From Gammaproteobacteria bacterium RIFOXYD12_FULL_61_37 (lineage in GTDB: Bacteria > Pseudomonadota > Gammaproteobacteria > Chromatiales > Chromatiaceae): a stretch of DNA of 64,000 nt. The translations under genes and the position numbers were made by a program. Where the stretch lies: NCBI GenBank assembly GCA_001801995.1, contig MGZB01000011.1:3817-67816 (forward strand), written 5' to 3'. How positions within the stretch are numbered: the stretch's first letter is position 1; every line of letters begins with the position of its first letter. The notes beneath the pieces were generated by a model. It was not told the DNA's origin. It did no database searches and was given only the letters and a program-made list of their open reading frames with translations. Of the stretch, positions 1-64,000 are shown in pieces.

Positions 1-33
1 CAGCGCTTCCGGCGCGAACAGGACGGTCTTCAT
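1..33 (-). CDS. 5' end of a putative ParE/RelE-type toxin gene (runs off the window)
   Basis: The ATG at 33-31 (minus) overlaps the upstream antitoxin stop in an ATGA junction. Only 11 codons (MKTVLFAPEAL) are visible. The call rests on its position downstream of an RHH antitoxin. Confidence 0.35.
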   Translation of the reverse strand, partial: MKTVLFAPEAL

Positions 34-314
34 GCCTTGGGATCGAGTGCGGCCAACCGTGTCCGGCCGCGCCTTTTGATGCCGTCGAACAGGCCGACGC
101 TCATCCTGACCCCCTTCCCGGCATCGAGGGAGGCGATCCCGGCCCCGATCTCCCGCGACAGATTCTCCATGCGGACCATCTCCCACCGCACATACTCAGT
201 CAGCGCCCGCTCGGCGTGATAGCTCATGGAGCGGTCGGTCAGCCTGGCGAGGTCGCTCAGGGTCTGCTTGATCGGTCTTTCGATGCGAACCGTCAGCGAT
301 TCGGTTTCAGCCAT
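30..314 (-). CDS. Ribbon-helix-helix (CopG/ParD-like) antitoxin
   Basis: 94 aa. The N-terminal segment SLTVRIERPIKQTLSDLARLTDRSMSYHAERAL looks like an RHH strand plus two helices. The C-terminal tail is ParD-like. The stop overlaps the start of the next small gene. Confidence 0.6.
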   Translation of the reverse strand: MAETESLTVRIERPIKQTLSDLARLTDRSMSYHAERALTEYVRWEMVRMENLSREIGAGIASLDAGKGVRMSVGLFDGIKRRGRTRLAALDPKA

Positions 315-384
315 GGGTCATCACCTCGATACGGATGCTTGCAACCTGGGCAAAGCGGGAGCGGGCAAAAAACCAGGCGGCAAA

Positions 385-1689
385 TCATTCGGGAGTCAGC
401 CGGTATTCCGCGGAACGGGCATGGGCGGTGAGTCCCTCGCCCCTCGCCAGGATGGAGGCGGTGCGGCCCAGGGTCCGGCTGCCTTCGACCGAGGCCAGGA
501 TCAGGCTGGTGCGCTTCTGGAAGTCGTAGACCCCCAGGGGCGAGCTGAACCGCGCGGTGCGCGAGGTGGGCAGCACGTGGTTGGGACCGGCGCAGTAGTC
601 GCCCAGGGGCTCGGAGGTGTGGCGACCCATGAAGATGGCGCCGGCGTGGCGGATCTTCTTGGCGTATTCCTGGGGCTCGTCCAGGGAGAGTTCCAGGTGT
701 TCGGGGGCGATGAAATTGGCCAGCTCGGCTGCCTCGTCCAAGTCGCGGCAAAGTACCAATGCGCCTCGCGCCCCCAGGGCGGTGGCGATGATCTCGCGGC
801 GTTCCATCGTCGGCAGCAGCCGGTCGATGGCGGCCTCGACCTGTTCCAGAAAACCGGCGTCGGGGCAGAGCAGGATGGACTGGGCATCCTCGTCGTGTTC
901 CGCCTGGGAGAAAAGGTCCATGGCGATCCAATCGGGATTGGTCCGGCCGTCACAGATCACCAGGATCTCGGAGGGGCCGGCCAGCATGTCGATGCCCACT
1001 TGGCCGAAGACCCTGCGCTTGGCGGTGGCCACGTAGATATTGCCGGGGCCGACGATCTTGTCCACCGCCGGGATCGACCCGGTGCCGTAGGCCAGGGCCG
1101 CCACCGCCTGGGCGCCGCCCACGGCGAAGACCCGATCGACGCCGGAGACATGGGCGGCGGCCAGGACCAGCTCGTTCAGTTCGCCGCCGGGGGTGGGCAC
1201 CACCATGATCAGCTCGCCGACCCCGGCTACCTTGGCGGGGACGGCGTTCATGATCACGGAGGAGGGGTAGGCCGCCTTGCCGCCGGGGACGTAGAGCCCG
1301 ACCCGGTCGAGGGGAGTGACCTGCTGGCCCAACAGGGTTCCATCCGCCTCGGTATAACTCCAGCTTTCCAGTTTTTGATGTTCGGCATAGGCGCGGACCC
1401 GCTCGCTGGCGTGGCGCAGGGCGTCGCGCTGGCTGTCCGGAATGGCATTCCAGGCCTGTTCCAATCGCACAAGGGGAATCGAAAGGGCTGCGGCATCGGC
1501 GGGTTGCCAGCGATCGAAGCGGGCGGTGAACTCGATCAGGGCGTCGTCGCCGCGGGTGCGGATGTCGTGGATGATGGCGTTGACGGTCTCATTGACCGCC
1601 TTATCGGAGACCGACTCCCAGGACAGCAGGGCTTGGAGTTGACCCCGGAAATCGGTACCGGCGCTGTTCAGTTTGCGTATTTCCGCCAT
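385..1689 (-). CDS. hisD: Histidinol dehydrogenase
   Basis: 434 aa, full-length resemblance to HisD. Includes the QAEHDEDAQ and [23 protein letters not shown] motifs. Confidence 0.95.
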
Positions 1690-1704
1690 GATCGGACCTC
1701 TGTG

Positions 1705-1860
1705 TCTTAATCACAATTAACCGCAAAGGGCGCAAAGTAACGCGAAGGCGTTCACTGGCCTATCACAATTTCGCCGCTGACCGGGGGATGATGAAAATAC
1801 ACACACAAAATTCCCCTTAGCGCTCTTTGCGTCCTTGGCGGTTAAACGAGGGAATTAAGA
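1705..1860. mobile_element. MITE-like element with ~33-bp imperfect terminal inverted repeats in the hisG-hisD spacer
   Basis: The left arm tcttaatcacaattaaccgcaaagggcgcaaag (1705-1737) pairs with the right arm ctttgcgtccttggcggttaaacgagggaattaaga (1825-1860). The right end overlaps the last two codons and stop of hisG. Confidence 0.5.
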
Positions 1861-2499
1861 TTCGCCCCCCACGGCCTCCCGCAGGGCCTCGATCAGGGGC
1901 ATGATGGTGCTGTACTTCATCTTCCAGGAGGCCTTGTTGACCACCAGCCGGGAGCTGATGTCGTACATGTGCTCCAGGGGCACCAGCCCGTTGGCCTTGA
2001 GAGTGTTGCCGCTCTCCACCAGATCGACGATCAGGTCGGAGAGGCCGACCAGGGGGGCCAGTTCCATGGAGCCGTAGAGCTTGATTACATCCACCTGCTG
2101 TCCCCGTCCGGCGAAAAACAACCGGGCGGTATTGACATATTTGGTGGCAATGCGGAGCCGGGGGCGGGCCAGGTCGGCACCGGGGAGCCCCGCCACCATC
2201 ATGCGGCATTTGGCGATCTGAAGGTCCAGGGGTTCGTACAGCCCTTCGCAACCATGTTCCATCAGGACGTCCTTGCCGGACACGCCCAGATCGGCAGCGC
2301 CCCATTGGACGTAGGTGGGGACGTCGGTGGCGCGGATCAGCACCAGCTTCACCAGGGGGTGGTTGGTGCCGAGGATCAACTTGCGGCTGGTTTCCGGATC
2401 ATCGGCCGGTTCGATGGCCGCCTGGGCCAGCAAGGGCAGGCTGTCCTTGAAGATCCTGCCCTTGGAAAGGGCGATGGTGACCGGTGCGTCGAATCTCAT
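1855..2499 (-). CDS. hisG: ATP phosphoribosyltransferase, short form
   Basis: 214 aa. N-terminus ...IALSKGRI and the segment [18 protein letters not shown] are typical of HisG. The length matches the short, HisZ-dependent form. Confidence 0.92.
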
Positions 2500-2514
2500 G
2501 GCGAAGGACTCTGC

Positions 2515-3795
<1,281 letters not shown>

Positions 3796-3882
3796 TTATT
3801 GGGTAGGAATCCGGGAGCGGGCAATCATATACCAATCGGCCGCCGGAAGGGATTTCTTGAAGTCAGGTTGAAACGCGAAGCT

Positions 3883-3928
3883 GTAGGTCGGCCTTCAGGC
3901 CGACATGTCGGGCTAAAGCCCGACCTAC
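3883..3928. repeat. REP doublet (two inverted REP units, family A)
   Basis: The sequence gtaggtcggccttcaggccgac atg tcgggctaaagcccgacctac forms an inverted pair. Related units occur at 53609-53661 and 62429-62450. Confidence 0.75.
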
Positions 3929-3968
3929 GTATCCTTGTGATCCATGTTGATTGCCTATTTAGGGAGGG

Positions 3969-4322
3969 CTATTCGAGGGGCAACAGGCGGTATACGTTGC
4001 TGACCCTGGCGATATTGAGCAAGGACTCGGGGACATTTCGGAACCGGATCGCGCCACCGTTGGCGCGGGATATGTCCATCCATTCCAGCAGCAGGGCAAG
4101 CCCGGCGCTATCCGCATGGTCCACCTTGGCCATGTCGATGTTGAGATCGCAGCAGAACTTCAGCAGGTTACGGGCCTGGGAAAGCAGCACGGGCACCGAG
4201 GAGAAATTCACGTCACCGATCACTTGCCAGCCGCGCCCGGCCGCCTCCAGCCGCGCCAGCGGCTCGGCGCCGCTCCGGGTGGTCCGTTTCGTATTCACCG
4301 TTACCTCGTGTTGCTCAGCCAC
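3969..4322 (-). CDS. mlaB: STAS-domain protein, MlaB-like
   Basis: 117 aa. It is the last gene of the mlaFEDC cluster. The STAS-like segment is DMAKVDHADSAGLALLLEW. Confidence 0.75.
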   Translation of the reverse strand: MAEQHEVTVNTKRTTRSGAEPLARLEAAGRGWQVIGDVNFSSVPVLLSQARNLLKFCCDLNIDMAKVDHADSAGLALLLEWMDISRANGGAIRFRNVPESLLNIARVSNVYRLLPLE

Positions 4323-4330
4323 GGCTAGGA

Positions 4331-4969
4331 TCAGCTGCCCTTGGCGGTATTGCGCTGGGCCAGCCTTTTTACCAGGCCGCCGACGCCGATCTGACGAACC
4401 TCACCGCCGAAGCTGGTGCGGTAGTTGGATATCAGGCTGACGCCGTCGATCTTGAGATCGAAGACCTTCCACTGGCCATCCTTGGTGAGGTAGAGGCGAT
4501 AATCGATCGGAATTGCCGGACCGCCGCTGTTCCGCACCGCCGTCTTGACGACGGCGGTATTCTCGCCCTCCGTCATGCGGAAGGGTTTGTATTCGATCTC
4601 CTGACCGGAGTAATTCAGCAGGGCCGTGGCATAGGTGCGGACCAAGAGCTGCCGGAACTCCTTGACGAAGGAGCCCTGCTCGCCGGGGGTGGCCGAGCGC
4701 CAGTACTTGCCCAGCACCCGCTGGGACATCATTTCGAAGTCGAAGTGGGGCAGGACATCGGAGTTGACCAGGTTGTAAAGGCGCGAGGTGTCGGCCTTCA
4801 TGCCCTCCTTGTTGGCCAGCACCTTTTCCAGCACCTTGTCGGCCGTCTGCTTCACCAGTTGGTCCGGCGCGGTGCCCGCGAAGGCTTGGCCGGACAGCGC
4901 AAAAATGAAAAACAGCCCCGCCAGCTTGCCGAGACGAGATATCAAACTAACCTGCTTTGGATTCATCAC
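4331..4969 (-). CDS. mlaC: Phospholipid-binding periplasmic protein MlaC (Ttg2D family)
   Basis: 212 aa with a signal peptide (...ALSGQAFA). Position and resemblance fit the toluene-tolerance Ttg2D family. Confidence 0.88.
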   Translation of the reverse strand: MMNPKQVSLISRLGKLAGLFFIFALSGQAFAGTAPDQLVKQTADKVLEKVLANKEGMKADTSRLYNLVNSDVLPHFDFEMMSQRVLGKYWRSATPGEQGSFVKEFRQLLVRTYATALLNYSGQEIEYKPFRMTEGENTAVVKTAVRNSGGPAIPIDYRLYLTKDGQWKVFDLKIDGVSLISNYRTSFGGEVRQIGVGGLVKRLAQRNTAKGS

Positions 4970-5454
4970 TTAGCCCCTTCCGCGTTTTTTGCACCTTCAC
5001 TGGCCTTGCTGAACAGCACCTGGCCGATGATCTCTTCCAATACCAAGGCCGACTGGGTCATGCCGATCGCTCCGCCGTCCGCCATGTAAGTATCGCTACC
5101 GCCCGCCTCAAGGCCGATGTACTGCTCCCCGAGGAGTCCGGCAGTATATATTTTCGCAAAGGTATCGTCGGGGATTTTGCTGAACTTCTTGTCGATGGTC
5201 ATTCTGACCACCGCCTCGTAGCTCCCATCATCGAAACTGATCTCGCTCACCCGGCCGATCCTGACCCCCGACATGCTGACCGCAGCCTTGACCTTGAGGC
5301 TGCCGATATTGTCGAAACGGGCGGAGATGACATATCCCTCGCCATTGGACGTGGTACTCAGGTTACTGACCTGTAAGGCCAGAAAAAAGAGTGCCAGGAT
5401 GCCCATCGCCATGAAGGCCCCGACCATGATTTCTATTGTTTTCATGCGAAACAT
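4966..5454 (-). CDS. mlaD: MCE-domain protein MlaD
   Basis: 162 aa. One N-terminal transmembrane helix is followed by an MCE domain (GSLKVKAAVSMSGVRIGRV). The start overlaps the mlaC region. Confidence 0.9.
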   Translation of the reverse strand: MFRMKTIEIMVGAFMAMGILALFFLALQVSNLSTTSNGEGYVISARFDNIGSLKVKAAVSMSGVRIGRVSEISFDDGSYEAVVRMTIDKKFSKIPDDTFAKIYTAGLLGEQYIGLEAGGSDTYMADGGAIGMTQSALVLEEIIGQVLFSKASEGAKNAEGAK

Positions 5455-5458
5455 GATG

Positions 5459-6238
5459 TCATTTCCCGAACATTAGCGCCGTCAGAATAAAGTCGAGCCC
5501 CAGAACTGCCAAGGCCGAATGAACCACGGTACGGGTCGTCGCACGACTGACCCCCTCCGAGGTCGGCATGCAATCATACCCTTGGAACAGGGCGATCCAG
5601 GTGCAGACGAATCCGAACACCAGGCTCTTGATCACACCGTTGTAAACATCTTCATGCAGATCGATGTTGGCCTGCATCTGAGACCAATAGGCCCCGCTGT
5701 CAACTCCCAGCAGGCCCACTCCTACAAAGTAGCCACCCACCACGCCGATAGCGCTGAACATGGATGCCAGCAGGGGCATGGCGATGAAACCGGCGAGGAA
5801 GCGGGGGGTGAGCACCCGCTTGACGGGGTCGACCGCCATCATTTCGAGGCCGGAAAGCTGCTCGGTCGCCTTCATGAGTCCGATCTCGGCCGTCAGCGCG
5901 GAACCGGCCCGGCCCGCGAAAAGGAGCGCCGTTACCACCGGACCCAATTCACGTACCAGGGAGGCGGCCACCATCACCCCCAGGGTCTGGGTGGCGCCGA
6001 ACTTGGAGAGGACATAGTGGCCCTGCAACCCCAACACCATGCCGACGAAGAGGCCGGAGACCGTGATGATCAGGATCGAAAGCACCCCCACGGAGTAGAG
6101 CTGATGCACCAGCAGCAGCGGGCGCGGAAACAGATCGCGCAGGCCCCGCAGCAGGCCGAGCATCAGGAGATGCGCCCGCCCCAGGCCGGCGACGGCGCGT
6201 AGTACGATACGCCCGAGTTCGGCTAGTTGATCTAGCAT
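5459..6238 (-). CDS. mlaE: ABC transporter permease MlaE
   Basis: 259 aa multi-transmembrane protein. Typical MlaE segments include [24 protein letters not shown]. Confidence 0.92.
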
Positions 6239-7044
6239 GGATGTCCACCCATCAATTCATCGGCCAGCTCGGCACCGGGGTAATGGAAGGGCACGGGACC
6301 GTCCGGTCTCCCCCCCATGAACTGTTGCACCCAGGCCGTCTTAGAGCCGGTGATCTCTTCCGGGGAGCCGGATTCGACCACACGCCCCTCGGAGATAACA
6401 TAGATGAGATCGCAGATGGAGGCGGTTTCATGGACATCGTGGGAGACCAGCAAGGAGGTCAGCCGGCTGGAATCGTTCAGCTCGCGGATCAGCTTGACCA
6501 GCACCCCCATGGAGATGGGGTCCTGCCCTGTGAAGGGCTCGTCGTACATGATCATCATGGGGTCGAGGGCGATCGCCCTGGCCAGCGCGACGCGCCGGGC
6601 CATCCCTCCCGAGAGTTCGCTGGGCATCAGCCCCGCTGCCCCGCGCAAACCCACGGACTCAAGCTTGATCAAGACAAGCTTGCGGATCATCGACTTCGGC
6701 AGATTGGTGTGTTCGCGCAGGGGATAGGCCACGTTGTCGAACACGCTGAGGTCCGTCAGCAGGGCCCCGCTCTGGAACAACATCCCCATGCGTTTGCGCA
6801 GGGCATAGAGATCCCGGTTGCCCAGGCGGTGTACGTTTCGGCCATCGACCTCGATGGTCCCGGCGTCGGGCACGAGCTGACCGCCGATCAGTTTCAGCAG
6901 GGTCGTCTTGCCGGTCCCGCTCGGTCCCATGATGGCGGTTACCTTGCCACGGGGGATGTCGATATCGACGCCATCGAAGATGACGCGATCGCTTCGGGAA
7001 AAACGCAGACCCCGAATCTTGACCAGGGGTTCTTCTGTGGACAC
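6232..7044 (-). CDS. mlaF: ABC transporter ATPase MlaF
   Basis: 270 aa. Walker [10 protein letters not shown], signature [14 protein letters not shown], Walker B IMYDEP. Confidence 0.93.
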
Positions 7045-7272
7045 GCTGGGCTATCCCCTCACGGATAATGAATTCCGGTTTCCAAAGCAATGCTTAATAG
7101 GTGCGAGATCCCGGCCGAATCGGCAGAATCCAAGAAGATTCGGGGATATCGGGATTTTCAACGGCAGCCTGAAGGATTGGGGATTTTGGCCAGCAGACAG
7201 GGTAGAGTCAAGCGACCCCATCAAATTCAGTAATTTCCTACAACGTAATTCCTTGCCGCCGTTGTCCATTGT

Positions 7273-8316
7273 TTGGAAGAATGCACCCTCCCTGAGCCAT
7301 CATGGGGCCGGTCTTATGTGGAGAAAAGCTTGAAATACAGAGAATCGTTCAAACAGAATTTCCAAGCCTTGGGCCTGGCCGTCATCGAGAACGAGGCCGC
7401 CAGCGTCGCGGCCCTGGCCGGACGCATCGACCAAGGCTTCGACCGGGCCTGCCACTTCATGCTCCACTGCGAGGGGCGCGTCGTCGTCACGGGGATGGGA
7501 AAGTCGGGGCATATCGGCTGCAAGATCGCGGCTACCCTGGCCAGCACCGGCACCCCGGCCTTCTTTGTCCACCCAGGGGAGGCCAGTCATGGTGATCTGG
7601 GCATGATCACCGAGAAGGATGTGGTTCTGGCCCTCTCCAATTCCGGCGAGACCGATGAAATCCTGACCATATTGCCCCTCATCAAGCGATTGGATGTGCC
7701 CCTCATCGCCCTGACCGGCAATCCCGATTCCAATCTGGCCAAGGAGGCCGATGTCCACATCAACGTCTCCGTCGAGAAGGAGGCCTGCCCCCTGGGCCTG
7801 GCCCCGACTTCGAGCACCACGGCGACCCTGGCCATGGGCGATGCCTTGGCCATCGCCTTGCTGGAGGCGCGCGGGTTCACCGAGCAGGACTTCGCCCGCT
7901 CCCATCCCGGCGGCAGCTTGGGGCGCCGCCTGTTGCTGCATATCGGTGATATCATGCGCACCGGCAAGGAAATCCCCAAAGTTCTGCGCAGCGACAGCAT
8001 GAACGCGGCGCTGCTGGAGATGACGCACAAGGGTCTGGGAATGACCGCCGTCGTCGATGATACCGACCGGATCGTCGGCATTTTCACCGACGGCGACCTG
8101 CGCCGGGTGCTCGATCAAGGCATCGATATCCACCGCTGTATGATTGAGGAAGTGATGACCCCGGAATGTGTCACCGTCACCAGCGACCAACTGGCCGCCG
8201 AGGCGGTGCAGATCATGGAAAGCCGGAAGATCAACTCTTTCCTGGTCGCCGATGGGGAACAACGTCTCATTGGGGCGCTCAACATGCACGACCTGCTTCG
8301 GGCGGGCGTGATTTGA
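7273..8316 (+). CDS. kdsD: Arabinose-5-phosphate isomerase (SIS domain plus two CBS domains)
   Basis: SIS motif GMGKSGHIG and a C-terminal CBS pair. An in-frame GTG at 7318 would give a more typical ~332 aa product. Confidence 0.9.
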   Translation: MEECTLPEPSWGRSYVEKSLKYRESFKQNFQALGLAVIENEAASVAALAGRIDQGFDRACHFMLHCEGRVVVTGMGKSGHIGCKIAATLASTGTPAFFVHPGEASHGDLGMITEKDVVLALSNSGETDEILTILPLIKRLDVPLIALTGNPDSNLAKEADVHINVSVEKEACPLGLAPTSSTTATLAMGDALAIALLEARGFTEQDFARSHPGGSLGRRLLLHIGDIMRTGKEIPKVLRSDSMNAALLEMTHKGLGMTAVVDDTDRIVGIFTDGDLRRVLDQGIDIHRCMIEEVMTPECVTVTSDQLAAEAVQIMESRKINSFLVADGEQRLIGALNMHDLLRAGVI

Positions 8317-8360
8317 ATAGTTTGTCTCAGGCCTCCAGCCTCAAAAGTTAGGATTCCAGC

Positions 8361-8885
8361 ATGCAAGACATACTGACCAAGGCAGCCAAGATCCGGCTGG
8401 TCATCTTCGACGTGGACGGGGTGCTGACCGACGGCAGCCTCTTTTACGGGGACGACGGCCAGGAGTACAAGGCCTTCAACTCAAAGGACGGCCACGGCAT
8501 GGTGATGTTGCGGGATTGCGGGATAAGGATCGGCATCATCACCGGGAGGTCTTCCGAGGTTGTTCGTATCCGCATGGCGAGCCTGGGCGTAGAGCAGGTC
8601 TATCAGGGCCAGAAGGATAAACTCCCCGCCTACGAGCAGATGAAGTCGGACCTTGGATTGACTGACGAACAGGTGGCCTATGTGGGCGACGATGTGGTCG
8701 ATCTGCCTGTGATGAGCCGGGTGGGACTGTCCATCGCCGTGGCGGATGCCCATGAGCTTGTCTGCGAGAAGGCCGATTGGCGCACCCTCGCCGGCGGCGG
8801 GAAAGGGGCCGCACGGGAGGTGTGCGAATTGCTGATGCGCGCCCAGGGGCTCTACGACGGCCAGATGCGCCATTACCTTTCATAA
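8361..8885 (+). CDS. kdsC: KDO 8-phosphate phosphatase
   Basis: 174 aa. HAD motif FDVDGVLTDG and C-terminal GDDVVDLPVM. Confidence 0.92.
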   Translation: MQDILTKAAKIRLVIFDVDGVLTDGSLFYGDDGQEYKAFNSKDGHGMVMLRDCGIRIGIITGRSSEVVRIRMASLGVEQVYQGQKDKLPAYEQMKSDLGLTDEQVAYVGDDVVDLPVMSRVGLSIAVADAHELVCEKADWRTLAGGGKGAAREVCELLMRAQGLYDGQMRHYLS

Positions 8886-8897
8886 GGGCTGGACAGG

Positions 8898-9470
8898 ATG
8901 GATAGGGGAAATCTGTTCTTGACGCTGATCTTTCTTGCCATTGCGGTTTTTACCTGGTGGCTCAACAGCGGCGAGACGGATGGAGACACATCGCGGGTGA
9001 CGAAGGAGGGGCATTTTCCGGACTTCTACCTGGAAAACGTCAATGGTACGGAGATGGACGAACGTGGCTTTCCAGCCCGCAACCTCTCTGCCCAGAAGAT
9101 GGTCCACTACGCGGACGACAAGAGCACCGAACTCCTCCGCCCCCGCATGATGGTCTTCGAGCGGGAGGATCAACCGCCCTGGGTCATCCGCTCCGCGAGC
9201 GGATTGATGTCCGGGAACGGCGTCGATCTGCTGTTGCAGGGGGAGGTCAAGATCGATCGGGAGTCGGGCGAGGGCGTAAGGCCGGCCCATATGACCACGC
9301 GCGATCTCCATATCAACACGGAAACCGAATTTGCGCGGACCGATCAGCCGGTTTTCGCCATCAGCTTGAACGACAAAATAGAGTCCGTTGGCATGCAGGC
9401 CTGGCTCAAGGCCCCCGTGCGCATCAAACTACAATCCAAAGTGAGGGGGCGTTATGAAGTTCAGGAATAG
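8898..9470 (+). CDS. lptC: LPS export protein LptC
   Basis: 190 aa with one N-terminal transmembrane helix. It sits between kdsC and lptA and overlaps the lptA start. Confidence 0.82.
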   Translation: MDRGNLFLTLIFLAIAVFTWWLNSGETDGDTSRVTKEGHFPDFYLENVNGTEMDERGFPARNLSAQKMVHYADDKSTELLRPRMMVFEREDQPPWVIRSASGLMSGNGVDLLLQGEVKIDRESGEGVRPAHMTTRDLHINTETEFARTDQPVFAISLNDKIESVGMQAWLKAPVRIKLQSKVRGRYEVQE

Positions 9471-9987
9471 GGGAAATCAGCAGGGGCGGCATCTCCCGGT
9501 TCTCGTCTCGCTGGGGCTCCTCTTTGCCTCCAGCGCCGCCTGGGCGTTGAAGACGGACGCGGAGCAACCCATTACCGTCGAGGCCGACAGTGCCGACATC
9601 GACGACGGCAACAAACGCAGCACCTACCGGGGCAACGTCATCATCACCCAGGGCAGCATCCGCCTGGAGGCCAATGTGGTCACCGTGCAGAAAAGTCCTT
9701 CCCAAAAAAACAACAATATGACGGCCGAGGGTCAGCCGGCGCGGTTCCAGCAGGAGGTCGAGGGTAAAAAGGGTGAGTTCGTCCAGGGGCGGGCCAAGCG
9801 GATCGATTATGACTCCGACAGCGAAAACATCTTTCTCGTTGGCGATGCGTTCCTGACCCAGGAAGGCAGCAGCTTCAGCAGCGACCGCATTACCTACGAC
9901 AAGGCGAGATCCCTGGTCAAGGGCGGCGCCGCAGCCTCGGGCAAGCAACGGGTGCGCCTGACCATCAAGAACACCAAAGCCGAGTAA
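9454..9987 (+). CDS. lptA: LPS transport periplasmic protein LptA (OstA-like)
   Basis: 177 aa with a signal peptide. OstA-like segment PITVEADSADIDDGNKRSTYRGNVIITQGSIRLEA. Confidence 0.9.
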   Translation: MKFRNRGNQQGRHLPVLVSLGLLFASSAAWALKTDAEQPITVEADSADIDDGNKRSTYRGNVIITQGSIRLEANVVTVQKSPSQKNNNMTAEGQPARFQQEVEGKKGEFVQGRAKRIDYDSDSENIFLVGDAFLTQEGSSFSSDRITYDKARSLVKGGAAASGKQRVRLTIKNTKAE

Positions 9988-10713
9988 ATGGCCAAGCTCA
10001 CCGCCCGGCACCTGATCAAACGGTTCAAGGGCCGTACTGTCGTCAATGGTTTCAGCTTTTCCCTCTCCAGCGGTGAGGTGGTCGGGCTCCTGGGTCCCAA
10101 CGGGGCCGGCAAGACCACCAGCTTCTACATGATCGTGGGACTGGTCGCGGCCGATGACGGCCATGTCCTCCTGGACGATCACGACATCACCGAGATGCCC
10201 ATGCACGCCCGGGCCCGCCTCGGTCTGAGCTATCTTGCCCAGGAGCCGTCCATCTTCCGCAAGTTGACGGCGAGGGAGAACATCCTCGCCATCCTGGAGA
10301 CCCGCTTCAACTTCTCGAAGGCCGAGCGCGAGACCCAATGCGAGCATCTCCTGTACGATCTGGGCATCGCTCACCTGCGGGACAATCTCGCCATGAGCCT
10401 CTCCGGCGGCGAGCGGAGACGGCTCGAAATCGCCCGCGCCCTGGCCGTGGAACCCCGTTTCATCCTGCTGGACGAACCCTTCGCCGGGGTTGATCCCATT
10501 TCGGTGGTGGAGATTCAGCGCATCATCAAGGGGTTGGCCGGGCGCCAAATCGGTGTCCTTATTACCGATCACAACGTCCGCGAGACCCTGGGCATCTGCG
10601 ACAGGGCTTACATCATCAACGCGGGCAGTGTCTTGGCGGAAGGGAGTCCCGAGCATATCCTGGAAAACGAAGAGGTTCGCTCCGTGTACCTGGGCGAGCA
10701 TTTCCGCATGTAA
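9988..10713 (+). CDS. lptB: LPS export ABC ATPase LptB
   Basis: 241 aa. Walker [10 protein letters not shown] and signature [15 protein letters not shown]. Confidence 0.96.
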
Positions 10714-10823
10714 CCGCCATGATCATGACAAGCCGATTTCTCTTGTTCCATCCCCGTTCTTTTGGGCTACAATCAAATTGACGGCATACAAATAACATAC
10801 CAAGACAGACGCTTATTGCCCTT

Positions 10824-12305
10824 ATGAAGCAATCCCTACAGCTTCGCCTCGGCCAACAACTCACCATGACGCCCCAGTTGCAACAGGCAATCCGCTTGTT
10901 GCAACTTTCTGTCCTGGAATTGCGCGATGAGCTTCTGGAGGCCGTTGAATCCAATCCCATGCTGGATCTGGAGGAGGACTTCAACCCCTTGGGAGAGCAG
11001 GACGAGCGGGGCCGGGGCCAGGAGAACGAAGGCGGCGGCGAGTACGGCAAAACCCCATCCGACACGACGGAGGTCAAGCCCGACCGGGAACAGATGCCGG
11101 ACGAGCTTCCGGTGGACACCGATTGGGATACCATTTACGAGAGCGGATCGCCCGGCACTCGCGACGGTTCCTCGGACGACGGGGATTTCGACTTTTTATC
11201 CCAGCGCAGTTCTGTCTCCACCCTTCACGACCACCTCATGTGGCAACTCAACCTGGCCCATTTCAGCGATCTCGACAGAAGCATCGCAGAAGCCATCCTC
11301 GACTCGGTCAGCGAGGACGGCTACCTGCGGATGGACCTGGAGGAGATCCGGCAGGGGCTGTTGAACGAGGGGATGGAAATCGATCCCGATGAGATGGAGG
11401 CTGTGCTTCACCGGATTCAGTCCTTCGATCCCTCCGGGGTAGCCGCGCGGGACACCCGCGAATGCCTGGCCCTCCAACTGCGCCAGCTCCCCGAGGATAC
11501 GCCCTACCGGGCGGAAGGGATGTTGCTGATGCGGGAATATTTCGACCTGCTCGGTGCCCAGGACCGCCCCCAGATCATGCGCAAGCTCAAGATCGACGAT
11601 GCGGGGATGGACGGCGTCATGGGCCTGATTCGCTCCCTTTCCCCGCGGCCCGGCAGTTTGGTGAACGACAGTGCGGCGCAATACATCATCCCCGATGTCA
11701 TCATCAGCAGGCAGCATGGCCGCTGGCGGGTGGAACTCAACCCTGATTCCGTGCCCCGCCTGCGCATCCATCCGGACTACGCCAGTCTGGTGCGGCGGGC
11801 GGATCAGAGCGACGACAACGTCTTTTTGCGCAACCACCTGCAAGAGGCCCGCTGGCTGCTGAAAAGCCTGCACAGCCGCAACGAGACCCTGTTGCGGGTG
11901 GCCGAGAGCATCGTTGAATTCCAGCGGGGCTTTTTCGAATACGGGGCGGAGGCCATGCGCCCCCTGGTGCTGCGCGACGTGGCGGAAAAGCTGGAGATGC
12001 ACGAATCGACCATCTCCCGCGTCACCACGCAAAAATACATGCACACCCCGCGCGGGACCTTCGAGTTCAAGTATTTCTTCTCCAGCCATGTGAGCACGGT
12101 CGGTGGCGGGGAATGTTCGGCGACGGCCATCCGCGCCTTGATCAGGAAACTGGTCGCGGCGGAGAATCCAAAAAAGCCGCTCAGCGACAACGGGCTTGCC
12201 GAGATTCTGGAAGGGCAGGGGATTCAGGTGGCTCGCCGCACCATTGCAAAATACCGCGAGTCGCTGTCGATACCCTCGTCCAGCGAACGCAAACGGCTGG
12301 TGTAG
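10824..12305 (+). CDS. rpoN: RNA polymerase sigma-54 factor
   Basis: 493 aa. N-terminus MKQSLQLRLGQQLTMTPQLQQAIRLLQLS and RpoN box ARRTIAKYRE. Confidence 0.97.
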   Translation: MKQSLQLRLGQQLTMTPQLQQAIRLLQLSVLELRDELLEAVESNPMLDLEEDFNPLGEQDERGRGQENEGGGEYGKTPSDTTEVKPDREQMPDELPVDTDWDTIYESGSPGTRDGSSDDGDFDFLSQRSSVSTLHDHLMWQLNLAHFSDLDRSIAEAILDSVSEDGYLRMDLEEIRQGLLNEGMEIDPDEMEAVLHRIQSFDPSGVAARDTRECLALQLRQLPEDTPYRAEGMLLMREYFDLLGAQDRPQIMRKLKIDDAGMDGVMGLIRSLSPRPGSLVNDSAAQYIIPDVIISRQHGRWRVELNPDSVPRLRIHPDYASLVRRADQSDDNVFLRNHLQEARWLLKSLHSRNETLLRVAESIVEFQRGFFEYGAEAMRPLVLRDVAEKLEMHESTISRVTTQKYMHTPRGTFEFKYFFSSHVSTVGGGECSATAIRALIRKLVAAENPKKPLSDNGLAEILEGQGIQVARRTIAKYRESLSIPSSSERKRLV

Positions 12306-12452
12306 CCAGCCGGCGGATTTGGCGCTCCGGCGAACGCCGTTGTCCGGCGGGAACCGGGGTGCAGGGAAAAGAAGGCCGGACCTGGCTTTCACACCAACGC
12401 CTACCCATGGAGGGGGCTTTGGGCCTAATTGACATTAACCAAGGAGCTAATC

Positions 12453-12746
12453 ATGCATATCAACGTAACCGGCCACCACGTCGAAATCACTGATCCCCTG
12501 CGCGAATACGTGGGAAGCAAGTTCGAAAAACTCGAACGCCATTTCGACCATGTCATCGATGTCCACGTCATTCTCACCGTGGAGAAGCTACGACAGAAGG
12601 CCGAATCCACTATCCACGTCAATGGGGCGAACATTTACGCCGACTCGACCCACGATGACATGTACGCGGCCATTGACGGACTGGTGGATAAGCTTGACCG
12701 GCAGGTTATCAAGCACAAGGAAAAAATGCAGGACCATCGGCACTAA
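12453..12746 (+). CDS. hpf: Ribosome hibernation promoting factor
   Basis: MHINVTGHHVEITDPLREYV... The ATG at 12453 follows an AAGGAG ribosome-binding site. The ORF track's start at 12429 is probably an upstream extension. Confidence 0.9.
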   Translation: MHINVTGHHVEITDPLREYVGSKFEKLERHFDHVIDVHVILTVEKLRQKAESTIHVNGANIYADSTHDDMYAAIDGLVDKLDRQVIKHKEKMQDHRH

Positions 12747-12790
12747 CCCACCCCAGGGGCGAAAAAATCTTTCGCCCCTGTCCCCTCCCC

Positions 12791-13291
12791 ATGTCCAGGA
12801 TAAAACCGGAAATCCGCCTCCAGAACGTCCATGGCACAGTCATGGCTGTCCAAGGGCATGGCTTGCTGATTACCGGCGATCCCGGCGTGGGAAAAAGCGA
12901 ATTGGCGCTGGGTCTGCTGGACCGGGGCCATCAATTGGTAGCCGATGACGCCCCTCTGCTGGAGGTGCGCACGGGACGCCTGATCGGACAGCCCCCGCCG
13001 GGGTTTATCGGCCTCTTGCACATTCAGGGCATAGGTCTCCTGGACATCCGGCGGACCCACGGAGACCCTGGGGTTTGCCCGGAAATCGCCCTGGGCTTGA
13101 TCCTTCATCTCGACCGCAAGGCGGCCCCCCTGGCCGATGAGGAGTTATTGAGGGGCCGCTGGGACCGGCTGGCCTTTGCCGGTATTTCCCTGCCGAGGAT
13201 GACCCTGCCCAGTCCAGGGGAGCGCAACTTGCCCCTGCTGGTTGAAACCCTGGTGCGCCACTATTTCCTTTGCCCAAATCAATGGGAATGA
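12791..13291 (+). CDS. hprK: Short HPr kinase/phosphorylase (catalytic domain only)
   Basis: 166 aa. P-loop GDPGVGKSELAL followed by LVADD, resembling the HprK C-terminal domain. Confidence 0.8.
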   Translation: MSRIKPEIRLQNVHGTVMAVQGHGLLITGDPGVGKSELALGLLDRGHQLVADDAPLLEVRTGRLIGQPPPGFIGLLHIQGIGLLDIRRTHGDPGVCPEIALGLILHLDRKAAPLADEELLRGRWDRLAFAGISLPRMTLPSPGERNLPLLVETLVRHYFLCPNQWE

Positions 13292-13435
13292 ATCTACTTG
13301 TTCAACAGGGCCCCGTCCCTCCCCTATACTTCGCAAAATTCACGGCCAATCCCGTTTCATGTCCGAAATCCTTCTGAACACGAAAATACGTGCCACAGGC
13401 AGCGGCGCCCATTTACCCTGTGGTACCCAATTGCC

Positions 13436-14287
13436 ATGAAACTCGTCATTGTTACGGGTCTCTCCGGCGCGGGCAAAAGCACGGCCCTGGACACCCTGGA
13501 GGATCTGGGTTTTTACTGCATCGACAATCTGCCCGTGCCCTTGCTGACCGCATTGGGGAAAGAGTTGCTGAAACTCCGGGGCAAGAATCGCCACATCGCC
13601 GTCGGTGTGGATGTGCGGAGTGAGCCCCAGAACCTGCGGCTGACGCCGGGGCTGATCGGAGAACTCACCGCCATGGGGTATGAATGCAAGATCCTCTTCC
13701 TGGAGGCGGCCGATGACATCCTCATCAAGCGTTTTTCCGAGACCAGGCGCAAACACCCCCTGAGCAACACCACCGGGACCCTGGCCGAGGCCATCCGGCT
13801 CGAACGCAACCTGCTCAACCCCTTGAGCGACCGCGCCGATTTGCGCATCGACACCCGCAACACCCATGTCCACCAATTGCGGAAGTTGCTGCGGGATCGC
13901 TTTACCCTGAGTGCGAACAACCTTTCCCTCCAGTTCCAGTCCTTCGGCTTCAAGCACGGGGTGCCCACCGACGCCGATTTCGTGTTCGACGTCCGCTGCC
14001 TGCCCAATCCCCACTGGCAACCGGATCTTCGCCCCCTGACCGGACGCGACAAGCCGGTCATCGATTTCCTCGAAAGCTCCGGCAAGGTCGAGCGCATGAA
14101 ACATGAGATCACCCAATTCCTGGAAAACTGGATCGGTGCCTTCGAGGAGGAGGGACGAAGTTATCTGACCGTAGCCCTGGGCTGCACTGGCGGCCGTCAC
14201 CGCTCCGTCTACATGGCCGAGTTCCTGGGCAACCATTTCAACGACGGCGAGCGGAAGGTGACCGTGCGCCACAGGGAAGAGCCATGA
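13436..14287 (+). CDS. rapZ: RNase adapter protein RapZ (YhbJ)
   Basis: MKLVIVTGLSGAGKSTAL... and C-terminal GCTGGRHRSV. The start at 13436 is chosen over the 47-codon extension at 13298. Confidence 0.93.
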   Translation: MKLVIVTGLSGAGKSTALDTLEDLGFYCIDNLPVPLLTALGKELLKLRGKNRHIAVGVDVRSEPQNLRLTPGLIGELTAMGYECKILFLEAADDILIKRFSETRRKHPLSNTTGTLAEAIRLERNLLNPLSDRADLRIDTRNTHVHQLRKLLRDRFTLSANNLSLQFQSFGFKHGVPTDADFVFDVRCLPNPHWQPDLRPLTGRDKPVIDFLESSGKVERMKHEITQFLENWIGAFEEEGRSYLTVALGCTGGRHRSVYMAEFLGNHFNDGERKVTVRHREEP

Positions 14288-14712
14288 CTGTCGGATTGCT
14301 CATCATCAGCCATGACGAGGTCGGCAACTCCCTGCTGGCGAGCGCCACCGGCATCCTCGGCCTCTGCCCCCTGCACACCCAAAGCCTATCCGTCTCGCCC
14401 GGCGATGCACTGGAAGACATCAGGACACGCGCCACCGGCTTGCTCCGTGACTTACGGGGCGGGGACGGCGTACTCATTCTGACCGACCTGCTCGGCTCGA
14501 CACCGAGCAATGTGGCCAGCCTGTTTCAGCGGCCGGGGGAGGTCAACGTGGTGGCGGGGCTCAACCTGCCCATGTTGATCAAGGTGCTCAGCCACCCCTC
14601 CCAAAGCCTGCAACGCCTCACCGAGCTTGCCATGGAAGGGGGCCAGCAGGGCGTTCGCCCCGGCATGCCGCAATCCGTACATCCCTTGCCCAAAAGCGCC
14701 GCCGGCAAATGA
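14284..14712 (+). CDS. PTS EIIA component, mannose/fructose family
   Basis: 142 aa. VGLLIISHDEVGNSLL contains the active-site His context, and DLLGSTPSN is also present. The start overlaps the rapZ stop. Confidence 0.82.
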   Translation: MTVGLLIISHDEVGNSLLASATGILGLCPLHTQSLSVSPGDALEDIRTRATGLLRDLRGGDGVLILTDLLGSTPSNVASLFQRPGEVNVVAGLNLPMLIKVLSHPSQSLQRLTELAMEGGQQGVRPGMPQSVHPLPKSAAGK

Positions 14713-14728
14713 CAGAGGACCATCCAAA

Positions 14729-14998
14729 GTGACCAGCGCGGAAATCCAAATCATCAACAAATTGGGGCTCCATGCCCGCGCTGCCGCCAAGTTTGCCACC
14801 CTGGCCAGAAACTTTGCTTGCGACATCCAGATCGAAAAGGGCGGCCGGATGGTGAACGGCAAAAGCATCATGGGCATCATGATGCTGGCCGCCGGCCAGG
14901 GAACCCAGTTGACGCTCCATGTGGACGGCGCCGATGAGGAGCACGCCCTTTCACAGCTCCAGGGACTGGTCTCCAACCGCTTCGGGGAAAACGAATAG
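14729..14998 (+). CDS. ptsH: Phosphocarrier protein HPr/NPr
   Basis: A GTG start at 14729 follows AGAGGA. His15 context NKLGLHARAA and Ser46 context GKSIMG are both present. Confidence 0.88.
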   Translation: MTSAEIQIINKLGLHARAAAKFATLARNFACDIQIEKGGRMVNGKSIMGIMMLAAGQGTQLTLHVDGADEEHALSQLQGLVSNRFGENE

Positions 14999-15206
14999 AC
15001 TGGGGTTTGGTCCCTCATCCCCGGCAGCCGGGTCCCAGCCCGGCAAGCCGTCTGCATCTCTGATCAATTCTTACGCAACCCCCGCTATTCTGTAGAATGG
15101 CGCGCCTGTGGCTGACGGCTTTCTTCAAGCGCGTCGGGAAATTGTCCGTCGCCCCTGCGCCTCACCCCTGCGGGGCTGCTCCAAACCCCCTTTTCTTTCA
15201 GCGAAC

Positions 15207-16562
15207 ATGGCCAAAAACCGTCGAATCGAGAAACAGCGGCTTGACCACCTGCAAGAGGTGCTCGATAGCGGTGCCCTGCGGGAAGCTGGACGCATGCTCA
15301 ACGCGCTGCATCCCGCGGAGGCCGCCCATCTGCTGGAGTCCCTGCCACAGGCGGAGCGCGAGATCGTCTGGGGCCTGGTCAACGAGGAGCAGGACGGGGA
15401 GATTCTGCTCTACCTGAGCGACGAGGTCCGCGATGGTCTGATCCAAAAGATGGATCTTCAGGAGCTGCTGGCGGCGGCGGAAAATCTCGATCTGGATGAC
15501 CTGGCCGACCTCCTGCAGGAGCTGCCGCGCACCATCACCCGTCAGGTGCTCGACTCCCTCGACTACCAGTACCGCAGCCGTCTCGAATCGGTGCTCCACT
15601 ACCCCGAGGACACGGCCGGCGGTCTGATGAACCTGGACATCGTCACCGTCCGTCCGGAGGTCTCCCTCGACGTAGTGCTCCGCTACCTGCGCCGCCTCGG
15701 CGGCAATCTCCCGGCGGGGACCGATTCGCTGATCGTCATCAACCGCGAATCCCAATACCTGGGCACCCTCTCCATCACCGACCTCCTGACCCACGACCCC
15801 GGCATGATCGTGGCCGAGGTCATGAAGCTGAGGCTGGCGCCCATCCCGGCGGAGACCTCGGCCCGCGACGTGGCCAACCGCTTCGAGCAGCAGGACCTCA
15901 TCTCCGCCCCCGTCGTGGACGGCAAGGGGCGGGTGCTGGGGCGCATCACCATCGACGACGTGGTGGACGTGATCCGTGAGGAGGGAGAGCACCAGTTCAT
16001 GGGGCAGGCCGGCCTCTCGGGCGACGAGGACATGTTCGCCCCGGTGATCGCCAGCACCAAACGCCGGGCGCTCTGGCTGGGCATCAATCTGCTAACGGCG
16101 CTGCTCGCCTCCTGGGTGATCGGCCGCTTCGAGCACACCATCGAAAAGGTGGTCGCCCTGGCCGTGTTAATGCCCATCGTCGCCAGCATGGGCGGCGTCG
16201 CCGGCACCCAGACCCTCACCCTGGCGGTGCGCGGCCTGGCGCTGGGGCAGATCTCGGGCAAGAACGCCCGCGTCCTGTTGTACAAGGAGCTGGCGGTGGG
16301 GGTGCTCAACGGACTGATCTGGGCCAGCGTGGTCGCCCTGGTGGCCGGGTTCTGGTTTCAGAATATCAGCATCGCCCTGCTGATCGCCGCCGCCCTGGTC
16401 ATCAACCTGGCCTTCGCCGCCTTCACCGGGGCCGTGCTGCCCCTGCTGCTCGACCGCATCGGCATCGACCCCGCCCTCGCCGGCGGGGTGCTGTTGACCA
16501 CCGTGACCGACGTGGTCGGCTTCTTCGCCTTCCTGGGGCTGGCGACCCTGTTTCTGCTGTGA
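15207..16562 (+). CDS. mgtE: Magnesium transporter MgtE
   Basis: 451 aa from the ATG at 15207. It has an N-terminal domain, a CBS pair and five C-terminal transmembrane helices, with TTVTDVVGFFAFLG. Confidence 0.93.
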   Translation: MAKNRRIEKQRLDHLQEVLDSGALREAGRMLNALHPAEAAHLLESLPQAEREIVWGLVNEEQDGEILLYLSDEVRDGLIQKMDLQELLAAAENLDLDDLADLLQELPRTITRQVLDSLDYQYRSRLESVLHYPEDTAGGLMNLDIVTVRPEVSLDVVLRYLRRLGGNLPAGTDSLIVINRESQYLGTLSITDLLTHDPGMIVAEVMKLRLAPIPAETSARDVANRFEQQDLISAPVVDGKGRVLGRITIDDVVDVIREEGEHQFMGQAGLSGDEDMFAPVIASTKRRALWLGINLLTALLASWVIGRFEHTIEKVVALAVLMPIVASMGGVAGTQTLTLAVRGLALGQISGKNARVLLYKELAVGVLNGLIWASVVALVAGFWFQNISIALLIAAALVINLAFAAFTGAVLPLLLDRIGIDPALAGGVLLTTVTDVVGFFAFLGLATLFLL

Positions 16563-16584
16563 ACCCATCCCATTGGGCTACTTG

Positions 16585-17157
16585 CTATTCGCCCTCGCCG
16601 GCCTCGGGGGGCTGTCCCTCGTCAGGCTGTGCTTCCGGGTAGTCTTCCAACCGCAGAAATTCGTTGCCCTTGCATTTGGGGCAGGGGGGTATCCGTCCGG
16701 CCTTGTGGAAATGGAGTTCTTCACGGCAGTTGCGGCATAGCAATACGCCGGGGCCGGTAACCTCGCCGGTCCGGTGGGGTGTGTTGCGCGCCTGGTCGGC
16801 CCATTGCTTGAGTTGCAGGCTGGTCTGGTCGGCCACCTGGGCGAACATGTCGAGCAGCTTCGCCTCGATCAAGGTGATGTCGGTCCGCAACCAGATGACG
16901 AACTCGTCGCCGGTCTTGGAGAGATAGGCCGCCGCATCCTGGATATCCCGTTCCAGATAATCGGAGAGCCGCTCTGCCTCCTCGCGGGTCAGCTCGCCCA
17001 TTTCCACTACCTTCTCCCGCGCCCAGCCCAGCCTTTCCCGCAAAAGGGGCAGGGCGTCCTTTTCGATGCTCTCCTTGCCATCGTGGACCAGCTTGAGCAT
17101 TTTCTCATAGGCCGCCGATAACCGGTCGGCGCTGTTTTTTTCCGGCTCATCACTCAT
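16585..17157 (-). CDS. Zinc-ribbon protein (DUF1451-like)
   Basis: 190 aa from the internal ATG at 17157. C-terminal zinc ribbon CRNC...CPKC. The family name is recalled from memory, not searched. Confidence 0.6.
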   Translation of the reverse strand: MSDEPEKNSADRLSAAYEKMLKLVHDGKESIEKDALPLLRERLGWAREKVVEMGELTREEAERLSDYLERDIQDAAAYLSKTGDEFVIWLRTDITLIEAKLLDMFAQVADQTSLQLKQWADQARNTPHRTGEVTGPGVLLCRNCREELHFHKAGRIPPCPKCKGNEFLRLEDYPEAQPDEGQPPEAGEGE

Positions 17158-17373
17158 GACATCTCTCCCGTTGGATTGTGACTCTGAAAAACACTGTGTA
17201 GTGCGTGGCGCAAGGACATTTTGAACGCACTCCCCGTTTCGCAACGAGAACACTGAGGGAAGTTTGGTCCAGGAATGGCGAAAGGCCAATGATCCGCCTC
17301 ATCCTATCGCCCCGATTCGCCGGGTAAGGTATGCTTGCGGCCCCAAACCGCCCGATCAGCAAACCGAACCGCC

Positions 17374-19977
17374 ATGCAAGAGACCTACGTTCCCGCCCTC
17401 GTCGAAAGCGCCGCCCAGCAGTATTGGGGGGAGAATCAGAGCTTCAAGGCCGTCAAGGACTTGAGCCGGGAGAAGTTCTACTGCCTTTCCATGTTCCCCT
17501 ATCCTTCGGGCAAACTGCACATGGGCCATGTGCGCAACTACAGCATCGGCGATGTGATCGCCCGCTATCAGCGCATGCTGGGGAAGAATGTCCTGCAACC
17601 CATGGGCTGGGATGCCTTCGGCCTGCCGGCGGAGAACGCCGCCATCAAGCACGGCAAGCCGCCCGCCGAATGGACCCATGCCAACATCGATTATATGAAG
17701 GGCCAGCTCAATCGTCTGGGCTTCGGCTATGACTGGGACCGGGAGCTGGCCACCTGCGACCCCGAGTACTACCAATGGGAGCAGTGGCTGTTTACGCGAT
17801 TGGTGGAGAAGGGACTGGCCTATAAGAAAATGGCGACGGTCAACTGGGACCCGGTGGACCAGACGGTGCTGGCCAACGAGCAGGTGATCGACGGCAAGGG
17901 CTGGCGCTCGGGCGCCCCGGTCGAAAAGCGCGACATCGAGCAATGGTTCATCAAGATCACCGACTACGCCCAGGAGCTGCTGGACGGTCTGGATAAGCTC
18001 GCCGCCTGGCCGGACCAGGTGCGCACCATGCAGCGCAACTGGATCGGCCGTTCGGAAGGGGTGCAGATGCAATTTGACGTGCAGGGACGCACTAATGCCG
18101 CAGGTGCAGGAAGCGCAGGAGCGGCGGCCATCCAGGACAGCAGCGATATCCTGGAGATCTACACCACCCGCCCCGACACCCTCATGGGCGTGACCTATGT
18201 GGCCCTGGCCGCCGAGCATCCCCTGGCCATCCAGGCCGCCGGATCAAATCCGGCGCTGGCTGATTTCATTGCCGGCTGCAAGCAGGGTGGCGTCTCCGAG
18301 GCCGAGCTGGAGACCCTGGAGAAGCGGGGTTTCCCCCTCGGCATCCATGCCCTCCATCCGGTCAGCGGCGAGCCGGTCCCCGTCTACGCCGCCAACTTCG
18401 TCCTCATGGGCTACGGCACCGGCGCGGTCATGGCGGTCCCGGCCCACGACCAGCGCGATTGGGAGTTCGCGGAGAAATACGGCATCCCCAAGAAACAGGT
18501 CATCTTCTCCGCCGATGGCGGCGCTTGTGGCATCGAACAGGCCGCCTACGTGGAAAAGGGCGTACTGAGAAACTCCGGTCCCTTCGAAGGCCTGACCTCC
18601 GAACAGGCCTTCGGCGCCATCGCCGACTGGCTGGCCGAGCGGGGCAAGGGAGAGCGGCGGGTCAACTTCCGCCTGCGCGATTGGGGTGTCTCCCGCCAAC
18701 GTTATTGGGGCTGCCCCATCCCCATGATCAAGACCGCCGAGGGTGATTCCATCCCCGTTCCCGCCCATGAGCTGCCCGTCACCCTGCCCGAGGACGTGAT
18801 CGTGGACGGCTCCGGCTCGCCCCTGAAGCGCATGCCCGGCTTCTACGACCTGGGCGGCGGCCGGGAGCGGGAGACCGACACGTTCGACACCTTCTTCGAG
18901 TCGAGCTGGTACTACGCCCGCTACTGCTGCCCCCGCAACGACCAGGCCATGCTGGACGCGGAGGCCAACTACTGGCTGCCCGTGGACCAGTATGTCGGCG
19001 GCATCGAGCATGCCGTGCTTCATCTGCTCTACGCCCGCTTCTTCAATAAATTGATGCGGGACGAGGGCCTGGTCGCCTGCGACGAGCCTTTCACCCGTCT
19101 CCTGACCCAGGGGATGGTGGTGGCCGAGACCTACTACCGCCTGAACCCGGACGGCTCCAAGGAGTGGTTCAACCCGGCCGAGGTCGCGGTGGAGCGGGAC
19201 GAAAAGGGGCGGACCCTCAGTGCCCGCCTATTGAGCGACGGCGAGCCGGTGGTTGCCGGCGGCATCGAGAAGATGTCCAAATCGAAGAACAACGGCATCG
19301 ATCCCCAGGATCTGATCGATCGCTACGGTGCCGATACCGTGCGCCTCTACACCCTGTTCACCGCGCCACCGGATCAATCCCTGGAGTGGTCGGATGAGGG
19401 GGTCGAGGGGGCGCACCGGTTCCTCAAGCGGCTATGGGCACTGGCCCTGCGGACGCAAGGCGCGGTCCCCGCCGATACAACCCCTGCCGATTTTCCCGCC
19501 GCGCGGCGGGAATTGCACGCCACCCTCAAGAAGGCCCTGTTCGACTACGACCGCCAGCAGTTCAATACCGTGGTCTCCGCCTGCATGACCCTGGTCAATC
19601 TCCTCTATAAGCTGGGAGCGGGTGATGCGGATCAGGCCCTTCTGCGTGAGGGGCTCGGCATCGTCTTGCGCCTGCTCGCCCCCATAGCCCCCCATCTGAG
19701 CCATCACCTCTGGCGCGAGCTGGGTTACGGTGACGACATACTGAACGCCGGCTGGCCCCAGGTGGACGAGTCGGCACTGATCCAGGACAGCATCGAATAC
19801 GTGGTCCAGGTCAACGGCAAGATGCGCGCCAAGATCGAGGTCCCGGCCGGTGCAGATCGCCTGGCCATCGAGGCGGCGGCCAGGGCCAACGAAAACGTGC
19901 AACGATTCGCCGGGGATGCCACAATCCGCAAGATCGTGGTTGTGCCAAACAAACTGGTCAATATCGTGGCCAACTAG
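17374..19977 (+). CDS. leuS: Leucine--tRNA ligase
   Basis: HIGH motif in [11 protein letters not shown] and KMSKS motif in [10 protein letters not shown]. The start at 17374 (MQETYVP...) is preferred. Confidence 0.97.
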
Positions 19978-20013
19978 CGCTATAAGCGCGAATTTTCATG
20001 TTAGGAGTCCGGG

Positions 20014-20526
20014 ATGAAAGTCGCCGCCAGATTCGTCTTCACGCTTGCCCTCGCCCTGTTCCTCTCGGCCTGCGAGGGTTTTCACCTGCGCGGCACCGCC
20101 GGGGACGTATCGCTTGAAGGCATCAACCCTCTGTATATCACCGGTCTCTCCGAGACGGATGAGTTTTATCGGATCTTGCGCGATTACCTGACCCATTATG
20201 GGGTGTCCGTCACGGACCGGAAGGAGGGTGCCGCCAAGCAACTGAGCATCTTCGATCGCCAATCGGAGAAGAAGGTCCATTCGGTCGGTGGGCGAGGCAA
20301 GGTCCTTGAGTATGAGTTGATCGAGGGCTTCGCCTATCACCTGGGTTCATCGGTCCCCGGTCAGATTGAACAGGAAGGCGCCAATCGCCTCAGCGTCAAC
20401 CGTGTCTACACCAATCCGGAGACCGAGGTGCTTGGGCGCGCGAACGAAGAGACCCAGATCTGGCGCGACATGCGCCAACAGTTGGCGAGCCGGCTCATTC
20501 GGATGCTCTCCGCCAAGGCCCGCTAA
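20014..20526 (+). CDS. lptE: LPS-assembly lipoprotein LptE
   Basis: 170 aa with lipobox LSAC. It occupies the conserved leuS-lptE-holA position. Confidence 0.85.
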   Translation: MKVAARFVFTLALALFLSACEGFHLRGTAGDVSLEGINPLYITGLSETDEFYRILRDYLTHYGVSVTDRKEGAAKQLSIFDRQSEKKVHSVGGRGKVLEYELIEGFAYHLGSSVPGQIEQEGANRLSVNRVYTNPETEVLGRANEETQIWRDMRQQLASRLIRMLSAKAR

Positions 20527-20704
20527 GGGTCTGTCCGGGAATAACATGAACATATTGCGCTCAGATTTGGGTCAGGTTTGGATGCGGCGACTGAGCAAAA
20601 CCGCAGGCGTAGCAGGGCTACGTCGAGGATTTTGCGATGGAGCTGCATTCAAAAATGGCCCGAAGATGAGATGCAAGATGTTCATGTTATTTACGGACAG
20701 GCCC
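20527..20704 (+). mobile_element. Long-hairpin MITE, copy 1 (178 bp), flanked by a direct TAA
   Basis: Terminal inverted repeats gggtctgtccgggaataacatgaacat / atgttcatgttatttacggacaggccc. The core matches the reverse complement of copy 2 (4 mismatches in an 84-nt stretch compared by eye). The flanking TAAs are 20524-20526 (the lptE stop) and 20705-20707. Confidence 0.85.
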
Positions 20705-20709
20705 TAAGC

Positions 20710-21732
20710 GTGCGGCTTCGCGCCGATCAACTGACGGGCCGTCTCGCCAAGCAATTCGACCCGGTTTATCTGATCAGCGGGGATGAGCCCCTGCAACTCA
20801 ACGAATCGGCGGACGCCTTGCGCCGCGCTGCGGTCCGCAACGGTTTCAGCGAGCGGATATTGTTCGAGGTCCAGGCCGGATTCCAGTGGGGCGACCTGGC
20901 CGGCGAAGCCAACAGCCTCTCACTCTTTGCCGATAAACGCCTCATCGACCTGCGGCTCAAGTCCAGCGCCATCGGTGTTGAAGGCAGCAAGGCCCTGGCC
21001 GATTACTGCGCCGCGCCGCCGCCGGATACCCTGCTTCTGATCACCGCCCCAAAACTGGAACACAAGCAGCTCGGCACCAAGTGGGTCAAGGCCATCGAGA
21101 CGGTTGGCGTTCTCGTGCAGATCTGGCCCATCACCGCCGATCGCCTCACGCCTTGGCTGGAACAGCGCATGAGGAGCAAGGGGCTGACGCCCGAGGCCGG
21201 CGTGGTGCCGATGCTGGCCGAACGGGTGGAGGGCAACCTCCTGGCCGCCGTCCAGGAGATCGAAAAGCTGCTGTTGCTCCAGGGTCCCGGCGTCGTCAGT
21301 GTTCAGGCGTTGACCCAGGCCGTTGCCGACAGCGCCCGCTTCGATGTCTACAATCTGGTGGACAAGGCCCTGCAGGGCGATGCTGCCCGCTGCGTCCGTA
21401 TTCTCGCCGGCCTGCGCGCGGAGGGGGTCGCCGAGCCCATCGTCCTTTGGGCGTTGGCGCGGGAGCTGCGTTCCCTCTCGGCCATGGCCAGGGAGGTGCG
21501 GCAAGGGATGCCCATCGAATCCGCCATGGCCAAGGCCGGGATCTGGGACAAACGCAAATCCATCGTGCAAGGTGCCCTCCGCCGCCTGCGCCAGTCCCAG
21601 ATACAGGAGCTGATCCGCCAGTGCCGGGACGCGGACATACAGATCAAAGGGGTCGCCCCCGGCAACCCCTGGGATATCTTCGAACGGATCGTCCTGGGTC
21701 TGGGTGGGGTGGGATTCAGGCTTTGCGCCTAA
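20710..21732 (+). CDS. holA: DNA polymerase III delta subunit
   Basis: VRLRADQLTGRLAKQFDPVYLISGDEPLQ resembles the HolA N-terminus. GTG at 20710 is chosen as the start. In-frame upstream codons (ATG at 20671, ORF-track start at 20578) lie inside the MITE. Confidence 0.85.
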   Translation: MRLRADQLTGRLAKQFDPVYLISGDEPLQLNESADALRRAAVRNGFSERILFEVQAGFQWGDLAGEANSLSLFADKRLIDLRLKSSAIGVEGSKALADYCAAPPPDTLLLITAPKLEHKQLGTKWVKAIETVGVLVQIWPITADRLTPWLEQRMRSKGLTPEAGVVPMLAERVEGNLLAAVQEIEKLLLLQGPGVVSVQALTQAVADSARFDVYNLVDKALQGDAARCVRILAGLRAEGVAEPIVLWALARELRSLSAMAREVRQGMPIESAMAKAGIWDKRKSIVQGALRRLRQSQIQELIRQCRDADIQIKGVAPGNPWDIFERIVLGLGGVGFRLCA

Positions 21733-21911
21733 GGGCTCGTAAAGAAATAACTTGAACATCTTGCATCTCGTCTTCGGGCCATCTTTGGACGCGGCTCAAT
21801 CGCAAAATCCTCGACGTAGCGCTGCTACGCCTGCGGCTTTGCTCAATCGCCGCATCCAAACCTGACCCAAATCCGAGCGCAATCTTGCCCAAGTTATTTC
21901 TTTACGAGCCC
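21733..21911 (-). mobile_element. Long-hairpin MITE, copy 2 (179 bp), opposite orientation, flanked by a direct TAA
   Basis: Terminal inverted repeats gggctcgtaaagaaataacttg / caagttatttctttacgagccc. The flanking TAAs are 21730-21732 (the holA stop) and 21912-21914. Confidence 0.85.
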
Positions 21912-21945
21912 TAACCTACTCAAATGTAACAACGTAGAATCAAAC

Positions 21946-23229
21946 ATGAGTCAGCAAACCCCAATCATCATCGATATCCCCGCCTACCTGGACGAGCTGG
22001 GCCGCCGGGCGCGGGCCGCCTCGCGCCATTTGGCCGCCGCCGACACGGCGGCGAAGAATGGCGCCTTGAACGCCATCGCCCATGACCTGGACAGCCACCG
22101 CGAGGCACTGATGGCGGAGAACCGCAAGGACCTGGAGGCAGGTAAGGCCAAAGGTCTGGACGCGGCCCTGCTGGACCGGCTGGAACTCACCCCTGGCCGC
22201 ATCGACGACATGATCGAAGGGTTGCGTCAGGTCGCCGCCCTGCCTGATCCCGTGGGCCAGATCTTCGACCTGAACTACCGCCCCAGCGGCATCCAGGTGG
22301 GCCGCATGCGCGTCCCCCTGGGCGTGGTCGGCATCATCTACGAGTCCCGGCCCAACGTCACCGCCGACGCCGCCGCGCTTTGTTTGAAATCGGGCAATGC
22401 CACGGTACTGCGAGGCGGTTCCGAGGCATTCCATTCCAACCAGATCATCGCCGCCTCCATCCACCGGGGGCTGGAGGCGGCTGGCCTGCCCGCCGACGCC
22501 GTACAGGTACTTGCCACCACCGACCGCGCCGCCGTGAGCCGGATGGTCGCCCTGCCGGAATACATCGATGTCATCATCCCCCGGGGCGGCAAGGGGCTGA
22601 TCGAGCGCATCGCCGCCGAGGCGCGGGTGCCGGTGATCAAGCACCTGCACGGCATCTGCCATGTCTACGTGGACGACGAGGCCGATCCGCAAAAGGCCTT
22701 CGACGTGGCCCTCAACGCCAAGACCCAGCGCTACGGCACCTGCAACACCATGGAGACCCTGCTGGTCAACGAGACCATCGCGCCCGACTTTCTGCCTGCC
22801 ATGGCGGCGGCCTATTGGGAGAAGGGGGTGGAGCTGCGCGGCTGCGACCTGACCCGCGCCATCCTGGGTGAAAAATGCCTGGCCGCCACGGCAGAGGACT
22901 GGGATACCGAGTACCTGGCACCGATCCTTTCGATCCGGGTGGTGGCCGGCATGGATGAGGCCATGGCCCACATTGCCGCCCATGGCTCCCTGCACACTGA
23001 CAGCATCATTACTGAAAACCTCACCAAGGCCCGTCGCTTCCTGCGCGAGGTGGACTCCAGCTCGGTCATGGTCAATGCCTCCACCCGCTTCGCCGATGGC
23101 TTCGAGTACGGCCTGGGGGCGGAGATCGGCATTTCCACCGACAAGTTCCACGCCCGTGGTCCGGTGGGGCTTGAGGGCCTGACCTCGGTCAAGTTCATCG
23201 TTCTGGGGGACGGCCATATCCGTAAATGA
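21946..23229 (+). CDS. proA: Gamma-glutamyl phosphate reductase
   Basis: 427 aa. IYESRPNVT and the catalytic Cys context [11 protein letters not shown]. Confidence 0.95.
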
Positions 23230-23861
23230 TCGGCATCTACGGCGGCACCTTCGATCCCGTCCACCATGGCCACCTGCGCCCGGCCCTGGAGGTCATGGAA
23301 GCCCTGGGGCTGGATGAGGTCCGCTTTCTGCCGTTGCGCCGGGCCGTACATCGGGAGCAGCCCATTGCCACCCAGGACCAGCGTCTCGCCATGCTGCGCG
23401 CCGCCCTGGCCGGCCAGCCCGGCTTTGTTATCGACGAGATCGAACTGGAGCGGGACGGCCCCTCTTACATGGTCGATACCCTCCGCCAACTGCGCGGCAA
23501 ACTCCCCGGCCGGACCCTCTGCCTCTTGCTCGGCGGGGACGCCTTCAACGGCTTTATGACGTGGCGTGAACCGGAAGCGATCTCCAGCCTCTGCCATCTC
23601 GTCGTGATGCAGCGGCCGGGCCACCGGCTGCCCGAGGAGCCTCGGCTGAGGGCACTGGTGCAAGAACGCCATAGTCCCTCGGCTGGGGCATTGGCCGAGC
23701 CGGACGGCGGGCGGATCTTCTTTCAACCCGTCACCCAGCTCGACATCTCGGCGACGGACATCAGAAGGCGCGCGGCAAACGGGCAATCCCTGCGATTCCT
23801 GCTGCCGGACAGCGTCATGCGCATCATTTGCGAACAAAACCTCTACACCGGTCATCATTGA
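23226..23861 (+). CDS. nadD: Nicotinate-nucleotide adenylyltransferase
   Basis: 211 aa. [11 protein letters not shown] motif. The start overlaps the proA stop. Confidence 0.93.
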
Positions 23862-23886
23862 AACAAGACAGCACACAGGAAACCCC

Positions 23887-24243
23887 ATGGAGACAGAAGC
23901 ATTGCGGGACTTGGTCGTAAAGACCCTCGAAGACATGAAGGCGCGGGATATCGAGATTTTCGATGTCCGCGATAAAACCAGCATCACCGACCTTATGATC
24001 GTGGCCAGCGGCACCTCGGACCGCCACGTCAAATCCACCGCCGAGTCCGTCGCCTTCCAGTCCAAGCTGGCCGGGGAAACGCCCCTGGGCATCGAGGGAA
24101 TTCGCGAAGGCGAATGGGCGCTCATCGACCTCAACTGCATCGTGGTCCACATCATGCTGCCCAAGGTGCGCGACTTCTACCAGATCGAGCGTCTGTGGAG
24201 CGACCCGACCCTTAGCAGGCGCAAGGAAAGCAGCGCGCAATAA
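23887..24243 (+). CDS. rsfS: Ribosome silencing factor RsfS (Iojap)
   Basis: 118 aa. TDLMIVASGTSDRHVKS and WALIDLNCIVVHIM are present, and the gene follows nadD as expected. Confidence 0.9.
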   Translation: METEALRDLVVKTLEDMKARDIEIFDVRDKTSITDLMIVASGTSDRHVKSTAESVAFQSKLAGETPLGIEGIREGEWALIDLNCIVVHIMLPKVRDFYQIERLWSDPTLSRRKESSAQ

Positions 24244-24303
24244 TGTGGCGGCTCCGGGATCAGGATTCCGTGCATCCACCCGCCATGCCGTATAATCCGC
24301 CCC

Positions 24304-24786
24304 ATGAGAAGACCCTATTATCCCTGGAGCTTGCGTAGTCTCCTGGAGTATCAATCCACCGTTGGCGGCCTGCTGGATCTCTGCGAGGAGAATTACCGTT
24401 ATATGTTGCGGCTTGCGCCGGAACTGGGTTCCTTGGCTGATCACCACCTGTCGCGCGTCGCCGGCAACATCGATCTCCACCTGGAGATCCTGGAGCAGAC
24501 CCCTTACACCACGCTGGTCCATCTGACCTACCGTTTCGGGGAGGGCGGGGCAGACCCGGACGCCCTGTTGCGCGTCTATCACGATGCCCGACAGATGGAG
24601 GTCATCGAGTTGCGGCAGCGGGTGCTGCCTTTGAACCGCCGGCCGGATATGGGTTCCCTCGAACGCAAATGGCGGCTCAATCTCTTCCTTTCCAAATGGC
24701 TGGGGTATTGTTGCCGCCAGGGACATCGCTTCGATGCCGGCACGGCCGGGTCCGTTGTGGAATGGGCCAGGGTGGCCTGCCTGTGA
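24304..24786 (+). CDS. DUF1249-like protein (YqiB family)
   Basis: 160 aa. The segment LCEENYRYMLRLAP... resembles YqiB-type proteins. The family assignment is from memory. Confidence 0.55.
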   Translation: MRRPYYPWSLRSLLEYQSTVGGLLDLCEENYRYMLRLAPELGSLADHHLSRVAGNIDLHLEILEQTPYTTLVHLTYRFGEGGADPDALLRVYHDARQMEVIELRQRVLPLNRRPDMGSLERKWRLNLFLSKWLGYCCRQGHRFDAGTAGSVVEWARVACL

Positions 24787-25649
24787 AGGCACTGCTGGAT
24801 ATCATGGCGCGGCTGCGGGACCCTGAGTCGGGTTGTCCCTGGGACCGGGCTCAGACCTTCGAGACCATCGCCCCCTACACCATCGAAGAGGCCTACGAGG
24901 TCGCCGAGGCCATCGCCGCCGGCGATCATGATGAATTGCGGGCTGAGCTGGGCGATCTGTTGTTTCAGGTAGTCTTTTATGCCCGCCTGGCCGAGGAGCA
25001 GGGGCTGTTCGATTTCGACGCGGTGGTGGCGGGGATCAGGGACAAGATGATCCGCCGTCATCCCCATGTCTTCGCCGATGTCCAGATCGGTTCGGTGGAG
25101 GAGCAGCACCAGGCCTGGGAGGAATTGAAGCGCGCTGAACGCCGCGAACAGTCGCTGCAGGGCTTGCTGGACAACGTGCCCCAGGCCCTGCCGGCCCTGA
25201 TGCGGGCGCAGAAGCTGCAAAAGCGGGCGGCCAAGGCCGGATTCGATTGGACGGAGCGGCAGGGGGTGATCGAAGGCTTGCCGCTCCCGGCTCACGCCCC
25301 TCACCTACATCCCTGTAGATGCAAGCTCCAGGAGGAGCTGCGGGAGCTGGAAAACGCGGGCCAGGACCCGGAGGCCCTGATGGAGGAGTGCGGCGATCTC
25401 TTGTTCAGTTGTGTCAACCTGATCCGCCACACCGGCGTGGATGCGGAAGAGGCCCTGCGCCGCGCCAACCGGAAGTTCGAGCGCCGCTTCCGCTTCATCG
25501 AGGCATCGCTCCAGACCCAGGGCAGGGACTTCTACGAGGCCGGGCTCCAAACCCTGGACCGGCTCTGGGACGAGGCCAAGGCCCATGAACGGGCGGGGAT
25601 TTCGGGCGGAACTAAGGGTGAAATTAAAGCGTCGGATGGATCGAAATGA
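24783..25649 (+). CDS. mazG: Nucleoside triphosphate pyrophosphohydrolase MazG
   Basis: A GTG start in a GTGA overlap with the preceding stop. VKALLDIMARLRDPESGCPWDRAQTFETIAPYTIEEAYEVAEAI, plus a second MazG repeat with EECGDLLFSCVNLIRH. Confidence 0.9.
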   Translation: MKALLDIMARLRDPESGCPWDRAQTFETIAPYTIEEAYEVAEAIAAGDHDELRAELGDLLFQVVFYARLAEEQGLFDFDAVVAGIRDKMIRRHPHVFADVQIGSVEEQHQAWEELKRAERREQSLQGLLDNVPQALPALMRAQKLQKRAAKAGFDWTERQGVIEGLPLPAHAPHLHPCRCKLQEELRELENAGQDPEALMEECGDLLFSCVNLIRHTGVDAEEALRRANRKFERRFRFIEASLQTQGRDFYEAGLQTLDRLWDEAKAHERAGISGGTKGEIKASDGSK

Positions 25650-26518
25650 GTTTTCTGAGACACGTATCCCGTTGCAACCGCCACAATCCGGGCGACTTTG
25701 TCCCCTTTCTGGACGGCGGGCGGCTGATCGGCCGTTTCCGCCATGCCTTCGCCGGGCGCCTCGCGGCCTGGCCGGAGATCTTCGGGATGGAAGATGGCCG
25801 GGTGCATTTGAGGGAGGGGCTGGGGGGCTATGAGGGGCGTAGCCAGGCCCTGGCCGGGGTGCTCGAAGCCCTGGTCGCGGACGGCGGGCATCCCTATGTA
25901 CTGGGCGAGCCCTTCCCGGTCACGCCCGCCGGCCGGGGCGAAGCCCTGTTCGAGATCGACCGGAGCGCAGCCTCTCTGTTTGGCATCCGTACTTTTGGCC
26001 AACACCTGAACGGCTATGTGATGGACGGCGGCGAGATGTTCATGTGGGTGGCCAAGCGGGCCTCCGACCGGCGCACCTATCCCGGCATGCTGGACCAGAT
26101 GGTGGCTGGCGGCGTTCCGGCGGGGCTGAGTCTGGGCGAGAATCTATGCAAGGAGTGCTGGGAGGAGGCGGGGATTCCCGAGTCCCTGGTGAAGGGGGCC
26201 GTGCCTGTCGGCGCCCTGAGCTACAACATAGATAATGCAAAAGGTTACAAATATGACATACTCTATTGTTATGACATGGAATTGCCTAGTGACTTCGTTC
26301 CCCAGTGTACCGACGGTGAGGTAGAGGGGTTCAGGCTCGAACCGATTGGCGAGGTGATGCGAGAGGTCCTTGAGACCGACCGGTTCAAACCCAACTGCAA
26401 TTTGGTGGTGATCGACTTTCTCCTGCGGCACGGCTTTATCGGCCCCGAGCATGGGGAATACCTGGATCTGATGACGGGGTTGCGCCCGGCCATGGCAAAC
26501 CCCTGGATGACGGCTTGA
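25646..26518 (+). CDS. NUDIX hydrolase with an N-terminal extension
   Basis: 290 aa. NUDIX-box-like GGVPAGLSLGENLCKECWEEAGI. The start overlaps the mazG stop. Confidence 0.7.
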   Translation: MSFLRHVSRCNRHNPGDFVPFLDGGRLIGRFRHAFAGRLAAWPEIFGMEDGRVHLREGLGGYEGRSQALAGVLEALVADGGHPYVLGEPFPVTPAGRGEALFEIDRSAASLFGIRTFGQHLNGYVMDGGEMFMWVAKRASDRRTYPGMLDQMVAGGVPAGLSLGENLCKECWEEAGIPESLVKGAVPVGALSYNIDNAKGYKYDILYCYDMELPSDFVPQCTDGEVEGFRLEPIGEVMREVLETDRFKPNCNLVVIDFLLRHGFIGPEHGEYLDLMTGLRPAMANPWMTA

Positions 26519-26675
26519 AATATTCGGGCCACCCCAGTAGATGAAAAATGGACAGGATTAACAGGATAATTTCATTAAAATCCAGTCAAAAATAGCTGCA
26601 CCGCAAGCGCTGGGATTGCATTTTCGCGGTAAAGTTTTTACTCCGCACCACGCACTGACTTTCACGGTAACGAAC

Positions 26676-28799
26676 ATGACGATGCGAATGATGGCGAAAT
26701 TTCTGCCGCTGTTGCTGCTGTGGCCCCTGGTCTCGGCGGGGGCAGCGACCAGCAACCATGAGGTCAGCCCGGCCGACTTGGTGCCCAGCCAGACCCACCG
26801 GCAAGCGGCGGTCATTATCACCAAGGTAATCGAGCGCCACCACGTCCGTAAGGTGCCGCTCGACGACAAATTGTCGAAGGAAATCTTCAAGCAATACCTG
26901 GAAGCCCTCGACCCGAACCGCAGTTTCTTCACCCAGGAGGACGTCCGGTCCTTCTCGGCCTATGAGACGCGGATGGACGATGTCCTGAATACGGCTGAGC
27001 TCGAACCTCCCTTCGAGATCTTTCTGACCTACCGGAAGCGCGCCGAGGCACAGGTGAAGCTGGCGCTACGCCTGCTGGACCAGAAGCAAGACTTCACGGT
27101 CAACGAGGATTATCGTTTTGATCGCACCAAGGCGCCCTGGGCGGCGGACGGCAAGGAGCTGGACGATATCTGGCGCAAACGGGTCAAGAACGACATCCTC
27201 TCCCTGCGCATGATGGGCAAGAAGGAAGATGAGCTGATCAAGACCCTGCGCAAACGCTACGAATCCACCCTGGCCCAGGTGAAGCAGTTCAACGCCGACG
27301 ATGTCTTCCAGACCTTCGCCAACGCCTACACCATGAGCCTGGAGCCCCATACCAGCTACATGTCGCCCCAGCTCTCCGAGAACTTCGACATCAGCATGCG
27401 CCTCTCCCTGGAGGGAATCGGCGCCGTGCTGCGCAGCCGCAACGAATATACCGAGATAATGAAGACGGTCCCCGGCGGCCCCGCCGATCTGAGCGGCCAA
27501 GTGCATAACGGCGACCGGATCATCGGCGTGGGGCAGGGAAACAATGGGGAGATCGAGAACGTGCTCGGCTGGCGCCTGCAAGACGTGGTGGACAAGATTC
27601 GTGGCCCCAAGGGTTCCGTGGTCCGCCTGGAGGTCCTGCCCAAGGGGGCGGCGGCCGGCGGTTCAGCCAAGACCATTCCCCTGATCCGTAACGAGATCAA
27701 GCTGGAAGACCAGGCCGCCAAGAAATCCATTATTCAGGGCATGGCCGAGATGAAGGGCCGCAAGATCGGTGTGATCGAAATCCCGGCCTTCTACCGGGAT
27801 TTCCAGGGGCAGAGCAGCGGCGACAAGAATTTCCGCAGTACTACCCGCGATGTCCGGAAATTGCTCAAGGACCTGACCGAGGAGAAGGTGGATGGCGTCG
27901 TCATCGACCTGCGCCAGAACGGCGGCGGCTCCCTGACCGAGGCGACGGAACTGACCGGTCTCTTCATCGACAAGGGGCCGGTGGTCCAGGTGCTGGATTC
28001 TGGCGGCAAGCTGGAGGTCGAGCGCGATAAAGACCCGGAGATCGTCTACCAGGGTCCCCTGGCCGTGCTGGTGGACGGCGAGAGCGCCTCTGCCTCCGAG
28101 ATCTTCGCCGGCGCCATCCAGGACTACGGGCGCGGCATCATCATTGGTGAACCCACCTTCGGCAAGGGCACCGTCCAGACCCTGATCGATCTGGATCGCT
28201 TCGTGCGCGGCGGCGACGAGGCCCTGGGGCGCCTGCGTCTGACCATGGCCCAGTTCTACCGGGTCAGCGGCAGCAGCACCCAGTTCAAGGGCGTGGTCCC
28301 CGATGTACTCTATCCCAACTCCGAAAGCGACAAGGAGCACGGCGAACGCTCCCTCGACAACGCCTTGCCCTGGAGCAGCATCGGGCCTGTGCGAAAAGTG
28401 ACCGAGATCCAGCGCGACAAGGTGCAGCTCATCGCCGAGCGTCATCGCTCGCGTATCAACGAAGACCCCGGCTTCCGTTTCCTCAACGAGGGCTATCGCA
28501 TCGCCAAGGAAGTGCGAGACCGGCACAGCATGAGCCTGCAAGAGAGCAAGCGCCGCGAGGATTGGCGCAATACCGAGCTGGCGCGAAGGGCCAGCGAGAA
28601 CCGCTTCCGTGGCAGCGTCGGCCTGAAACCCCTGCCGGAGAGTATCGATTTCGAAGCGGATGAGGATGACGAAGAGGGGACCAAGGCGATCTCCAAGATC
28701 CAATTGAACGAAGCCGCCCGCCTGCTGGCCGACTTCATCAACCTGGGACAGACCAGCCCCGTGAGCAGCGCCCCGCGCGCTGCGATGATCGATTTCTGA
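26676..28799 (+). CDS. prc: Tail-specific (C-terminal processing) protease, S41 family
   Basis: Signal peptide MTMRMMAKFLPLLLLWPLVSAGA. PDZ region present. Catalytic Ser context GESASASEIFAGA and Lys context FGKGTVQ. Confidence 0.93.
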   Translation: MTMRMMAKFLPLLLLWPLVSAGAATSNHEVSPADLVPSQTHRQAAVIITKVIERHHVRKVPLDDKLSKEIFKQYLEALDPNRSFFTQEDVRSFSAYETRMDDVLNTAELEPPFEIFLTYRKRAEAQVKLALRLLDQKQDFTVNEDYRFDRTKAPWAADGKELDDIWRKRVKNDILSLRMMGKKEDELIKTLRKRYESTLAQVKQFNADDVFQTFANAYTMSLEPHTSYMSPQLSENFDISMRLSLEGIGAVLRSRNEYTEIMKTVPGGPADLSGQVHNGDRIIGVGQGNNGEIENVLGWRLQDVVDKIRGPKGSVVRLEVLPKGAAAGGSAKTIPLIRNEIKLEDQAAKKSIIQGMAEMKGRKIGVIEIPAFYRDFQGQSSGDKNFRSTTRDVRKLLKDLTEEKVDGVVIDLRQNGGGSLTEATELTGLFIDKGPVVQVLDSGGKLEVERDKDPEIVYQGPLAVLVDGESASASEIFAGAIQDYGRGIIIGEPTFGKGTVQTLIDLDRFVRGGDEALGRLRLTMAQFYRVSGSSTQFKGVVPDVLYPNSESDKEHGERSLDNALPWSSIGPVRKVTEIQRDKVQLIAERHRSRINEDPGFRFLNEGYRIAKEVRDRHSMSLQESKRREDWRNTELARRASENRFRGSVGLKPLPESIDFEADEDDEEGTKAISKIQLNEAARLLADFINLGQTSPVSSAPRAAMIDF

Positions 28800-28818
28800 G
28801 GGGTAACTTTCTTCAGCC

Positions 28819-28846
28819 GCCCCCTCCTCTGGGAGGGGGCTGTTTC
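28819..28846 (+). terminator. Rho-independent terminator after prc
   Basis: A 9-bp stem gccccctcc/ggagggggc with a 4-nt loop, followed by tgtttctg. Confidence 0.7.
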
Positions 28847-28912
28847 TGATGGGTTGGCAGGGTTAGGCGATTTCCTGTCAATTAAATTTCCGGCAATCGC
28901 CTGACCGGAAAG

Positions 28913-29755
28913 CTATCGAACCGATGCCACGCGCTGGTTCGATTTCGCCAGCCAATTGCGAATGCGGTCGGAATCGCCGTAAGGGGTTTGCCTTCCGGTC
29001 GAGCTGAGCAGCACGATGGTCATGGTTTTGCCCGCCGCCTTGGCGTGCATGACCAGACAACGTCCCGCCTCGTCGGTGAATCCCGTCTTGGAGAGATAGA
29101 TCGTCCAGTTGGGGTTATTGCTGCGCAGGAACCGGTTGGTGACCTTGTACTGCATGGGCTTGCGTTGCGCCATGGGGCGTACTTGCATCGATTTGGTCGT
29201 GCTGGCCTCGCGAATGAGGGGATATTGCGCGGCGGCCTGGACCATCAGGGCCAAGTCCCTGGCGGTGGAGATGTTGCCTGGGTTCAGTCCCGTGGGGTCG
29301 CGGAAGCGGGAGCTCGTCATCCCCAGGGCTGCGGCTTTCTGGTTCATGGCCTGGATGAACGCGGGCTCGCCGCCGGGATAATAGCGGGAGAGGGCGTGGG
29401 CGGCGCGATTCTCGGAGGAGGAGAGGGCCAGCATCAGTGTCTCGCGCCGGGTCAGTTGCGCCCCGATGGGCAGCCGGGAGAAGGAGTGCTTGAGATTATC
29501 CCTGTCATCGGCGGTGACCGTGAGGATCTCATCGAGATCGGGATTGGCGTCCAAGGCAACCATGGCGGTCATCAGCTTGGTGACCGAGGCGATCGAAGCG
29601 ACGGAGTCGGGCTTTTTGCTTACCAGCACATGGCCTTCCTCGTCCAGAACCAGGGCGTATCTTGATAAAAGCCGGGGCGATGCTGCGGGGGCCTGCGCCG
29701 CCGCGAATCCTTCCGATGTCAATAAAACCATCAGTGTCAGCAAAATAAACCGCAT
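28913..29755 (-). CDS. D-alanyl-D-alanine endopeptidase/carboxypeptidase (peptidase S11, PBP7-like)
   Basis: Signal peptide, SxxK (SVTKLM), SxN (SSENR) and KTG (SKTGFT) motifs. The start at 29755 (MRFILL...) is preferred. Confidence 0.88.
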   Translation of the reverse strand: MRFILLTLMVLLTSEGFAAAQAPAASPRLLSRYALVLDEEGHVLVSKKPDSVASIASVTKLMTAMVALDANPDLDEILTVTADDRDNLKHSFSRLPIGAQLTRRETLMLALSSSENRAAHALSRYYPGGEPAFIQAMNQKAAALGMTSSRFRDPTGLNPGNISTARDLALMVQAAAQYPLIREASTTKSMQVRPMAQRKPMQYKVTNRFLRSNNPNWTIYLSKTGFTDEAGRCLVMHAKAAGKTMTIVLLSSTGRQTPYGDSDRIRNWLAKSNQRVASVR

Positions 29756-29883
29756 TGCTACTCTTCCTTCTCCAAATAAAACGAACATGATGGCCGCAAA
29801 TCCTAGTGTATGTGAAGCCTTTTTTGAAGACGTTGCCTGATAACGTCAATAATCCGCCGGCAGGGAGTCATTCGAACATGCCG

Positions 29884-30074
29884 TCTCTGAGAGGCTGTGA
29901 AAATATCCCCCGCCTACTGCGAACGTCCCTGGATGCGGTGGGCTGCGTTGCGAAGGCCACAATATCTGGTCATGTAGTCTCGCTACACTCCCAGATATTG
30001 TGGCCCTCGCGCCTTGCCCACCACACCCAGTGACGCTCTCGCTACGGCGGGGGATATTTTCACAGCCTCTGAGA
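29884..30074. mobile_element. Nested-palindrome MITE-like element (~190 bp), second family
   Basis: A perfect 25-bp outer inverted repeat agaggctgtgaaaatatcccccgcc (29890-29914 / 30046-30070). A perfect 15-bp inner inverted repeat ggccacaatatctgg (29955-29969 / 29991-30005). The arms between them are also partly complementary. Confidence 0.75.
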
Positions 30075-30107
30075 TAATCCCCTTTTCGGCCAGAGAGAAT
30101 CCAGCCC

Positions 30108-31640
30108 TTGTCCCTCATTCCCTCACTCGTTAAGGTCAGCGGTAATACCCTGCTTTCACGCCTGCTCGGTTTCGTTCGTGATCTGGTGATGGCCCAGCTC
30201 TTCGGGGCAGACGGTAAGACAGACGCCTTTCTGGTGGCCCTCAAAATCCCCAATTTTTTCCGGCGTCTCTTCGCCGAGGGCGCCTTTGCCTCGGCCTTCG
30301 TTCCGGTGCTGATGGAATACAGGGTGAAGCGCGGCTTCGGGGAATTGAAGGCCCTGGTCGATAACTTGGCGGGGAGCCTCGGGGTTACCCTGTTGCTGAT
30401 GACCCTGATTGGCGTGGCCGGGGCGCCGCTCTTCATTTTGCTCTTCGCCCCCGGCTTCAGTGGCGAGGGGGCAAAAATGGCCCTGGCGGTCGAGTCCCTG
30501 CGTCTGACCTTTCCCTATCTGCTCTTCATCTCTCTAACTGCCTTCGCCGGGGGCATCCTCAATATCTATAACCGCTTCGGTATCCCCGCCTTCACCCCGG
30601 TCCTGCTCAATCTCTCGATCATCGGCTGCGCCTTCTGGCTCTCGCCGCGTCTGGCCGAGCCGATACTGGCCCTGGCCTGGGGTGTTCTGATTGCCGGGGT
30701 GGCCCAGTTGACCTTGCAGCTCCCTTTCCTGAACAAACTGGGGCTCATGCCTCGGCCCCGGCCCGATTTCCGTGACCCCGGCGTCCGGCGAGTCCTGCAC
30801 CTCATGCTGCCTGCCTTGTTGGGTGTCTCGGTCATCCAGGTCAATCTGTTGCTGAATACCCTGATGGCCTCGTTCCTGCCCAGTGGTTCGATTTCCTGGC
30901 TCTACTATTCCGACCGCTTGATGGAGTTCCCGCTGGGGCTGCTGGGGGTGGCCCTGGGGACGGTGATCCTGCCCAACCTTTCTCGCCGTCAGGCGGAAGG
31001 GTCAACGGATGGCTTCTCCCGCACCCTCGATTGGGGACTGAGGCTGGTCCTGCTGCTGGGGTTGCCCGCGGGGATCGGGCTGTTGTTGCTGGCGGAGCCC
31101 ATCATGGCGACGCTGTTTCAGTCGGCGGCCTTTGACGCCCAGGACGTGGTCATGGCGGGCCGGGGCCTGATGGCCTATTCGCTGGGGATGGTCGGTTTTA
31201 TTCTGATCAAGGTGCTGGCCCCTGCCTACTTCGCCCGGCAGGATACCCGCACCCCGGTCAAAATCGCGGTCCGGGCGCTGATCCTCAACATAGTCCTCAA
31301 CATCGCCCTGATGCTCCCCCTGGCCCACGCGGGCCTGGCCCTGGCGACCACGGTGTCGGCCTCGGTGAATGCCTGGCTGCTCTATGCCGGCCTGCGGCGC
31401 GAGGGGATCTACCAGCCGCTCCCCGGCTGGCGGACCCGGTTCCTCCGTGTCTCGGTGGCCTGTCTGCTCATGGGTTTCAGCCTCTGGTTCGGTTCCGCGC
31501 TTGCGGGCGAATGGCTCGAACTGGCGCGCTGGGACAAGATCTGGCGCCTCTTGTCGATCATCGGCGCCGGGGCAGGGGTCTATCTCCTGGCCCTTTGGGG
31601 GTTGGGTATCCGGAAAAGGGACTTTGTCGAAGACCGCTGA
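30108..31640 (+). CDS. murJ: Lipid II flippase MurJ (MviN)
   Basis: 510 aa from a TTG start. SLVKVSGNTLLSRLLGFVRDLVMAQLFGA is a typical MurJ N-terminus, followed by about 14 transmembrane helices. Confidence 0.93.
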   Translation: MSLIPSLVKVSGNTLLSRLLGFVRDLVMAQLFGADGKTDAFLVALKIPNFFRRLFAEGAFASAFVPVLMEYRVKRGFGELKALVDNLAGSLGVTLLLMTLIGVAGAPLFILLFAPGFSGEGAKMALAVESLRLTFPYLLFISLTAFAGGILNIYNRFGIPAFTPVLLNLSIIGCAFWLSPRLAEPILALAWGVLIAGVAQLTLQLPFLNKLGLMPRPRPDFRDPGVRRVLHLMLPALLGVSVIQVNLLLNTLMASFLPSGSISWLYYSDRLMEFPLGLLGVALGTVILPNLSRRQAEGSTDGFSRTLDWGLRLVLLLGLPAGIGLLLLAEPIMATLFQSAAFDAQDVVMAGRGLMAYSLGMVGFILIKVLAPAYFARQDTRTPVKIAVRALILNIVLNIALMLPLAHAGLALATTVSASVNAWLLYAGLRREGIYQPLPGWRTRFLRVSVACLLMGFSLWFGSALAGEWLELARWDKIWRLLSIIGAGAGVYLLALWGLGIRKRDFVEDR

Positions 31641-31748
31641 TTCGGGGGCAAGGCCCAGCCAACCCTTATCGGGGCTGGCGCGGAGTGGGTGGAGGGGGCT
31701 GCGGCAGGGGCCTGGGGACTGGGATTCCCCAGCCCCCATTTGGGGTAA

Positions 31749-32087
31749 TCAATATCCGCCCTTGCGGTTGACATGGGGTAGACCGGCGATACGGTTGCCC
31801 TGCTTGCTGGGGGCCATGGGGAACAGGTTGTAGAGGTCCTTGCTGCTGACCTTCTTGCCCCAGCGGTCGCCCATTGCCTTGTTGATGGCGCGTTCCATGG
31901 GTTGGCTGCCGTTGCAGTCGAAGTACTCTTCGCGAAGGTACTTGATGACATCCCAGTGCGCCTGGGTGAGTTCGATGCTGTCTTCTGCGGCCAGGGCCTT
32001 GGCGACGTCTTCGTTCCAGTCGGCGGTATTGACGAGATTGCCGTTGCCGTCGAGTTCGATGGTATTGCCATTCACTTCAATGGACAT
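31749..32087 (-). CDS. DsrC/TusE-family paralogue lacking both C-terminal-arm cysteines (RspA-like)
   Basis: 112 aa that aligns by eye along its full length with the DsrC at 37658-37990. The C-terminus is KQGNRIAGLPHVNRKGGY, against KQACRYAGLPKPTGCV in DsrC. Confidence 0.85.
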   Translation of the reverse strand: MSIEVNGNTIELDGNGNLVNTADWNEDVAKALAAEDSIELTQAHWDVIKYLREEYFDCNGSQPMERAINKAMGDRWGKKVSSKDLYNLFPMAPSKQGNRIAGLPHVNRKGGY

Positions 32088-32136
32088 TGTCTAGCTCCTT
32101 CGATCAGGGGTGTTGCGAATTAAAACCGGCGAGATT

Positions 32137-32844
32137 TTACCGGGGAGTTTCCATGCCGTCATCCACGCTCTTATTCACCGCGTCGATGTCTTTGTGTGGG
32201 ATAAAGATCCCGCAACCCATCAGCCGGTGATGGCCTATACCCCTTTGTTGCAGCCGGATGGATTCCTCATAGGGGAGATCCGCCAGCATGAGGGAGCGGG
32301 TAAAAAGGGGGCCGTCCGGGGTATAAAGCTCGATGCCCATGCCGCAGAGGGCCTTGCGGATGCGGACGCCGGTTTGCGCCAGTTCCAGCGCCATCTCCTG
32401 GAGAAAGGCCTCTTCGGGCTGCTCGGGGTCGCAGGCGATATGGCGGGCGAAGAGGGTTCCGAGTTTGCTCAGAGGCTTTCTCTGGGACTTGCCGAGGGTC
32501 AGGGGATGCCCGGCGATGTCCAGGGTCGTTCCGGTCAGTTGCTCCGCCTCGGCAAGGCGTGACTGGGGGAGTCTCAGGCTGAGCTTGGCGCGGTGTGAGA
32601 GGTGAAGGATTTCGCCAGGGCTGTGGCGGGGGCGGGTCCAGCCGTTTTGGGAACCGGCCGCGTAGATGAGATGGATCGCCGCCTGGGGTTCTTGGTCCAG
32701 CCAGGGCAAGGCCCGCCTTAGCGCGGTGGAGAGGGCGTAGGCATGGTCCACGGGGATGTGGCGGCATATCAGGCTGAAGCTGAGGTCCATGATGTCGCCG
32801 GGGACGGTTTGCTGCTCACCGCGGCTGTCTTCTTGCCAGAACAT
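32137..32844 (-). CDS. Cas6/Cmx6-like (type I-MYXAN Cas6 family) protein, orphan
   Basis: 235 aa from the ATG at 32844. The N-terminus MDLSFSLICRHIPVDHAYALSTALRRALPWL and the C-terminal glycine-rich segment RGIGHHRLMGCGIFIPHK resemble my recollection of the Cmx6 family. No HMM search was run. Confidence 0.6.
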   Translation of the reverse strand: MFWQEDSRGEQQTVPGDIMDLSFSLICRHIPVDHAYALSTALRRALPWLDQEPQAAIHLIYAAGSQNGWTRPRHSPGEILHLSHRAKLSLRLPQSRLAEAEQLTGTTLDIAGHPLTLGKSQRKPLSKLGTLFARHIACDPEQPEEAFLQEMALELAQTGVRIRKALCGMGIELYTPDGPLFTRSLMLADLPYEESIRLQQRGIGHHRLMGCGIFIPHKDIDAVNKSVDDGMETPR

Positions 32845-32845
32845 C

Positions 32846-33544
32846 TCAATCCTCCGGTAACTGTGACTGGATAAATTCCCGGTCGAACCACCAGTCGTCC
32901 TGTACCAGGACATCAATCACATTGCGCAGCCGGACCAGGAATTTGTCCGGTTCGTTCAGTTCCAGCCGCTCCATCCAGTGATCGAACTCCTGCTGATTGT
33001 TCACCCCGCTATGACGGCGGGCGACCTGGCCCAGGATCTGGCTGGCGAAGAAGCGCAGCTTTTCGTGGAGCCCTGCATCCTTCACCCGGTGATCCACCAG
33101 GAAAAGCGCGGTGACGGCAGCGACGGCGGCACCGTCCGCGTTGTCGGGGGTCTCGTCCACCAAATGGGTCAGCAGGTGGACGCTCAGCTCGGGATCGATA
33201 GGGAAGGTAACGGCAAGCCAGATCCCCTGGCCCAGGGCGGCGAGGGAGGCGGGTTGGCCGCATTTGAACAGGACATCGCAACTGTCGGCGGCCAGTTCCC
33301 AGTCCTGGTGCGCGACGAACTGGTCCAGCGCGGCCCTTCCCAGGGGCCAGGCCTCCTTGCCCCGCTCCAGTCCCATCAGGGTGCGTGCCAGCTCCAGGTT
33401 GTGGGTGGCGACCTGGAGGGGATTGGTTCCGTCAAGGAAGGCCGCTTGATGCTGTAGATCGGCCAGGCGGCCTTCCAGCTCTGCTTGCTCGCGGGCCTTG
33501 AGGGCGGCGGTGGAATCGGCTGCGGTATCGAGGTTATCGCGCAT
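32846..33544 (-). CDS. Hypothetical protein (predicted all-alpha), co-operonic with the Cas6/Cmx6-like gene
   Basis: 232 aa. Its stop lies 1 nt before the next start. No family was recognised. Confidence 0.6.
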   Translation of the reverse strand: MRDNLDTAADSTAALKAREQAELEGRLADLQHQAAFLDGTNPLQVATHNLELARTLMGLERGKEAWPLGRAALDQFVAHQDWELAADSCDVLFKCGQPASLAALGQGIWLAVTFPIDPELSVHLLTHLVDETPDNADGAAVAAVTALFLVDHRVKDAGLHEKLRFFASQILGQVARRHSGVNNQQEFDHWMERLELNEPDKFLVRLRNVIDVLVQDDWWFDREFIQSQLPED

Positions 33545-33552
33545 GGGGTTTC

Positions 33553-33741
33553 CTATACCCGCCCGCTGAAGGCGGCCTCAACAGTATCCTCCCAGTTGTT
33601 GGGGGTGTCGGGGTAGGGCGGTTTCACATCGATCTGGAAAAAACGCTCTCCCCGGCGCGCGTGCTCCTGGATGACCGGCAGCAGTTCCGTAAAGGACTGG
33701 ATCTCTTTATGGGCAATCAATATGTGGCTTAGATAAAGCAT
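33553..33741 (-). CDS. Small hypothetical protein, first gene of the operon
   Basis: 62 aa, ending 8 nt upstream of the next gene. No family was recognised. Coding status is less certain because of its size. Confidence 0.4.
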   Translation of the reverse strand: MLYLSHILIAHKEIQSFTELLPVIQEHARRGERFFQIDVKPPYPDTPNNWEDTVEAAFSGRV

Positions 33742-33748
33742 GTCTGTT

Positions 33749-33828
33749 TTAGGCTTAAGGCTTGAGGTTTAGCAGAGGTAGGGGCGTTGGCTCACTTATT
33801 CAAGCCTAAAGCCTCATCCCTCAAGCCT
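33749..33828. repeat. Imperfect palindrome built from aggctt/aagcct units in the divergent intergenic region
   Basis: aggcttaaggcttgagg (33751-33767) pairs with aagcctaaagcct (33802-33814) and ccctcaagcct (33818-33828). A related unit ttagaggcttgaggctttag lies at 57106-57125. Confidence 0.6.
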
Positions 33829-34054
33829 CACCAGTCTGTGGCTATCCCGAATGGGATAGGCGGGGTAGGGAGTATCCCCCTTTGGTGGAATAGGACGGGG
33901 GTGGCCACTTGACTATATTGCCGGACCTAAATGGAGGGGCGTTTTTGGCTAGCGAACGCCGCGCGCGGTGGCGATCCTCCGATCGGTTATGTGAGACAGA
34001 CCGGCCCAGCCGGCGATTCACGCACAGTCAATATTAAGTCAGGAGAAAAGCGAG

Positions 34055-35302
34055 ATGGCTTTTGATAAGCACAATACTCCGATGCTTGATCAGCTCGAAA
34101 CCGGCCCCTGGCCGAGTTTCATCAGCGGCATCAAGCGTATGCGTGACGACCACCCCAGCGAAACCATCAACAAAACAATCAACGACCTGCTGGGTCAGCT
34201 CGAACACTCTTACGAAACCCGCAAAGGCTATTGGAAGGGCGGCACGGTATCCGTCTACGGCTACGGCGGCGGCATCATTCCCCGCTTCTCCGAGGTCGGG
34301 AAGTCCTTCCCTGAATCCAAGGAATTCCACACTGTCCGCGTTCAGCCGCCGGCGGGCAACCACTACACCACCGCCATGCTGCGTCAGTTGGGTGATAGCT
34401 GGGAGAAGTACGGCTCGGGTCTGGTGACCTTCCACGGTCAGACCGGCAACATCATGTTCATCGGCACCGATACCGTCCGCACCCAGGACTTCTTCGACGA
34501 AATCAACGATTACGGCTGGGATCTCGGCGGCGCCGGCCCCTGTGTGCGTACCGCCATGTCGTGCATCGGCGCGGCGCGTTGCGAAATGTCCTGCCTCAAC
34601 GAGCAGAAGGCCCATCGCCTGCTGGTGAACAACTTCGTTGACGATGTGCATCGCCCGGCACTGCCTTACAAGTTCAAGTTCAAGGTCTCCGGCTGCGGCA
34701 ACGACTGCCAGAACGCCATCGAGCGCGCCGACTTCGCCATGCTCGGCACCTGGCGCGACAACATGAAGGTGGACCAGGAAGAGGTCAAGGCCTATGTGGC
34801 CAAGAAGGGCCGCAAGTACATCACCGACAATGTCATTACCCGTTGTCCGACCAGCGCCCTCTCCCTGAATGACGACGACACCCTGAACGTCAACAACCGC
34901 GATTGCGTCCGCTGCATGCACTGCCTCAATGTCATGCCCAAGGCCCTGCATCCCGGCGACGACAAGGGCGCCACCATCTGCATCGGCGGCAAGCGCACCC
35001 TGAAGATCGGCGACCTGATGGGTACCGTGGTCATCCCCTTCAAGAAGCTGGAAACGGACGAAGACTGGGAGTCCCTGGTCGAGCTGGCCGAAACCATCAT
35101 CGACTTCTGGGCCGAAAACGCCCTGGAGCACGAGCGTTGCGGCGAGATGATCGAGCGTATCGGCCTGGTTAACTTCCTGGAAGGCATCGGCATCGACCCC
35201 GATCCCAACATGATCAGCGAGCCCCGTCAGAGTTCCTACGTCCGCATGGACGATTGGGACGAGGCCGCCGAAGCCTATTTCGCCCGCAAGGCCGAGGCCT
35301 GA
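34055..35302 (+). CDS. dsrA: Reverse dissimilatory sulfite reductase alpha subunit
   Basis: 415 aa. MAFDKHNTPMLDQLETGPWPSFISGIK is a typical DsrA N-terminus. Also has the siroheme/[4Fe-4S] Cys cluster MSCIGAARCEMSC and the ferredoxin insert CVRCMHCLNVMP. Confidence 0.96.
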   Translation: MAFDKHNTPMLDQLETGPWPSFISGIKRMRDDHPSETINKTINDLLGQLEHSYETRKGYWKGGTVSVYGYGGGIIPRFSEVGKSFPESKEFHTVRVQPPAGNHYTTAMLRQLGDSWEKYGSGLVTFHGQTGNIMFIGTDTVRTQDFFDEINDYGWDLGGAGPCVRTAMSCIGAARCEMSCLNEQKAHRLLVNNFVDDVHRPALPYKFKFKVSGCGNDCQNAIERADFAMLGTWRDNMKVDQEEVKAYVAKKGRKYITDNVITRCPTSALSLNDDDTLNVNNRDCVRCMHCLNVMPKALHPGDDKGATICIGGKRTLKIGDLMGTVVIPFKKLETDEDWESLVELAETIIDFWAENALEHERCGEMIERIGLVNFLEGIGIDPDPNMISEPRQSSYVRMDDWDEAAEAYFARKAEA

Positions 35303-35407
35303 TTCCGGCGAAAACCGACAGATCGGCCGGGGCGACGCTCCGGCTGGGTGGGGCTTGCAATTTAATGCCCCTTATGGAATTAATGTTTTCTCTCTTTGGA
35401 GGACAAG

Positions 35408-36481
35408 ATGGCCAAAGAAATGCGTGAGCCGATTGAAACCGGATGTCCGGACGGCTTCCAATACATGCATCCCGTGATGCGCCGCAACTATGGGATGTGG
35501 AAGTTTCATGAGCATCCCCGTCCCGGCGTGCTGAAGCACGTCGCCTACGGCGGCGATGAATGCTGGACCGTGCGCGCCGGCACCCAGCGCATCCTCGACC
35601 TGTTCACCCTGCGCAAGCTGTGCGACATCGGTGACCAGCATGGCGACGGTTACGTTCACTTCACCATTCGATCCAACATCGAATTCATCGTGGACAACGG
35701 CGCCAAGGTCGATGGTCTGATCAAGGCACTGGAAGAGGCCGGCTTTATCGTCGGCGGCACCCAGAACTCCGTCACCATGATCTCCCACACCCAGGGCTGG
35801 CTGCACTGCGACATCCCCGGCACCGACGCCTCCGGCGTGGTGAAGTCCATGATGGACGAGCTGATCGACGAGTTCCGTAGCGCCAACATGCCGAACCGCG
35901 TTCATATCACCACCTCCTGCTGCCAGATCAACTGCGGCGGCCAGGGCGATATCGCCATCAACGTGCAGCACACCAAGCCGCCCAGAATCAATCATGATCT
36001 GGTCGCCGGTGTCTGCGAACGCCCCTCTGTCGTAGCGCGCTGCCCGGTCGCGGCCATCCGCCCCGCCATGGTCAACGGCAAGCCCTCCCTGGAAGTGGAT
36101 GAAAAGAAGTGCATCTGCTGCGGTGCCTGCTTCCCGCCCTGTCCTCCCATGCAGATCAACGACCCGATCCACACCAAGCTGTCCATCTGGGTCGGCGGCA
36201 ACCACTCCAACGCCCGCGGCAAGCCCACCTTCCAGAAGCTGGTTGCCTCCGGCATTCCCAACAACCCGCCCCGTTGGCCCGAGGCCACCGCCATCGTCAA
36301 GCGCATCCTCAAGGCTTACAAGGAAGGCGCGCGCGATTGGGAACGTGTCGGTGAGTGGGTGGAACGCATCGGCTGGTCCCGCTTCTTCGAAGAAGTGGAG
36401 CTGCCGTTCACGAAGTACCATATCGATAACTGGCGCGGTGCTCGCAAGAGTCTCAACGCCTCTGGCCACGTTCGCTTCTAA
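35408..36481 (+). CDS. dsrB: Reverse dissimilatory sulfite reductase beta subunit
   Basis: 357 aa from the ATG at 35408, which follows GGAGGA. Contains TSCCQINCGGQGD and KKCICCGACFPPCP. Confidence 0.96.
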   Translation: MAKEMREPIETGCPDGFQYMHPVMRRNYGMWKFHEHPRPGVLKHVAYGGDECWTVRAGTQRILDLFTLRKLCDIGDQHGDGYVHFTIRSNIEFIVDNGAKVDGLIKALEEAGFIVGGTQNSVTMISHTQGWLHCDIPGTDASGVVKSMMDELIDEFRSANMPNRVHITTSCCQINCGGQGDIAINVQHTKPPRINHDLVAGVCERPSVVARCPVAAIRPAMVNGKPSLEVDEKKCICCGACFPPCPPMQINDPIHTKLSIWVGGNHSNARGKPTFQKLVASGIPNNPPRWPEATAIVKRILKAYKEGARDWERVGEWVERIGWSRFFEEVELPFTKYHIDNWRGARKSLNASGHVRF

Positions 36482-36495
36482 TTCGAGGGGAAGGT

Positions 36496-36888
36496 ATGAA
36501 GTTCACGATCCAGGTAAACGAAGGTCCGTATCAGCATCAGGCTTCGGACTCCGCCTACCAATTCACCAAGGCTGCATTGGAGAAAGGGCACGAGATCTTT
36601 CGTGTCTTCTTCTACCATGACGGTGTCAACAACGGCACCCGCCTGACCAAGCCGCCACAGGACGACCGTAACGTCGTCAATCGCTGGAGCGACTTGGCTG
36701 CAAAGCACAACCTTGACCTGGTCATCTGCGTCGCGGCTGCCCAGCGTCGCGGCATCGTCGATGACGGCGAGGCCAAGCGCAATGGCAAGGACGCTACCAA
36801 TATCGCACCCGGCTTCCGCATTTCCGGCCTCGGCCAGTTGGTGGAAGGCGCGATTCAGAGCGAGCGTCTGGTTGTCTTTGGTGACTAA
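36496..36888 (+). CDS. dsrE: Sulfur relay protein DsrE
   Basis: 130 aa. DsrE fold signature and the Cys in LVICVAAAQRRG. Position follows dsrB. Confidence 0.92.
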   Translation: MKFTIQVNEGPYQHQASDSAYQFTKAALEKGHEIFRVFFYHDGVNNGTRLTKPPQDDRNVVNRWSDLAAKHNLDLVICVAAAQRRGIVDDGEAKRNGKDATNIAPGFRISGLGQLVEGAIQSERLVVFGD

Positions 36889-36901
36889 AGGGGATTGAAC
36901 C

Positions 36902-37309
36902 ATGTCCGAAACTAAAAAGTTCATGTATGTGAACCGCAAGGCCCCCTACGGCACTATCTATGCCTGGGAAGCCCTTGAGGTGGTGCTGATCGGTGCGGCC
37001 TTCGAACAGGACGTAAGCCTGGCCTTCGTTGACGATGGCGTCTACCAGTTGATCGAAGACCAGGACACCAGCGGCCTGGAAATGAAGAACTTCTCGCCGA
37101 CCTATTCCGCCCTTGGCGATTATGACGTAAAGAAGATCTATGTGGAGAAGGAGTCCCTGGAAGAGCGTGGTCTGAGTATCGACGATCTTCAGCATCTCAC
37201 CTGGGAAGATGAAGACGAAGACTACGCCGAGAAGGACTCCATCCAGGTCGTGACGCGCGCCGAGATGGCCGACCTCTTCGCCGAAAGCGAAGTCATGTTT
37301 AACTTCTAA
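36902..37309 (+). CDS. dsrF: Sulfur relay protein DsrF
   Basis: 135 aa in the conserved dsrE-F-H order. Confidence 0.88.
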   Translation: MSETKKFMYVNRKAPYGTIYAWEALEVVLIGAAFEQDVSLAFVDDGVYQLIEDQDTSGLEMKNFSPTYSALGDYDVKKIYVEKESLEERGLSIDDLQHLTWEDEDEDYAEKDSIQVVTRAEMADLFAESEVMFNF

Positions 37310-37323
37310 AGGGGAGACTCATC

Positions 37324-37620
37324 ATGTCCATGTTGCATCTTGTGAACAAATCTCCCTACGAGCGGAATAGCCTGGACACCTGTGTAGGCTATGTGAAGGA
37401 GGGTGACACCCTGCTGCTGATCGAGGACGGCGTCTACGCCGCCATGAGCAGTGGCAAGGCATCCGCCAAGCTTTCCGGTCTGGACGTTGCCGTTCTGGGT
37501 CCGGATCTCGCCGCGCGCGGTATCAGCGAGGAAAGGCTGATCGACGGTGTTGCCGTCGTGGATTACGCCGGCTTTGTGGATCTGGCCGCCGCTAAGGATA
37601 AGGTCCAGTCCTGGTTGTGA
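37324..37620 (+). CDS. dsrH: Sulfur relay protein DsrH
   Basis: 98 aa with a Cys in the conserved N-terminal DsrH position (SLDTCVGY). Confidence 0.88.
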   Translation: MSMLHLVNKSPYERNSLDTCVGYVKEGDTLLLIEDGVYAAMSSGKASAKLSGLDVAVLGPDLAARGISEERLIDGVAVVDYAGFVDLAAAKDKVQSWL

Positions 37621-37657
37621 ACCTGGTTTATGTCGCATTAATTTAGGAGAAATCTAA

Positions 37658-37990
37658 ATGCCAATCGAAGTAAATGGTAAGGTCTTAGAGACCGACGAAG
37701 AAGGCTATCTGGCTGATATCACTCAGTGGGAGCCCGGTGTTGCCGAGGTTATGTCCAAGGAAGACGATCTGACCCTGACCGCCGAACATTGGGAACTCAT
37801 CAACTTCCTGCGCGAGTACTACGAAGAGTACCAGATCGCCCCTGCGGTCCGCGTCCTGACCAAGGCCGTCGGCAAGACCATGGGCAAGGACAAGGGCAAC
37901 AGCAAGTATCTGTACTCGCTGTTCCCCTATGGCCCCGGCAAACAGGCATGCCGCTACGCCGGTCTGCCGAAGCCGACCGGTTGCGTCTAA
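37658..37990 (+). CDS. dsrC: DsrC, sulfur-carrier substrate protein of DsrAB
   Basis: 110 aa. The C-terminal arm CRYAGLPKPTGCV carries both conserved cysteines. Confidence 0.96.
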   Translation: MPIEVNGKVLETDEEGYLADITQWEPGVAEVMSKEDDLTLTAEHWELINFLREYYEEYQIAPAVRVLTKAVGKTMGKDKGNSKYLYSLFPYGPGKQACRYAGLPKPTGCV

Positions 37991-38008
37991 TCCAAGACGC
38001 CTTTACAG

Positions 38009-38035
38009 GTCCGGGGCGCCTCGCGCGCCCCGGAC
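38009..38035 (+). promoter_or_regulatory. GC-rich hairpin directly after dsrC with no U-tract
   Basis: A perfect 11-bp stem gtccggggcgc/gcgccccggac with a 5-nt loop, 19 nt after the dsrC stop. Confidence 0.6.
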
Positions 38036-38064
38036 ATGTCACAAGAGACTGAGGGTCCGGAAAC

Positions 38065-38796
38065 ATGTCGTTCCTGACGGTTGTGTACGCACTATTGTTC
38101 TACTCCGCTACGGCGGTGCTGGTGATTGGCGTAGGTCGCAAGATCTATATTTTCGCCAAGGCCCCCGCTCCCCTAAAGATTCCTACCACGCCGGCCCCTA
38201 CCACGCAGACCGGCGTGATCATGCGTATGTTCCGTGAAGTGGTCTTTTTCGAAAGCCTCTTCAAGGGTGCCAAGTGGACTTGGCTCTTCGGCTGGGTATT
38301 TCACATGGGCCTGTTCCTGGTTTTGCTGCGCCACGTCCGCTACTTCCAGGATCCGGTTTGGTTTCCCATCGAGCTGATTCAGCCCTTCGGCGCCTATGCC
38401 GGGTTCGCCATGGTAGCGGGTCTGGCCGGATTGTTCGGCCGCCGCATGCTGGTGGACCGGGTCCGCTACATCTCGGCCCCCTCCGACTACCTGATGCTGA
38501 TCCTGCTGATGTTGATCGGCTTGAGCGGTCTGATGATGACCTTCGTGGCCCATACCGACATCGTCGCGGTGAAGAAATTCTTCCTCGGCTTGATGACGCT
38601 CAGCATCAGTGAGCTGCCCGCGGACCCCGTCCTGCTGGTGCATCTGGCCTTGGTGGCCCTGCTCATGTTGATTTTTCCGATCAGCAAGCTGCTGCACGCG
38701 CCGGGCATTTTCTTCAGCCCGACCCGCAATCAGGTGGACAATCCGCGCGAACGGCGGCACCTGGCTGAGTGGGCCAAGCGCTTTGAGCAGCAATAA
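38065..38796 (+). CDS. dsrM: DsrM, NarI-like membrane dihaem cytochrome b
   Basis: 243 aa polytopic membrane protein in the dsrMK position. Confidence 0.9.
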   Translation: MSFLTVVYALLFYSATAVLVIGVGRKIYIFAKAPAPLKIPTTPAPTTQTGVIMRMFREVVFFESLFKGAKWTWLFGWVFHMGLFLVLLRHVRYFQDPVWFPIELIQPFGAYAGFAMVAGLAGLFGRRMLVDRVRYISAPSDYLMLILLMLIGLSGLMMTFVAHTDIVAVKKFFLGLMTLSISELPADPVLLVHLALVALLMLIFPISKLLHAPGIFFSPTRNQVDNPRERRHLAEWAKRFEQQ

Positions 38797-38838
38797 GCTG
38801 TCATTGCAACGATTTAGGCGTTAATTTGAGGATTATCC

Positions 38839-40368
38839 ATGGCAAAGGCTGACTTCGAAGTCCCTGAGCTTCAGGAATACACCGAAGTGCCCAAGTACGT
38901 CGAAGGCACTATGGCGCACAGCTCTCCGTATGTGGCCAAACCTGACCATCAGACGCCACTCGGCTTCCCTGGTGCGCTGGTCCCGGATTGGGAAGAGAAA
39001 ACCCTGGAAGCGATGGGTGATTTGCTCGGCAAGTACCGCTCCTTCCAGGTCTATCTGGACTCCTGCGTGAAGTGCGGCGCCTGTACCGACAAGTGCCACT
39101 ACTACCTGGGCACCTCTGATCCGAAGAACATGCCGGTGGCGCGCCAGGACCTGCTGCGTAAGGTCTATCGCCGCTACTTCACCTTTGCGGGCAAGTTCTT
39201 CCCCAAACTGGTCGGCGCGGTCGATCTGACACGCGAAGTGCTGGACGAGTGGTACAGCTACTTCCACCAGTGTTCCCAGTGCCGCCGCTGCTCGGTCTTC
39301 TGCCCCTACGGCATCGACACCGCCGAGATCTCCATGGCCGCGCGCGAGATCCTGGACCGTATCGGCTACGGCCAGAAATATTGCAACGAGATCATCGCCA
39401 AGGTTCACAAGATCGGCAACAACCTGGGTCTGCCCGGGCCGGCCATCCAGAATATCCTGGATGGACTGGAAGAAGATGTCCTGGACGATACCGGCGTTGC
39501 CGTCAAGTTCCCGCTCGATGTGAAGGGCGTCGATATCCTGTTGGTGACGCCCTCGGCCGACTTCTTTGCCGAACCCCATATCGATGGGCTGATCGGCTAT
39601 GCCAAGGTGTTCCATGAGTGCGGCGTCAGTTGGACCGTCAGCACCAAGGCCTCCGAGGCCGGTAATTTCGGCATGTTCATCGGCTCCTACGAGAACATGC
39701 GCCGCGTCTCCATGCGCATCCGTGAAGCCGCCATCGAATTGGGCGTCAAGCGTATCGTTTTTGGCGAATGCGGCCATGCCTGGCGCGTGGCCTATGCCTT
39801 TCTGAACACCCTGGCGGGTCCGTTCGATTTCCTCGACCCCAACTATCCCGTGCCCCAGCATATTCTGGAGTTCACCTGGGATGCCATCCAGCAGGGCAAG
39901 CTGAACCTCGACAAGTCCGCCAACGACGATAAGGTGCTGACCTTCCACGACTCCTGCAACGTGGCCCGCGCCACGCGCATGGGCGACAAGCCCGGCGGTC
40001 AGTTCGAGATCCCGCGCAATGTCATCAAGGCGGTCTGCAACAATTATGTGGACATGGAAGCCGACACCATCAAGGAGCGCACCTTCTGTTGCGGTGGCGG
40101 CGGCGGCCTTCTGACCGACGACCTGATGGAACTGCGCGTCAAGGGGGCGATTCCCCGCATCAACGCCCTGAACAATGTCGTCCAGGAACACGGCGTGACC
40201 CACATGGCCGCCATCTGCGCCATCTGCAAGAGCCAGTTCACCAAGGTGATCCCCTACTACGGCTTTGAGATGGACCAGATCGTCAGCGTTCACCAACTGG
40301 TCAGCAACGCGATTCTGCTCACCGGTCAGGGCGAGCAGGACGATGATGACGGCGAAGACGACGAATAA
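38839..40368 (+). CDS. dsrK: DsrK, HdrD-like iron-sulfur protein
   Basis: 509 aa. CVKCGACTDKCH and CSQCRRCSVFCP ferredoxin motifs, plus a CCG domain (FCCGGGGG). Confidence 0.94.
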   Translation: MAKADFEVPELQEYTEVPKYVEGTMAHSSPYVAKPDHQTPLGFPGALVPDWEEKTLEAMGDLLGKYRSFQVYLDSCVKCGACTDKCHYYLGTSDPKNMPVARQDLLRKVYRRYFTFAGKFFPKLVGAVDLTREVLDEWYSYFHQCSQCRRCSVFCPYGIDTAEISMAAREILDRIGYGQKYCNEIIAKVHKIGNNLGLPGPAIQNILDGLEEDVLDDTGVAVKFPLDVKGVDILLVTPSADFFAEPHIDGLIGYAKVFHECGVSWTVSTKASEAGNFGMFIGSYENMRRVSMRIREAAIELGVKRIVFGECGHAWRVAYAFLNTLAGPFDFLDPNYPVPQHILEFTWDAIQQGKLNLDKSANDDKVLTFHDSCNVARATRMGDKPGGQFEIPRNVIKAVCNNYVDMEADTIKERTFCCGGGGGLLTDDLMELRVKGAIPRINALNNVVQEHGVTHMAAICAICKSQFTKVIPYYGFEMDQIVSVHQLVSNAILLTGQGEQDDDDGEDDE

Positions 40369-40434
40369 CAGCGGCATGCGATCGGCTTCGTAAGCAGCAA
40401 CAGATACTTAAGCATTACTGGAAAGGAGATATTC

Positions 40435-42384
40435 TTGGCTACTCCTACTCAAGAGATAGAAACCAAGCTGACTTGGCGCAGGTTCGAGAACGGCGAAAGC
40501 GAATGGGACAGTTGGACCGACAAGATCTTTGTCCAAGACACCTCTCACAAGTGTCCGACCTATGTCCACAAGACGCCCCCCTGTCAGGGTAGCTGCCCCT
40601 CCGGTCATGATGTCCGTGGCTGGCTGGCCATCGTGCGTCAGCTGGAAAAACCCGTTTCCGGCATGGATTGGAAGGAATACGCCTTTCGCCGCGCGACCGA
40701 TGCCAATCCTTTCCCCTCCATGATGGGGCGCGTCTGCCCTGCTCCCTGCCAGACCGGTTGCAATCGTAACGAGGTCGATGACTACGTCGGCATCAACGCC
40801 GTCGAGCAGTTCATCGGCGACACCGCCCTGGCTCAGGGCTACAAGTTCACCGCCGGTCCCGATACGGGCAAGAAGGTTGCCGTCATCGGCGGCGGCCCCG
40901 CCGGTTTGGCGGCGGCCTATCAATTGCGCCGCATGGGCCATGGCGTGACGCTGTTCGAAAAGGATGTGGAGCTGGGCGGCATGATGCGCTACGGCATCCC
41001 CAACTACCGTATTCCCCGCGACAAACTGGCCGCCGAGATCCAGCGCATCATCGATATGGGCGTGGAAGTCAAGACCGGCGTCCGCGTGGGCAAGGACATC
41101 TCTGTCGCCGCTCTGGAAAAAGACTACGGCGCCATCCTTTGGGCGCTGGGTTGTCAGACCGGCCGCGGCCTGCCTATCCCCGGCTGGGAAGGTACGCCCA
41201 ACTGTGTTTCCGGCGTCGCCTTCCTGAAGGCCTTCAACGAAGGCCGCATGAAGGTTACCGCCAAGCAGGTTGTCTGCATCGGTGGCGGCGACACCTCCAT
41301 CGACGTGATCTCCGTCTCTCGCCGGATCGGCTGCAACGCCGCCGCCGGTCTGCCCGAGGCGGTGGTGAGCGACAGCTCACTCCATCAGTCCCAGTCCCTG
41401 GCGGACAGCGCAGAACCGGCCGAGGCAACCCTGACCTCCCTGTTCACCAAGGACAAGATGTTCGCCGCCGAGCACGAGATCCACGACGCCCTGCATGAAG
41501 GCTGCGCCATCCTCGACGGCGTCATGCCGCTGGAAGTCATCATCGGCGCCGATGGCCGCGCTACGGGCCTCAAAGTCTGTGACTGCACCATGAACGGCAT
41601 GACCCCGGTCCCCAAGGAAGGTACCGAGCGCGTCCTGCCCGCCGACCTCATCGTCTCGGCCATCGGCCAGGGCGGCGACCTGGAAGGGCTGGAAGAGATG
41701 GCCAGCAGCCGCAAGCTGATCGACGCCGACGGTTTCTATCAGGTTCCCGGCAAGCCCGGTCACTTCGCCGCCGGCGACATCATCCGTCCGCACCTGCTGA
41801 CGACCGCGATTGGCCAGGCCTCGGTCGCCGCCGAGTCCATTAACGAATACCTGAACAACGCCGAGCTGAAGAAGCGCCCCAAGGTCGATGTGCATCATTT
41901 CGACCTGGAGCAGAAGATGGAAGAGGCCGGCCTATCTCCCATCAAGTTCAAGCACGGTGATCGCGGCGACCTGCGCGGCACCTCCGAGGGCAACTGGGCC
42001 ATCCACAACTACGAGGATCGTGCCTTCGCCGAGGTGATCTCCCACAAGGAGCTGTTCCTGGGCCATTTCAAGTACGAGGCGCGCTACCGGCGTAGCGAGG
42101 ACGTGCCTTCCTCGGACGAGGTTCTGGGCCACTTCCATGAGCGCATGAATGCCCTGGATGAAGCCCAAGTGATCGGTGAGGCGAAGCGCTGCATGAGCTG
42201 CGGTCTCTGCTTCGAGTGCGACAACTGCGTGATCTTTTGCCCCCAGGACGCCGTCCACCGCGTCGAAAAGGGTAAGAGCACCACCGGGCGCTATGTCGCG
42301 ACCGATTATGCGCGCTGTATCGGCTGTCACATCTGCGCCGACGTCTGCCCGACCGGCTACATCAAGATGGGTTTGGGCGAATAA
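40435..42384 (+). CDS. dsrL: DsrL, NAD(P)H-dependent iron-sulfur flavoprotein (GltD-like)
   Basis: 649 aa from a TTG start after GGAGA. Dinucleotide motif VIGGGPAGLAAA. C-terminal ferredoxin motifs CMSCGLCFECDNCVIFCP and CIGCHICADVCP. Confidence 0.92.
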   Translation: MATPTQEIETKLTWRRFENGESEWDSWTDKIFVQDTSHKCPTYVHKTPPCQGSCPSGHDVRGWLAIVRQLEKPVSGMDWKEYAFRRATDANPFPSMMGRVCPAPCQTGCNRNEVDDYVGINAVEQFIGDTALAQGYKFTAGPDTGKKVAVIGGGPAGLAAAYQLRRMGHGVTLFEKDVELGGMMRYGIPNYRIPRDKLAAEIQRIIDMGVEVKTGVRVGKDISVAALEKDYGAILWALGCQTGRGLPIPGWEGTPNCVSGVAFLKAFNEGRMKVTAKQVVCIGGGDTSIDVISVSRRIGCNAAAGLPEAVVSDSSLHQSQSLADSAEPAEATLTSLFTKDKMFAAEHEIHDALHEGCAILDGVMPLEVIIGADGRATGLKVCDCTMNGMTPVPKEGTERVLPADLIVSAIGQGGDLEGLEEMASSRKLIDADGFYQVPGKPGHFAAGDIIRPHLLTTAIGQASVAAESINEYLNNAELKKRPKVDVHHFDLEQKMEEAGLSPIKFKHGDRGDLRGTSEGNWAIHNYEDRAFAEVISHKELFLGHFKYEARYRRSEDVPSSDEVLGHFHERMNALDEAQVIGEAKRCMSCGLCFECDNCVIFCPQDAVHRVEKGKSTTGRYVATDYARCIGCHICADVCPTGYIKMGLGE

Positions 42385-42398
42385 TCCGGGAGTCCCTG

Positions 42399-42812
42399 AT
42401 GACATCAACTCTGCACCGGCTAGTAAAAGTGGTTTCCTTGGCCCTCCTCGTGGGGCTGGGCGCGACCGCCATCGCTGAAACTGATGCCCCGGCGGGCAAG
42501 GCGGTCGAGGGTTCCGCGAAAGCGAATGCCCTCAAGTCCTGCGTCCGTCCTACTGATTGGATGCGCCGCAATCACATGGAGCTGATCGAGCACCAGCGTG
42601 ATCTGACCGTGCGCCAAGGCGTCCGCGTTCAGAAGGACAGTCTCGCCAACTGCATCGACTGCCATGCCCGGCACGATGATAAGGGCCAGCCGGTGCCAGT
42701 CACCGCGAAAGGGGAGTTCTGCCAGGGCTGCCACGGCTTCGTCGCTGCGAAGCCGAGCTGCTTCCAGTGTCACTCGACCGTTCCCTCCTCTGCTGACACA
42801 GCGCAAAGGTAA
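42399..42812 (+). CDS. dsrJ: DsrJ, periplasmic trihaem cytochrome c
   Basis: 137 aa with a signal sequence and three CxxCH sites (CIDCH, CQGCH, CFQCH). Confidence 0.93.
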   Translation: MTSTLHRLVKVVSLALLVGLGATAIAETDAPAGKAVEGSAKANALKSCVRPTDWMRRNHMELIEHQRDLTVRQGVRVQKDSLANCIDCHARHDDKGQPVPVTAKGEFCQGCHGFVAAKPSCFQCHSTVPSSADTAQR

Positions 42813-42819
42813 GAGACTC

Positions 42820-43569
42820 ATGAGCAAGAGCAAGGGTCAAACCGATATGGACCGCAGGACCTTCATGGGTCTCACGGTCGGAGCCGCTGCCACTCTTGTG
42901 GCGCCGGGAGTCTTTCTGCACAGCATCGCCCAGGCCGGCGACCGCGAACAGCCGGTGACCGACAAGGTCCGCTGGGGCATGCTGGTCGATACCAGCAAAT
43001 GCGCCAATGGTTGCAGCGCCTGTGTCGATGCCTGCAAGACCGAGAACGGCCTGTCGAATCATGGCCGGCCGGCCACCGATCCCACCTGGATACGCAAGGT
43101 CAAGGTGCGCGACAATTTCACCGGCAGGGAGACCAATCTGCCGCTGATGTGCCAGCACTGCGAGTTTCCGCCCTGTGTGGATGTCTGCCCGACCGGCGCT
43201 TCCTTCAAGCGGGCCGACGGCATCGTCATGGTGGACCGCCATGTCTGCATCGGCTGCCGCTACTGCATGATGGCCTGTCCCTACAAGGCGCGTTCCTTCA
43301 TCCATGAAGATATCGAGATCAAGCCGACCAACGCGCCGCGCGGCAAGGGCTGTGTCGAGTCCTGCAACCTCTGCGTGCATCGGCTCGACAACGGCCAGGC
43401 CATGACCGCGTGCGCCGAGGCCTGCGCCAAGGCGGGTCATAACGCCCTGGTCTTCGGCGATCTGAAGGATCCCAACAGCCCGGTTTCCCAGGCGTTGAAA
43501 CAACTGCCGAGCCGTCAGATCCGCGCCGATCTGCAACTGAGCACCGGTGTGCGTTATTCGGGCATTTAA
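42820..43569 (+). CDS. dsrO: DsrO, Tat-exported 4x[4Fe-4S] ferredoxin-like protein
   Basis: 249 aa from the ATG at 42820. Twin-arginine signal DRRTFMGL and several CxxCxxCxxxCP motifs. Confidence 0.93.
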   Translation: MSKSKGQTDMDRRTFMGLTVGAAATLVAPGVFLHSIAQAGDREQPVTDKVRWGMLVDTSKCANGCSACVDACKTENGLSNHGRPATDPTWIRKVKVRDNFTGRETNLPLMCQHCEFPPCVDVCPTGASFKRADGIVMVDRHVCIGCRYCMMACPYKARSFIHEDIEIKPTNAPRGKGCVESCNLCVHRLDNGQAMTACAEACAKAGHNALVFGDLKDPNSPVSQALKQLPSRQIRADLQLSTGVRYSGI

Positions 43570-43585
43570 GGGGAGATACCAGTCA

Positions 43586-44812
43586 ATGAGCAAGATTCAT
43601 TACCGCGAATGGGGCATCCCGAGTCCAACCTACTGGGGCATCCTGATCTTCCTGGGCCTGTTCATCGCCGCCGCCGGGGTCTCTGTGCTCTACATGGAGC
43701 ACATGGGCCACTGGGTCACCGGCATGACCAACCAGATCGTCTGGGGTACCCCGCACGTCTTCGCCGTGTTTCTGATCGTTGCCGCCTCCGGGGCGCTGAA
43801 CGTGGCCTCCATCGGTTCGGTCTTCGGCAAGAAGGTGTACAAGCCGCTGGCGCCTCTGTCCGGCCTGCTGGCGATCACCTTATTGGTGGGCGGTTTGCTG
43901 GTGCTGGTCCTCGACCTGGGGCGTCCCGATCGTTTGATCGTGGCCATGACTACCTACAACTTCAAGTCGATCTTCGCCTGGAACATCTACCTCTACACTG
44001 GCTTCATGGTTATCGTCGCCACCTATCTCTTCACCATGATGGAGCGTAAGGCGAATGTCTATACCAAGCCCATGGGCTTCCTGGCGTTCGTCTGGCGCCT
44101 GGCGCTGACCACAGGTACCGGTTCCATCTTCGGTTTCCTGGTTGCTCGGCAGGCCTATGATGCCGCAGTCATGGCCCCCATGTTCATCGTCATGTCCTTC
44201 AGCTTCGGCCTGGCCTTCTACATCCTGATGGTCATGTTCATGTACAACCTGGATGGCCGCCCGGTGGGTGATGGTCTGCTGAACCGCCTGAAAAATCTCT
44301 TGGGCGTGTTCGTTGCCGGCGTCCTCTATTTCACCCTGGCCTATCACCTGACCAATCTGTATGTGACAGAGAATCACGGTGTCGAGGCATTCATCCTGCT
44401 GAATGGCGGTGTCTATACGACGGTCTTCTGGATGGGCGAGGTGATCATCGGCGGGCTGCTGCCCCTGGCGATCATCTTCCACCCCGGCCTGAGCCAAAGC
44501 CGCTGCTGGATCGCAGCCGCCTGCCTGCTGGTTCTGCTGGGCGGCCTGTCCAAGGTCTTCGTCATCATCATCGGCGGCCAGGCCTTCCCCATGTCCATCT
44601 TCCCCGGCATGACCATCGTCGAAGGCAGCGTCTTCGACGCCGTCAACGGACAGCCCTTCAGCTATGCCCCCAGCCTGCCCGAAGTGCTGCTGGGCCTGGG
44701 CGGGATCGCCATGGCCATCGCCGCCACCCTGGTGGGCGTCAGGATGCTGAAGTTCCTGCCCGTTTCCCTGGCGGACGAGGCGGTGGACCCGCACTATTCG
44801 GCCAAACCCTGA
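43586..44812 (+). CDS. dsrP: DsrP, NrfD/PsrC-like integral membrane quinone-interacting subunit
   Basis: 408 aa from the ATG at 43586. About 10 transmembrane helices, positioned after dsrO. Confidence 0.92.
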   Translation: MSKIHYREWGIPSPTYWGILIFLGLFIAAAGVSVLYMEHMGHWVTGMTNQIVWGTPHVFAVFLIVAASGALNVASIGSVFGKKVYKPLAPLSGLLAITLLVGGLLVLVLDLGRPDRLIVAMTTYNFKSIFAWNIYLYTGFMVIVATYLFTMMERKANVYTKPMGFLAFVWRLALTTGTGSIFGFLVARQAYDAAVMAPMFIVMSFSFGLAFYILMVMFMYNLDGRPVGDGLLNRLKNLLGVFVAGVLYFTLAYHLTNLYVTENHGVEAFILLNGGVYTTVFWMGEVIIGGLLPLAIIFHPGLSQSRCWIAAACLLVLLGGLSKVFVIIIGGQAFPMSIFPGMTIVEGSVFDAVNGQPFSYAPSLPEVLLGLGGIAMAIAATLVGVRMLKFLPVSLADEAVDPHYSAKP

Positions 44813-44834
44813 CATCCACTGGGTAAGGCCCCTG

Positions 44835-44873
44835 GAAACGGAGCAAGGCCCCGCGCCTTGGCTCCGTTTTCTT
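44835..44873 (+). terminator. Rho-independent terminator-like hairpin between dsrP and dsrN
   Basis: Stem aacggagcaagg / ccttggctccgtt with one bulge, followed by ttttctt. Confidence 0.6.
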
Positions 44874-44909
44874 ATTGGGTAATATCACCAGCGCCCCGAT
44901 ATCACGCGA

Positions 44910-46274
44910 ATGGGTTATTTCTACATCTCCGCCGCTCATAAATCCTCGGGTAAGACGACGCTGAGCATTGGGCTCTGCTCGGCCCTCGCCGCGCGGGGCC
45001 TGCGGGTGCAGCCCTTCAAAAAGGGGCCGGACTATATCGACCCCCTCTGGCTTTCCAGGGCGGCGGGCCGTGCCTGCTACAACCTGGACTTCAACACCCA
45101 GCAAATCCAAGAGATTCGCGATCTGTTTCAGGGCCATATGGCCGATGCCGATCTGGGCCTGATCGAGGGCAACAAAGGGCTCTATGACGGCATGGCGCTG
45201 GACGGGAGCGACTGCAATGCCGCGATGGCCAAGCTCCTGGACGCTCCGGTGGTCCTGGTCCTGGATGCCAAGGGTGTGACGCGGGGCGTTGCTCCCCTGC
45301 TGCTGGGTTATCAAGGATTCGATCCCGGCGTCAAGATCGCCGGGGTCATCCTGAATCAACTGGCGGGTCCCCGGCAGGAGGGCAAGATCCGGCAGGTAAT
45401 CGAGCATTACACCGATATCCCTGTTCTGGGCGCCGTCCAGCGCAATCCCCGCCTGGTGATCGAGGAACGGCACCTGGGTTTGGTGCCCAGTAACGAGGCC
45501 GGGGAGGTGGAAGAGAAAATCGCTGGCCTGCGCCTTGCGGTAGAGCAGGGGGTGGATCTTGACGCCCTGCTGGGGCTGGCCAGGGAAAATAGCGTCCAGA
45601 CCCGGATTTCCCCAGCTTATCCCAAACCCAAAGTCCGCATCGGCGTCGCCCTGGACGCGGCCTTCGGCTTCTACTACCCCGATGACCTGGATGGCCTGCG
45701 CCAGGCCGGGGCCGAACTGGTCTTCTTCAGCCCCATCGCCGGCCGCGAACTACCGCCAGTCGATGGGCTCTTCCTCGGAGGCGGCTTTCCCGAGACCCAT
45801 ATGGTCGCGCTGGAGGCGAATCGCCCCATGCGCGAGGCGATCAAGGGTTTTATTGAAGATTCTGGCCCGGCCTATGCCGAGTGCGGGGGGCTGATGTATC
45901 TCTGCCGCTCATTGCAATGGAAGGGGCGGCTGTCCCAGATGGCCGGCGTCATCCCGGCGGACGCAGTGATGCACGAACGTCCCCAGGGCCGGGGCTATGT
46001 CCGTTTGAAAGAGCGTCCCGAACACCCCTGGGGTGGCGGTGCCGGCCAGGAGTATCCGGTCCATGAGTTCCATTATTCGCGCCTGGAAAATCTGGCGGCG
46101 CCTTTGCACTACGCCTTCGACGTGACGCGCGGCGTAGGCATAGACGGCAGCCACGACGGCATCATTTACAAAAACCTGCTGGCCGGCTACGGCCATCACC
46201 GCCAGGTAAGCAACAACCCTTGGACACAGCGGTTTGTCGATTTCGTGGAAGGGTGTAAAAATCAGCCCAAGTAA
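44910..46274 (+). CDS. dsrN: DsrN, cobyrinic acid a,c-diamide synthase-like siroheme amidase
   Basis: 454 aa. P-loop AAHKSSGKTT and the glutamine amidotransferase Cys context AECGGLMYL. Confidence 0.9.
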   Translation: MGYFYISAAHKSSGKTTLSIGLCSALAARGLRVQPFKKGPDYIDPLWLSRAAGRACYNLDFNTQQIQEIRDLFQGHMADADLGLIEGNKGLYDGMALDGSDCNAAMAKLLDAPVVLVLDAKGVTRGVAPLLLGYQGFDPGVKIAGVILNQLAGPRQEGKIRQVIEHYTDIPVLGAVQRNPRLVIEERHLGLVPSNEAGEVEEKIAGLRLAVEQGVDLDALLGLARENSVQTRISPAYPKPKVRIGVALDAAFGFYYPDDLDGLRQAGAELVFFSPIAGRELPPVDGLFLGGGFPETHMVALEANRPMREAIKGFIEDSGPAYAECGGLMYLCRSLQWKGRLSQMAGVIPADAVMHERPQGRGYVRLKERPEHPWGGGAGQEYPVHEFHYSRLENLAAPLHYAFDVTRGVGIDGSHDGIIYKNLLAGYGHHRQVSNNPWTQRFVDFVEGCKNQPK

Positions 46275-46291
46275 ATTCGAGAGGTGTGGAT

Positions 46292-46612
46292 ATGTTCAAG
46301 GTAACTGAACCGGCGGCGGAACAGATTCGAAACGCGGCCCAGCAGAGCGGGGCGGATGGCATGTCCCTGCGGCTGGCGGCCCACACCCGGCCGGACGGCT
46401 CCATCGAATACAAGATGGGATTCGACGAAGGCACCGACGAAGATATCGTCTTCAAGAGCGAGGGGATCTCCATCGTGATGGAACCCGAATACGTCCCCCT
46501 TCTGGACGAAACCCTGCTCGACTATGTGGAGCTGGACGAGGGCGGCCGCCAGTTCATTTTCCACAATCCCAAGGACCCGAACTACACCGCGCAGCAGCAG
46601 GGTAGGGATTAG
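46292..46612 (+). CDS. dsrR: DsrR, IscA-like protein without the cluster-binding cysteines
   Basis: MFKVTEPAAEQIRNAAQQSG... has the IscA/HesB fold pattern with no Cys. It follows dsrN. Confidence 0.85.
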   Translation: MFKVTEPAAEQIRNAAQQSGADGMSLRLAAHTRPDGSIEYKMGFDEGTDEDIVFKSEGISIVMEPEYVPLLDETLLDYVELDEGGRQFIFHNPKDPNYTAQQQGRD

Positions 46613-46646
46613 CGAGGTAGGGATCGAGGAGGTACTGGTAACTCGA

Positions 46647-47480
46647 TTATTTCAGCGAGGCCAGAAAAAGATCGACCGATTGATCCAGGTCCAGTTCCCT
46701 CCGCATCACCCGCTCCAGAAATTCCTCCCTCCATAAGGGCATCAACAACCCCGCACGGCTCCACTCGGCGTGGATGATCCTTGCCAGGGGGCCGCCCTGT
46801 TCGAGAAAACCCGATTCGTTGAAGTCCCTCCCGGCCCGCTCCCGGTCGTAGGGCAGGCGCATGATTTCTTCATGCCATGCCCGGCCATCGAAGGTCAGCC
46901 GTCCGTAGCTGGCGCGGACATCGCCATCGAAGGGTGAACCGACGGAGCCGACATTCAGGATGCGGATGCCTTCGAAAGGGCGCTGGAGCGGTTTGTGGGT
47001 GTGTGCGGTTACGAACAGCTCGATGTCATCGGGAAGCGACCCTGCCAGCCGTTCGTCGGTCGTGCTCTGGGAGATGCCCTCGCGGTTGCCCAGGAGGGTG
47101 CCGTGGGTGATGTGGACCCAAGCCCCGGAAGCGGGGCCGCAGAAGGTCAGGTGGTCGGGCCACTGTTCCATGACGAGGGAGGTATCGCCCATCTGCCGGT
47201 AGGTCCAGTCGGCGAACCGGCGCATTCCGGCTTCGATTTCGTTCTCGGGAGGCTGGCGGCACTGGAGGACATACTCTTCGTGGTTGCCCTTGACCGGTAG
47301 CCAGCCATGGCCTTTCTGCTGCTGTTGAAATAGACGCAGGCATTCCAGGTTCAGCGGGCCGCGATTTACCAGATCCCCGTTCATGACGACCAGATCGGGT
47401 TTCCAGCGGTGGATGTCCTCCACCACCACTTCCATGGCGGGCAGTATGCCTTGGACATCGGAGAAGACGGCAACCTTCAT
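46647..47480 (-). CDS. Metallophosphoesterase (calcineurin-like)
   Basis: 277 aa. Motifs FSDVQG, NGDLVNRG, GNHE and an H-x-H (TAHTH). Confidence 0.8.
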   Translation of the reverse strand: MKVAVFSDVQGILPAMEVVVEDIHRWKPDLVVMNGDLVNRGPLNLECLRLFQQQQKGHGWLPVKGNHEEYVLQCRQPPENEIEAGMRRFADWTYRQMGDTSLVMEQWPDHLTFCGPASGAWVHITHGTLLGNREGISQSTTDERLAGSLPDDIELFVTAHTHKPLQRPFEGIRILNVGSVGSPFDGDVRASYGRLTFDGRAWHEEIMRLPYDRERAGRDFNESGFLEQGGPLARIIHAEWSRAGLLMPLWREEFLERVMRRELDLDQSVDLFLASLK

Positions 47481-47507
47481 GGGGGCGAGGCCTGGATTGG
47501 CAGCCTC

Positions 47508-49391
47508 TCAGCCCTCCAGCTCTTCCCAGCGGGCATAGGCCGAGGCGAGTTCCGCCCCCGCCCGTTCCAGCTCGCCTTTGGTTTCGGCCGCCTTGGCGCT
47601 GTTTCCTTGATAGAGGGCGGGGTTGGCCAATCCGGCTTGTAATTCGGCGAGCTTCCCTTCCAGCTCCTCGATGCGGGCAGGCAGGGTCTCCAGCTCGCGC
47701 TGGTCCTTGTAGCTGAGCTTCTTGCGGGGCGGTTCCTTCGCCTGCGCCGGTTCTGCCGGGGCCTTTTCGGCCCTGGGCCGGGGAGCGGGCTCCTGCTCCT
47801 TGCGCTGCCGCAGCCATTCGCTGTAGCCGCCCACATAGTCGCCGACGCGGCCATCGCCCTCGAACACCAGGGAGGAGGTGACAACGTTATCGAGAAAGTC
47901 GCGGTCGTGGCTGACCAGGAGCAATGTGCCCTGGTAATCCAGCAACAGCTCCTCCAACAGTTCCAGGGTCTCCACGTCCAGGTCGTTGGTGGGTTCGTCC
48001 AGCACCAGCAGGTTGGCGGGTTTGGCGAAGAGCTTGGCCAGCATCAGGCGGTTGCGCTCGCCGCCGGAGAGGGCCTTGACCGGCTGGCGCACCCGGTCCG
48101 GGGCGAAGAGGAAGTCTTGCAGGTAGCTGATGATGTGCTTCGGCTTGCCGTTGACATCGATCTTGTCGCTGCCTCCGGCGACGTTGTCGATGACCGACTT
48201 TTCCTCGTCCAGCCCGGCGCGCATCTGGTCGTAGAAGGCGATCTCCAGATTGGTCCCTAGGCGGATACTGCCGCTGCCGGGTTGCAGGCGGCCGAGCAGC
48301 AGATTGAGCAGGGTCGATTTGCCCGCGCCGTTGGGGCCGATCAGGCCGATGCGGTCGCCGCGCATGATGAGGGTGGAGAGGTCGCGTACCACCGTCTTGT
48401 CGCCCCAGGCATAGGAGACATCGATGGCCTCGACCACCAGCTTGCCGGAGCGCTCCGCCTCTTGCAGTTGCATACGGGCCTGGCCCTGCTGGTGGCGCCG
48501 GTCCTTGAACTCCTCGCGCAACTGCTTGAGGGCGCGCACCCGGCCCTCGTTGCGGGTGCGGCGGGCCTTGATGCCCTGGCGAATCCAGACCTCCTCCTGA
48601 GCCAGCTTCTTGTCGAAGCGTTCGTTGGCCTTCTCCTCGGCGTTCAAGCGCTCCTCCTTGCGCCGCAGGAAGTTGTCGTAATCGCCGGGCCAGTCGGTCA
48701 GACTGCCCCGGTCCAGTTCCAGGATGCGGGTCGCCAGACGGCGCAGGAAGGCGCGGTCATGGGTGACGAACAGCAGCGAGCCGTTCCAGTTGAGCAGGAA
48801 CTCCTCCAGCCACTGGATCGACTCGATATCCAGATGGTTGGTCGGCTCGTCCAGTAACAGCAGATCCGGCTCCATCACCAGCGCCCGCGCCAGCAGAACC
48901 CGGCGTTTGAGGCCGCCGGAGAGGGCCGCGAAGGCGATATCGGGGCTCAGGTTCAGGCGCGACAGGACCGTCTCGACCCGCTGTTCCACCTGCCAGCCGT
49001 TCGCCGCCTCCAAGTCGTGCTGAATGCGCGCCATTAGCGTCAGATTGGCCTCGCTGGGGTCGTCCGCCACCGCCAGACTGATGTGATGATAGGCCTTGAG
49101 CGTGCTACCCAGGGCCTCCAATCCCTCGGCCACCACATCGAACACGCTGCCGGACGCCTGCGCCGGTACCTCCTGTTCGAGACGGGCGATGCGCATACCC
49201 TGGCCGACCATGCGTTCACCCTCGTCAGCAGCGATCTCCCCCGCGATCAACTTCATCAGGGTGGACTTCCCCGCCCCGTTGCGGCCGATGAGACAGATGC
49301 GCTCGCGCGGCTCGATGCACAGTTCGACACGGTCCAACAACGGCGCCGCGCCAAAGGCGAGATGGATGTTTTTCAGGGAGATGATAGGCAT
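47508..49391 (-). CDS. uup: ABC-F family ATPase (Uup-like)
   Basis: 627 aa from the ATG at 49391 (MPIISLKNIHLAFG). Two Walker A sites (GRNGAGKST, GPNGAGKST), two LSGG signatures and a C-terminal coiled-coil tail. Confidence 0.92.
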   Translation of the reverse strand: MPIISLKNIHLAFGAAPLLDRVELCIEPRERICLIGRNGAGKSTLMKLIAGEIAADEGERMVGQGMRIARLEQEVPAQASGSVFDVVAEGLEALGSTLKAYHHISLAVADDPSEANLTLMARIQHDLEAANGWQVEQRVETVLSRLNLSPDIAFAALSGGLKRRVLLARALVMEPDLLLLDEPTNHLDIESIQWLEEFLLNWNGSLLFVTHDRAFLRRLATRILELDRGSLTDWPGDYDNFLRRKEERLNAEEKANERFDKKLAQEEVWIRQGIKARRTRNEGRVRALKQLREEFKDRRHQQGQARMQLQEAERSGKLVVEAIDVSYAWGDKTVVRDLSTLIMRGDRIGLIGPNGAGKSTLLNLLLGRLQPGSGSIRLGTNLEIAFYDQMRAGLDEEKSVIDNVAGGSDKIDVNGKPKHIISYLQDFLFAPDRVRQPVKALSGGERNRLMLAKLFAKPANLLVLDEPTNDLDVETLELLEELLLDYQGTLLLVSHDRDFLDNVVTSSLVFEGDGRVGDYVGGYSEWLRQRKEQEPAPRPRAEKAPAEPAQAKEPPRKKLSYKDQRELETLPARIEELEGKLAELQAGLANPALYQGNSAKAAETKGELERAGAELASAYARWEELEG

Positions 49392-49523
49392 GGGGCGGGA
49401 TGATACCGGAATATTGGCCGGAGGGGTTGTCGTGGCCGTAAAGCCACGAGGGATACCAATACAAGCTGTAATTCCGTTGCTTAGTTTCGGGCTGATGCGG
49501 GCGGGGAGTTCTACAAGAGGCTC

Positions 49524-49628
49524 TATGGGCAAGCCTTCATTCGTCGATTTAGTCGCCACCGATCCTGGCCCGATAATGATGCCTGTTATCGAAACTCCCT
49601 GCTATCCTTCAACGCAATCCAGTCATCG
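49524..49628 (+). repeat. ~105-bp repeat, copy 1 (inverted partner at 57191-57294)
   Basis: tatgggcaagccttcattcgtcgatttagtcgccaccgatcctggcccgataatgatgcctgttatcgaaactccctgctatccttcaacgcaatccagtcatcg matches the reverse complement of 57191-57294, apart from a few substitutions and one 1-nt indel. Confidence 0.9.
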
Positions 49629-49641
49629 CGCGAGACGAAAG

Positions 49642-49952
49642 ATGAGTGCCACAGCCCCCAAAATACCGTTCAGCAGGGACGATTATCTCGTTTGGGAGAC
49701 CGAGCAGAGGTGCTCTCGCCCTCCACTGAACGCTTCGACCGGGGCGGGAGGTTCGCCCACTATCGCCGCATCGAGACCCTGCGGGAATACCTCCTCCTCG
49801 ACCCTGACCGTCCCGCCGCCGAGTTGTTCCGCCTCGACGCCAGCGGGCATTGGGTGCTTTATACCTTCGGGCCTGATGAGGAGGTGGAGCTTACGAGTCT
49901 CTCGCTGAAACTCCCCGTGGCAGATCTTTTTGAAGACGTTGAACCAGAATAG
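49642..49952 (+). pseudogene. Uma2-family (DUF820) endonuclease remnant with an internal deletion and frameshift
   Basis: The N-terminal piece MSATAPKIPFSRDDYLVWETEQR is in one frame. It joins directly to the C-terminal piece AEVLSPSTERFDRGGRFAHYRRIETLREYLLLD in another frame. The central part of the domain is missing. Confidence 0.75.
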
Positions 49953-49987
49953 GCCTCGCCGGTATCAATCCGCTTCAACAAGTTGGG

Positions 49988-50551
49988 TTACTCCGCCCAC
50001 AAGGCGCCTAACGGAAAGGTCACGGCGTCGAAAGGTTCCGCCGCCACCTCGGCCTCATCGACGAAGCTGCCCAGCAGCAGCCATTGACCATTGCTGAGCT
50101 TGAATGCCTCCAGGGTCCTGGCGGTGGGATCGACCAGCCAGCAGTAGGCCACTCCGTTTTCGGCATAGCGGGGCATCTTCAGCATGCGGTCGGTACGCGC
50201 AGTGGAAGGCGACAGGACCTCGCAGATCCAATCGGGCGCCAGCTCGAACCAGGCCGTATCCGGCAGGGATGGCAGCCGTTCGCGCCGCCAACCGGCCAAG
50301 TCCGGCACCAGGATGTCGGGACCGAAGTGGAGTTCGGGTTCGTCCAGTATCCACCAGCCGCCGGGGCCGCCGCCCCTTCTCTTGGAGAAGGGGCCGACTA
50401 ACTCTTCGGTCAATGAAGAACTGGCCATTGCATGTTTTGGCGCCGGCCTCGGATGGGTATATAGCTCGCCGTCGATGATCTCCCCCACCCGATTGGCGGG
50501 CAGGGAGAACAGGTCCTCATAACGGGCGGAGCGTAGTTGTGGGTTGGTCAT
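49988..50551 (-). CDS. Uma2-family endonuclease (DUF820)
   Basis: 187 aa. PDLAGW..., APDWICEVLSPSTARTDRMLKMPRYAENGVAYCWLVDP. Confidence 0.85.
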   Translation of the reverse strand: MTNPQLRSARYEDLFSLPANRVGEIIDGELYTHPRPAPKHAMASSSLTEELVGPFSKRRGGGPGGWWILDEPELHFGPDILVPDLAGWRRERLPSLPDTAWFELAPDWICEVLSPSTARTDRMLKMPRYAENGVAYCWLVDPTARTLEAFKLSNGQWLLLGSFVDEAEVAAEPFDAVTFPLGALWAE

Positions 50552-50567
50552 GGCGGTTTTCTCCAGA

Positions 50568-51134
50568 TTACCCGGTCATTTCGACATCTTGATAAATGCT
50601 GTCTAGATCCAGACGCTCTTCCAGGCAATCGAGCTGCACCTGGCCCGACTCATAGCATTCCACCTGCCAGTCCGTTGAACGCCGGTAGATTTCAACGCGC
50701 CGGGCATCCTGTGCCACCAGTAGATATTCCTGCAAACTGGGCAGGGCCTGGTAGGCCAGGAACTTTTCCCGGCGGTCGATCCGTTCGGTGGACTCGGACA
50801 GCACTTCGATGATCAAGCAGGGTGTTCTGCAAAAATAGGTTTCCCGGTCATTCGGGTCGCAGCTCAGTAAAAGGTCCGGATAATAGAAGATCTGGCTGTT
50901 TCCAATTTGCAGTTGGACCTTCATGTCCGAGGTGAAAAGTTGGCAATGCCGCCGCCGGGCCGCAGGGGTCAGGACGAACGCCAGCGCATTGACAATCAAA
51001 CCATGGGTCCGGCTGGCGCCGCCCATCGCATAGACCTGGCCGTTGATGAATTCGTGACGTATCTCGCTGTGCTGCTCTCCAGCAAGGTAGTCATCGACGG
51101 AGATGGGGTCCTTATATGCTGTTCTCGATGTCAT
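50568..51134 (-). CDS. Uma2-family endonuclease (DUF820)
   Basis: ISVDDYLAGEQHSEIRHEFINGQVYAM..., PCLIIEVLSESTERIDRREKFLAYQALPSLQEYLLV. An upstream in-frame ATG at 51179 is also possible. Confidence 0.85.
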   Translation of the reverse strand: MTSRTAYKDPISVDDYLAGEQHSEIRHEFINGQVYAMGGASRTHGLIVNALAFVLTPAARRRHCQLFTSDMKVQLQIGNSQIFYYPDLLLSCDPNDRETYFCRTPCLIIEVLSESTERIDRREKFLAYQALPSLQEYLLVAQDARRVEIYRRSTDWQVECYESGQVQLDCLEERLDLDSIYQDVEMTG

Positions 51135-51240
51135 GTCCCAATCCTCGAAAGAATGATGATTGAGTTTAACAGACGGCATCTGTCCTTACCGGATCGGTGA
51201 AGTTTCCATGCGAGACAGCGCAACCCATCGGGTTTTTACA

Positions 51241-51762
51241 CTAACGGCAGTTCGCGGGTGAATACCTCTCCAGCAAGGTGCCGGCGCCTGCTGCCCCCAT
51301 GCCGGTGGCTGTCGCATACGAACCGCCGATGCCACGGCATGCCCAATCTACGACACCCGTTCTCCCGGCCGCGAAAGCCGTGGCAACCGTCTCAACGCTA
51401 CCCACCCCAGACCTGACGAAAGGCGAAAGCAGCAAGGTCCCGGATGTGCCGACGTTTGTTGGGTTGTAAGCAATGGTGATAACGCCGGTTGAGGGATTTG
51501 CTTGAATACTGGTCAGATATTTCGATGGGTTAGTGGCGGAAACCTGGCCGTTGGCATAATTGACATTATTGGCCAATTCCGTCGCCGTCACGGATTCAGC
51601 GATCGCGGCTTTGAAAGGCCCCGCCAAGATCAGTCCTTCGCTAACCCTGGTTTTCACAGCACGATCAGCGAGGCCGGGAAGCGCGATGGCCGCCAGAATG
51701 CCAATGATAGCGGTCACGGTCATCAGTTCGACCAAAGAGTATCCCAGGATTTGCCTTTTCAT
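51241..51762 (-). CDS. Type IV pilin, second and divergent copy
   Basis: 173 aa from the ATG at 51762. Class III signal MKRQILG|[22 protein letters not shown] with Glu at +5. A C-terminal Cys pair (WAC...NCR). Confidence 0.85.
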   Translation of the reverse strand: MKRQILGYSLVELMTVTAIIGILAAIALPGLADRAVKTRVSEGLILAGPFKAAIAESVTATELANNVNYANGQVSATNPSKYLTSIQANPSTGVITIAYNPTNVGTSGTLLLSPFVRSGVGSVETVATAFAAGRTGVVDWACRGIGGSYATATGMGAAGAGTLLERYSPANCR

Positions 51763-51848
51763 CGCGATCTCAGACCATAGTGAGTTGCACAAAGATACTG
51801 ATGCTGATCAAAAGAGAGCCATCCCAACCAAATATCAAATGGGTTGGT

Positions 51849-52601
51849 CTACCAAGGTTTCAAATCCACTACCTCCACGACTTCCGTGGAATCGCGGCGA
51901 ACGACCACAGTCAGATCCTCGACCTTGCCTTTAAGCGGAAGAAAACCGGGCTTATCCTGAAGCGAGGCATAGGCAGTGACCAACCGATCGACTTCCCGGC
52001 TTTTGTCCTTATTAAAGTCCGCAAGCTTTTCCAAAGGTTGAATGCGATTCTGGACCTCCGCCTTCAACTCGGCATAGGGGACATAGTATTGCGGCAGTTG
52101 AGGCACATCGTCGCCGCCCAACACGGCGGAAAACAAGACCTCATTGCGTTCCTTTACATCCTTGATCTTTTGCACGGCAATCACCTCGACCCCCAGCCAA
52201 GGAAGGGAGCGGAACCGGTCATCGGTAACCTTTCCCCGTTTCTCTGGGCTCAGATCGTTGGCATAGACGAGATCAAAGCGGTCCGAATTGAAGACCATAT
52301 AGACCGGGCGCGCCACGAACACGGCATGCAGACCGTAGAGCAAGGCGCCGATTTGCAGCAGCAGCACAACCGTCATATCAAACCGGAGCGATTTTTTAGC
52401 CGGGTTGAATACCACCAGGGTAATGCAAGGCCCCATCACCACATCCACCGCCAGCAACAGGACGAAGATGGCTGTGACGCCGGTGGCGACGGGAAGCGGC
52501 CAGGGATACCAGACCAGAAAAACCAGTGCGGCAGTAACAAGCCCCACCATCATCGAGCCGAACAGATGCCATCTGAATGCCTGGAAGCGATTGAAGTTCA
52601 T
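51849..52601 (-). CDS. Type IV pilin accessory protein (TfpX/TfpZ/FimB-like)
   Basis: 250 aa from the ATG at 52601. N-terminal transmembrane helices with WYPWPL...VDVVMGPCITLVVFNPAKKSLRFD and RPVYMVFNSDRFDLV, resembling my recollection of TfpZ-type proteins. Confidence 0.7.
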   Translation of the reverse strand: MNFNRFQAFRWHLFGSMMVGLVTAALVFLVWYPWPLPVATGVTAIFVLLLAVDVVMGPCITLVVFNPAKKSLRFDMTVVLLLQIGALLYGLHAVFVARPVYMVFNSDRFDLVYANDLSPEKRGKVTDDRFRSLPWLGVEVIAVQKIKDVKERNEVLFSAVLGGDDVPQLPQYYVPYAELKAEVQNRIQPLEKLADFNKDKSREVDRLVTAYASLQDKPGFLPLKGKVEDLTVVVRRDSTEVVEVVDLKPW

Positions 52602-52623
52602 GTTCACACCCTGGGCTGGAAAC

Positions 52624-52650
52624 AAAACGCCCGCTAGGCGGGCGTTTTGT
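52624..52650 (-). terminator. Bidirectional rho-independent terminator after pilA
   Basis: Perfect 11-bp stem aaaacgcccgc/gcgggcgtttt with a 3-nt loop. T-runs follow on both strands. Confidence 0.8.
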
Positions 52651-52698
52651 CGTTGCGCTGTACCGAAGGGACCGGTTCAGCTCTGAGAGGACGAGGTC

Positions 52699-53229
52699 CT
52701 AGCGGCACTCGGCAGGGGCGTATTTCGCCACCAGAGTACCCCCACCGGCAGCCATGCCTCGCGCTGCTGCGGTCACAGTTGTTAGGGACGTGCAGGCCCA
52801 GTCGAGCGTGCCAGGGGTGCCGAAAGAGGTCGCCAGTGTCACCGCAGTACCGGCAGCGGCGGTGCGCTTGTAGGGCGAGAGGAGGACGGTTTGGTTTGCC
52901 GTAAGGCCCACGGTGGTGGCGTTATAGGTAATGGTGATGATGCCAGAGGCTCCGGCTATCAGGACAGAGTTGACGTATTTGCTGTTGGCGCCGGTATTTG
53001 CTGCCTGGGCGTTCCAGCTGGTGGCAGTCCGGGCCAGGTCGACAGCGGACGCTGCTCCTTCCGTAGCAATCTGCGTTTTGGCATCGGCGGCGATGCCGAG
53101 GCCTTCTGTAATACGTGCGCGGACGGTGTAGTCCTGATAGGCGGGCAGGGCGATGGCGGCCAGGATGCCGATGATGGCGACCACGATCATGAGTTCGATC
53201 AGGGTGAAGCCGGATGCTTGTCTTTTCAT
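52699..53229 (-). CDS. pilA: Type IV major pilin
   Basis: 176 aa from the ATG at 53229. MKRQASG|[27 protein letters not shown] and a C-terminal disulfide loop WAC...ECR. Confidence 0.93.
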
Positions 53230-53303
53230 TTCATTTCTCCAGTAATGAATGGGGAGTCTTGCCCGACATCTCAGATGTTCAATTTCGGGCTGATTCCTAT
53301 CAA

Positions 53304-53319
53304 GCAGATGTTGTGCCAG
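53304..53319 (-). promoter_or_regulatory. Candidate sigma-54 promoter of pilA
   Basis: The minus strand reads ctGGcacaacatctGC (GG-N10-GC; TGGCAC-N5-cTGC), about 75 nt upstream of the pilA ATG. Confidence 0.6.
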
Positions 53320-53541
53320 CATCGATTATGGGCCGTATTCAGCGGGCCCTGTGGTGAAAAGACATGTGAATACAGTGAGATGGACAGAGCCGTCTTGCAT
53401 GTGACGGAAATCGTTCTTGGTCAACGGGTTGACGCCTAGTGTCGCTAGGTGACGAAAATTGTCACCCCCAGCCATTTTGTAAGAACCTTCCTTGCCCATT
53501 CGGTGAATCTATGCCCTGCGCCGGTTTATTTCCCCAGGGCC

Positions 53542-53661
53542 GTAGGATGCGGTGAGGCACGAACCGCATCAATCGCGGCACCCGGTGCGGTTCGTACCTC
53601 ACCGCACCCTACGGGCTTCAGGCCGATAGCAACGCCGCTGGCGGCCTGAAGGCCGACCTAC
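53542..53661. repeat. REP cluster (family B inverted pair plus family A units)
   Basis: gtaggatgcggtgaggcacgaaccgcatc (53542-53570) is inverted relative to ggtgcggttcgtacctcaccgcaccctac (53584-53612). Then ...gggcttcaggccgat... and ggcggcctgaaggccgacctac (53640-53661) follow. Confidence 0.8.
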
Positions 53662-55118
53662 AAGTTTATTCCCAGCCAATCCCCCAGCGCCGCGCGCCAC
53701 TCCTCGCGCGGGCTGTCGAGGCTGAGGCCGGAGCCCTTGACCTGCACTTCCAGTCCCGCCAGCAGGGCGGGGATCGCCTCCGGCTCCACTCCCTCGAAGA
53801 GGCCGTCGTTGAAGGCGATGAGCCAGGCGATCTGGAACTCCACCGGCAGGGGGGCGAGGCGTTCTTGTTTCAGGATCTCCCGCAGCAGACGGCCCCGGCG
53901 GATGGCGGCCTCCATGGACGCCTCCAGGCGGGCGCCGAAGCGGGTGAAGACCTCCAGTTCCAGGAACTGGAGGTAATCCAGCTTCATGCGGCCCGCCTCT
54001 TCGCGGATGCGCGGGTGTTGCGCCCGGCCGCCGATGCGCGACACCGAGCGGCCGATGTCGATGGCGGGGCGGAAGCCGCCGCTGAACAGGGTCCGGTCCA
54101 GGTAGATCTGGCCGTCGGTGATGGAGATCAGATTGGTAGGGATGTAGCTGGCGATCTCGCCCAACTTGGTCTCGACGATGGGCAGGGCGGTGATGCTGCC
54201 GCCGCCGTTGGCCGCGTTGAGGCAGGTGGCCCGCTCCAGCAGTCGGGCATGGACGGAGAAGATGTCGCCGGGAAAGGCCTCGCGGCCCGGCGGCCGACGC
54301 AGCAGCAGGGAGAGTTCACGGTAGGTGTTGGCGTGGGTGGAGAGGTCGTCGTAGATAACCAGCACGTCCCGCCCCTGCTGCATCCAGAACTCGGCGGCGG
54401 CGCAACCGGCGAAGGGGGCCAGGTGTTGCAGGCCAGGCAGGCTACTGGCCTCCGCCGCCACGATCAGGCTGTATTCCATGGCGCCGAACTCGCGCAGGGT
54501 CTCGATGACATCGACCAGGGTGGAGCGCTTCTGGCCGATCAGGACATAGACGCAGAGGATGGACCGGCCGCGCTGGTGGATCACCGCGTCCAGGGCGATG
54601 GAACTGCGGCCCAGCCCCTCGTCGCCGATCAGCAGTTGGCGCTGCCCCTTGCCGATGGGGATCAGGGTGTCGATGACCTTGATGCCGGTGTAGAGGGGGT
54701 CGCGCACGAAGTCGCGGGCCGTGATGGGGGGCGAGGGCGGCTCCAGGGGCTGGCGGCGGGTGGAGACCGGCGGCGGCAGTCCGTCCAGGGGCGTCCCCAG
54801 GGGATCGATGACCCGGCCGAGCAAGCCGTCGCCCACCGGCAGGCTCAGGGTACGGCCGCTGCTCTGGACGCCGGTCCCGGCGGTCAGGGCATCGGTTTGG
54901 TGCAGCAGCACCGCTCCGACCAGCGCTTCGGTCAGGTCGAAGACCATGGCGCGGCTGCCATCCGCAAGGACCAGGACATCGTCCATGGCGGCCGAGGGCA
55001 AGCCGCTGATCCAGGCGATGCCGTCGCCCACCGAGACCACGGCCCCCCGTTCGCTGATCCGCAGCCCCGGCCGGTAATCGGCCAGCCAGCGGGCTTGGCG
55101 TTCCAGCAGGCCGCTCAT
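53658..55118 (-). CDS. atpA: Alternate (N-type) F1Fo ATPase alpha subunit
   Basis: 486 aa. Alpha-subunit blocks [56 protein letters not shown]. It directly follows a long b subunit with no separate delta gene. Confidence 0.88.
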
Positions 55119-55216
55119 GGGCGCCCGCCATGATCGTAGGTTGGGTTACGACTGCATGGATGCAGGAGGTAGGGCGAAGCAGGAAGCCAGAGCCGAGGCG
55201 CGCAAACCCCGTATTG

Positions 55217-55355
55217 ATCGTTCGCACGCTCCGGCGTGGGACTGCCGCTCGCGACGCTCCGGCGTCGCGGGTTGGCGGAAACCGGAGGTCTGCGTCGGCC
55301 CCGGGACGCTGGAGCGTCCCAGGATGCATTCCCACGCCGGAGCGTGGGAACGATC
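55217..55355. repeat. Array of four small REP hairpins (family C) inside the atpF-atpA spacer
   Basis: cacgctccggcgtg, gcgacgctccggcgtcgc, gggacgctggagcgtccc and cccacgccggagcgtggg. The outer arms gatcgttcgcacgc... / ...gcgtgggaacgatc are themselves inverted. Confidence 0.8.
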
Positions 55356-55382
55356 AAAAAGTCCTGGAAAAACAGGGTGGGA

Positions 55383-56126
55383 TTATTCCCCATGACCCGC
55401 CTCCGTGAAGGCTTGCAGCTCATCCCGCAGGTTCGCTGCCAGAATCCAGGGGCCGATGGCGATGTGCAGGCCCGCGATGAGGCTGTCATCCTGCTCGAAA
55501 CGAAGCGGGGATTCGTTGCCGGTCAGGGTGGCAAGGGCCTGGGTCAACCGGACCCGTTGCCCCTCGGTCAGGGGAAAGGCACTGGTGACGGTCATGGCAT
55601 TGCTCCCGGCCGGGTGGTTGCGCAGGGTGGCGATTTTGGTGGGGGGCAGTTGGCGTAATTCGGCAATGGCCAGCTCGACCAGCCGCGCCTCGGTCTCGGG
55701 GCCAGCCGCCGATGCCAGCAGTCGGGCGGCGAAGCGGGCCGCCTGGGCCAGGGCGGTTTGTTCCAGCCCACGCAGGGCGTCGGCCCGGCGGTGTTCCTCG
55801 GCCACGCGGCCCTTCTCCCGCTCCTTGTCGAGGTCGGCGTGCAGCTCGGCCCGGCGCTGGGTCCGTTCTGTCTCGATCTCACGGATCAGGGCCTCGCGCG
55901 CCAGGCGGCGCTCCTGTTCCCAGTCGGCGAGGCGGCCTTCGTACTGGTGACGCAGGGCCTCGGCGTTTTCGTGCAGCCCCTTGGCGTCGGACAGGGTCTT
56001 TTCGATACCGGCCCGGCGGCGGGCGATCACCTCCTGCACCGGACGGAAGAGAAAGTGTTTCAAGATCCACACCAGGACCAGGAAATTGACCATCTCCAGG
56101 AGAAAGGTGGTCCAGTTCAGTTCCAC
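55383..56126 (-). CDS. atpF: N-type ATPase b subunit (long, with a delta-like C-terminal part)
   Basis: 247 aa. One N-terminal transmembrane helix (FLLEMVNFLVLVWILKHFLF), then a long charged helix and an extra C-terminal domain. Confidence 0.8.
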   Translation of the reverse strand: MELNWTTFLLEMVNFLVLVWILKHFLFRPVQEVIARRRAGIEKTLSDAKGLHENAEALRHQYEGRLADWEQERRLAREALIREIETERTQRRAELHADLDKEREKGRVAEEHRRADALRGLEQTALAQAARFAARLLASAAGPETEARLVELAIAELRQLPPTKIATLRNHPAGSNAMTVTSAFPLTEGQRVRLTQALATLTGNESPLRFEQDDSLIAGLHIAIGPWILAANLRDELQAFTEAGHGE

Positions 56127-56141
56127 GGCCAGTCCCTCCGC

Positions 56142-56411
<270 letters not shown>

Positions 56412-57092
56412 TTAGTCCTCCGGGTTGCGCTGTTGTGACTGGATACCGCCGGCGACGTAGATGAGCGCCAGCATGCCGAAGATATAGGCCTGCACCAGGG
56501 CCTCGACGATGTGCAGCATCAGGATGGGCACCGGGGCCAGGAAGCCCGCCACCAGCAGGATCAGCAGGGCCGCCATCTCCAGGCTCATCATGTTGCCGAA
56601 GAGCCGCACCGCCAGGGCGATGGTGCGGGTGACCTCGCCGATCAGGTGGAAGGGCAGCAGGATCGGGCTCGGCGTCAGGTAGTGGCGCAGGTAACCCTTC
56701 AGGCCCTGGATGCGGATACCGAACCAGTGGGTCGAGAGAAAGACCAAAATTGCCAGGGCCGCTGTGGCGGAGAGATCCCGCGTGGGCGAATCGAGCCCGG
56801 GGACCAGGCCGATCAGGTTGGCGATTGCCAGGAAAATCCAGAGTCCACCGATGAAGGGCATGATCCGATACACATGCTGAGGACTGACGGCGGCGACCGC
56901 CTCCTCGACGGCGCAGACCAGACCCTCAGCCGCCGTTTGCGCCGGACCCGGATCGATCGCCAAACGGCGCGAGACCGGCCAGGCAACCAGCCAAATCAGG
57001 GCCATGATCCCCCAGGTGGTCACCACCGTATCGGTGATCCTCAGGGGACCCAGTTGCAGCACCGGTTCGATGAGAAGGCTTACGTCGGACAT
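56412..57092 (-). CDS. atpB: ATPase a subunit
   Basis: 226 aa polytopic protein with the conserved Arg in ALAVRLFGNMMS. Confidence 0.9.
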   Translation of the reverse strand: MSDVSLLIEPVLQLGPLRITDTVVTTWGIMALIWLVAWPVSRRLAIDPGPAQTAAEGLVCAVEEAVAAVSPQHVYRIMPFIGGLWIFLAIANLIGLVPGLDSPTRDLSATAALAILVFLSTHWFGIRIQGLKGYLRHYLTPSPILLPFHLIGEVTRTIALAVRLFGNMMSLEMAALLILLVAGFLAPVPILMLHIVEALVQAYIFGMLALIYVAGGIQSQQRNPED

Positions 57093-57190
57093 GGGCGGGC
57101 TCCGGTTAGAGGCTTGAGGCTTTAGTCACTATAAATCCCCCGAACCCGTTCGCTCCCGTCATCGCCTGGGTGATATTCCGCCCCATCCTT

Positions 57191-57294
57191 CGATGACGGG
57201 ACTGCGTTGAAGGATAGCAGGGAGTTTCGATAACAGGCATCATTATCGGCCAGGATCGGTGGCGACTAAATCGGCGAATGAAGGCTTGCCCATA
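57191..57294 (-). repeat. ~105-bp repeat, copy 2 (inverted partner of 49524-49628)
   Basis: See copy 1. This copy lies about 98 nt upstream of atpB and faces it. Confidence 0.9.
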
Positions 57295-57302
57295 ATGAAC
57301 GG

Positions 57303-57713
57303 ATGTACCAAACGCGCCGGATGAGCAGGATGAACAGGACTGCCCTGGAGTTCTTCAGATTCGGCCTCGTGGGCCTGGTCAATACCAGCGTCGATTTCGC
57401 CATCTTTTTGCTGCTCTACCGGGGGTTGGATGCAGACCCGCTCGCGGCCAACTGTATCGCCTTCCTGATCGCCGTGACCAACAGCTACCTGCTGAACCGC
57501 CACTGGACCTTCCGTGCCTCCTCTGCCCCGCTTTCAATGGCCAATTACGCCCGCTTTCTGGTTGTGAACTCGGGCGGATTGGTAATCGGCACACTGGCGA
57601 TCTTGTTGCTGAAGGGGCTCTTGCTGGTTGAATGGGCCAAGCTCATTGCCGCCGGCCTTACGCTCATCTGGAATTTTTCGACTTCCAAGCTGCTGGTTTT
57701 CAAGACGAGATAA
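57303..57713 (+). CDS. GtrA-family membrane protein
   Basis: 136 aa with four transmembrane helices. FFRFGLVGLVNTSVDF and NRHWTF are typical of GtrA. The start codon is uncertain (ATG at 57303, 57321 or 57330). Confidence 0.82.
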   Translation: MYQTRRMSRMNRTALEFFRFGLVGLVNTSVDFAIFLLLYRGLDADPLAANCIAFLIAVTNSYLLNRHWTFRASSAPLSMANYARFLVVNSGGLVIGTLAILLLKGLLLVEWAKLIAAGLTLIWNFSTSKLLVFKTR

Positions 57714-57717
57714 TCAC

Positions 57718-58710
57718 ATGCCACAGACGCTGTCGCTGCTCGCACCGATGTATAACGAAGCAGAGGTCATCGAACCCTTCTTCAATGAGGTCCTCCCCAT
57801 CCTGGAATCCCTGCCGCTCGAATGGGAGATTGTCTGCGTCAACGACGGCAGCAAGGACCGGACGCTGGAGTTGCTCTGGCAGTGGCACGAGCGGGAGCCC
57901 CGGATCAAGGTCATCAATCTCTCCCGGAACTTCGGCAAGGAGCGGGCCTTGACCGCCGCCCTGGATTTTGCCGCCGGCGATGCGGTCATCCCCATCGATG
58001 CGGACCTCCAGGACCCGCCGGACCTGATTCCCCGGATGGTCGAGCTATGGCAACAGGGCTTCGACGTGGTGAACGCGGTGCGCAAAAGCCGCGACTGCGA
58101 CTCCCCGTTGAAGCAGACGACCGCGCGGCTCTTTTACCGCGTCATCAACCGGATCTCGGATGTGGATATCCCGCGGGATGTGGGCGATTACCGGCTGTTG
58201 TCCCGGAGGGTCTGTGAGGTGCTGCGTTCCATGCGGGAGACCCACAGGTTCATGAAGGGGCTTTTCTCCTGGGTCGGCTTTCCGGCGACATCCCTCTATT
58301 TCGAGCGCAAGCCCCGCGCCGCCGGCACGACGAAGTGGAATTATTGGCGGCTCTGGAATTTAGCCCTGGAAGGGATCACCTCATTCAGCACGGTGCCGCT
58401 GAAAATCGCCTCCTATATCGGGTTCATCGCCGCCGTGCTGGGCCTGCTCTACGCCATCTATTTGGTTGCCCGCACCCTGGCCTTCGGCGATCCCGTGAAG
58501 GGCTATCCTTCCCTGATGACGGCCGTGCTCTTTTTCGGCGGTGTGCAACTCCTGTTCATCGGCGTCATCGGGGAGTACATCGCCCGCATTCAGGATGAGG
58601 TCAAGGGGCGTCCCATTTACGTGATCGAGTCCATCAGGGGAATATGCCGTTCTACGGGCACTCCTGACCTGCACACTGAGCGCCGAAGAGCTACTATTTA
58701 CCCTGATTGA
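57718..58710 (+). CDS. Family 2 glycosyltransferase (GtrB/ArnC-like polyprenyl-phosphate glycosyltransferase)
   Basis: 330 aa from the ATG at 57718. APMYNE, VNDGSKD, DADLQDPP and two C-terminal transmembrane helices. Confidence 0.88.
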   Translation: MPQTLSLLAPMYNEAEVIEPFFNEVLPILESLPLEWEIVCVNDGSKDRTLELLWQWHEREPRIKVINLSRNFGKERALTAALDFAAGDAVIPIDADLQDPPDLIPRMVELWQQGFDVVNAVRKSRDCDSPLKQTTARLFYRVINRISDVDIPRDVGDYRLLSRRVCEVLRSMRETHRFMKGLFSWVGFPATSLYFERKPRAAGTTKWNYWRLWNLALEGITSFSTVPLKIASYIGFIAAVLGLLYAIYLVARTLAFGDPVKGYPSLMTAVLFFGGVQLLFIGVIGEYIARIQDEVKGRPIYVIESIRGICRSTGTPDLHTERRRATIYPD

Positions 58711-58801
58711 CCGAACCGCCCGGCATACCCTGTCATCAGCCTGAATTCATGGGATGATAGATGCCGTACATGGCCCTCCAAGACGAAGAAGACGCTGACA
58801 G

Positions 58802-59182
58802 ATGACGACAAATAACGCCAGGCCGCTCTTTTTGAATCTTTACCAGATCCGGCTCCAAGTCTCGGGTCTCTTATCCATTACCCACCGCGCCACCGGGATG
58901 TTGCTGGCGCTGACCCTGCCTGCCCTGATTCTGTTGCTGGAGCAGTCCCTTTCCGGCGTGGATGGCTTCAACGCCAGCCGCGCCCTGTTGCAGAGCCCCC
59001 TGGGGAAGGCCGGGCTTTTCTTCGCCCTCTGGGCATTGTTTCACCACCTGATGGCCGGCATCCGCTACCTGCTGATCGACATGGGCGTCGGCGTGGAAAG
59101 GCCGGCCTTCCGGGTCTCGGCGCTGCTGGTGCTGCTGGCGGCCCCCATCATCGCCAACCATGTCGTGGGGAATTACCTATGA
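58802..59182 (+). CDS. sdhC: Succinate dehydrogenase cytochrome b556 subunit
   Basis: 126 aa with three transmembrane helices. SITHRATG contains the haem-ligand His context. Confidence 0.9.
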   Translation: MTTNNARPLFLNLYQIRLQVSGLLSITHRATGMLLALTLPALILLLEQSLSGVDGFNASRALLQSPLGKAGLFFALWALFHHLMAGIRYLLIDMGVGVERPAFRVSALLVLLAAPIIANHVVGNYL

Positions 59183-59520
59183 GCCAGGGCGCCTCGGGCC
59201 TGCGGGCTTGGCTGTTGCAACGGGCAACCGCCCTTTATCTGGCGGGTTATGCCGTTTACCTGCTTCTGTTCTTCATCCTCACCCCGCCCAGGGATTACGG
59301 CGCCTGGATCGCCTGGATCGACAACCCGCTGCACGCCGTCGGCCTGATGCTGTTCCTGGGCGCCCTGTTGCTGCACGTCTGGGTCGGTTTTCGTGACGTT
59401 CTGCTCGATTATGTCCCGCTCTTCCCCTTGCGGCTCGCCCTGCTGGCCCTGCTCGGATTCGGCCTCGCCGCCTGCGGGTTCTGGGCACTGCGCATCATCA
59501 TGGCGCCTCTTCTCATTTAA
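59179..59520 (+). CDS. sdhD: Succinate dehydrogenase membrane anchor subunit
   Basis: 113 aa with three transmembrane helices. The start overlaps the sdhC stop. Confidence 0.88.
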   Translation: MSQGASGLRAWLLQRATALYLAGYAVYLLLFFILTPPRDYGAWIAWIDNPLHAVGLMLFLGALLLHVWVGFRDVLLDYVPLFPLRLALLALLGFGLAACGFWALRIIMAPLLI

Positions 59521-59544
59521 GTTCCGTAGATCCTGGAAATAGAC

Positions 59545-61344
59545 ATGACGCTACCGAGACGACGTTTCGACACCCTCATCATCGGAGCAGGCGGCGCCGG
59601 ACTCAATGCCGCCCTGCAACTGGCCGGTTCCGGCCTGCGCGTGGCGGTGGTATCCAAGGTGTTCCCCACCCGTTCCCACACCGTGGCGGCCCAGGGGGGC
59701 GTCAACGCCGCCCTGGCCAATGTGCTGCCCGATACCTGGCACTGGCACATGTTCGATACGGTGAAGGGTTCCGATTACCTGGGGGACCAGGACGCCATCG
59801 AATTCATGTGCCGGGAAGCGATCCCCACCGTCTACGATCTGGAACACATGGGTGTGCCCTTCTCCCGGCTCGACAGCGGCAAGATCTACCAGCGCGCCTT
59901 CGGCGGCCAGAGCCAGGACTTCGGCGGTCCCCAGGCGGCCCGCACCTGCGCCGCCGCCGATCGCACCGGCCATGCCATCCTGCATGCCCTCTATCAGCAG
60001 AACATCCGTGCGCGGACCCACTTCTTCGACGAATATTTCGCCATCGACCTGTTGCGCGACGACGAGGGGGCCGTCCTGGGCGCCCTGGTGCTGGAGATCG
60101 AATCGGGCGAACCCCTGCTGATCGAAGCCAAGACCACACTGATCGCCACCGGCGGCTGCGGCCAGGTCTTCCGCACCACCAGCAATGCCCGCATCAACAC
60201 CGGCGACGGCATGGCCATGGCCCTGCGCGCGGGCATTCCCTTGCAGGACATGGAGTTCTTCCAGTTCCACCCCACCGGCATCGCCGGCAAGGGAAAGCTG
60301 ATCACCGAAGGGGTGCGCGGCGAGGGCGGCTATCTGATCAACGGCGAGGGCGAGCGTTTCATGGAACGCTACGCCCCCAACGCGAGGGACCTGGCCGGCC
60401 GGGACGTGGTGGCCCGCGCCATCGTCACGGAGATCATGGAAGGCCGCGGCTGCGGCATCAACAAGGACTATGTGCTGCTGCGGGTCGATCACCTGGGCGA
60501 GGAGCTGATCGCCAGCCGTCTGCCCGGCATCCGCGAGAGCGCCAGGATCTTCGCCGGTATCGACCCGGTCCTGGAGCCCATTCCCGTCTTCCCCACCGCC
60601 CACTACAGCATGGGAGGCATCCCCACCGACCGTTTCGGCCGGGTCGTGGCGCCCGCCGGTGAAGGGGCCGAGGAGGTGGTTCCCGGACTCTATGCCGCCG
60701 GCGAATGCGCCTGCGCCTCCGTGCATGGCGCCAACCGCCTGGGCGGCAACTCCCTGCTCGACATCCTGGTCTTCGGCCGGGCCGCGGGCAAAGACATCGT
60801 CGAATACATCAAAGAAAACCCCCACCATCGGCCGATGAGCGAGGCGAGCCTGGATCAGGCCCTCAGCCGTCTGCTCTACTGGGCGCAGACGGAGAAAAAG
60901 CCCAGCGGCAAGGGCAAGGCCAAGCCCGCCAAGGTAACCAGCGTCCGCGAACTGCGCGAGGAGTTCCGCAAGGTGATGGAAGACCACGCCGGGGTGTTCC
61001 GCACCCACAAGACCCTGTCCGAGGGCGTCAAGCTGTTGAAGTCCATCCGCAAGCAGCTCGCCGGCATTCACCTCAAGGACCATAGCAAGGTCTTTAATGT
61101 CGCCCGCATCGAGGCGCTGGAACTGGAAAACATGATCGACGTGGGCATGGCCATCGCCACCTCGGCCCTGGGGCGCAAGGAGAGCCGTGGCGCCCACTCG
61201 CGGCCGGACTTCGCGGCGCGGGATGACCGGCAGTGGATGAAGCACAGCCTTTACTTCAAAGAGAAGGACCGTCTCGAATACAAGCCGGTGCGGAGCAAGC
61301 CCATGACGGTGAAGAGCTTCCCGCCCATGGAGCGGACTTATTAA
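59545..61344 (+). CDS. sdhA: Succinate dehydrogenase flavoprotein subunit
   Basis: 599 aa. IIGAGGAGL and the covalent-FAD His in RSHTVAAQGG. Confidence 0.97.
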   Translation: MTLPRRRFDTLIIGAGGAGLNAALQLAGSGLRVAVVSKVFPTRSHTVAAQGGVNAALANVLPDTWHWHMFDTVKGSDYLGDQDAIEFMCREAIPTVYDLEHMGVPFSRLDSGKIYQRAFGGQSQDFGGPQAARTCAAADRTGHAILHALYQQNIRARTHFFDEYFAIDLLRDDEGAVLGALVLEIESGEPLLIEAKTTLIATGGCGQVFRTTSNARINTGDGMAMALRAGIPLQDMEFFQFHPTGIAGKGKLITEGVRGEGGYLINGEGERFMERYAPNARDLAGRDVVARAIVTEIMEGRGCGINKDYVLLRVDHLGEELIASRLPGIRESARIFAGIDPVLEPIPVFPTAHYSMGGIPTDRFGRVVAPAGEGAEEVVPGLYAAGECACASVHGANRLGGNSLLDILVFGRAAGKDIVEYIKENPHHRPMSEASLDQALSRLLYWAQTEKKPSGKGKAKPAKVTSVRELREEFRKVMEDHAGVFRTHKTLSEGVKLLKSIRKQLAGIHLKDHSKVFNVARIEALELENMIDVGMAIATSALGRKESRGAHSRPDFAARDDRQWMKHSLYFKEKDRLEYKPVRSKPMTVKSFPPMERTY

Positions 61345-61359
61345 ACGAGGACTAAACCC

Positions 61360-62052
61360 ATGAAATTCCGCGTCTACCGCTACAGCCCGGAAAGCGGCCT
61401 GAAACCCTACATGCAGGAGTTCGTGGTGGAAACCACTCGCGGCATGATGCTGCGCGACGCCCTGCTCGCCATCCAGGAACAGGATGAATCCTTCGCCTTC
61501 CGCCACTCCTGCGGCGATGGGGTTTGCGGCTCGGACAGCGTCAATGTGAACGGCCTCAACATGCTGGCCTGCACCACCCCCGTCGCCGGATTACGCCAGC
61601 CGGTCCTGGTCCGTCCCCTTCCTGGCCGCCCCGTGATACGCGACCTGGTGGTGGACATGAGCCAGTTCTACAAGCAGTACAGAAGCGTGGAGCCCTGGCT
61701 CAAACGTCAGGACCCCCTGCCGGAACATGAAGTCCACCAATCCCCGGAAGAGCGCGATAAGCTCGACGGCCTTCATGAATGCATCCTCTGCGGCTGTTGC
61801 TCCACCGCCTGCCCCTCCTTCTGGTGGAACCCCGAAAAGTTCCTCGGCCCCCAGGCCCTCCTGACCGCCTGCCGCTTCCTGGAAGACAGCCGCGACCAGG
61901 CGGCGGAAGAGCGCCTCGACGCCCTTGCCGGTCCTTACAAACTTTTCCGCTGCCACAGCATCATGAATTGCGTCGAGGTCTGCCCCAAGGGACTCAACCC
62001 CACCAAGGCCATAGGCCGGATCAAGGCGAAGATGCTGAAGGGTTCTCTTTGA
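61360..62052 (+). CDS. sdhB: Succinate dehydrogenase iron-sulfur subunit
   Basis: 230 aa. SCGDGVCGSD, CILCGCCSTACP and CHSIMNCVEVCP cluster motifs. Confidence 0.96.
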   Translation: MKFRVYRYSPESGLKPYMQEFVVETTRGMMLRDALLAIQEQDESFAFRHSCGDGVCGSDSVNVNGLNMLACTTPVAGLRQPVLVRPLPGRPVIRDLVVDMSQFYKQYRSVEPWLKRQDPLPEHEVHQSPEERDKLDGLHECILCGCCSTACPSFWWNPEKFLGPQALLTACRFLEDSRDQAAEERLDALAGPYKLFRCHSIMNCVEVCPKGLNPTKAIGRIKAKMLKGSL

Positions 62053-62354
62053 TGCCCTACAAGGATGTAGCAATGTCGCGGGAGGCAGGAAGCCGGGAGC
62101 GACCGGGGGCGGAAGCGGGGGAACGGCTGCGCTGGCAATGCCGCCGAGGCATGCTGGAACTGGACCTGCTGCTGGAATCCTTTCTGGAAAGGGACTATCC
62201 CTCGCTCTCGGACCCGGAGAAACGGGACTTCACGCGGCTCCTGGAGATGCAGGACCCGCAACTCCACGACTGGATCATGGGAGATAAATCACCCGATGAC
62301 CCGGCCTTCAGCCCTCTTATCCTCGCGCTTCGCGAGACCCTGGGCCAGCCGTAG
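62052..62354 (+). CDS. sdhE: FAD assembly factor SdhE
   Basis: 100 aa with the RGMLELD motif. Its ATG overlaps the sdhB TGA (TGATG). An alternative ATG is at 62073. Confidence 0.85.
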   Translation: MPYKDVAMSREAGSRERPGAEAGERLRWQCRRGMLELDLLLESFLERDYPSLSDPEKRDFTRLLEMQDPQLHDWIMGDKSPDDPAFSPLILALRETLGQP

Positions 62355-62379
62355 GGGCGGGTTTGAAACCCGCCCCTAC
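62351..62379. repeat. Perfect palindromic REP (family D), possible terminator
   Basis: gtaggggcggg tttgaaa cccgcccctac has an 11-bp stem and includes the sdhE TAG stop. Confidence 0.75.
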
Positions 62380-62446
62380 ACAGCCTTCCCGGGGTGGCTC
62401 GCCTCGCCCCATGATCGTTAGCCCGGTTGTCGGCCTGAAGGCCAAC

Positions 62447-63961
62447 CTACCGCTCGGGTAGCCCCAACCGCTGCCGCAACTCCTCTTCGGGGATGGGGCG
62501 GGCGAAGAGGTAGCCTTGGCCCATGTCGCAGTTCAGGCTTTGGAGGAAGGCGTGTTCCTCTTCCAGCTCTATGCCCTCGGCGACGACCTTCAGGTTCAGG
62601 GCGTGGGCCATCTCCAGGATCACTTTGCAGAGCAGGGCGTTCTCGTGGTTGAGATGGGAGTCTGAGACAAAGGCGATATCCAGCTTGAGGACATCGAAGG
62701 GGTATTTCTTCAGGTAGCTGAGGGAGGAATAGCCGGTGCCGAAATCGTCGATGGAGAGGCTGATGCCCATCGACTTTAGCTCCCGCAGGTTGTCGAGCAT
62801 CCAGTCGCTGTGTTCCATCAGCAGCCCTTCGGTCAGCTCGTATTCGATGAGATCCCTGCCGATGGCGTAGCGTTGGAGAAGCTCCCTGGTCTTGCGCAGC
62901 AGATGGTCGCGGCGGAATTGCAGATTGGAGATGTTGATGGCGACCTTCCCCAGACCCACCCCGGCACGCACGGCCTGGTCCACCAGGGCGAAGACCCGTT
63001 CCAGCACCCAGTCGCCGATGGCGATGATCAGGCCCGTCTCCTCTGCGATGCGGATGAACTCGCCGGGGGAGATGGGGCCCAGCACGGCATCCTGCCAGCG
63101 GATCAGCACCTCGTATCCGACGGGGCACCGGTCGCCCATCCGCACCAGGGGTTGAAAGACCAGGTGAAGGGCGTTGCCCTCCAAGGCGTAGAACAACCGC
63201 TGTTCCACCAGGGCGCGGCGTTCCAGGGCCACCGTCATCGTCTCGTTGTAGATGCAACTCTGGTTGATTCCGCTGTTTCTGGACTCATAGAGGGCCGTGT
63301 CCACAGCGGTCAGCAGGCTATGGCTGTCTTCGCCGTGGCGCGGAAAGCAGGCCGTGCCCATGTTGAAGGAGAGGAAGCAGCTACGGTGGTCGTAACGCAC
63401 CGGGTCGAGAAAGGCATCGTGGATATTGAACAGGATCTTTTCCAGCGGCCTGGAAGTGATGCCCAGGGGGATGAGCGCGATGATGCGGTTGGTGCTCAAG
63501 CGGTGGATGTGGCAGCTGCTTCCCACCGCCGACCGGATACGGTCGCCGGCGACATCCAGGATCTTCTCCCAGGTCGTATCCAGGCTGGCGCGGCCGATGA
63601 TGTCCCGGCTCTCGAAATGGAAGTAGACGAGGGCCAGCCCCTGGTTATTGGCCCTGGCCTGGGCGATCAGGTAGGGCAATTCGGTGGTGAGGGGATTGTC
63701 TTTGGGGGAATAGGCGGGGCGCCTCATCAGCCGCACCCCGCGAATGATGCCGTCATCGCCGGAGAAGCGCAGGCCCTCGCCGGAAGCTGCCTGGGCGCCG
63801 GAAAGCACCCCGACGAAGGCCCGCTCCCCTTGGAAGGCAAGGGAGTGGAAATCGAGGCTGAGGGTTCGTGGTTCCCCGGTAGGCGATGGGATGCGGAGCG
63901 TCAGGTTGGTCTTCTCGGGCACCTGTTCCAACACCAGCCGCATCTTGCATTGGTTTTCCAA
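62447..63961 (-). CDS. Degenerate GGDEF plus EAL domain protein (putative c-di-GMP phosphodiesterase)
   Basis: 504 aa. EAL-domain blocks YEVLIRW, DDFGTGYSSL and KLDIAFV. The GGDEF position reads RLSTNR. The N-terminal ~120 aa are unassigned. Confidence 0.85.
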   Translation of the reverse strand: MENQCKMRLVLEQVPEKTNLTLRIPSPTGEPRTLSLDFHSLAFQGERAFVGVLSGAQAASGEGLRFSGDDGIIRGVRLMRRPAYSPKDNPLTTELPYLIAQARANNQGLALVYFHFESRDIIGRASLDTTWEKILDVAGDRIRSAVGSSCHIHRLSTNRIIALIPLGITSRPLEKILFNIHDAFLDPVRYDHRSCFLSFNMGTACFPRHGEDSHSLLTAVDTALYESRNSGINQSCIYNETMTVALERRALVEQRLFYALEGNALHLVFQPLVRMGDRCPVGYEVLIRWQDAVLGPISPGEFIRIAEETGLIIAIGDWVLERVFALVDQAVRAGVGLGKVAINISNLQFRRDHLLRKTRELLQRYAIGRDLIEYELTEGLLMEHSDWMLDNLRELKSMGISLSIDDFGTGYSSLSYLKKYPFDVLKLDIAFVSDSHLNHENALLCKVILEMAHALNLKVVAEGIELEEEHAFLQSLNCDMGQGYLFARPIPEEELRQRLGLPER

Positions 63962-64000
63962 TTGCCGGTAGGCGGCCGCCAGCTCATCCTCCTTCAGATG

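What the first reader, a model, noticed from the sequence alone, without database searches (positions are those of the whole stretch)
20527..21911. Two copies of a long-hairpin MITE inserted exactly at the TAA stop codons of lptE and holA, in opposite orientation
Seen: the elements at 20527-20704 and 21733-21911 share a conserved core. I counted 4 mismatches over an 84-nt stretch when copy 2 is reverse-complemented. Each element is an imperfect palindrome along its whole length.

Each has ~22-27-bp terminal inverted repeats and is flanked by a direct TAA. In both cases the left TAA is the stop codon of the upstream gene: lptE at 20524-20526 and holA at 21730-21732.

The termini differ between copies (gggtctgtccgggaataacatg... 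against gggctcgtaaagaaataacttg...). Within each copy the two ends still match each other. That suggests compensatory change that preserves a hairpin.

Established: TA or TNA target duplications are typical of IS630/Tc1 and of some IS5-group transposases, whose non-autonomous derivatives form MITEs.

Inference: the essential gene holA is now bracketed by inverted repeats about 1 kb apart. These could promote inversion, and they add long hairpins to the leuS-lptE-holA transcript.
Basis: partly seen in the sequence, partly recalled or inferred. Interest (0 to 1): 0.6.

Follow-up and report, generated by a model that had tools for sequence, protein, structure and literature searches.

The report
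Two ISAzo13-type hairpin MITEs flanking holA
Two copies of a small, non-coding jumping element that folds into a long hairpin sit exactly on the stop codons of lptE and holA. This is an ordinary kind of bacterial mobile element, but the family is very widespread and only one of its two DNA strands is kept foldable.

Summary
Elements at 20527-20704 and 21733-21911 are inverted copies (84% identical overall, 4 differences in the best 84 columns). Each is a near-perfect 178-179-bp palindrome flanked by TAA/TAA, and each left TAA is the lptE or holA stop codon.

They are true MITEs.
- A strain about 96% identical carries the precise empty site GCCCGCTAAGCGTG, and so do more distant relatives.
- More than 119 related loci exist in Desulfobacterota, Gammaproteobacteria and other phyla.
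- Family-wide the flanks are a 3-bp duplication (TAA 29, TTA 11, TGA 1 of 58) in a YTWAR target.

The parent is most likely an ISAzo13-family (Zator-like) IS, not IS630 or IS5. An IS end with a PF07592 transposase matches the copy-1 terminus 19/22 and aligns over 44 nt. ISAzo13 elements make 3-bp duplications.

Landing on a stop codon is not a family rule (8/58). It follows from the TAA target in compact GC-rich operons. The differing termini mark two subfamilies, not change in place.

The family was listed in 2009 as uncharacterised Geobacter "short RNA elements".

One feature is unusual. One strand keeps 97% pairing through G:U pairs (275 G:U against 20 A·C). This points to selection on a single-stranded form.

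The parts
20014..20526 (+). lptE; its TAA stop (20524-20526) is the left copy of the 3-bp target duplication of element 1
   Evidence: ORF. PF04390 LptE, E 6.6e-11. Sequence.
20527..20704 (+). MITE copy 1, 178 bp. The well-folding 'A' strand is the + strand. Termini are GGGTCTGTCCGGGAATAACATG and the reverse complement of GGGCCTGTCCGTAAATAACATG.
   Evidence: Family profile scores 150 bits on + against 27 bits on -. Absent from a strain about 96% identical.
20606..20624 (+). Apex hairpin of copy 1 (GGCGTAGC-AGG-GCTACGTC), the most conserved part of the family
   Evidence: Stem columns are invariant in 55 distinct copies. Pattern match.
20705..20707 (+). Right copy of the TAA target duplication of element 1, 2 nt before the holA GTG start
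   Evidence: The empty allele reads GCCCGCTAAGCGTGCGG.
20710..21732 (+). holA (DNA polymerase III delta), GTG start. Its TAA stop (21730-21732) is the left target duplication of element 2.
   Evidence: PF06144, PF14840 and PF21694. The start aligns with relatives that begin VRLRADQL. An in-frame ATG at 20671 inside copy 1 explains the 353-aa gene calls.
21733..21911 (-). MITE copy 2, 179 bp, of a different terminal subfamily (GGGCTCGTAAAGAAATAACTTG at both ends). The 'A' strand is the - strand.
   Evidence: Family profile scores 157.5 bits on - against 25 bits on +.
21813..21831 (-). Apex hairpin of copy 2. On the + strand it reads GACGTAGCGCTGCTACGCC, an exact match to the published Geobacter motif GRCGTAGCGCTGCTACGCC.
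   Evidence: PMC2700814, Additional file 4.
21912..21914 (+). Right copy of the TAA target duplication of element 2, 31 nt before the proA ATG (21946)

Best explanation
Both elements are non-autonomous transposons (MITEs) of one large family. Their ends are those of ISAzo13-family (Zator-like, DDE) insertion sequences.

How the insertions arose:
- Members of two terminal subfamilies inserted independently into two YTWAR sites, CTAAG after lptE and CTAAC after holA.
- A transposase supplied in trans binds the terminal inverted repeats and makes cuts staggered by 3 nt. Repair duplicates TAA.
- Because the target was the stop codon itself, the left duplicate regenerates the stop. Neither essential gene is altered.
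- In a GC-rich, tightly packed operon (lptE stop and holA start only 2 nt apart in the empty allele) the stop codon is almost the only harmless TWA. That explains the coincidence.

Consequences:
- Both elements are probably co-transcribed with leuS-lptE-holA-proA.
- Copy 1 then forms the strong hairpin in the mRNA. Copy 2 forms the weaker complementary-strand hairpin.

Shown: repeat structure, duplication, empty alleles, family distribution, and the match of the termini to an ISAzo13 element.

Inferred: mobilisation by that transposase, co-transcription, and any effect on expression.
For: - Structure and duplications.
- Precise empty allele of copy 1: a contig joint 20522->20704 skipping 181 nt in four groundwater runs, and contig L127 reading GCCCGCTAAGCGTG. 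In L127 the first 75 nt after the holA stop are a different spacer without copy 2.
- More distant relatives (HolA 77, 71 and 67% identical) have lptE and holA 0-2 nt apart, and two of them (L124, L125) show holA-proA spacers of 37-62 nt without an element.
- Family: more than 119 loci. Matching 3-bp flanks in 41 of 58 full copies. Target YTWAR.
- Parent: scanning metagenomes with the copy-1 terminus found more copies and one IS end, GGGCCTGTCTGGAAATAACATG. It lies 10 nt after the stop of a 401-aa ORF that scores 482 bits on PF07592 DDE_Tnp_ISAZ013.
- That IS end aligns with the copy-1 left arm over 44 nt, z 10.5.
- Related ISs in L140-L143 have similar ends, and all eight of their flanking triplets are TAA or TTA.
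- ISAzo13 and Zator elements make 3-bp duplications (PMC10045372).
Against: - No ISAzo13 transposase lies in the 64-kb window or in the 119 family loci. The matching IS comes from a different metagenome contig of unknown host.
- The left end of that IS was not recovered.
- In the one IS copy with long flanks (L140) the flanks are TAA and TTA, not identical.
- The central ~90 nt of the MITE, its most conserved part, has no counterpart in the ISs examined. Simple internal deletion of an IS therefore does not explain the whole element.
- A transposase acting on double-stranded ends does not predict the strong strand asymmetry of the hairpin.
- Transcription at this locus could not be tested, because no RNA run holds it.
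Confidence: 0.8

Rival explanations
1. The element is mobile, but what is maintained is a strand-specific single-stranded hairpin. One form of this idea is a functional RNA made from the 'A' strand. Another is a single-stranded DNA form of that strand that the transposition machinery needs, with the paired termini presented as one duplex and the internal loops marking the strand, much as integron attC sites do. Copies whose A strand no longer folds would then fail to give rise to new copies.
For: - In 55 distinct full copies the paired cells are 2653 Watson-Crick, 275 G:U and only 20 A.C. Pairing is 97.1% on the A strand and 88.7% on the other strand.
- Counted as events on a tree: WC->GU 64, GU->WC 29, WC->AC 19, AC->WC 0, binomial p 7e-7.
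- The asymmetry holds at pairs where the reference copy is Watson-Crick (127 against 17). An independent motif gives the same orientation for all 55 copies.
- In nearly all of the ~100 family copies folded, the A strand folds better, typically by 10-45 kcal/mol.
- The inner stem shows 15 pairs changed on both sides, with 0 of 500 shuffles reaching the observed values.
- GAUUGAG is conserved on both arms although the two copies cannot pair.
- The core is nearly identical across phyla while the termini differ.
- Core-bearing contigs are present in soil metatranscriptomes.
Against: - A-strand orientation is unrelated to flanking gene direction (7 sense, 7 antisense). Host read-through transcripts therefore cannot be the selected form.
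- No promoter or terminator consensus lies in the elements.
- The two window copies lie 1 kb apart in opposite orientation, so there is no fixed relation to the replication fork.
- The 31-bp derivatives that keep only the termini have TTA/TTA flanks at two loci, which suggests the termini alone may suffice for movement.
- Metatranscriptome contigs carry no strand information and may contain DNA.
- A strand-biased mutation process, such as cytosine deamination on one exposed strand, was not excluded.
Confidence: 0.3
2. The hairpins are host regulatory or structural RNA elements that spread because they benefit the cell, for example as RNase III or RNase E processing sites, mRNA stabilisers or uncoupling devices in operons. 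Mobility would be incidental. At this locus they would tune the relative expression of lptE, holA and proA.
For: - Comparable hairpin repeats act in this way. Correia elements can create promoters, bind IHF and be cut or protected by RNase III (PMC2649163).
- The Geobacter members were annotated as predicted short RNA elements inside co-transcribed operons (dapAB-element-dapL; PMC2700814).
- Copies lie more often between convergent genes (16) than divergent genes (7).
- The stems are very stable.
Against: - The insertions are polymorphic between strains about 96% identical, and absent from all more distant relatives examined. They are therefore not a conserved part of this operon's regulation.
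- Orientation relative to genes is random.
- Insertion sites are unrelated genes across many phyla.
- No expression data exist for this locus.
Confidence: 0.15
3. The two segments are not transposed elements. They would be a local inverted duplication of an intergenic hairpin or terminator, kept similar by gene conversion.
For: Only two copies occur in the 64-kb window, 1 kb apart and inverted.
Against: - Each copy has its own TAA/TAA duplication.
- The termini differ by subfamily, and each subfamily is found elsewhere.
- A precise empty allele exists for copy 1.
- More than 119 loci in other genomes carry the family.
- No intrinsic-terminator signature is present.
Confidence: 0.02

Closest known systems
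[quoted passage not shown] 2009, PMC2700814, Additional file 4). Also reported in G. sulfurreducens (GSU0160.1), G. uraniireducens and Desulfotalea psychrophila.
   Same: - The central palindrome is the same. Copy 2 on the + strand reads GACGTAGCGCTGCTACGCC, an exact match to GRCGTAGCGCTGCTACGCC.
- Members R1003, R1015 and R1021 also share the flanking CTCAATCGCA.AATCCTCGACGTAGC...GCTACGCCTGCGGTT...CTCAATCG core.
- They are intergenic and multicopy, and some lie inside co-transcribed operons.
   Different: - The published elements were delimited as ~113 nt and treated as candidate RNAs of unknown function.
- No terminal inverted repeats, target duplication, transposase or mobility were described.
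- Most listed members belong to diverged sub-types that share only the apex.
ISAzo13-family insertion sequences (PF07592 transposase; related to the eukaryotic Zator superfamily)
   Same: - The terminal sequence GGGNCTGTCNNNAAATAAC matches. The copy-1 terminus is 19/22 identical to the L139 IS end, and the alignment extends to 44 nt.
- Flanks are TAA or TTA.
- The family makes 3-bp duplications (PMC10045372).
   Different: - The MITE has no transposase gene.
- Its central ~90 nt, including the conserved apex, is not found in the IS copies examined.
- No ISAzo13-derived MITE was found in the 13 papers of the held library that mention the family.
Correia (CREE/NEMIS) elements of Neisseria and ERIC elements of enterobacteria
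   Same: - They are 100-200-bp non-coding repeats with terminal inverted repeats, a conserved core and whole-length hairpins.
- They occur in either orientation inside transcription units and have terminal subtypes.
- The mobilising enzyme is not encoded nearby (PMC2649163, PMC3184786).
   Different: - Those make a TA duplication and are restricted to one genus or family. This family makes a TWA duplication and spans several phyla.
- No sequence similarity was seen, and no Rfam family matched.
- RNase III or IHF interactions are untested here.
Chunjie MITE of Geobacter uraniireducens Rf4 (Chen et al. 2008)
   Same: It comes from the same bacterial group, has the same size range (178-235 bp), forms very stable hairpins (-98 to -130 kcal/mol), and can sit in an operon without disrupting it (PMC3184786, PMC10969869).
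   Different: - Chunjie has 9-bp direct repeats (for example ACGACCGGT; PMC6042816), not 3-bp TWA.
- Its sequence could not be compared because the original paper is not held.
REPINs (REP doublets mobilised by RAYT transposases) and integron attC sites
   Same: They are hairpin-forming repeats in which structure rather than sequence is conserved and one strand is the active form. This resembles the strand asymmetry seen here.
   Different: - Neither makes target duplications.
- REPINs are built from 20-25-nt REP units, and attC sites flank cassettes in one orientation.
- The resemblance is functional analogy recalled from general knowledge, not a tested relationship.

Membership tests
MITE (non-autonomous DDE-type transposon) | Short, with no coding capacity for a transposase | tested here: met
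   178 and 179 bp. No transposase similarity in the window.
MITE (non-autonomous DDE-type transposon) | Terminal inverted repeats | tested here: met
   Termini match 26/30 (copy 1) and 25/30 (copy 2).
MITE (non-autonomous DDE-type transposon) | Target-site duplication of fixed length | tested here: met
   TAA/TAA at both window copies. Family-wide TAA/TAA 29, TTA/TTA 11, TGA/TGA 1 of 58, with only one TTA/TAA mix.
MITE (non-autonomous DDE-type transposon) | Many dispersed copies, and empty sites at orthologous positions | tested here: met
   More than 119 loci and 11 more of the copy-1 subfamily. Empty allele in four runs and in L127. Empty junctions in L121, L124 and L125.
MITE (non-autonomous DDE-type transposon) | An autonomous element with the same termini | tested here: met
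   L139 is an IS end 19/22 identical to the copy-1 terminus, next to a PF07592 transposase. It was found in another metagenome contig, not in this genome.
ISAzo13-family derivative | Termini like those of ISAzo13-family ISs | tested here: met
   L139, L140 and L141-143 ends are GGG(G/C/A)(C/T)TGTCT..AAATAAC. MITE subfamilies have GGGTCTGTCCGGGAATAAC, GGGGCTGTCCAAAAATAAG and GGGCTTGTCCGTAAATAAG.
ISAzo13-family derivative | 3-bp target duplication | tested here: met
   The family property is taken from PMC10045372.
ISAzo13-family derivative | Mobilisation by an ISAzo13 transposase present in the same cell | not testable with these tools
   No such gene in the window or the family loci. The whole genome is not available here and no assay is possible.
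IS630/Tc1-mariner derivative | TA dinucleotide duplication | tested here: not met
   Flanks are 3 nt, and the middle base matches on both sides in 40 of 41 TWA cases. With TAA flanks the base next to the terminus is A, not TA.
IS5 / PIF-Harbinger derivative | Termini shared with an element that encodes an IS5-type (DDE_Tnp_1) transposase | tested here: inconclusive
   A TWA duplication is compatible with this group. However, the only transposase-bearing element found with matching termini carries PF07592, and no IS5-type partner was seen. The search was not exhaustive.
Gmet_R1001-1024 'short RNA elements' (Aklujkar 2009) | Central palindrome GRCGTAGCGCTGCTACGCC in a multicopy intergenic repeat | tested here: met
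   Copy 2 (+ strand) is an exact match. Copy 1 (- strand) reads GACGTAGCCCTGCTACGCC and differs only in the loop.
Chunjie MITE | 9-bp direct repeats flanking 21-bp terminal repeats | tested here: not met
   The duplication here is 3 bp. Chunjie values come from PMC6042816 and PMC3184786.
Any Rfam RNA family | Score at or above the family's gathering threshold | tested here: not met
   No matches in the window. Only far sub-threshold microRNA-hairpin matches in the E-value search.
REPIN / RAYT system | No target duplication; built from two inverted REP units | tested here: not met
   A clear 3-bp duplication and 20-25-nt transposon-type termini are present.

The most novel reading that the evidence does not exclude
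The family propagates, or is retained, through a single-stranded form of one particular strand. The 'A' strand would have to fold into the full hairpin, as RNA or as single-stranded DNA. The conserved apex (CGTAGC-NNN-GCTACG) and the unpaired GAUUGAG loops would act as strand-specific recognition marks. Different ISAzo13-type termini, and in Bacillota CTAG-flanked termini, would have been grafted onto this conserved module. If so, it would be a cross-phylum, structure-dependent mobile module rather than a plain deletion derivative of an IS.
Probability: 0.25. Interest if true: 0.8.

Novelty: new member of a known kind. Interest (0 to 1): 0.5.

Why it matters
At this locus the result is mainly an annotation point.
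- lptE and holA are intact. The 353-aa HolA calls start inside a transposon.
- Metagenome contigs break or become chimeric at these repeats.

Beyond the locus, three things are worth following up.
1. A repeat family listed since 2009 as unexplained Geobacter "short RNA elements" can now be read as a MITE with a defined target (YTWAR), a 3-bp duplication and a probable ISAzo13-type mobiliser. No MITE of that family turned up in the held literature.
2. The family spans several phyla with a nearly invariant core but interchangeable termini. This is the reverse of the usual MITE pattern.
3. The roughly 14:1 excess of G:U over A·C pairs makes it testable whether a bacterial MITE needs a single-stranded hairpin form to spread or to be tolerated.

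Two copies in inverted orientation around an essential gene are also a potential substrate for inversion, although none was seen.

Tried and rejected
- Chunjie MITE: recalled as a lead but rejected on its 9-bp direct repeats. The original paper is not held.
- Rfam: nothing at gathering thresholds. Only weak microRNA-hairpin noise in the E-value search.
- Literature search by sequence strings: only the 2009 Geobacter paper.
- Plasmid collection searched with the element and with eight concatenated termini: no match.
- Orphan termini in the 119 family loci, as a route to an autonomous IS: only displaced or nested copies were found.
- Half-elements (L006, L103, L106): they adjoin ordinary genes, not transposases.
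- Stop-codon preference: 8 of 58 copies against 9% of all TAA sites, so no meaningful enrichment.
- Orientation bias relative to flanking genes: none, 7 against 7.
- Promoter or terminator consensus in the elements: none.
- RNA evidence at this locus: no run available. Soil metatranscriptome contigs carry the core but give no strand and may include DNA.
- Contigs L120 and L126, which join copy 1 to other genes, looked like rearrangements. Their left flanks belong to other copies (L129, L137), so they are most simply assembly chimeras at the repeat.
- The tool's own MAFFT alignment shifts one terminal subfamily by a column and creates false A·C cells in the outer helix. The counts used come from the G-INS-i alignment and from the inner helices only.
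Full report
**The observation**

The window carries leuS (17335-19977), lptE (20014-20526), holA (20710-21732), proA (21946-23229) and nadD (23226-23861), all confirmed by Pfam.

Between lptE and holA, and again between holA and proA, lie two segments that are reverse complements of each other.
- The arms are 155 nt long and 88% complementary.
- Globally the copies are 150/179 identical.
- The inner part is 116/127 identical, but the outer 26 nt only 15/26 and 19/26.
- Each copy is a whole-length hairpin, with z about -16 against shuffles.
- Each is bounded by TAA on both sides. The left TAA is the stop codon of lptE or holA.
- The 36-nt core occurs twice in 64 kb against none expected. A family profile finds no further copies in the window.

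**Are they mobile elements?**

Four lines of evidence say yes.

1. A related population lacks copy 1. Four groundwater metagenome runs hold a strain about 96% identical, and in each a contig joins 20522 to 20704, skipping 181 nt. That is the element plus one TAA.
2. The corresponding contig L127 reads ...GCCCGCTAAGCGTGCGGCTTC.... In L127 the 75 nt after the holA stop are a different spacer that carries a small REP-like hairpin and no copy 2.
3. Relatives with HolA 77, 71 and 67% identical have lptE and holA 0-2 nt apart, and two of them (L124, L125) show holA-proA spacers of 37-62 nt without any element.
The loci are mostly Geobacterales, Syntrophobacterales, Desulfobulbales and a marine gammaproteobacterial MAG with many copies. 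Variants occur in Bacillota. Single MAG assignments to Bacteroidota and Nitrospirota could be binning errors.

In the source metagenomes, contig depth over the element is 8-18 times that of the flanks. This counts every copy in the community that is at least 90% similar, so it is only an upper bound on copies per genome.

**Anatomy of the family**

Full-length members are about 180 bp.
- They begin with G(G/A)(G/C) and end with the complement.
- Of 58 full copies, the flanks are TAA/TAA in 29, TTA/TTA in 11 and TGA/TGA in 1. Only one copy mixes TTA with TAA, and the rest look like single-base decay.
- The duplication is therefore 3 bp, T-W-A. The base before it is C/T in 34 of 42 cases and the base after it A/G in 35 of 42, giving a palindromic YTWAR target. 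Copy 1 sits in CTAAG, the commonest site.
- The terminal 20-25 nt fall into discrete subfamilies: GGGCTTGTCCGTAAATAA, GGGACTCGGAA.., GGCGTCGAGCAAGAATAA, GGGCCTGTAAGAAAATAA, GGGGCTGTCCAAAAATAA and the two window types.
- The inner ~100 nt is nearly the same everywhere, and the stem of the apex hairpin is invariant.

The two window copies thus belong to two different subfamilies, each found in other genomes.

**The likely mobiliser**

I scanned metagenome contigs with the copy-1 terminus, GGGYCTGTCYGNRAATAACATG.
- The scan returned more full copies, with flanks TGA, TAA, TAA and TTA.
- It returned two 31-bp derivatives consisting only of the joined termini, with TTA/TTA flanks.
- It returned one contig, L139, in which the terminus is followed by non-MITE sequence.

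In L139 the terminus lies 10 nt after the stop codon of a 401-aa ORF. That ORF scores 482 bits on PF07592 (DDE_Tnp_ISAZ013), and its homologues are named ISAzo13-family transposases.

Further support:
- The IS end is 19/22 identical to the copy-1 terminus. The alignment extends to 44 nt of the copy-1 left arm, z 10.5.
- Related ISs have ends GGGGCTGTCTACAAATAACA / GGGCCTGTCTAGAAACAAAG or GGGATTGTCTATAAATAACA / GGTACTGTCTAGAAATAATG. All eight of their flanking triplets are TAA or TTA.
- ISAzo13 and its eukaryotic relative Zator are reported to make 3-bp duplications (PMC10045372; PMC5718144).

The family is therefore best read as ISAzo13-derived, not IS630/Tc1 or IS5.

Caveats:
- No such transposase lies in the window or in the family loci.
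- The left end of the L139 IS was not recovered.
- The one IS copy with long flanks has TAA on one side and TTA on the other.

**Why the stop codons?**

Across the family the duplication coincides with the stop codon of an open frame of at least 80 codons in only 8 of 58 copies. For all TAA triplets in the same loci the figure is 9%. There is no stop-codon targeting as such.

The target is TWA. In a GC-rich operon whose genes are 2 nt apart, the TAA stop is almost the only TWA where an insertion is harmless. The duplication rebuilds the stop. Two out of two in this window is what selection on essential genes would leave.

A side effect is an in-frame ATG at 20671 inside copy 1. This explains the 353-aa HolA predictions in public annotation.

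**Prior knowledge**

- The core is not in Rfam.
- It is not Chunjie, which has 9-bp repeats.
- It was listed by Aklujkar et al. [quoted passage not shown] - Copy 2 matches that motif exactly.
- Those authors delimited about 113 nt and did not describe termini, duplications or mobility.
- None of the 13 papers in the held library that mention ISAzo13 describes a MITE of that family.

**The unusual feature: strand asymmetry**

I call the strand that reads GCAGGCGTAGC...GCTACGTCGAGGATTTTGC the A strand.
- In both window copies, and in almost every family member, the A strand folds better than its complement, typically by 10-45 kcal/mol.
- In 55 distinct full copies the paired cells are 2653 Watson-Crick, 275 G:U and 20 A·C. 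Pairing is 97.1% on the A strand and 88.7% on the other.
- Counted as events on a neighbour-joining tree: WC→GU 64, GU→WC 29, WC→AC 19, AC→WC 0 (p 7e-7). The excess is concentrated in the inner stem.
- The asymmetry is not an orientation artefact. The non-palindromic GATTGA motif orients all 55 copies the same way. At pairs where the reference copy is Watson-Crick the count is still 127 G:U against 17 A·C.
- The inner stem has 15 pairs changed on both sides, and 0 of 500 shuffles reach the observed values.

Double-stranded DNA treats a G:T and an A·C mismatch alike, so something acts on one single strand.

It is not host read-through transcription. A-strand orientation relative to tandem flanking genes is 7 sense against 7 antisense, and the two window copies are opposed.

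Three possibilities remain:
- an RNA made from the element itself, although no promoter consensus is present;
- a single-stranded DNA stage in transposition;
- a strand-biased mutation process.

I could not separate these. Soil metatranscriptomes contain many distinct contigs with the core, but these carry no strand information and may include DNA.

**How it most likely works here**

Shown:
- two independent insertions of ISAzo13-type MITEs;
- TAA duplications that preserve both stop codons;
- insertions that arose after the lineage diverged from the ~96%-identical strain that lacks copy 1.

Inferred:
- mobilisation in trans by an ISAzo13 transposase encoded elsewhere;
- co-transcription with the operon, so that the mRNA carries the strong hairpin at the lptE-holA junction and the weaker complementary hairpin after holA;
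- possible effects on RNA processing or on translational coupling of holA.

The hairpin brings the lptE stop and the holA start back to within a few nucleotides in space, which might help reinitiation. This is speculation.

The inverted pair could support RecA-dependent inversion of holA. The few opposite-strand contig joints cannot be distinguished from other copies of the repeat.

**Verdict**

This is a real and correctly described pair of MITEs. Their kind is already known, and their family had been noticed but not characterised.

Interest is moderate. It rests on the cross-phylum conserved core with exchangeable termini and on the strong single-strand signature, both of which are testable.

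Noticed in passing
L134:5970-6003 and L136:1294-1330: Two unrelated loci carry a 31-bp mini-element, GGG(T/C)CTGTCCGGGAATAACATGGACAGGCCC. It consists of just the joined termini of the copy-1 subfamily and is flanked by TTA/TTA. It is either a mobile minimal derivative or a recurrent hairpin deletion.
   Followed up: partly
L023, L036, L039, L042, L097, L028 (Bacillota and Clostridia genomes): A variant of about 167 bp keeps the same apex and inner core but has different termini (GGTAAGCGCCGAT.. or GGAATCGCTGAT..). It is flanked by CTAG on both sides and sometimes occurs in tandem, which suggests a different transposase type (TA or CTAG duplication) attached to the same core.
   Followed up: partly
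L017:~3490-3620, L048:~4910-5035, L102:~2420-2545: Shorter hairpin repeats (~125-135 nt) share only the apex GGCGTAGC-NNN-GCTACGCC with otherwise different stems. They resemble most of the Gmet_R10xx members. The apex appears to be a module shared by several repeat families.
   Followed up: no
L024:~2460-2912 and L040:~362-660: In these family copies one terminus is displaced by 200-340 nt. This is consistent with another small element nested inside the MITE next to an internal CCCTAA.
   Followed up: no
L120:1-360 and L126:1-1750: Public contigs with an identical holA join copy 1 on its left to unrelated genes. The left flanks and the slightly different left arms belong to other copies (L129, L137), so these look like assembly chimeras formed at the repeat. 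They also show at least two more copies of this subfamily in the same community.
   Followed up: yes
window 20671-20709: An ATG inside copy 1 is in frame with holA, and the TAA at 20705 is out of frame. Gene callers therefore produce a 353-aa HolA with 13 transposon-encoded residues (P0121, P0124). Relatives start at the GTG at 20710.
   Followed up: partly
L127:1173-1247: In the sister strain the spacer after the holA stop is different. It ends in a perfect small hairpin, GTAGGTCGGCCTGAAGGCCGACCTAC, whose last five bases (CCTAC) are the first bases after copy 2 in the window. The same position may have been hit by different small elements.
   Followed up: no
window 49524-49628 and 57191-57294: A 105-nt inverted repeat (97-98% identical) brackets 7.6 kb. 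The interval holds an ATP synthase operon (A chain, alpha/beta subunit) and a Uma2-family gene. One arm overlaps the start of an ABC-F ATPase gene and the other precedes a GtrA-like gene.
   Followed up: partly
window 55214-55357: A 144-nt palindrome inside the ATP synthase operon has 58-nt arms that are 84% complementary. It is built from REP-like units (CCCACGCCGGAGCGTGGGAACGA, GCGACGCTCCGGCGTCGC) and is unrelated to the MITE family.
   Followed up: no
L139:1-213 (- strand): Next to the ISAzo13-type IS there is the start of an ORF on the other strand, MRTGRPKQPLVLE...SNQEIARRLGVTGATVGKWRERYR. From memory this resembles the helix-turn-helix N-terminus of IS630-family transposases, which would suggest neighbouring or nested ISs. 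This may be why the left end of the IS was not found. The Pfam check failed on my coordinates.
   Followed up: no
family loci L001-L119: Read on the A strand, the duplication is TAA in 30 copies and TTA in 11. This points to an orientation preference relative to the central base of the target. Shared ancestry of some copies was not excluded.
   Followed up: no
L079:6518-6591 in runs X21-X24: Soil metatranscriptome assemblies contain many different contigs that carry the conserved core, with depth 15-127 (6-10 in X24) against about 2-5 in the flanks. No strand information is available and DNA carry-over is possible.
   Followed up: partly

Follow-up and report, generated by a model that had tools for sequence, protein, structure and literature searches.

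The four-gene operon divergent from dsrA in the 64,000-nucleotide stretch of DNA analysed here (the window) is one genome's form of a widely conserved operon that is accessory to the oxidative Dsr system, and its core pair of genes encodes a 62-aa protein (P1) and a Cas6-family protein (P3) that is not CRISPR-linked. The general form of this operon is an optional TauD-family dioxygenase gene, P1, an optional P2, the Cas6-like gene and, in most cases, a DsrC paralogue (P4) without cysteines in its C-terminal arm, all divergent from dsrAB; in the window P2 is present and the dioxygenase gene is absent. Oxidative Dsr is the central route for stored-sulfur oxidation in purple sulfur bacteria, Beggiatoa-type bacteria and many symbionts, and its regulation and accessory factors are partly known.

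The arrangement proposed in an earlier sequence-only reading, with minus-strand ORFs of 62, 232, 235 and 112 aa, gaps of 8, 1 and 49 nt and a 313-bp spacer between P1 and the dsrA ATG (34055), was reproduced in full (Table 1). The P2 stop lies 1 nt from the P3 start, and this tight spacing suggests translational coupling. That reading had also placed a purine-rich ribosome-binding site before every ORF; such sites precede P2 (AGGA), P3 (GGAGGA) and P4 (AAGGAG), but P1 has no clear Shine-Dalgarno sequence. The inverted repeat after the P4 stop may be a terminator common to the operon and the convergent murJ, a call that is tentative because it has no T-run. Pfam annotation of contig L001, which is identical to the window contig, identifies two NIR_SIR and two DsrE domains, DsrH, DsrC, Nitrate_red_gam and Fe-S proteins, with dsrAB followed by dsrEFH, dsrC and dsrMK(L)JOP, the organization of an oxidative (reverse) Dsr cluster.

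Table 1. Positions in the window of the operon genes, the neighbouring dsr genes and the associated repeat and promoter-like elements.
Feature	Position	Strand	Description
P1	33553..33741	-	62-aa acidic protein, first gene of the operon in the window genome
P2	32846..33544	-	232-aa acidic all-alpha TPR-like protein, optional module member
P3	32137..32844	-	235-aa (from ATG) Cas6/Cmx6-family RAMP protein, non-CRISPR dsr-linked subfamily
P4	31749..32087	-	112-aa DsrC/TusE-family paralogue (RspA-like), without C-terminal cysteines
Inverted repeat after P4 stop	31707..31737	-	GC-rich, 12-nt arms, 92% complementarity; possible operon terminator
P1-leader hairpin	33745..33829	-	long, imperfect; GGCTTGA/TCAAGCC heptamer repeats (I1/I2; TRF)
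pal2	33842..33859	.	perfect palindrome CTATCCC-GAAT-GGGATAG (repeat I23); putative distal operator of the dsrA promoter, ~-76
pal1	33872..33894	.	degenerate palindrome TATCCCCC-TTTGG-TGGAATAG (+ strand); putative proximal operator, ~-44
-10-like hexamer TATATT	33914..33919	+	faces dsrA, ~135 nt upstream of the dsrA ATG
dsrA	34055-35302	+	ORF; divergent from the P1-P4 operon
dsrB	35396-36481	+	ORF; with dsrA opens the oxidative dsrABEFHCMKLJOP cluster

P3 is a true member of the Cas6/Cmx6 family by both profile and predicted fold. The resemblance to Cmx6 claimed from the letters alone is borne out by Pfam PF09559 Cas6 (E 2e-61, 207.7 bits; cutoff 26.7 bits) and NCBIfam TIGR02807 cas6_cmx6 (117.8 bits, above the 98.85-bit cutoff), and both NCBI and JGI annotate the protein as type I-MYXAN Cas6/Cmx6. 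The AF2 model (pLDDT 83) has a double ferredoxin-like (RAMP) fold with a C-terminal glycine-rich loop and agrees with known Cas6 structures in Foldseek, where the best match is the type I-B Cas6 8fcu_B/8fcj_B (E 4e-15, TM 0.70-0.78) and the leading matches are all Cas6/Cse3. The N-terminus MFWQED is conserved among homologues; the "MDLSF..." given as the protein start in the sequence-only reading is residue 20 of the 235-aa ORF. The loop GIGxxRxxGCGIFIP is invariant, and the residues invariant across dsr-linked and genuinely CRISPR-linked Cmx6 alike are D33-H34 (compared across 7 dsr-type and 5 plasmid-borne Cmx6 proteins, 4 of the latter CRISPR-linked), R91, R134 and G202/G204/G210/G212/F214/P216. 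The Asp-His dyad and the G-rich loop stay invariant down to ~35% identity. Cas6 enzymes carry their catalytic His where helix 1 begins; in the P3 model His34, which precedes helix 35-45, stands in this place and is the presumed catalytic residue.

P3 descends from a type I-MYXAN/I-B Cas6 and is 21-29% identical to CRISPR-linked Cmx6. What it has acquired since is an acidic N-terminal tail (MFWQE), a loop of invariant sequence NGW-x-RP and, at the C-terminus, the motif PHK. Its charge has also shifted: the pI of P3 is 6.4 and that of the dsr-type family ~6 (net charge -3.4), compared with 9.3-9.6 (+7) for CRISPR-linked Cmx6. The dsr-type proteins have lost 6 of the 11 basic columns conserved in CRISPR Cmx6 and partly kept a seventh, and 16 conserved basic columns remain.

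The window contains no CRISPR array (TRF; k-mer scan), and among Cas families PADLOC matched Cas6 models alone on the 54 window ORFs, in agreement with the original statement that the 64 kb holds no array or other cas gene. In the wider sample, homologues of Cas3/5/7/8/1/2 had no match in the window plus 164 loci (2.0 Mb) and a CRISPR-like array stood near the Cas6-like locus in one of the 84 related loci scanned for arrays. Genuine Cmx6 loci have the gene order cas6-cas3-cas8-cas7-cas5.

The Cas6-like gene is present in at least 584 GTDB species genomes, and the family comprises 165 clusters at 50% identity with E<=1e-30. Co-occurrence of the four genes with one another and with dsrAB, noted at this one locus in the sequence-only reading, proved strongly conserved. 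P1 precedes P3 in the same orientation in 75/80 loci from genomes and 64/67 from metagenomes, P2 is present in 57/77 and 18/55, P4 in 67/77 and 49/59, and dsrA is divergent from the operon in 65/70 genome and 28/31 metagenome loci that were informative. Most of the 160 loci sampled, which come from a range of sulfur-oxidiser lineages, keep the operon in synteny with dsrAB, and the arrangement is therefore a conserved part of the sulfur-oxidation pathway. Exceptions include Allochromatium, with no adjacent P4, and Beggiatoaceae, in which a P1-P3 pair is found without P4 and away from dsr. Directly upstream of P1, 50/80 genome and 30/31 metagenome loci carry a gene for a TauD-family dioxygenase (PF02668, E 3e-20), with an HTD motif and a distal His-Arg visible in the sequence at locus L026. 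This gene is absent in the window, Allochromatium and Beggiatoaceae, where the other operon genes persist; the scores of the enzyme against the nearest NCBIfam models fall far short of cutoff and give no basis for inferring a substrate. The ancestral operon usually begins with the dioxygenase gene, and its 232-aa gene is optional, two points that the sequence-only reading missed.

The two proteins that had matched nothing recognizable on first reading are likewise without a family in Pfam and NCBIfam. P1 has 282 homologues of ~62-63 aa with 80% mean column identity and no relatives in Pfam, NCBIfam or PDB, its sole PDB match being a non-significant GroEL segment. Remote-homology comparison rejected P1 as a fragment of DsrC, as the database name "sulfur relay protein DsrC" implies, and as a fragment of Cas6 (hhalign probabilities 0.1% and 0.9%, respectively). 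P2 has 3169 homologues, which are unnamed wherever the source names them and none of which carries a Pfam domain. Its AF2 model (pLDDT 93) is an all-alpha solenoid of 11 helices with weak TPR matches alone in Foldseek (best E 0.024, TM 0.44).

P4 matches PF04358 DsrC over the full domain (E 6e-33) and TIGR03342 at 100.4 bits (cutoff 53.5 bits). Its C-terminus, AGLPHVNRKGGY, is missing both redox cysteines, whereas sulfur-carrying DsrC has the motif AGLPKPTGC- and two conserved cysteines in this arm (PMC8477390); P4 is not a functional DsrC in that sense. Nor is it a TusE, since it scores 83.5 bits against the 191-bit cutoff of NF008562 and the C-terminal Cys is absent. The earlier description of a DsrC/TusE-fold protein without the redox-active cysteines thus stands, but "cysteine-less" applies to the C-terminal arm alone because one internal Cys (C58) is present. 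An RKGGY arm ends 62/64 P4 orthologues, and none of the 64 has a Cys in its last 15 residues. We found no description of this terminus, or of the position after a Cas6-like gene, in the literature searched.

The intergenic region shared with dsrA contains two conserved palindromes. With three or fewer mismatches, pal2 is found in 61/69 loci, usually ~190-250 nt from the dsrA ATG, and it was replicated in 26/35 metagenome loci. Near-exact matches number 55 in 1.32 Mb; 50 of them fall between dsrA and the operon, and 8 loci without dsrA have none. An alignment of 59 sequences (A5) places pal1 in a fixed register between pal2 and the -10-like box. This box shows no variation at columns 7 and 11 and at least 90% conservation at column 9, giving TAnAnT on the dsrA strand; the TATATT hexamer of the window is a putative promoter element. 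The palindromes track dsrA and not the P1-P4 operon, and Allochromatium retains them.

These palindromes were considered as Cas6 hairpin targets and rejected. RNAalifold returned no consensus structure for the conserved block in the 59 sequences, and covariation of pal1 and pal2 did not rise above shuffles (paired 73.8% vs 73.2%; 205/500 shuffles reach the covariation score). Mismatches in the palindromes are 24 C·A vs 9 G·U with no clear strand preference. Because they have no structure, covariation or strand preference and are absent where dsrA is not adjacent, pal1 and pal2 look like DNA operators rather than RNA hairpins. The P1-leader hairpin folds as RNA at -33.8 kcal/mol (z -3.0) and ends ~9 nt before the P1 ATG; its arms recur in two close relatives, L087 and L089, and are not found in L090, which makes it lineage-specific. 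A hairpin between dsrA and dsrB, also rejected as a Cas6 target, is strong in most loci, unconserved in sequence, and absent in Allochromatium, among others. No Rfam family matched anywhere in the window. The 5' leaders of dsrA are too divergent for reliable alignment.

In Allochromatium vinosum the orthologues of the operon genes are Alvin_1248-1250, adjoining dsrA. On elemental sulfur vs sulfide these genes show fold changes of 12.5, 6.3 and 17.7, and dsrA through dsrP fall to 0.09-0.25 (PMC11267869 Table S2). They are expressed and change independently of dsr, and in the literature searched they appear in supplementary tables alone.

The best explanation, which we put forward tentatively, is that P3 still recognises a single specific stem-loop in the RNA of a sulfur-oxidation gene or operon, and may cleave it, acting with P1 and, where present, P2, and thereby would tune Dsr expression after transcription. 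P4, with its unreactive RKGGY arm, would be a DsrC mimic that reports the state of the sulfur relay or binds the palindromes. Grimm and colleagues are said to have proposed post-transcriptional control of dsr for DsrR in 2010. A more specific form is possible but rather doubtful: a Cas6 endoribonuclease captured from type I CRISPR would, with its 62-aa partner, process or bind a sulfur-oxidation transcript and set Dsr levels as cells move between sulfide and sulfur that is stored or external. RNA-level control is favoured by the Cas6 profile and fold, the Asp-His dyad and G-rich loop, the 16 basic columns, the conserved linkage, the non-CRISPR setting and expression in A. vinosum. Against it, no conserved RNA target was found with Rfam, with RNAalifold and pair counting on the intergenic block, or in the dsrA-dsrB hairpin, which is not universal; the palindromes follow dsrA without covariation, the charge has shifted with the loss of basic columns, the partners are not RNP-like because all are acidic, and a near-constant dioxygenase partner (30/31) is ill-suited to a simple RNA-binding module. 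From the original proposal of a non-CRISPR RNA module tied to sulfur oxidation, Cas6 family membership, independence from CRISPR and dsr linkage stand; RNA binding or processing stays a proposal, with the retained dyad and loop in its favour and the missing hairpin target and the pI of ~6 against it.

RNA-level control remains our leading guess, and an accessory role at the protein level, on DsrAB, is a serious if unlikely rival. The RAMP fold would here be re-used as a protein- or anion-binding scaffold without RNA, P1, P2 and P3 would form a complex, and the RKGGY arm of P4 would dock on DsrAB, DsrEFH or DsrMK as a non-reactive mimic that modulates or protects the enzyme. The acidic to neutral pI of the Cas6-like family, its acidic partners and lost basic columns, the TPR-like scaffold fold of P2, the near-invariant P4 arm and the missing RNA target all fit this reading, for which there is a precedent of a misleading fold in DsrD, the winged-helix protein of sulfate reducers that has a nucleic-acid-binding fold and is an allosteric activator of DsrAB (PMC8794893). 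Against it stand the dyad and loop, hallmarks of RNA cleavage and binding that are invariant to ~35% identity, and the Beggiatoaceae pair that lacks P4 and lies away from dsr.

Control of transcription is less probable. Here an operon product, likeliest the DsrC paralogue alone or with P3, would bind pal1 and pal2 and activate or repress dsrA and the divergent operon, with the Cas6-like protein as co-factor. Divergent gene placement is typical of regulators, the palindromes lie at set distances from the -10-like box, conserved in sequence without covariation and specific to dsrA upstream regions, operon and dsr move oppositely in A. vinosum, and DsrC itself was reportedly found by Grimm and colleagues in 2010 to bind dsr promoter DNA. 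However, Allochromatium has the palindromes but no adjacent P4, no operon protein matches a DNA-binding Pfam family, and an unlinked regulator could be the binder. We consider it still more improbable that the dioxygenase is the core of an enzymatic or oxygen-responsive pathway and would hydroxylate a small molecule or a small protein (P1 or the P4 arm) with the Cas6-like protein as substrate-binding or carrier subunit; its frequent position upstream of P1 and its HTD and His-Arg residues agree with this, but the gene is missing from genomes that conserve the others, among them the window, whose operon would be a degenerate, enzyme-less version, and its substrate is not inferable. That P3 is a displaced or orphaned cas6 serving a CRISPR-Cas system elsewhere in the genome, as its annotation and TIGR02807 score might imply, was rejected as very improbable given the conserved synteny with P1, P4 and dsrAB, the low identity and subfamily-specific insertions, and the lack of cas neighbours in 2.0 Mb. 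None of the findings that would speak against the sequence-only reading was made, because the Cas6/Cmx6 match is real, the protein is not CRISPR-linked and the linkage is conserved.

A full-text literature search (dsr-linked, Cmx6, Alvin_1248-1250, orphan/standalone Cas6) found no description of a dsr-linked Cas6. The dsr-linked proteins are a large, old branch outside defence that has kept its catalytic-site residues; their routine mis-annotation as "type I-MYXAN CRISPR-associated" makes the cas gene counts of host genomes too high. If RNA-level control were true, P3 would be the first Cas6 dedicated to a role outside defence in a metabolic pathway, and dsr control would gain a post-transcriptional layer that has been missing. 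The A. vinosum operon offers conserved, expressed, genetically tractable and unexplored genes in a model organism, and the palindromes provide a concrete handle on the dsrA promoter.

Four known systems invite comparison. LysR-type divergent control regions share the divergent operon and a strong distal and weaker proximal palindrome overlapping the -35 region, but the likeness is architectural alone, as the P1-P4 operon encodes no LysR-type or other recognised DNA-binding protein. DsrD is likewise a small dsr-cluster protein whose fold is of a nucleic-acid-binding type, and a regulatory role had long been suspected for it; it is unrelated to the operon proteins in sequence and fold, and is cited here only as a caution against reading function from fold in this pathway. 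P4 belongs with the class lacking both C-terminal Cys that has been named within the DsrC/TusE/RspA family (PMC8477390), within which its orthologues stand apart as a defined subgroup whose terminus, (K/R)IAGLPxxxRKGGY, is invariant and whose genes are fixed downstream of the Cas6-like gene. The closest relatives of P3 are the Cas6/Cmx6 proteins of type I-MYXAN and I-B CRISPR-Cas (TIGR02807, PF09559; solved example 8fcj_B, the Cas6 of a type I-B CAST), with which it shares the fold, the Asp-His dyad, two arginines and the G-x-G...G-C-G-x-F-x-P loop. It differs from them in its 21-29% identity, its pI of ~6 vs ~9.5, its acidic N-terminal tail, NGW-x-RP insertion and PHK C-terminus, and in genomic setting, where, in place of a CRISPR array and cas neighbours, its gene is fixed beside dsrAB with P1 and the DsrC paralogue.

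The four minus-strand genes that the sequence-only reading had placed divergently from dsrA form a conserved, non-CRISPR, Dsr-associated operon that includes a bona fide member of the Cas6 family, and this much is firmly shown. In the window, all four reading frames are present with the spacing claimed for them (gaps of 8, 1 and 49 nt), encoding P1, P2, the Cas6-like protein P3 and the DsrC paralogue P4, and the divergent spacer between P1 and the start codon of dsrA (34055) does measure 313 bp. The ribosome-binding site attributed to every gene is found for P2, P3 and P4, each with a clear Shine-Dalgarno sequence, and is lacking for P1. Homologues of P3 keep its MFWQE(D/E) N-terminus, which supports the ATG as its start codon. 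The same four-gene set stands beside dsrABEFHCMK... in several metagenome contigs and in the Rifle-aquifer Gammaproteobacteria MAG GCA_001801965.1.

Coordinates of the operon genes, candidate control elements and related features (window positions unless a locus is named)
Feature	Position	Strand	Description
P1	33553-33741	-	62-aa ORF
P2	32846-33544	-	232-aa ORF
P3	32137-32844	-	235-aa ORF, Cas6-like
P4	31749-32087	-	112-aa ORF, DsrC paralogue
P1 leader	33745-33829	-	GGCTTGA/TCAAGCC heptamer repeats
pal2	33842-33859		palindrome, CTATCCC-N4-GGGATAG
pal1	33872-33894		degenerate palindrome, half-site type as in pal2
TAnAnT box	33914-33919		TATATT in the window; faces dsrA, ~135 nt before its ATG
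dsrA-dsrB spacer	35303-35395		GC-rich hairpin
pal2 near-match	7051-7068		CTATCCCCTCACGGATAA, 2 mismatches
TauD-like gene (example)	L026:8157-9053	+	dioxygenase gene of a related locus
pGMOR1 Cas6/Cmx6	L092:8974-9765		Gloeobacter morelensis plasmid

Relatives of P3 occur in at least 584 genomes when each GTDB species is represented by one genome, and the best 80 of these are nearly all labelled gammaproteobacterial sulfur oxidisers, including Allochromatium, Thiocapsa, Lamprocystis, Thiorhodococcus and Chromatium as well as Sedimenticola, Thiothrix, Thiomargarita, Parabeggiatoa and Acidiferrobacterales. Metagenome contigs, scanned with divergent family members 35-39% identical to P3 as seeds, gave 80 further loci as an independent sample. 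Counting in each sample of 80 only those loci whose flanking DNA suffices for a judgement, the association of the genes with one another and with dsr is conserved: P1 lies directly upstream of P3 in 75/80 genome and 64/67 metagenome loci, dsrA is divergent upstream in 65/70 and 28/31, and a P4-type DsrC paralogue is present in 67/77 and 49/59. P1 and the Cas6-like gene are thus the constant core, and P2 (57/77 and 18/55) is an optional member. Most relatives carry a fifth gene directly upstream of P1, encoding a 298-aa TauD/TfdA-family dioxygenase (PF02668, E 3e-20; 50/80 genome and 30/31 metagenome loci), so that the general operon reads [TauD-like]-P1-[P2]-Cas6-like-[RKGGY DsrC paralogue]. 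Five Beggiatoaceae/Thiotrichaceae loci (L010, L011, L014, L021, L058) have the P1-P3 pair with no P2, P4 or dsrAB nearby, divergent from two genes, one for a conserved CxxCxxCC protein of ~290 aa and one for a GltP/DctA-like symporter.

The proposed likeness of P3 to Cas6/Cmx6 is borne out by profile and by fold. P3 matches Pfam Cas6 (PF09559, E 2e-61) and with 117.8 bits passes the 98.85-bit cutoff of NCBIfam TIGR02807 cas6_cmx6; the nearest solved structure by sequence is 8fcj_B, a Cas6 from a type I-B CRISPR-associated transposon (E 1e-22). An AlphaFold2 model (pLDDT 83, pTM 0.80) retrieves the same type I-B Cas6 as its top Foldseek match (E 4e-15, TM 0.70-0.78), followed by other Cas6 and Cse3 structures. 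Exhaustive HMMER searching yields, at 50% identity, 910 clusters with E<=1e-3 and 165 with E<=1e-30, and hallmarks of the dsr-linked (dsr-type) subfamily are retained in members as low as 35% identity. We aligned seven dsr-type proteins with five Cmx6 proteins encoded on plasmids, four of them CRISPR-linked and the fifth from a Gloeobacter locus that is not. Asp33-His34, Arg91, Arg134 and, within the G-rich loop, G202, G204, G210, G212, F214 and P216 are invariant in both groups, and R207 and C211 of this loop are nearly so. The catalytic histidine of Cas6 enzymes is found where helix 1 begins; the predicted model has His34 at this site, presumably the catalytic position of P3. Features confined to the dsr-type proteins are a 17-residue acidic N-terminal tail opening with MFWQE, a 10-residue insertion with invariant N-G-W-x-R-P (modelled with low confidence), a TRSLM motif and a C-terminal PHKGI extension. 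Their pI is 5.7-8.3, mostly ~6, against 9.3-9.6 in plasmid-borne Cmx6, and their net charge is -3.4 against +7. Of 11 basic columns conserved in the CRISPR-type proteins they have lost six, kept four and kept one in part, and they have gained 12 new conserved basic columns; their surface is rebuilt, not just neutralised.

The absence of a CRISPR array and of other cas genes from the 64 kb was confirmed: no array and no Rfam hit were found, and among 54 window ORFs compared with PADLOC models Cas6 is the sole Cas family matched. The same models matched two ORFs to the MADS defence system components mad3 (E 1e-49) and mad8 and gave PDC-S03 and AriA/PtuA-type ATPase hits, all possibly generic ATPase/methylase matches. 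CRISPR-linked Cmx6 proteins of cyanobacterial plasmids, only 21-29% identical to P3, are encoded in cas6-cas3-cas8/cmx8-cas7-cas5(-cas4/cas1-cas2) operons accompanied by an array of 36-nt repeats, and Cas3, Cas8, Cas7, Cas5, Cas4/Cas1 and Cas2 queries drawn from these loci had no tblastn match in the window and 164 related loci (2.0 Mb). A CRISPR-like array lies within a few kb in 1 of 84 loci (L010, ~3 kb off at a contig end). A displaced cas6 serving CRISPR is effectively excluded.

Since the residues for RNA binding and cleavage in Cas6 are invariant over deep divergence, an RNA-directed role for the Cas6-like protein would rank first among four readings, as a tentative preference. Two hairpins were considered as its general target and rejected. 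The dsrA-dsrB spacer holds a strong GC-rich hairpin with an 8-13 bp stem in most loci; its sequence differs between lineages, and Allochromatium and several others lack it. This element may serve mRNA stability or attenuation. For the P1 leader repeats a long hairpin is predicted (-33.8 kcal/mol, z -3.0) that stops ~9 nt short of the P1 start codon; it is confined to the closest relatives, with copy number varying among the nearest three, and might control translation or be what is left of a lost TauD-like gene region.

Somewhat more doubtful is the reading in which the protein acts at the protein level, as an accessory or modulator of Dsr. It is favoured by the missing RNA target, by the charge shift of the Cas6-like protein and by its acidic partners, and it has a precedent in DsrD, a protein with a nucleic-acid-binding fold that is nonetheless an allosteric activator of DsrAB (PMC8794893).

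As proposed, P4 is a DsrC/TusE-family protein without redox cysteines (PF04358, E 6e-33): its arm, AGLPHVNRKGGY, replaces the cysteine-bearing AGLPKPTGC- motif of DsrC, (K/R)IAGLPxxxRKGGY forms the C-terminal end in 62 of 64 orthologues, and the last 15 residues are free of cysteine in all 64. This puts P4 in the cysteine-less 'RspA' branch of the DsrC family (PMC8477390), where it forms a subgroup that is sharply set apart. Homologues of P2 number in the thousands; the 120 matches listed carry no Pfam domain and only the name 'hypothetical protein', and its predicted model is an 11-helix solenoid (pLDDT 93) with weak TPR-like matches only (best E 0.024). P1 has ~280 homologues of 62-63 aa and no relative found in the PDB. 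Several of these homologues (e.g. P0251, P0283, P0315, P0351) are named 'sulfur relay protein DsrC' by NCBI and UniRef, which looks like a propagated misannotation; profile comparison supports neither DsrC (probability 0.1%) nor Cas6 as a relative of P1.

A role for the operon in transcription control through the palindromes pal1 and pal2 is unlikely, and ranks third.

A fixed architecture between dsrA and the operon, common to 61/69 loci and to 26/35 dsrA-bearing metagenome loci, runs toward dsrA as pal2, ~12 nt, pal1, ~20 nt and the TAnAnT box; the block keeps its distance to dsrA (mostly 190-250 nt) and lies at a variable 118-719 nt from the operon start. RNAalifold predicted no consensus structure for this region, and neither pair counting (73.8% paired cells against 73.2% shuffled; 113/500 shuffles as high) nor covariation score (0.138 against 0.136; 205/500) exceeded expectation, uncompensated changes dominating. 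Near-exact motif copies in 1.32 Mb fall in dsrA upstream regions in 50 of 55 cases, and the motif is missing in 8/8 loci whose operon has no adjacent dsrA. The lack of a pairing signal and this dsrA-bound distribution speak against the palindromes as Cas6 RNA hairpins, and we read them as putative DNA operators, roughly at -44 and -76 of a putative dsrA promoter. The pal2 near-match far from dsrA is probably due to chance.

In Allochromatium vinosum the orthologous genes Alvin_1248-1250 lie upstream of dsrA (Alvin_1251; PMC3368242), Alvin_1249 and Alvin_1250 each being annotated as hypothetical. Fold changes for Alvin_1248, 1249 and 1250 are 1.12, 0.97 and 0.90 on pyrite versus sulfide (RNA-seq, not significant) and 12.5, 6.3 and 17.7 on elemental sulfur versus sulfide (P<0.01); those of dsrA are 0.038 and 0.24, and dsrA through dsrP range from 0.09 to 0.25 on elemental sulfur (PMC11267869 Table S2). 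The elemental-sulfur values are those authors' recomputation of the microarrays of Weissgerber et al. 2013, noisy and to be read cautiously; within that limit the data show that the operon is expressed and does not simply follow dsr in its regulation.

A modification pathway centred on the dioxygenase is the least probable of the four. The HTD and His-Arg motifs of this Fe(II)/2-oxoglutarate dioxygenase look intact in the relatives; the gene is absent across the whole window. The enzyme bears only distant similarity to gamma-butyrobetaine/TmpA-type enzymes, and it needs oxygen, in an operon whose carriers are mainly anaerobic sulfur oxidisers. The four readings are not fully exclusive and may overlap.

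In the full texts searched, no account of a Cas6 linked to dsr or to metabolism in any other way was found, and the operon genes appear there only in supplementary expression tables. The Cmx6 of plasmid pGMOR1 (TIGR02807, 160.8 bits) is not part of a cas operon; its neighbours are PAPS-reductase-family genes, a cupin and DNA methyltransferases, a defence-island-like context, and it may represent another use of the family outside CRISPR, independent of the first. We classify the operon described here as an exaptation of Cas6 into an energy-metabolism gene cluster.
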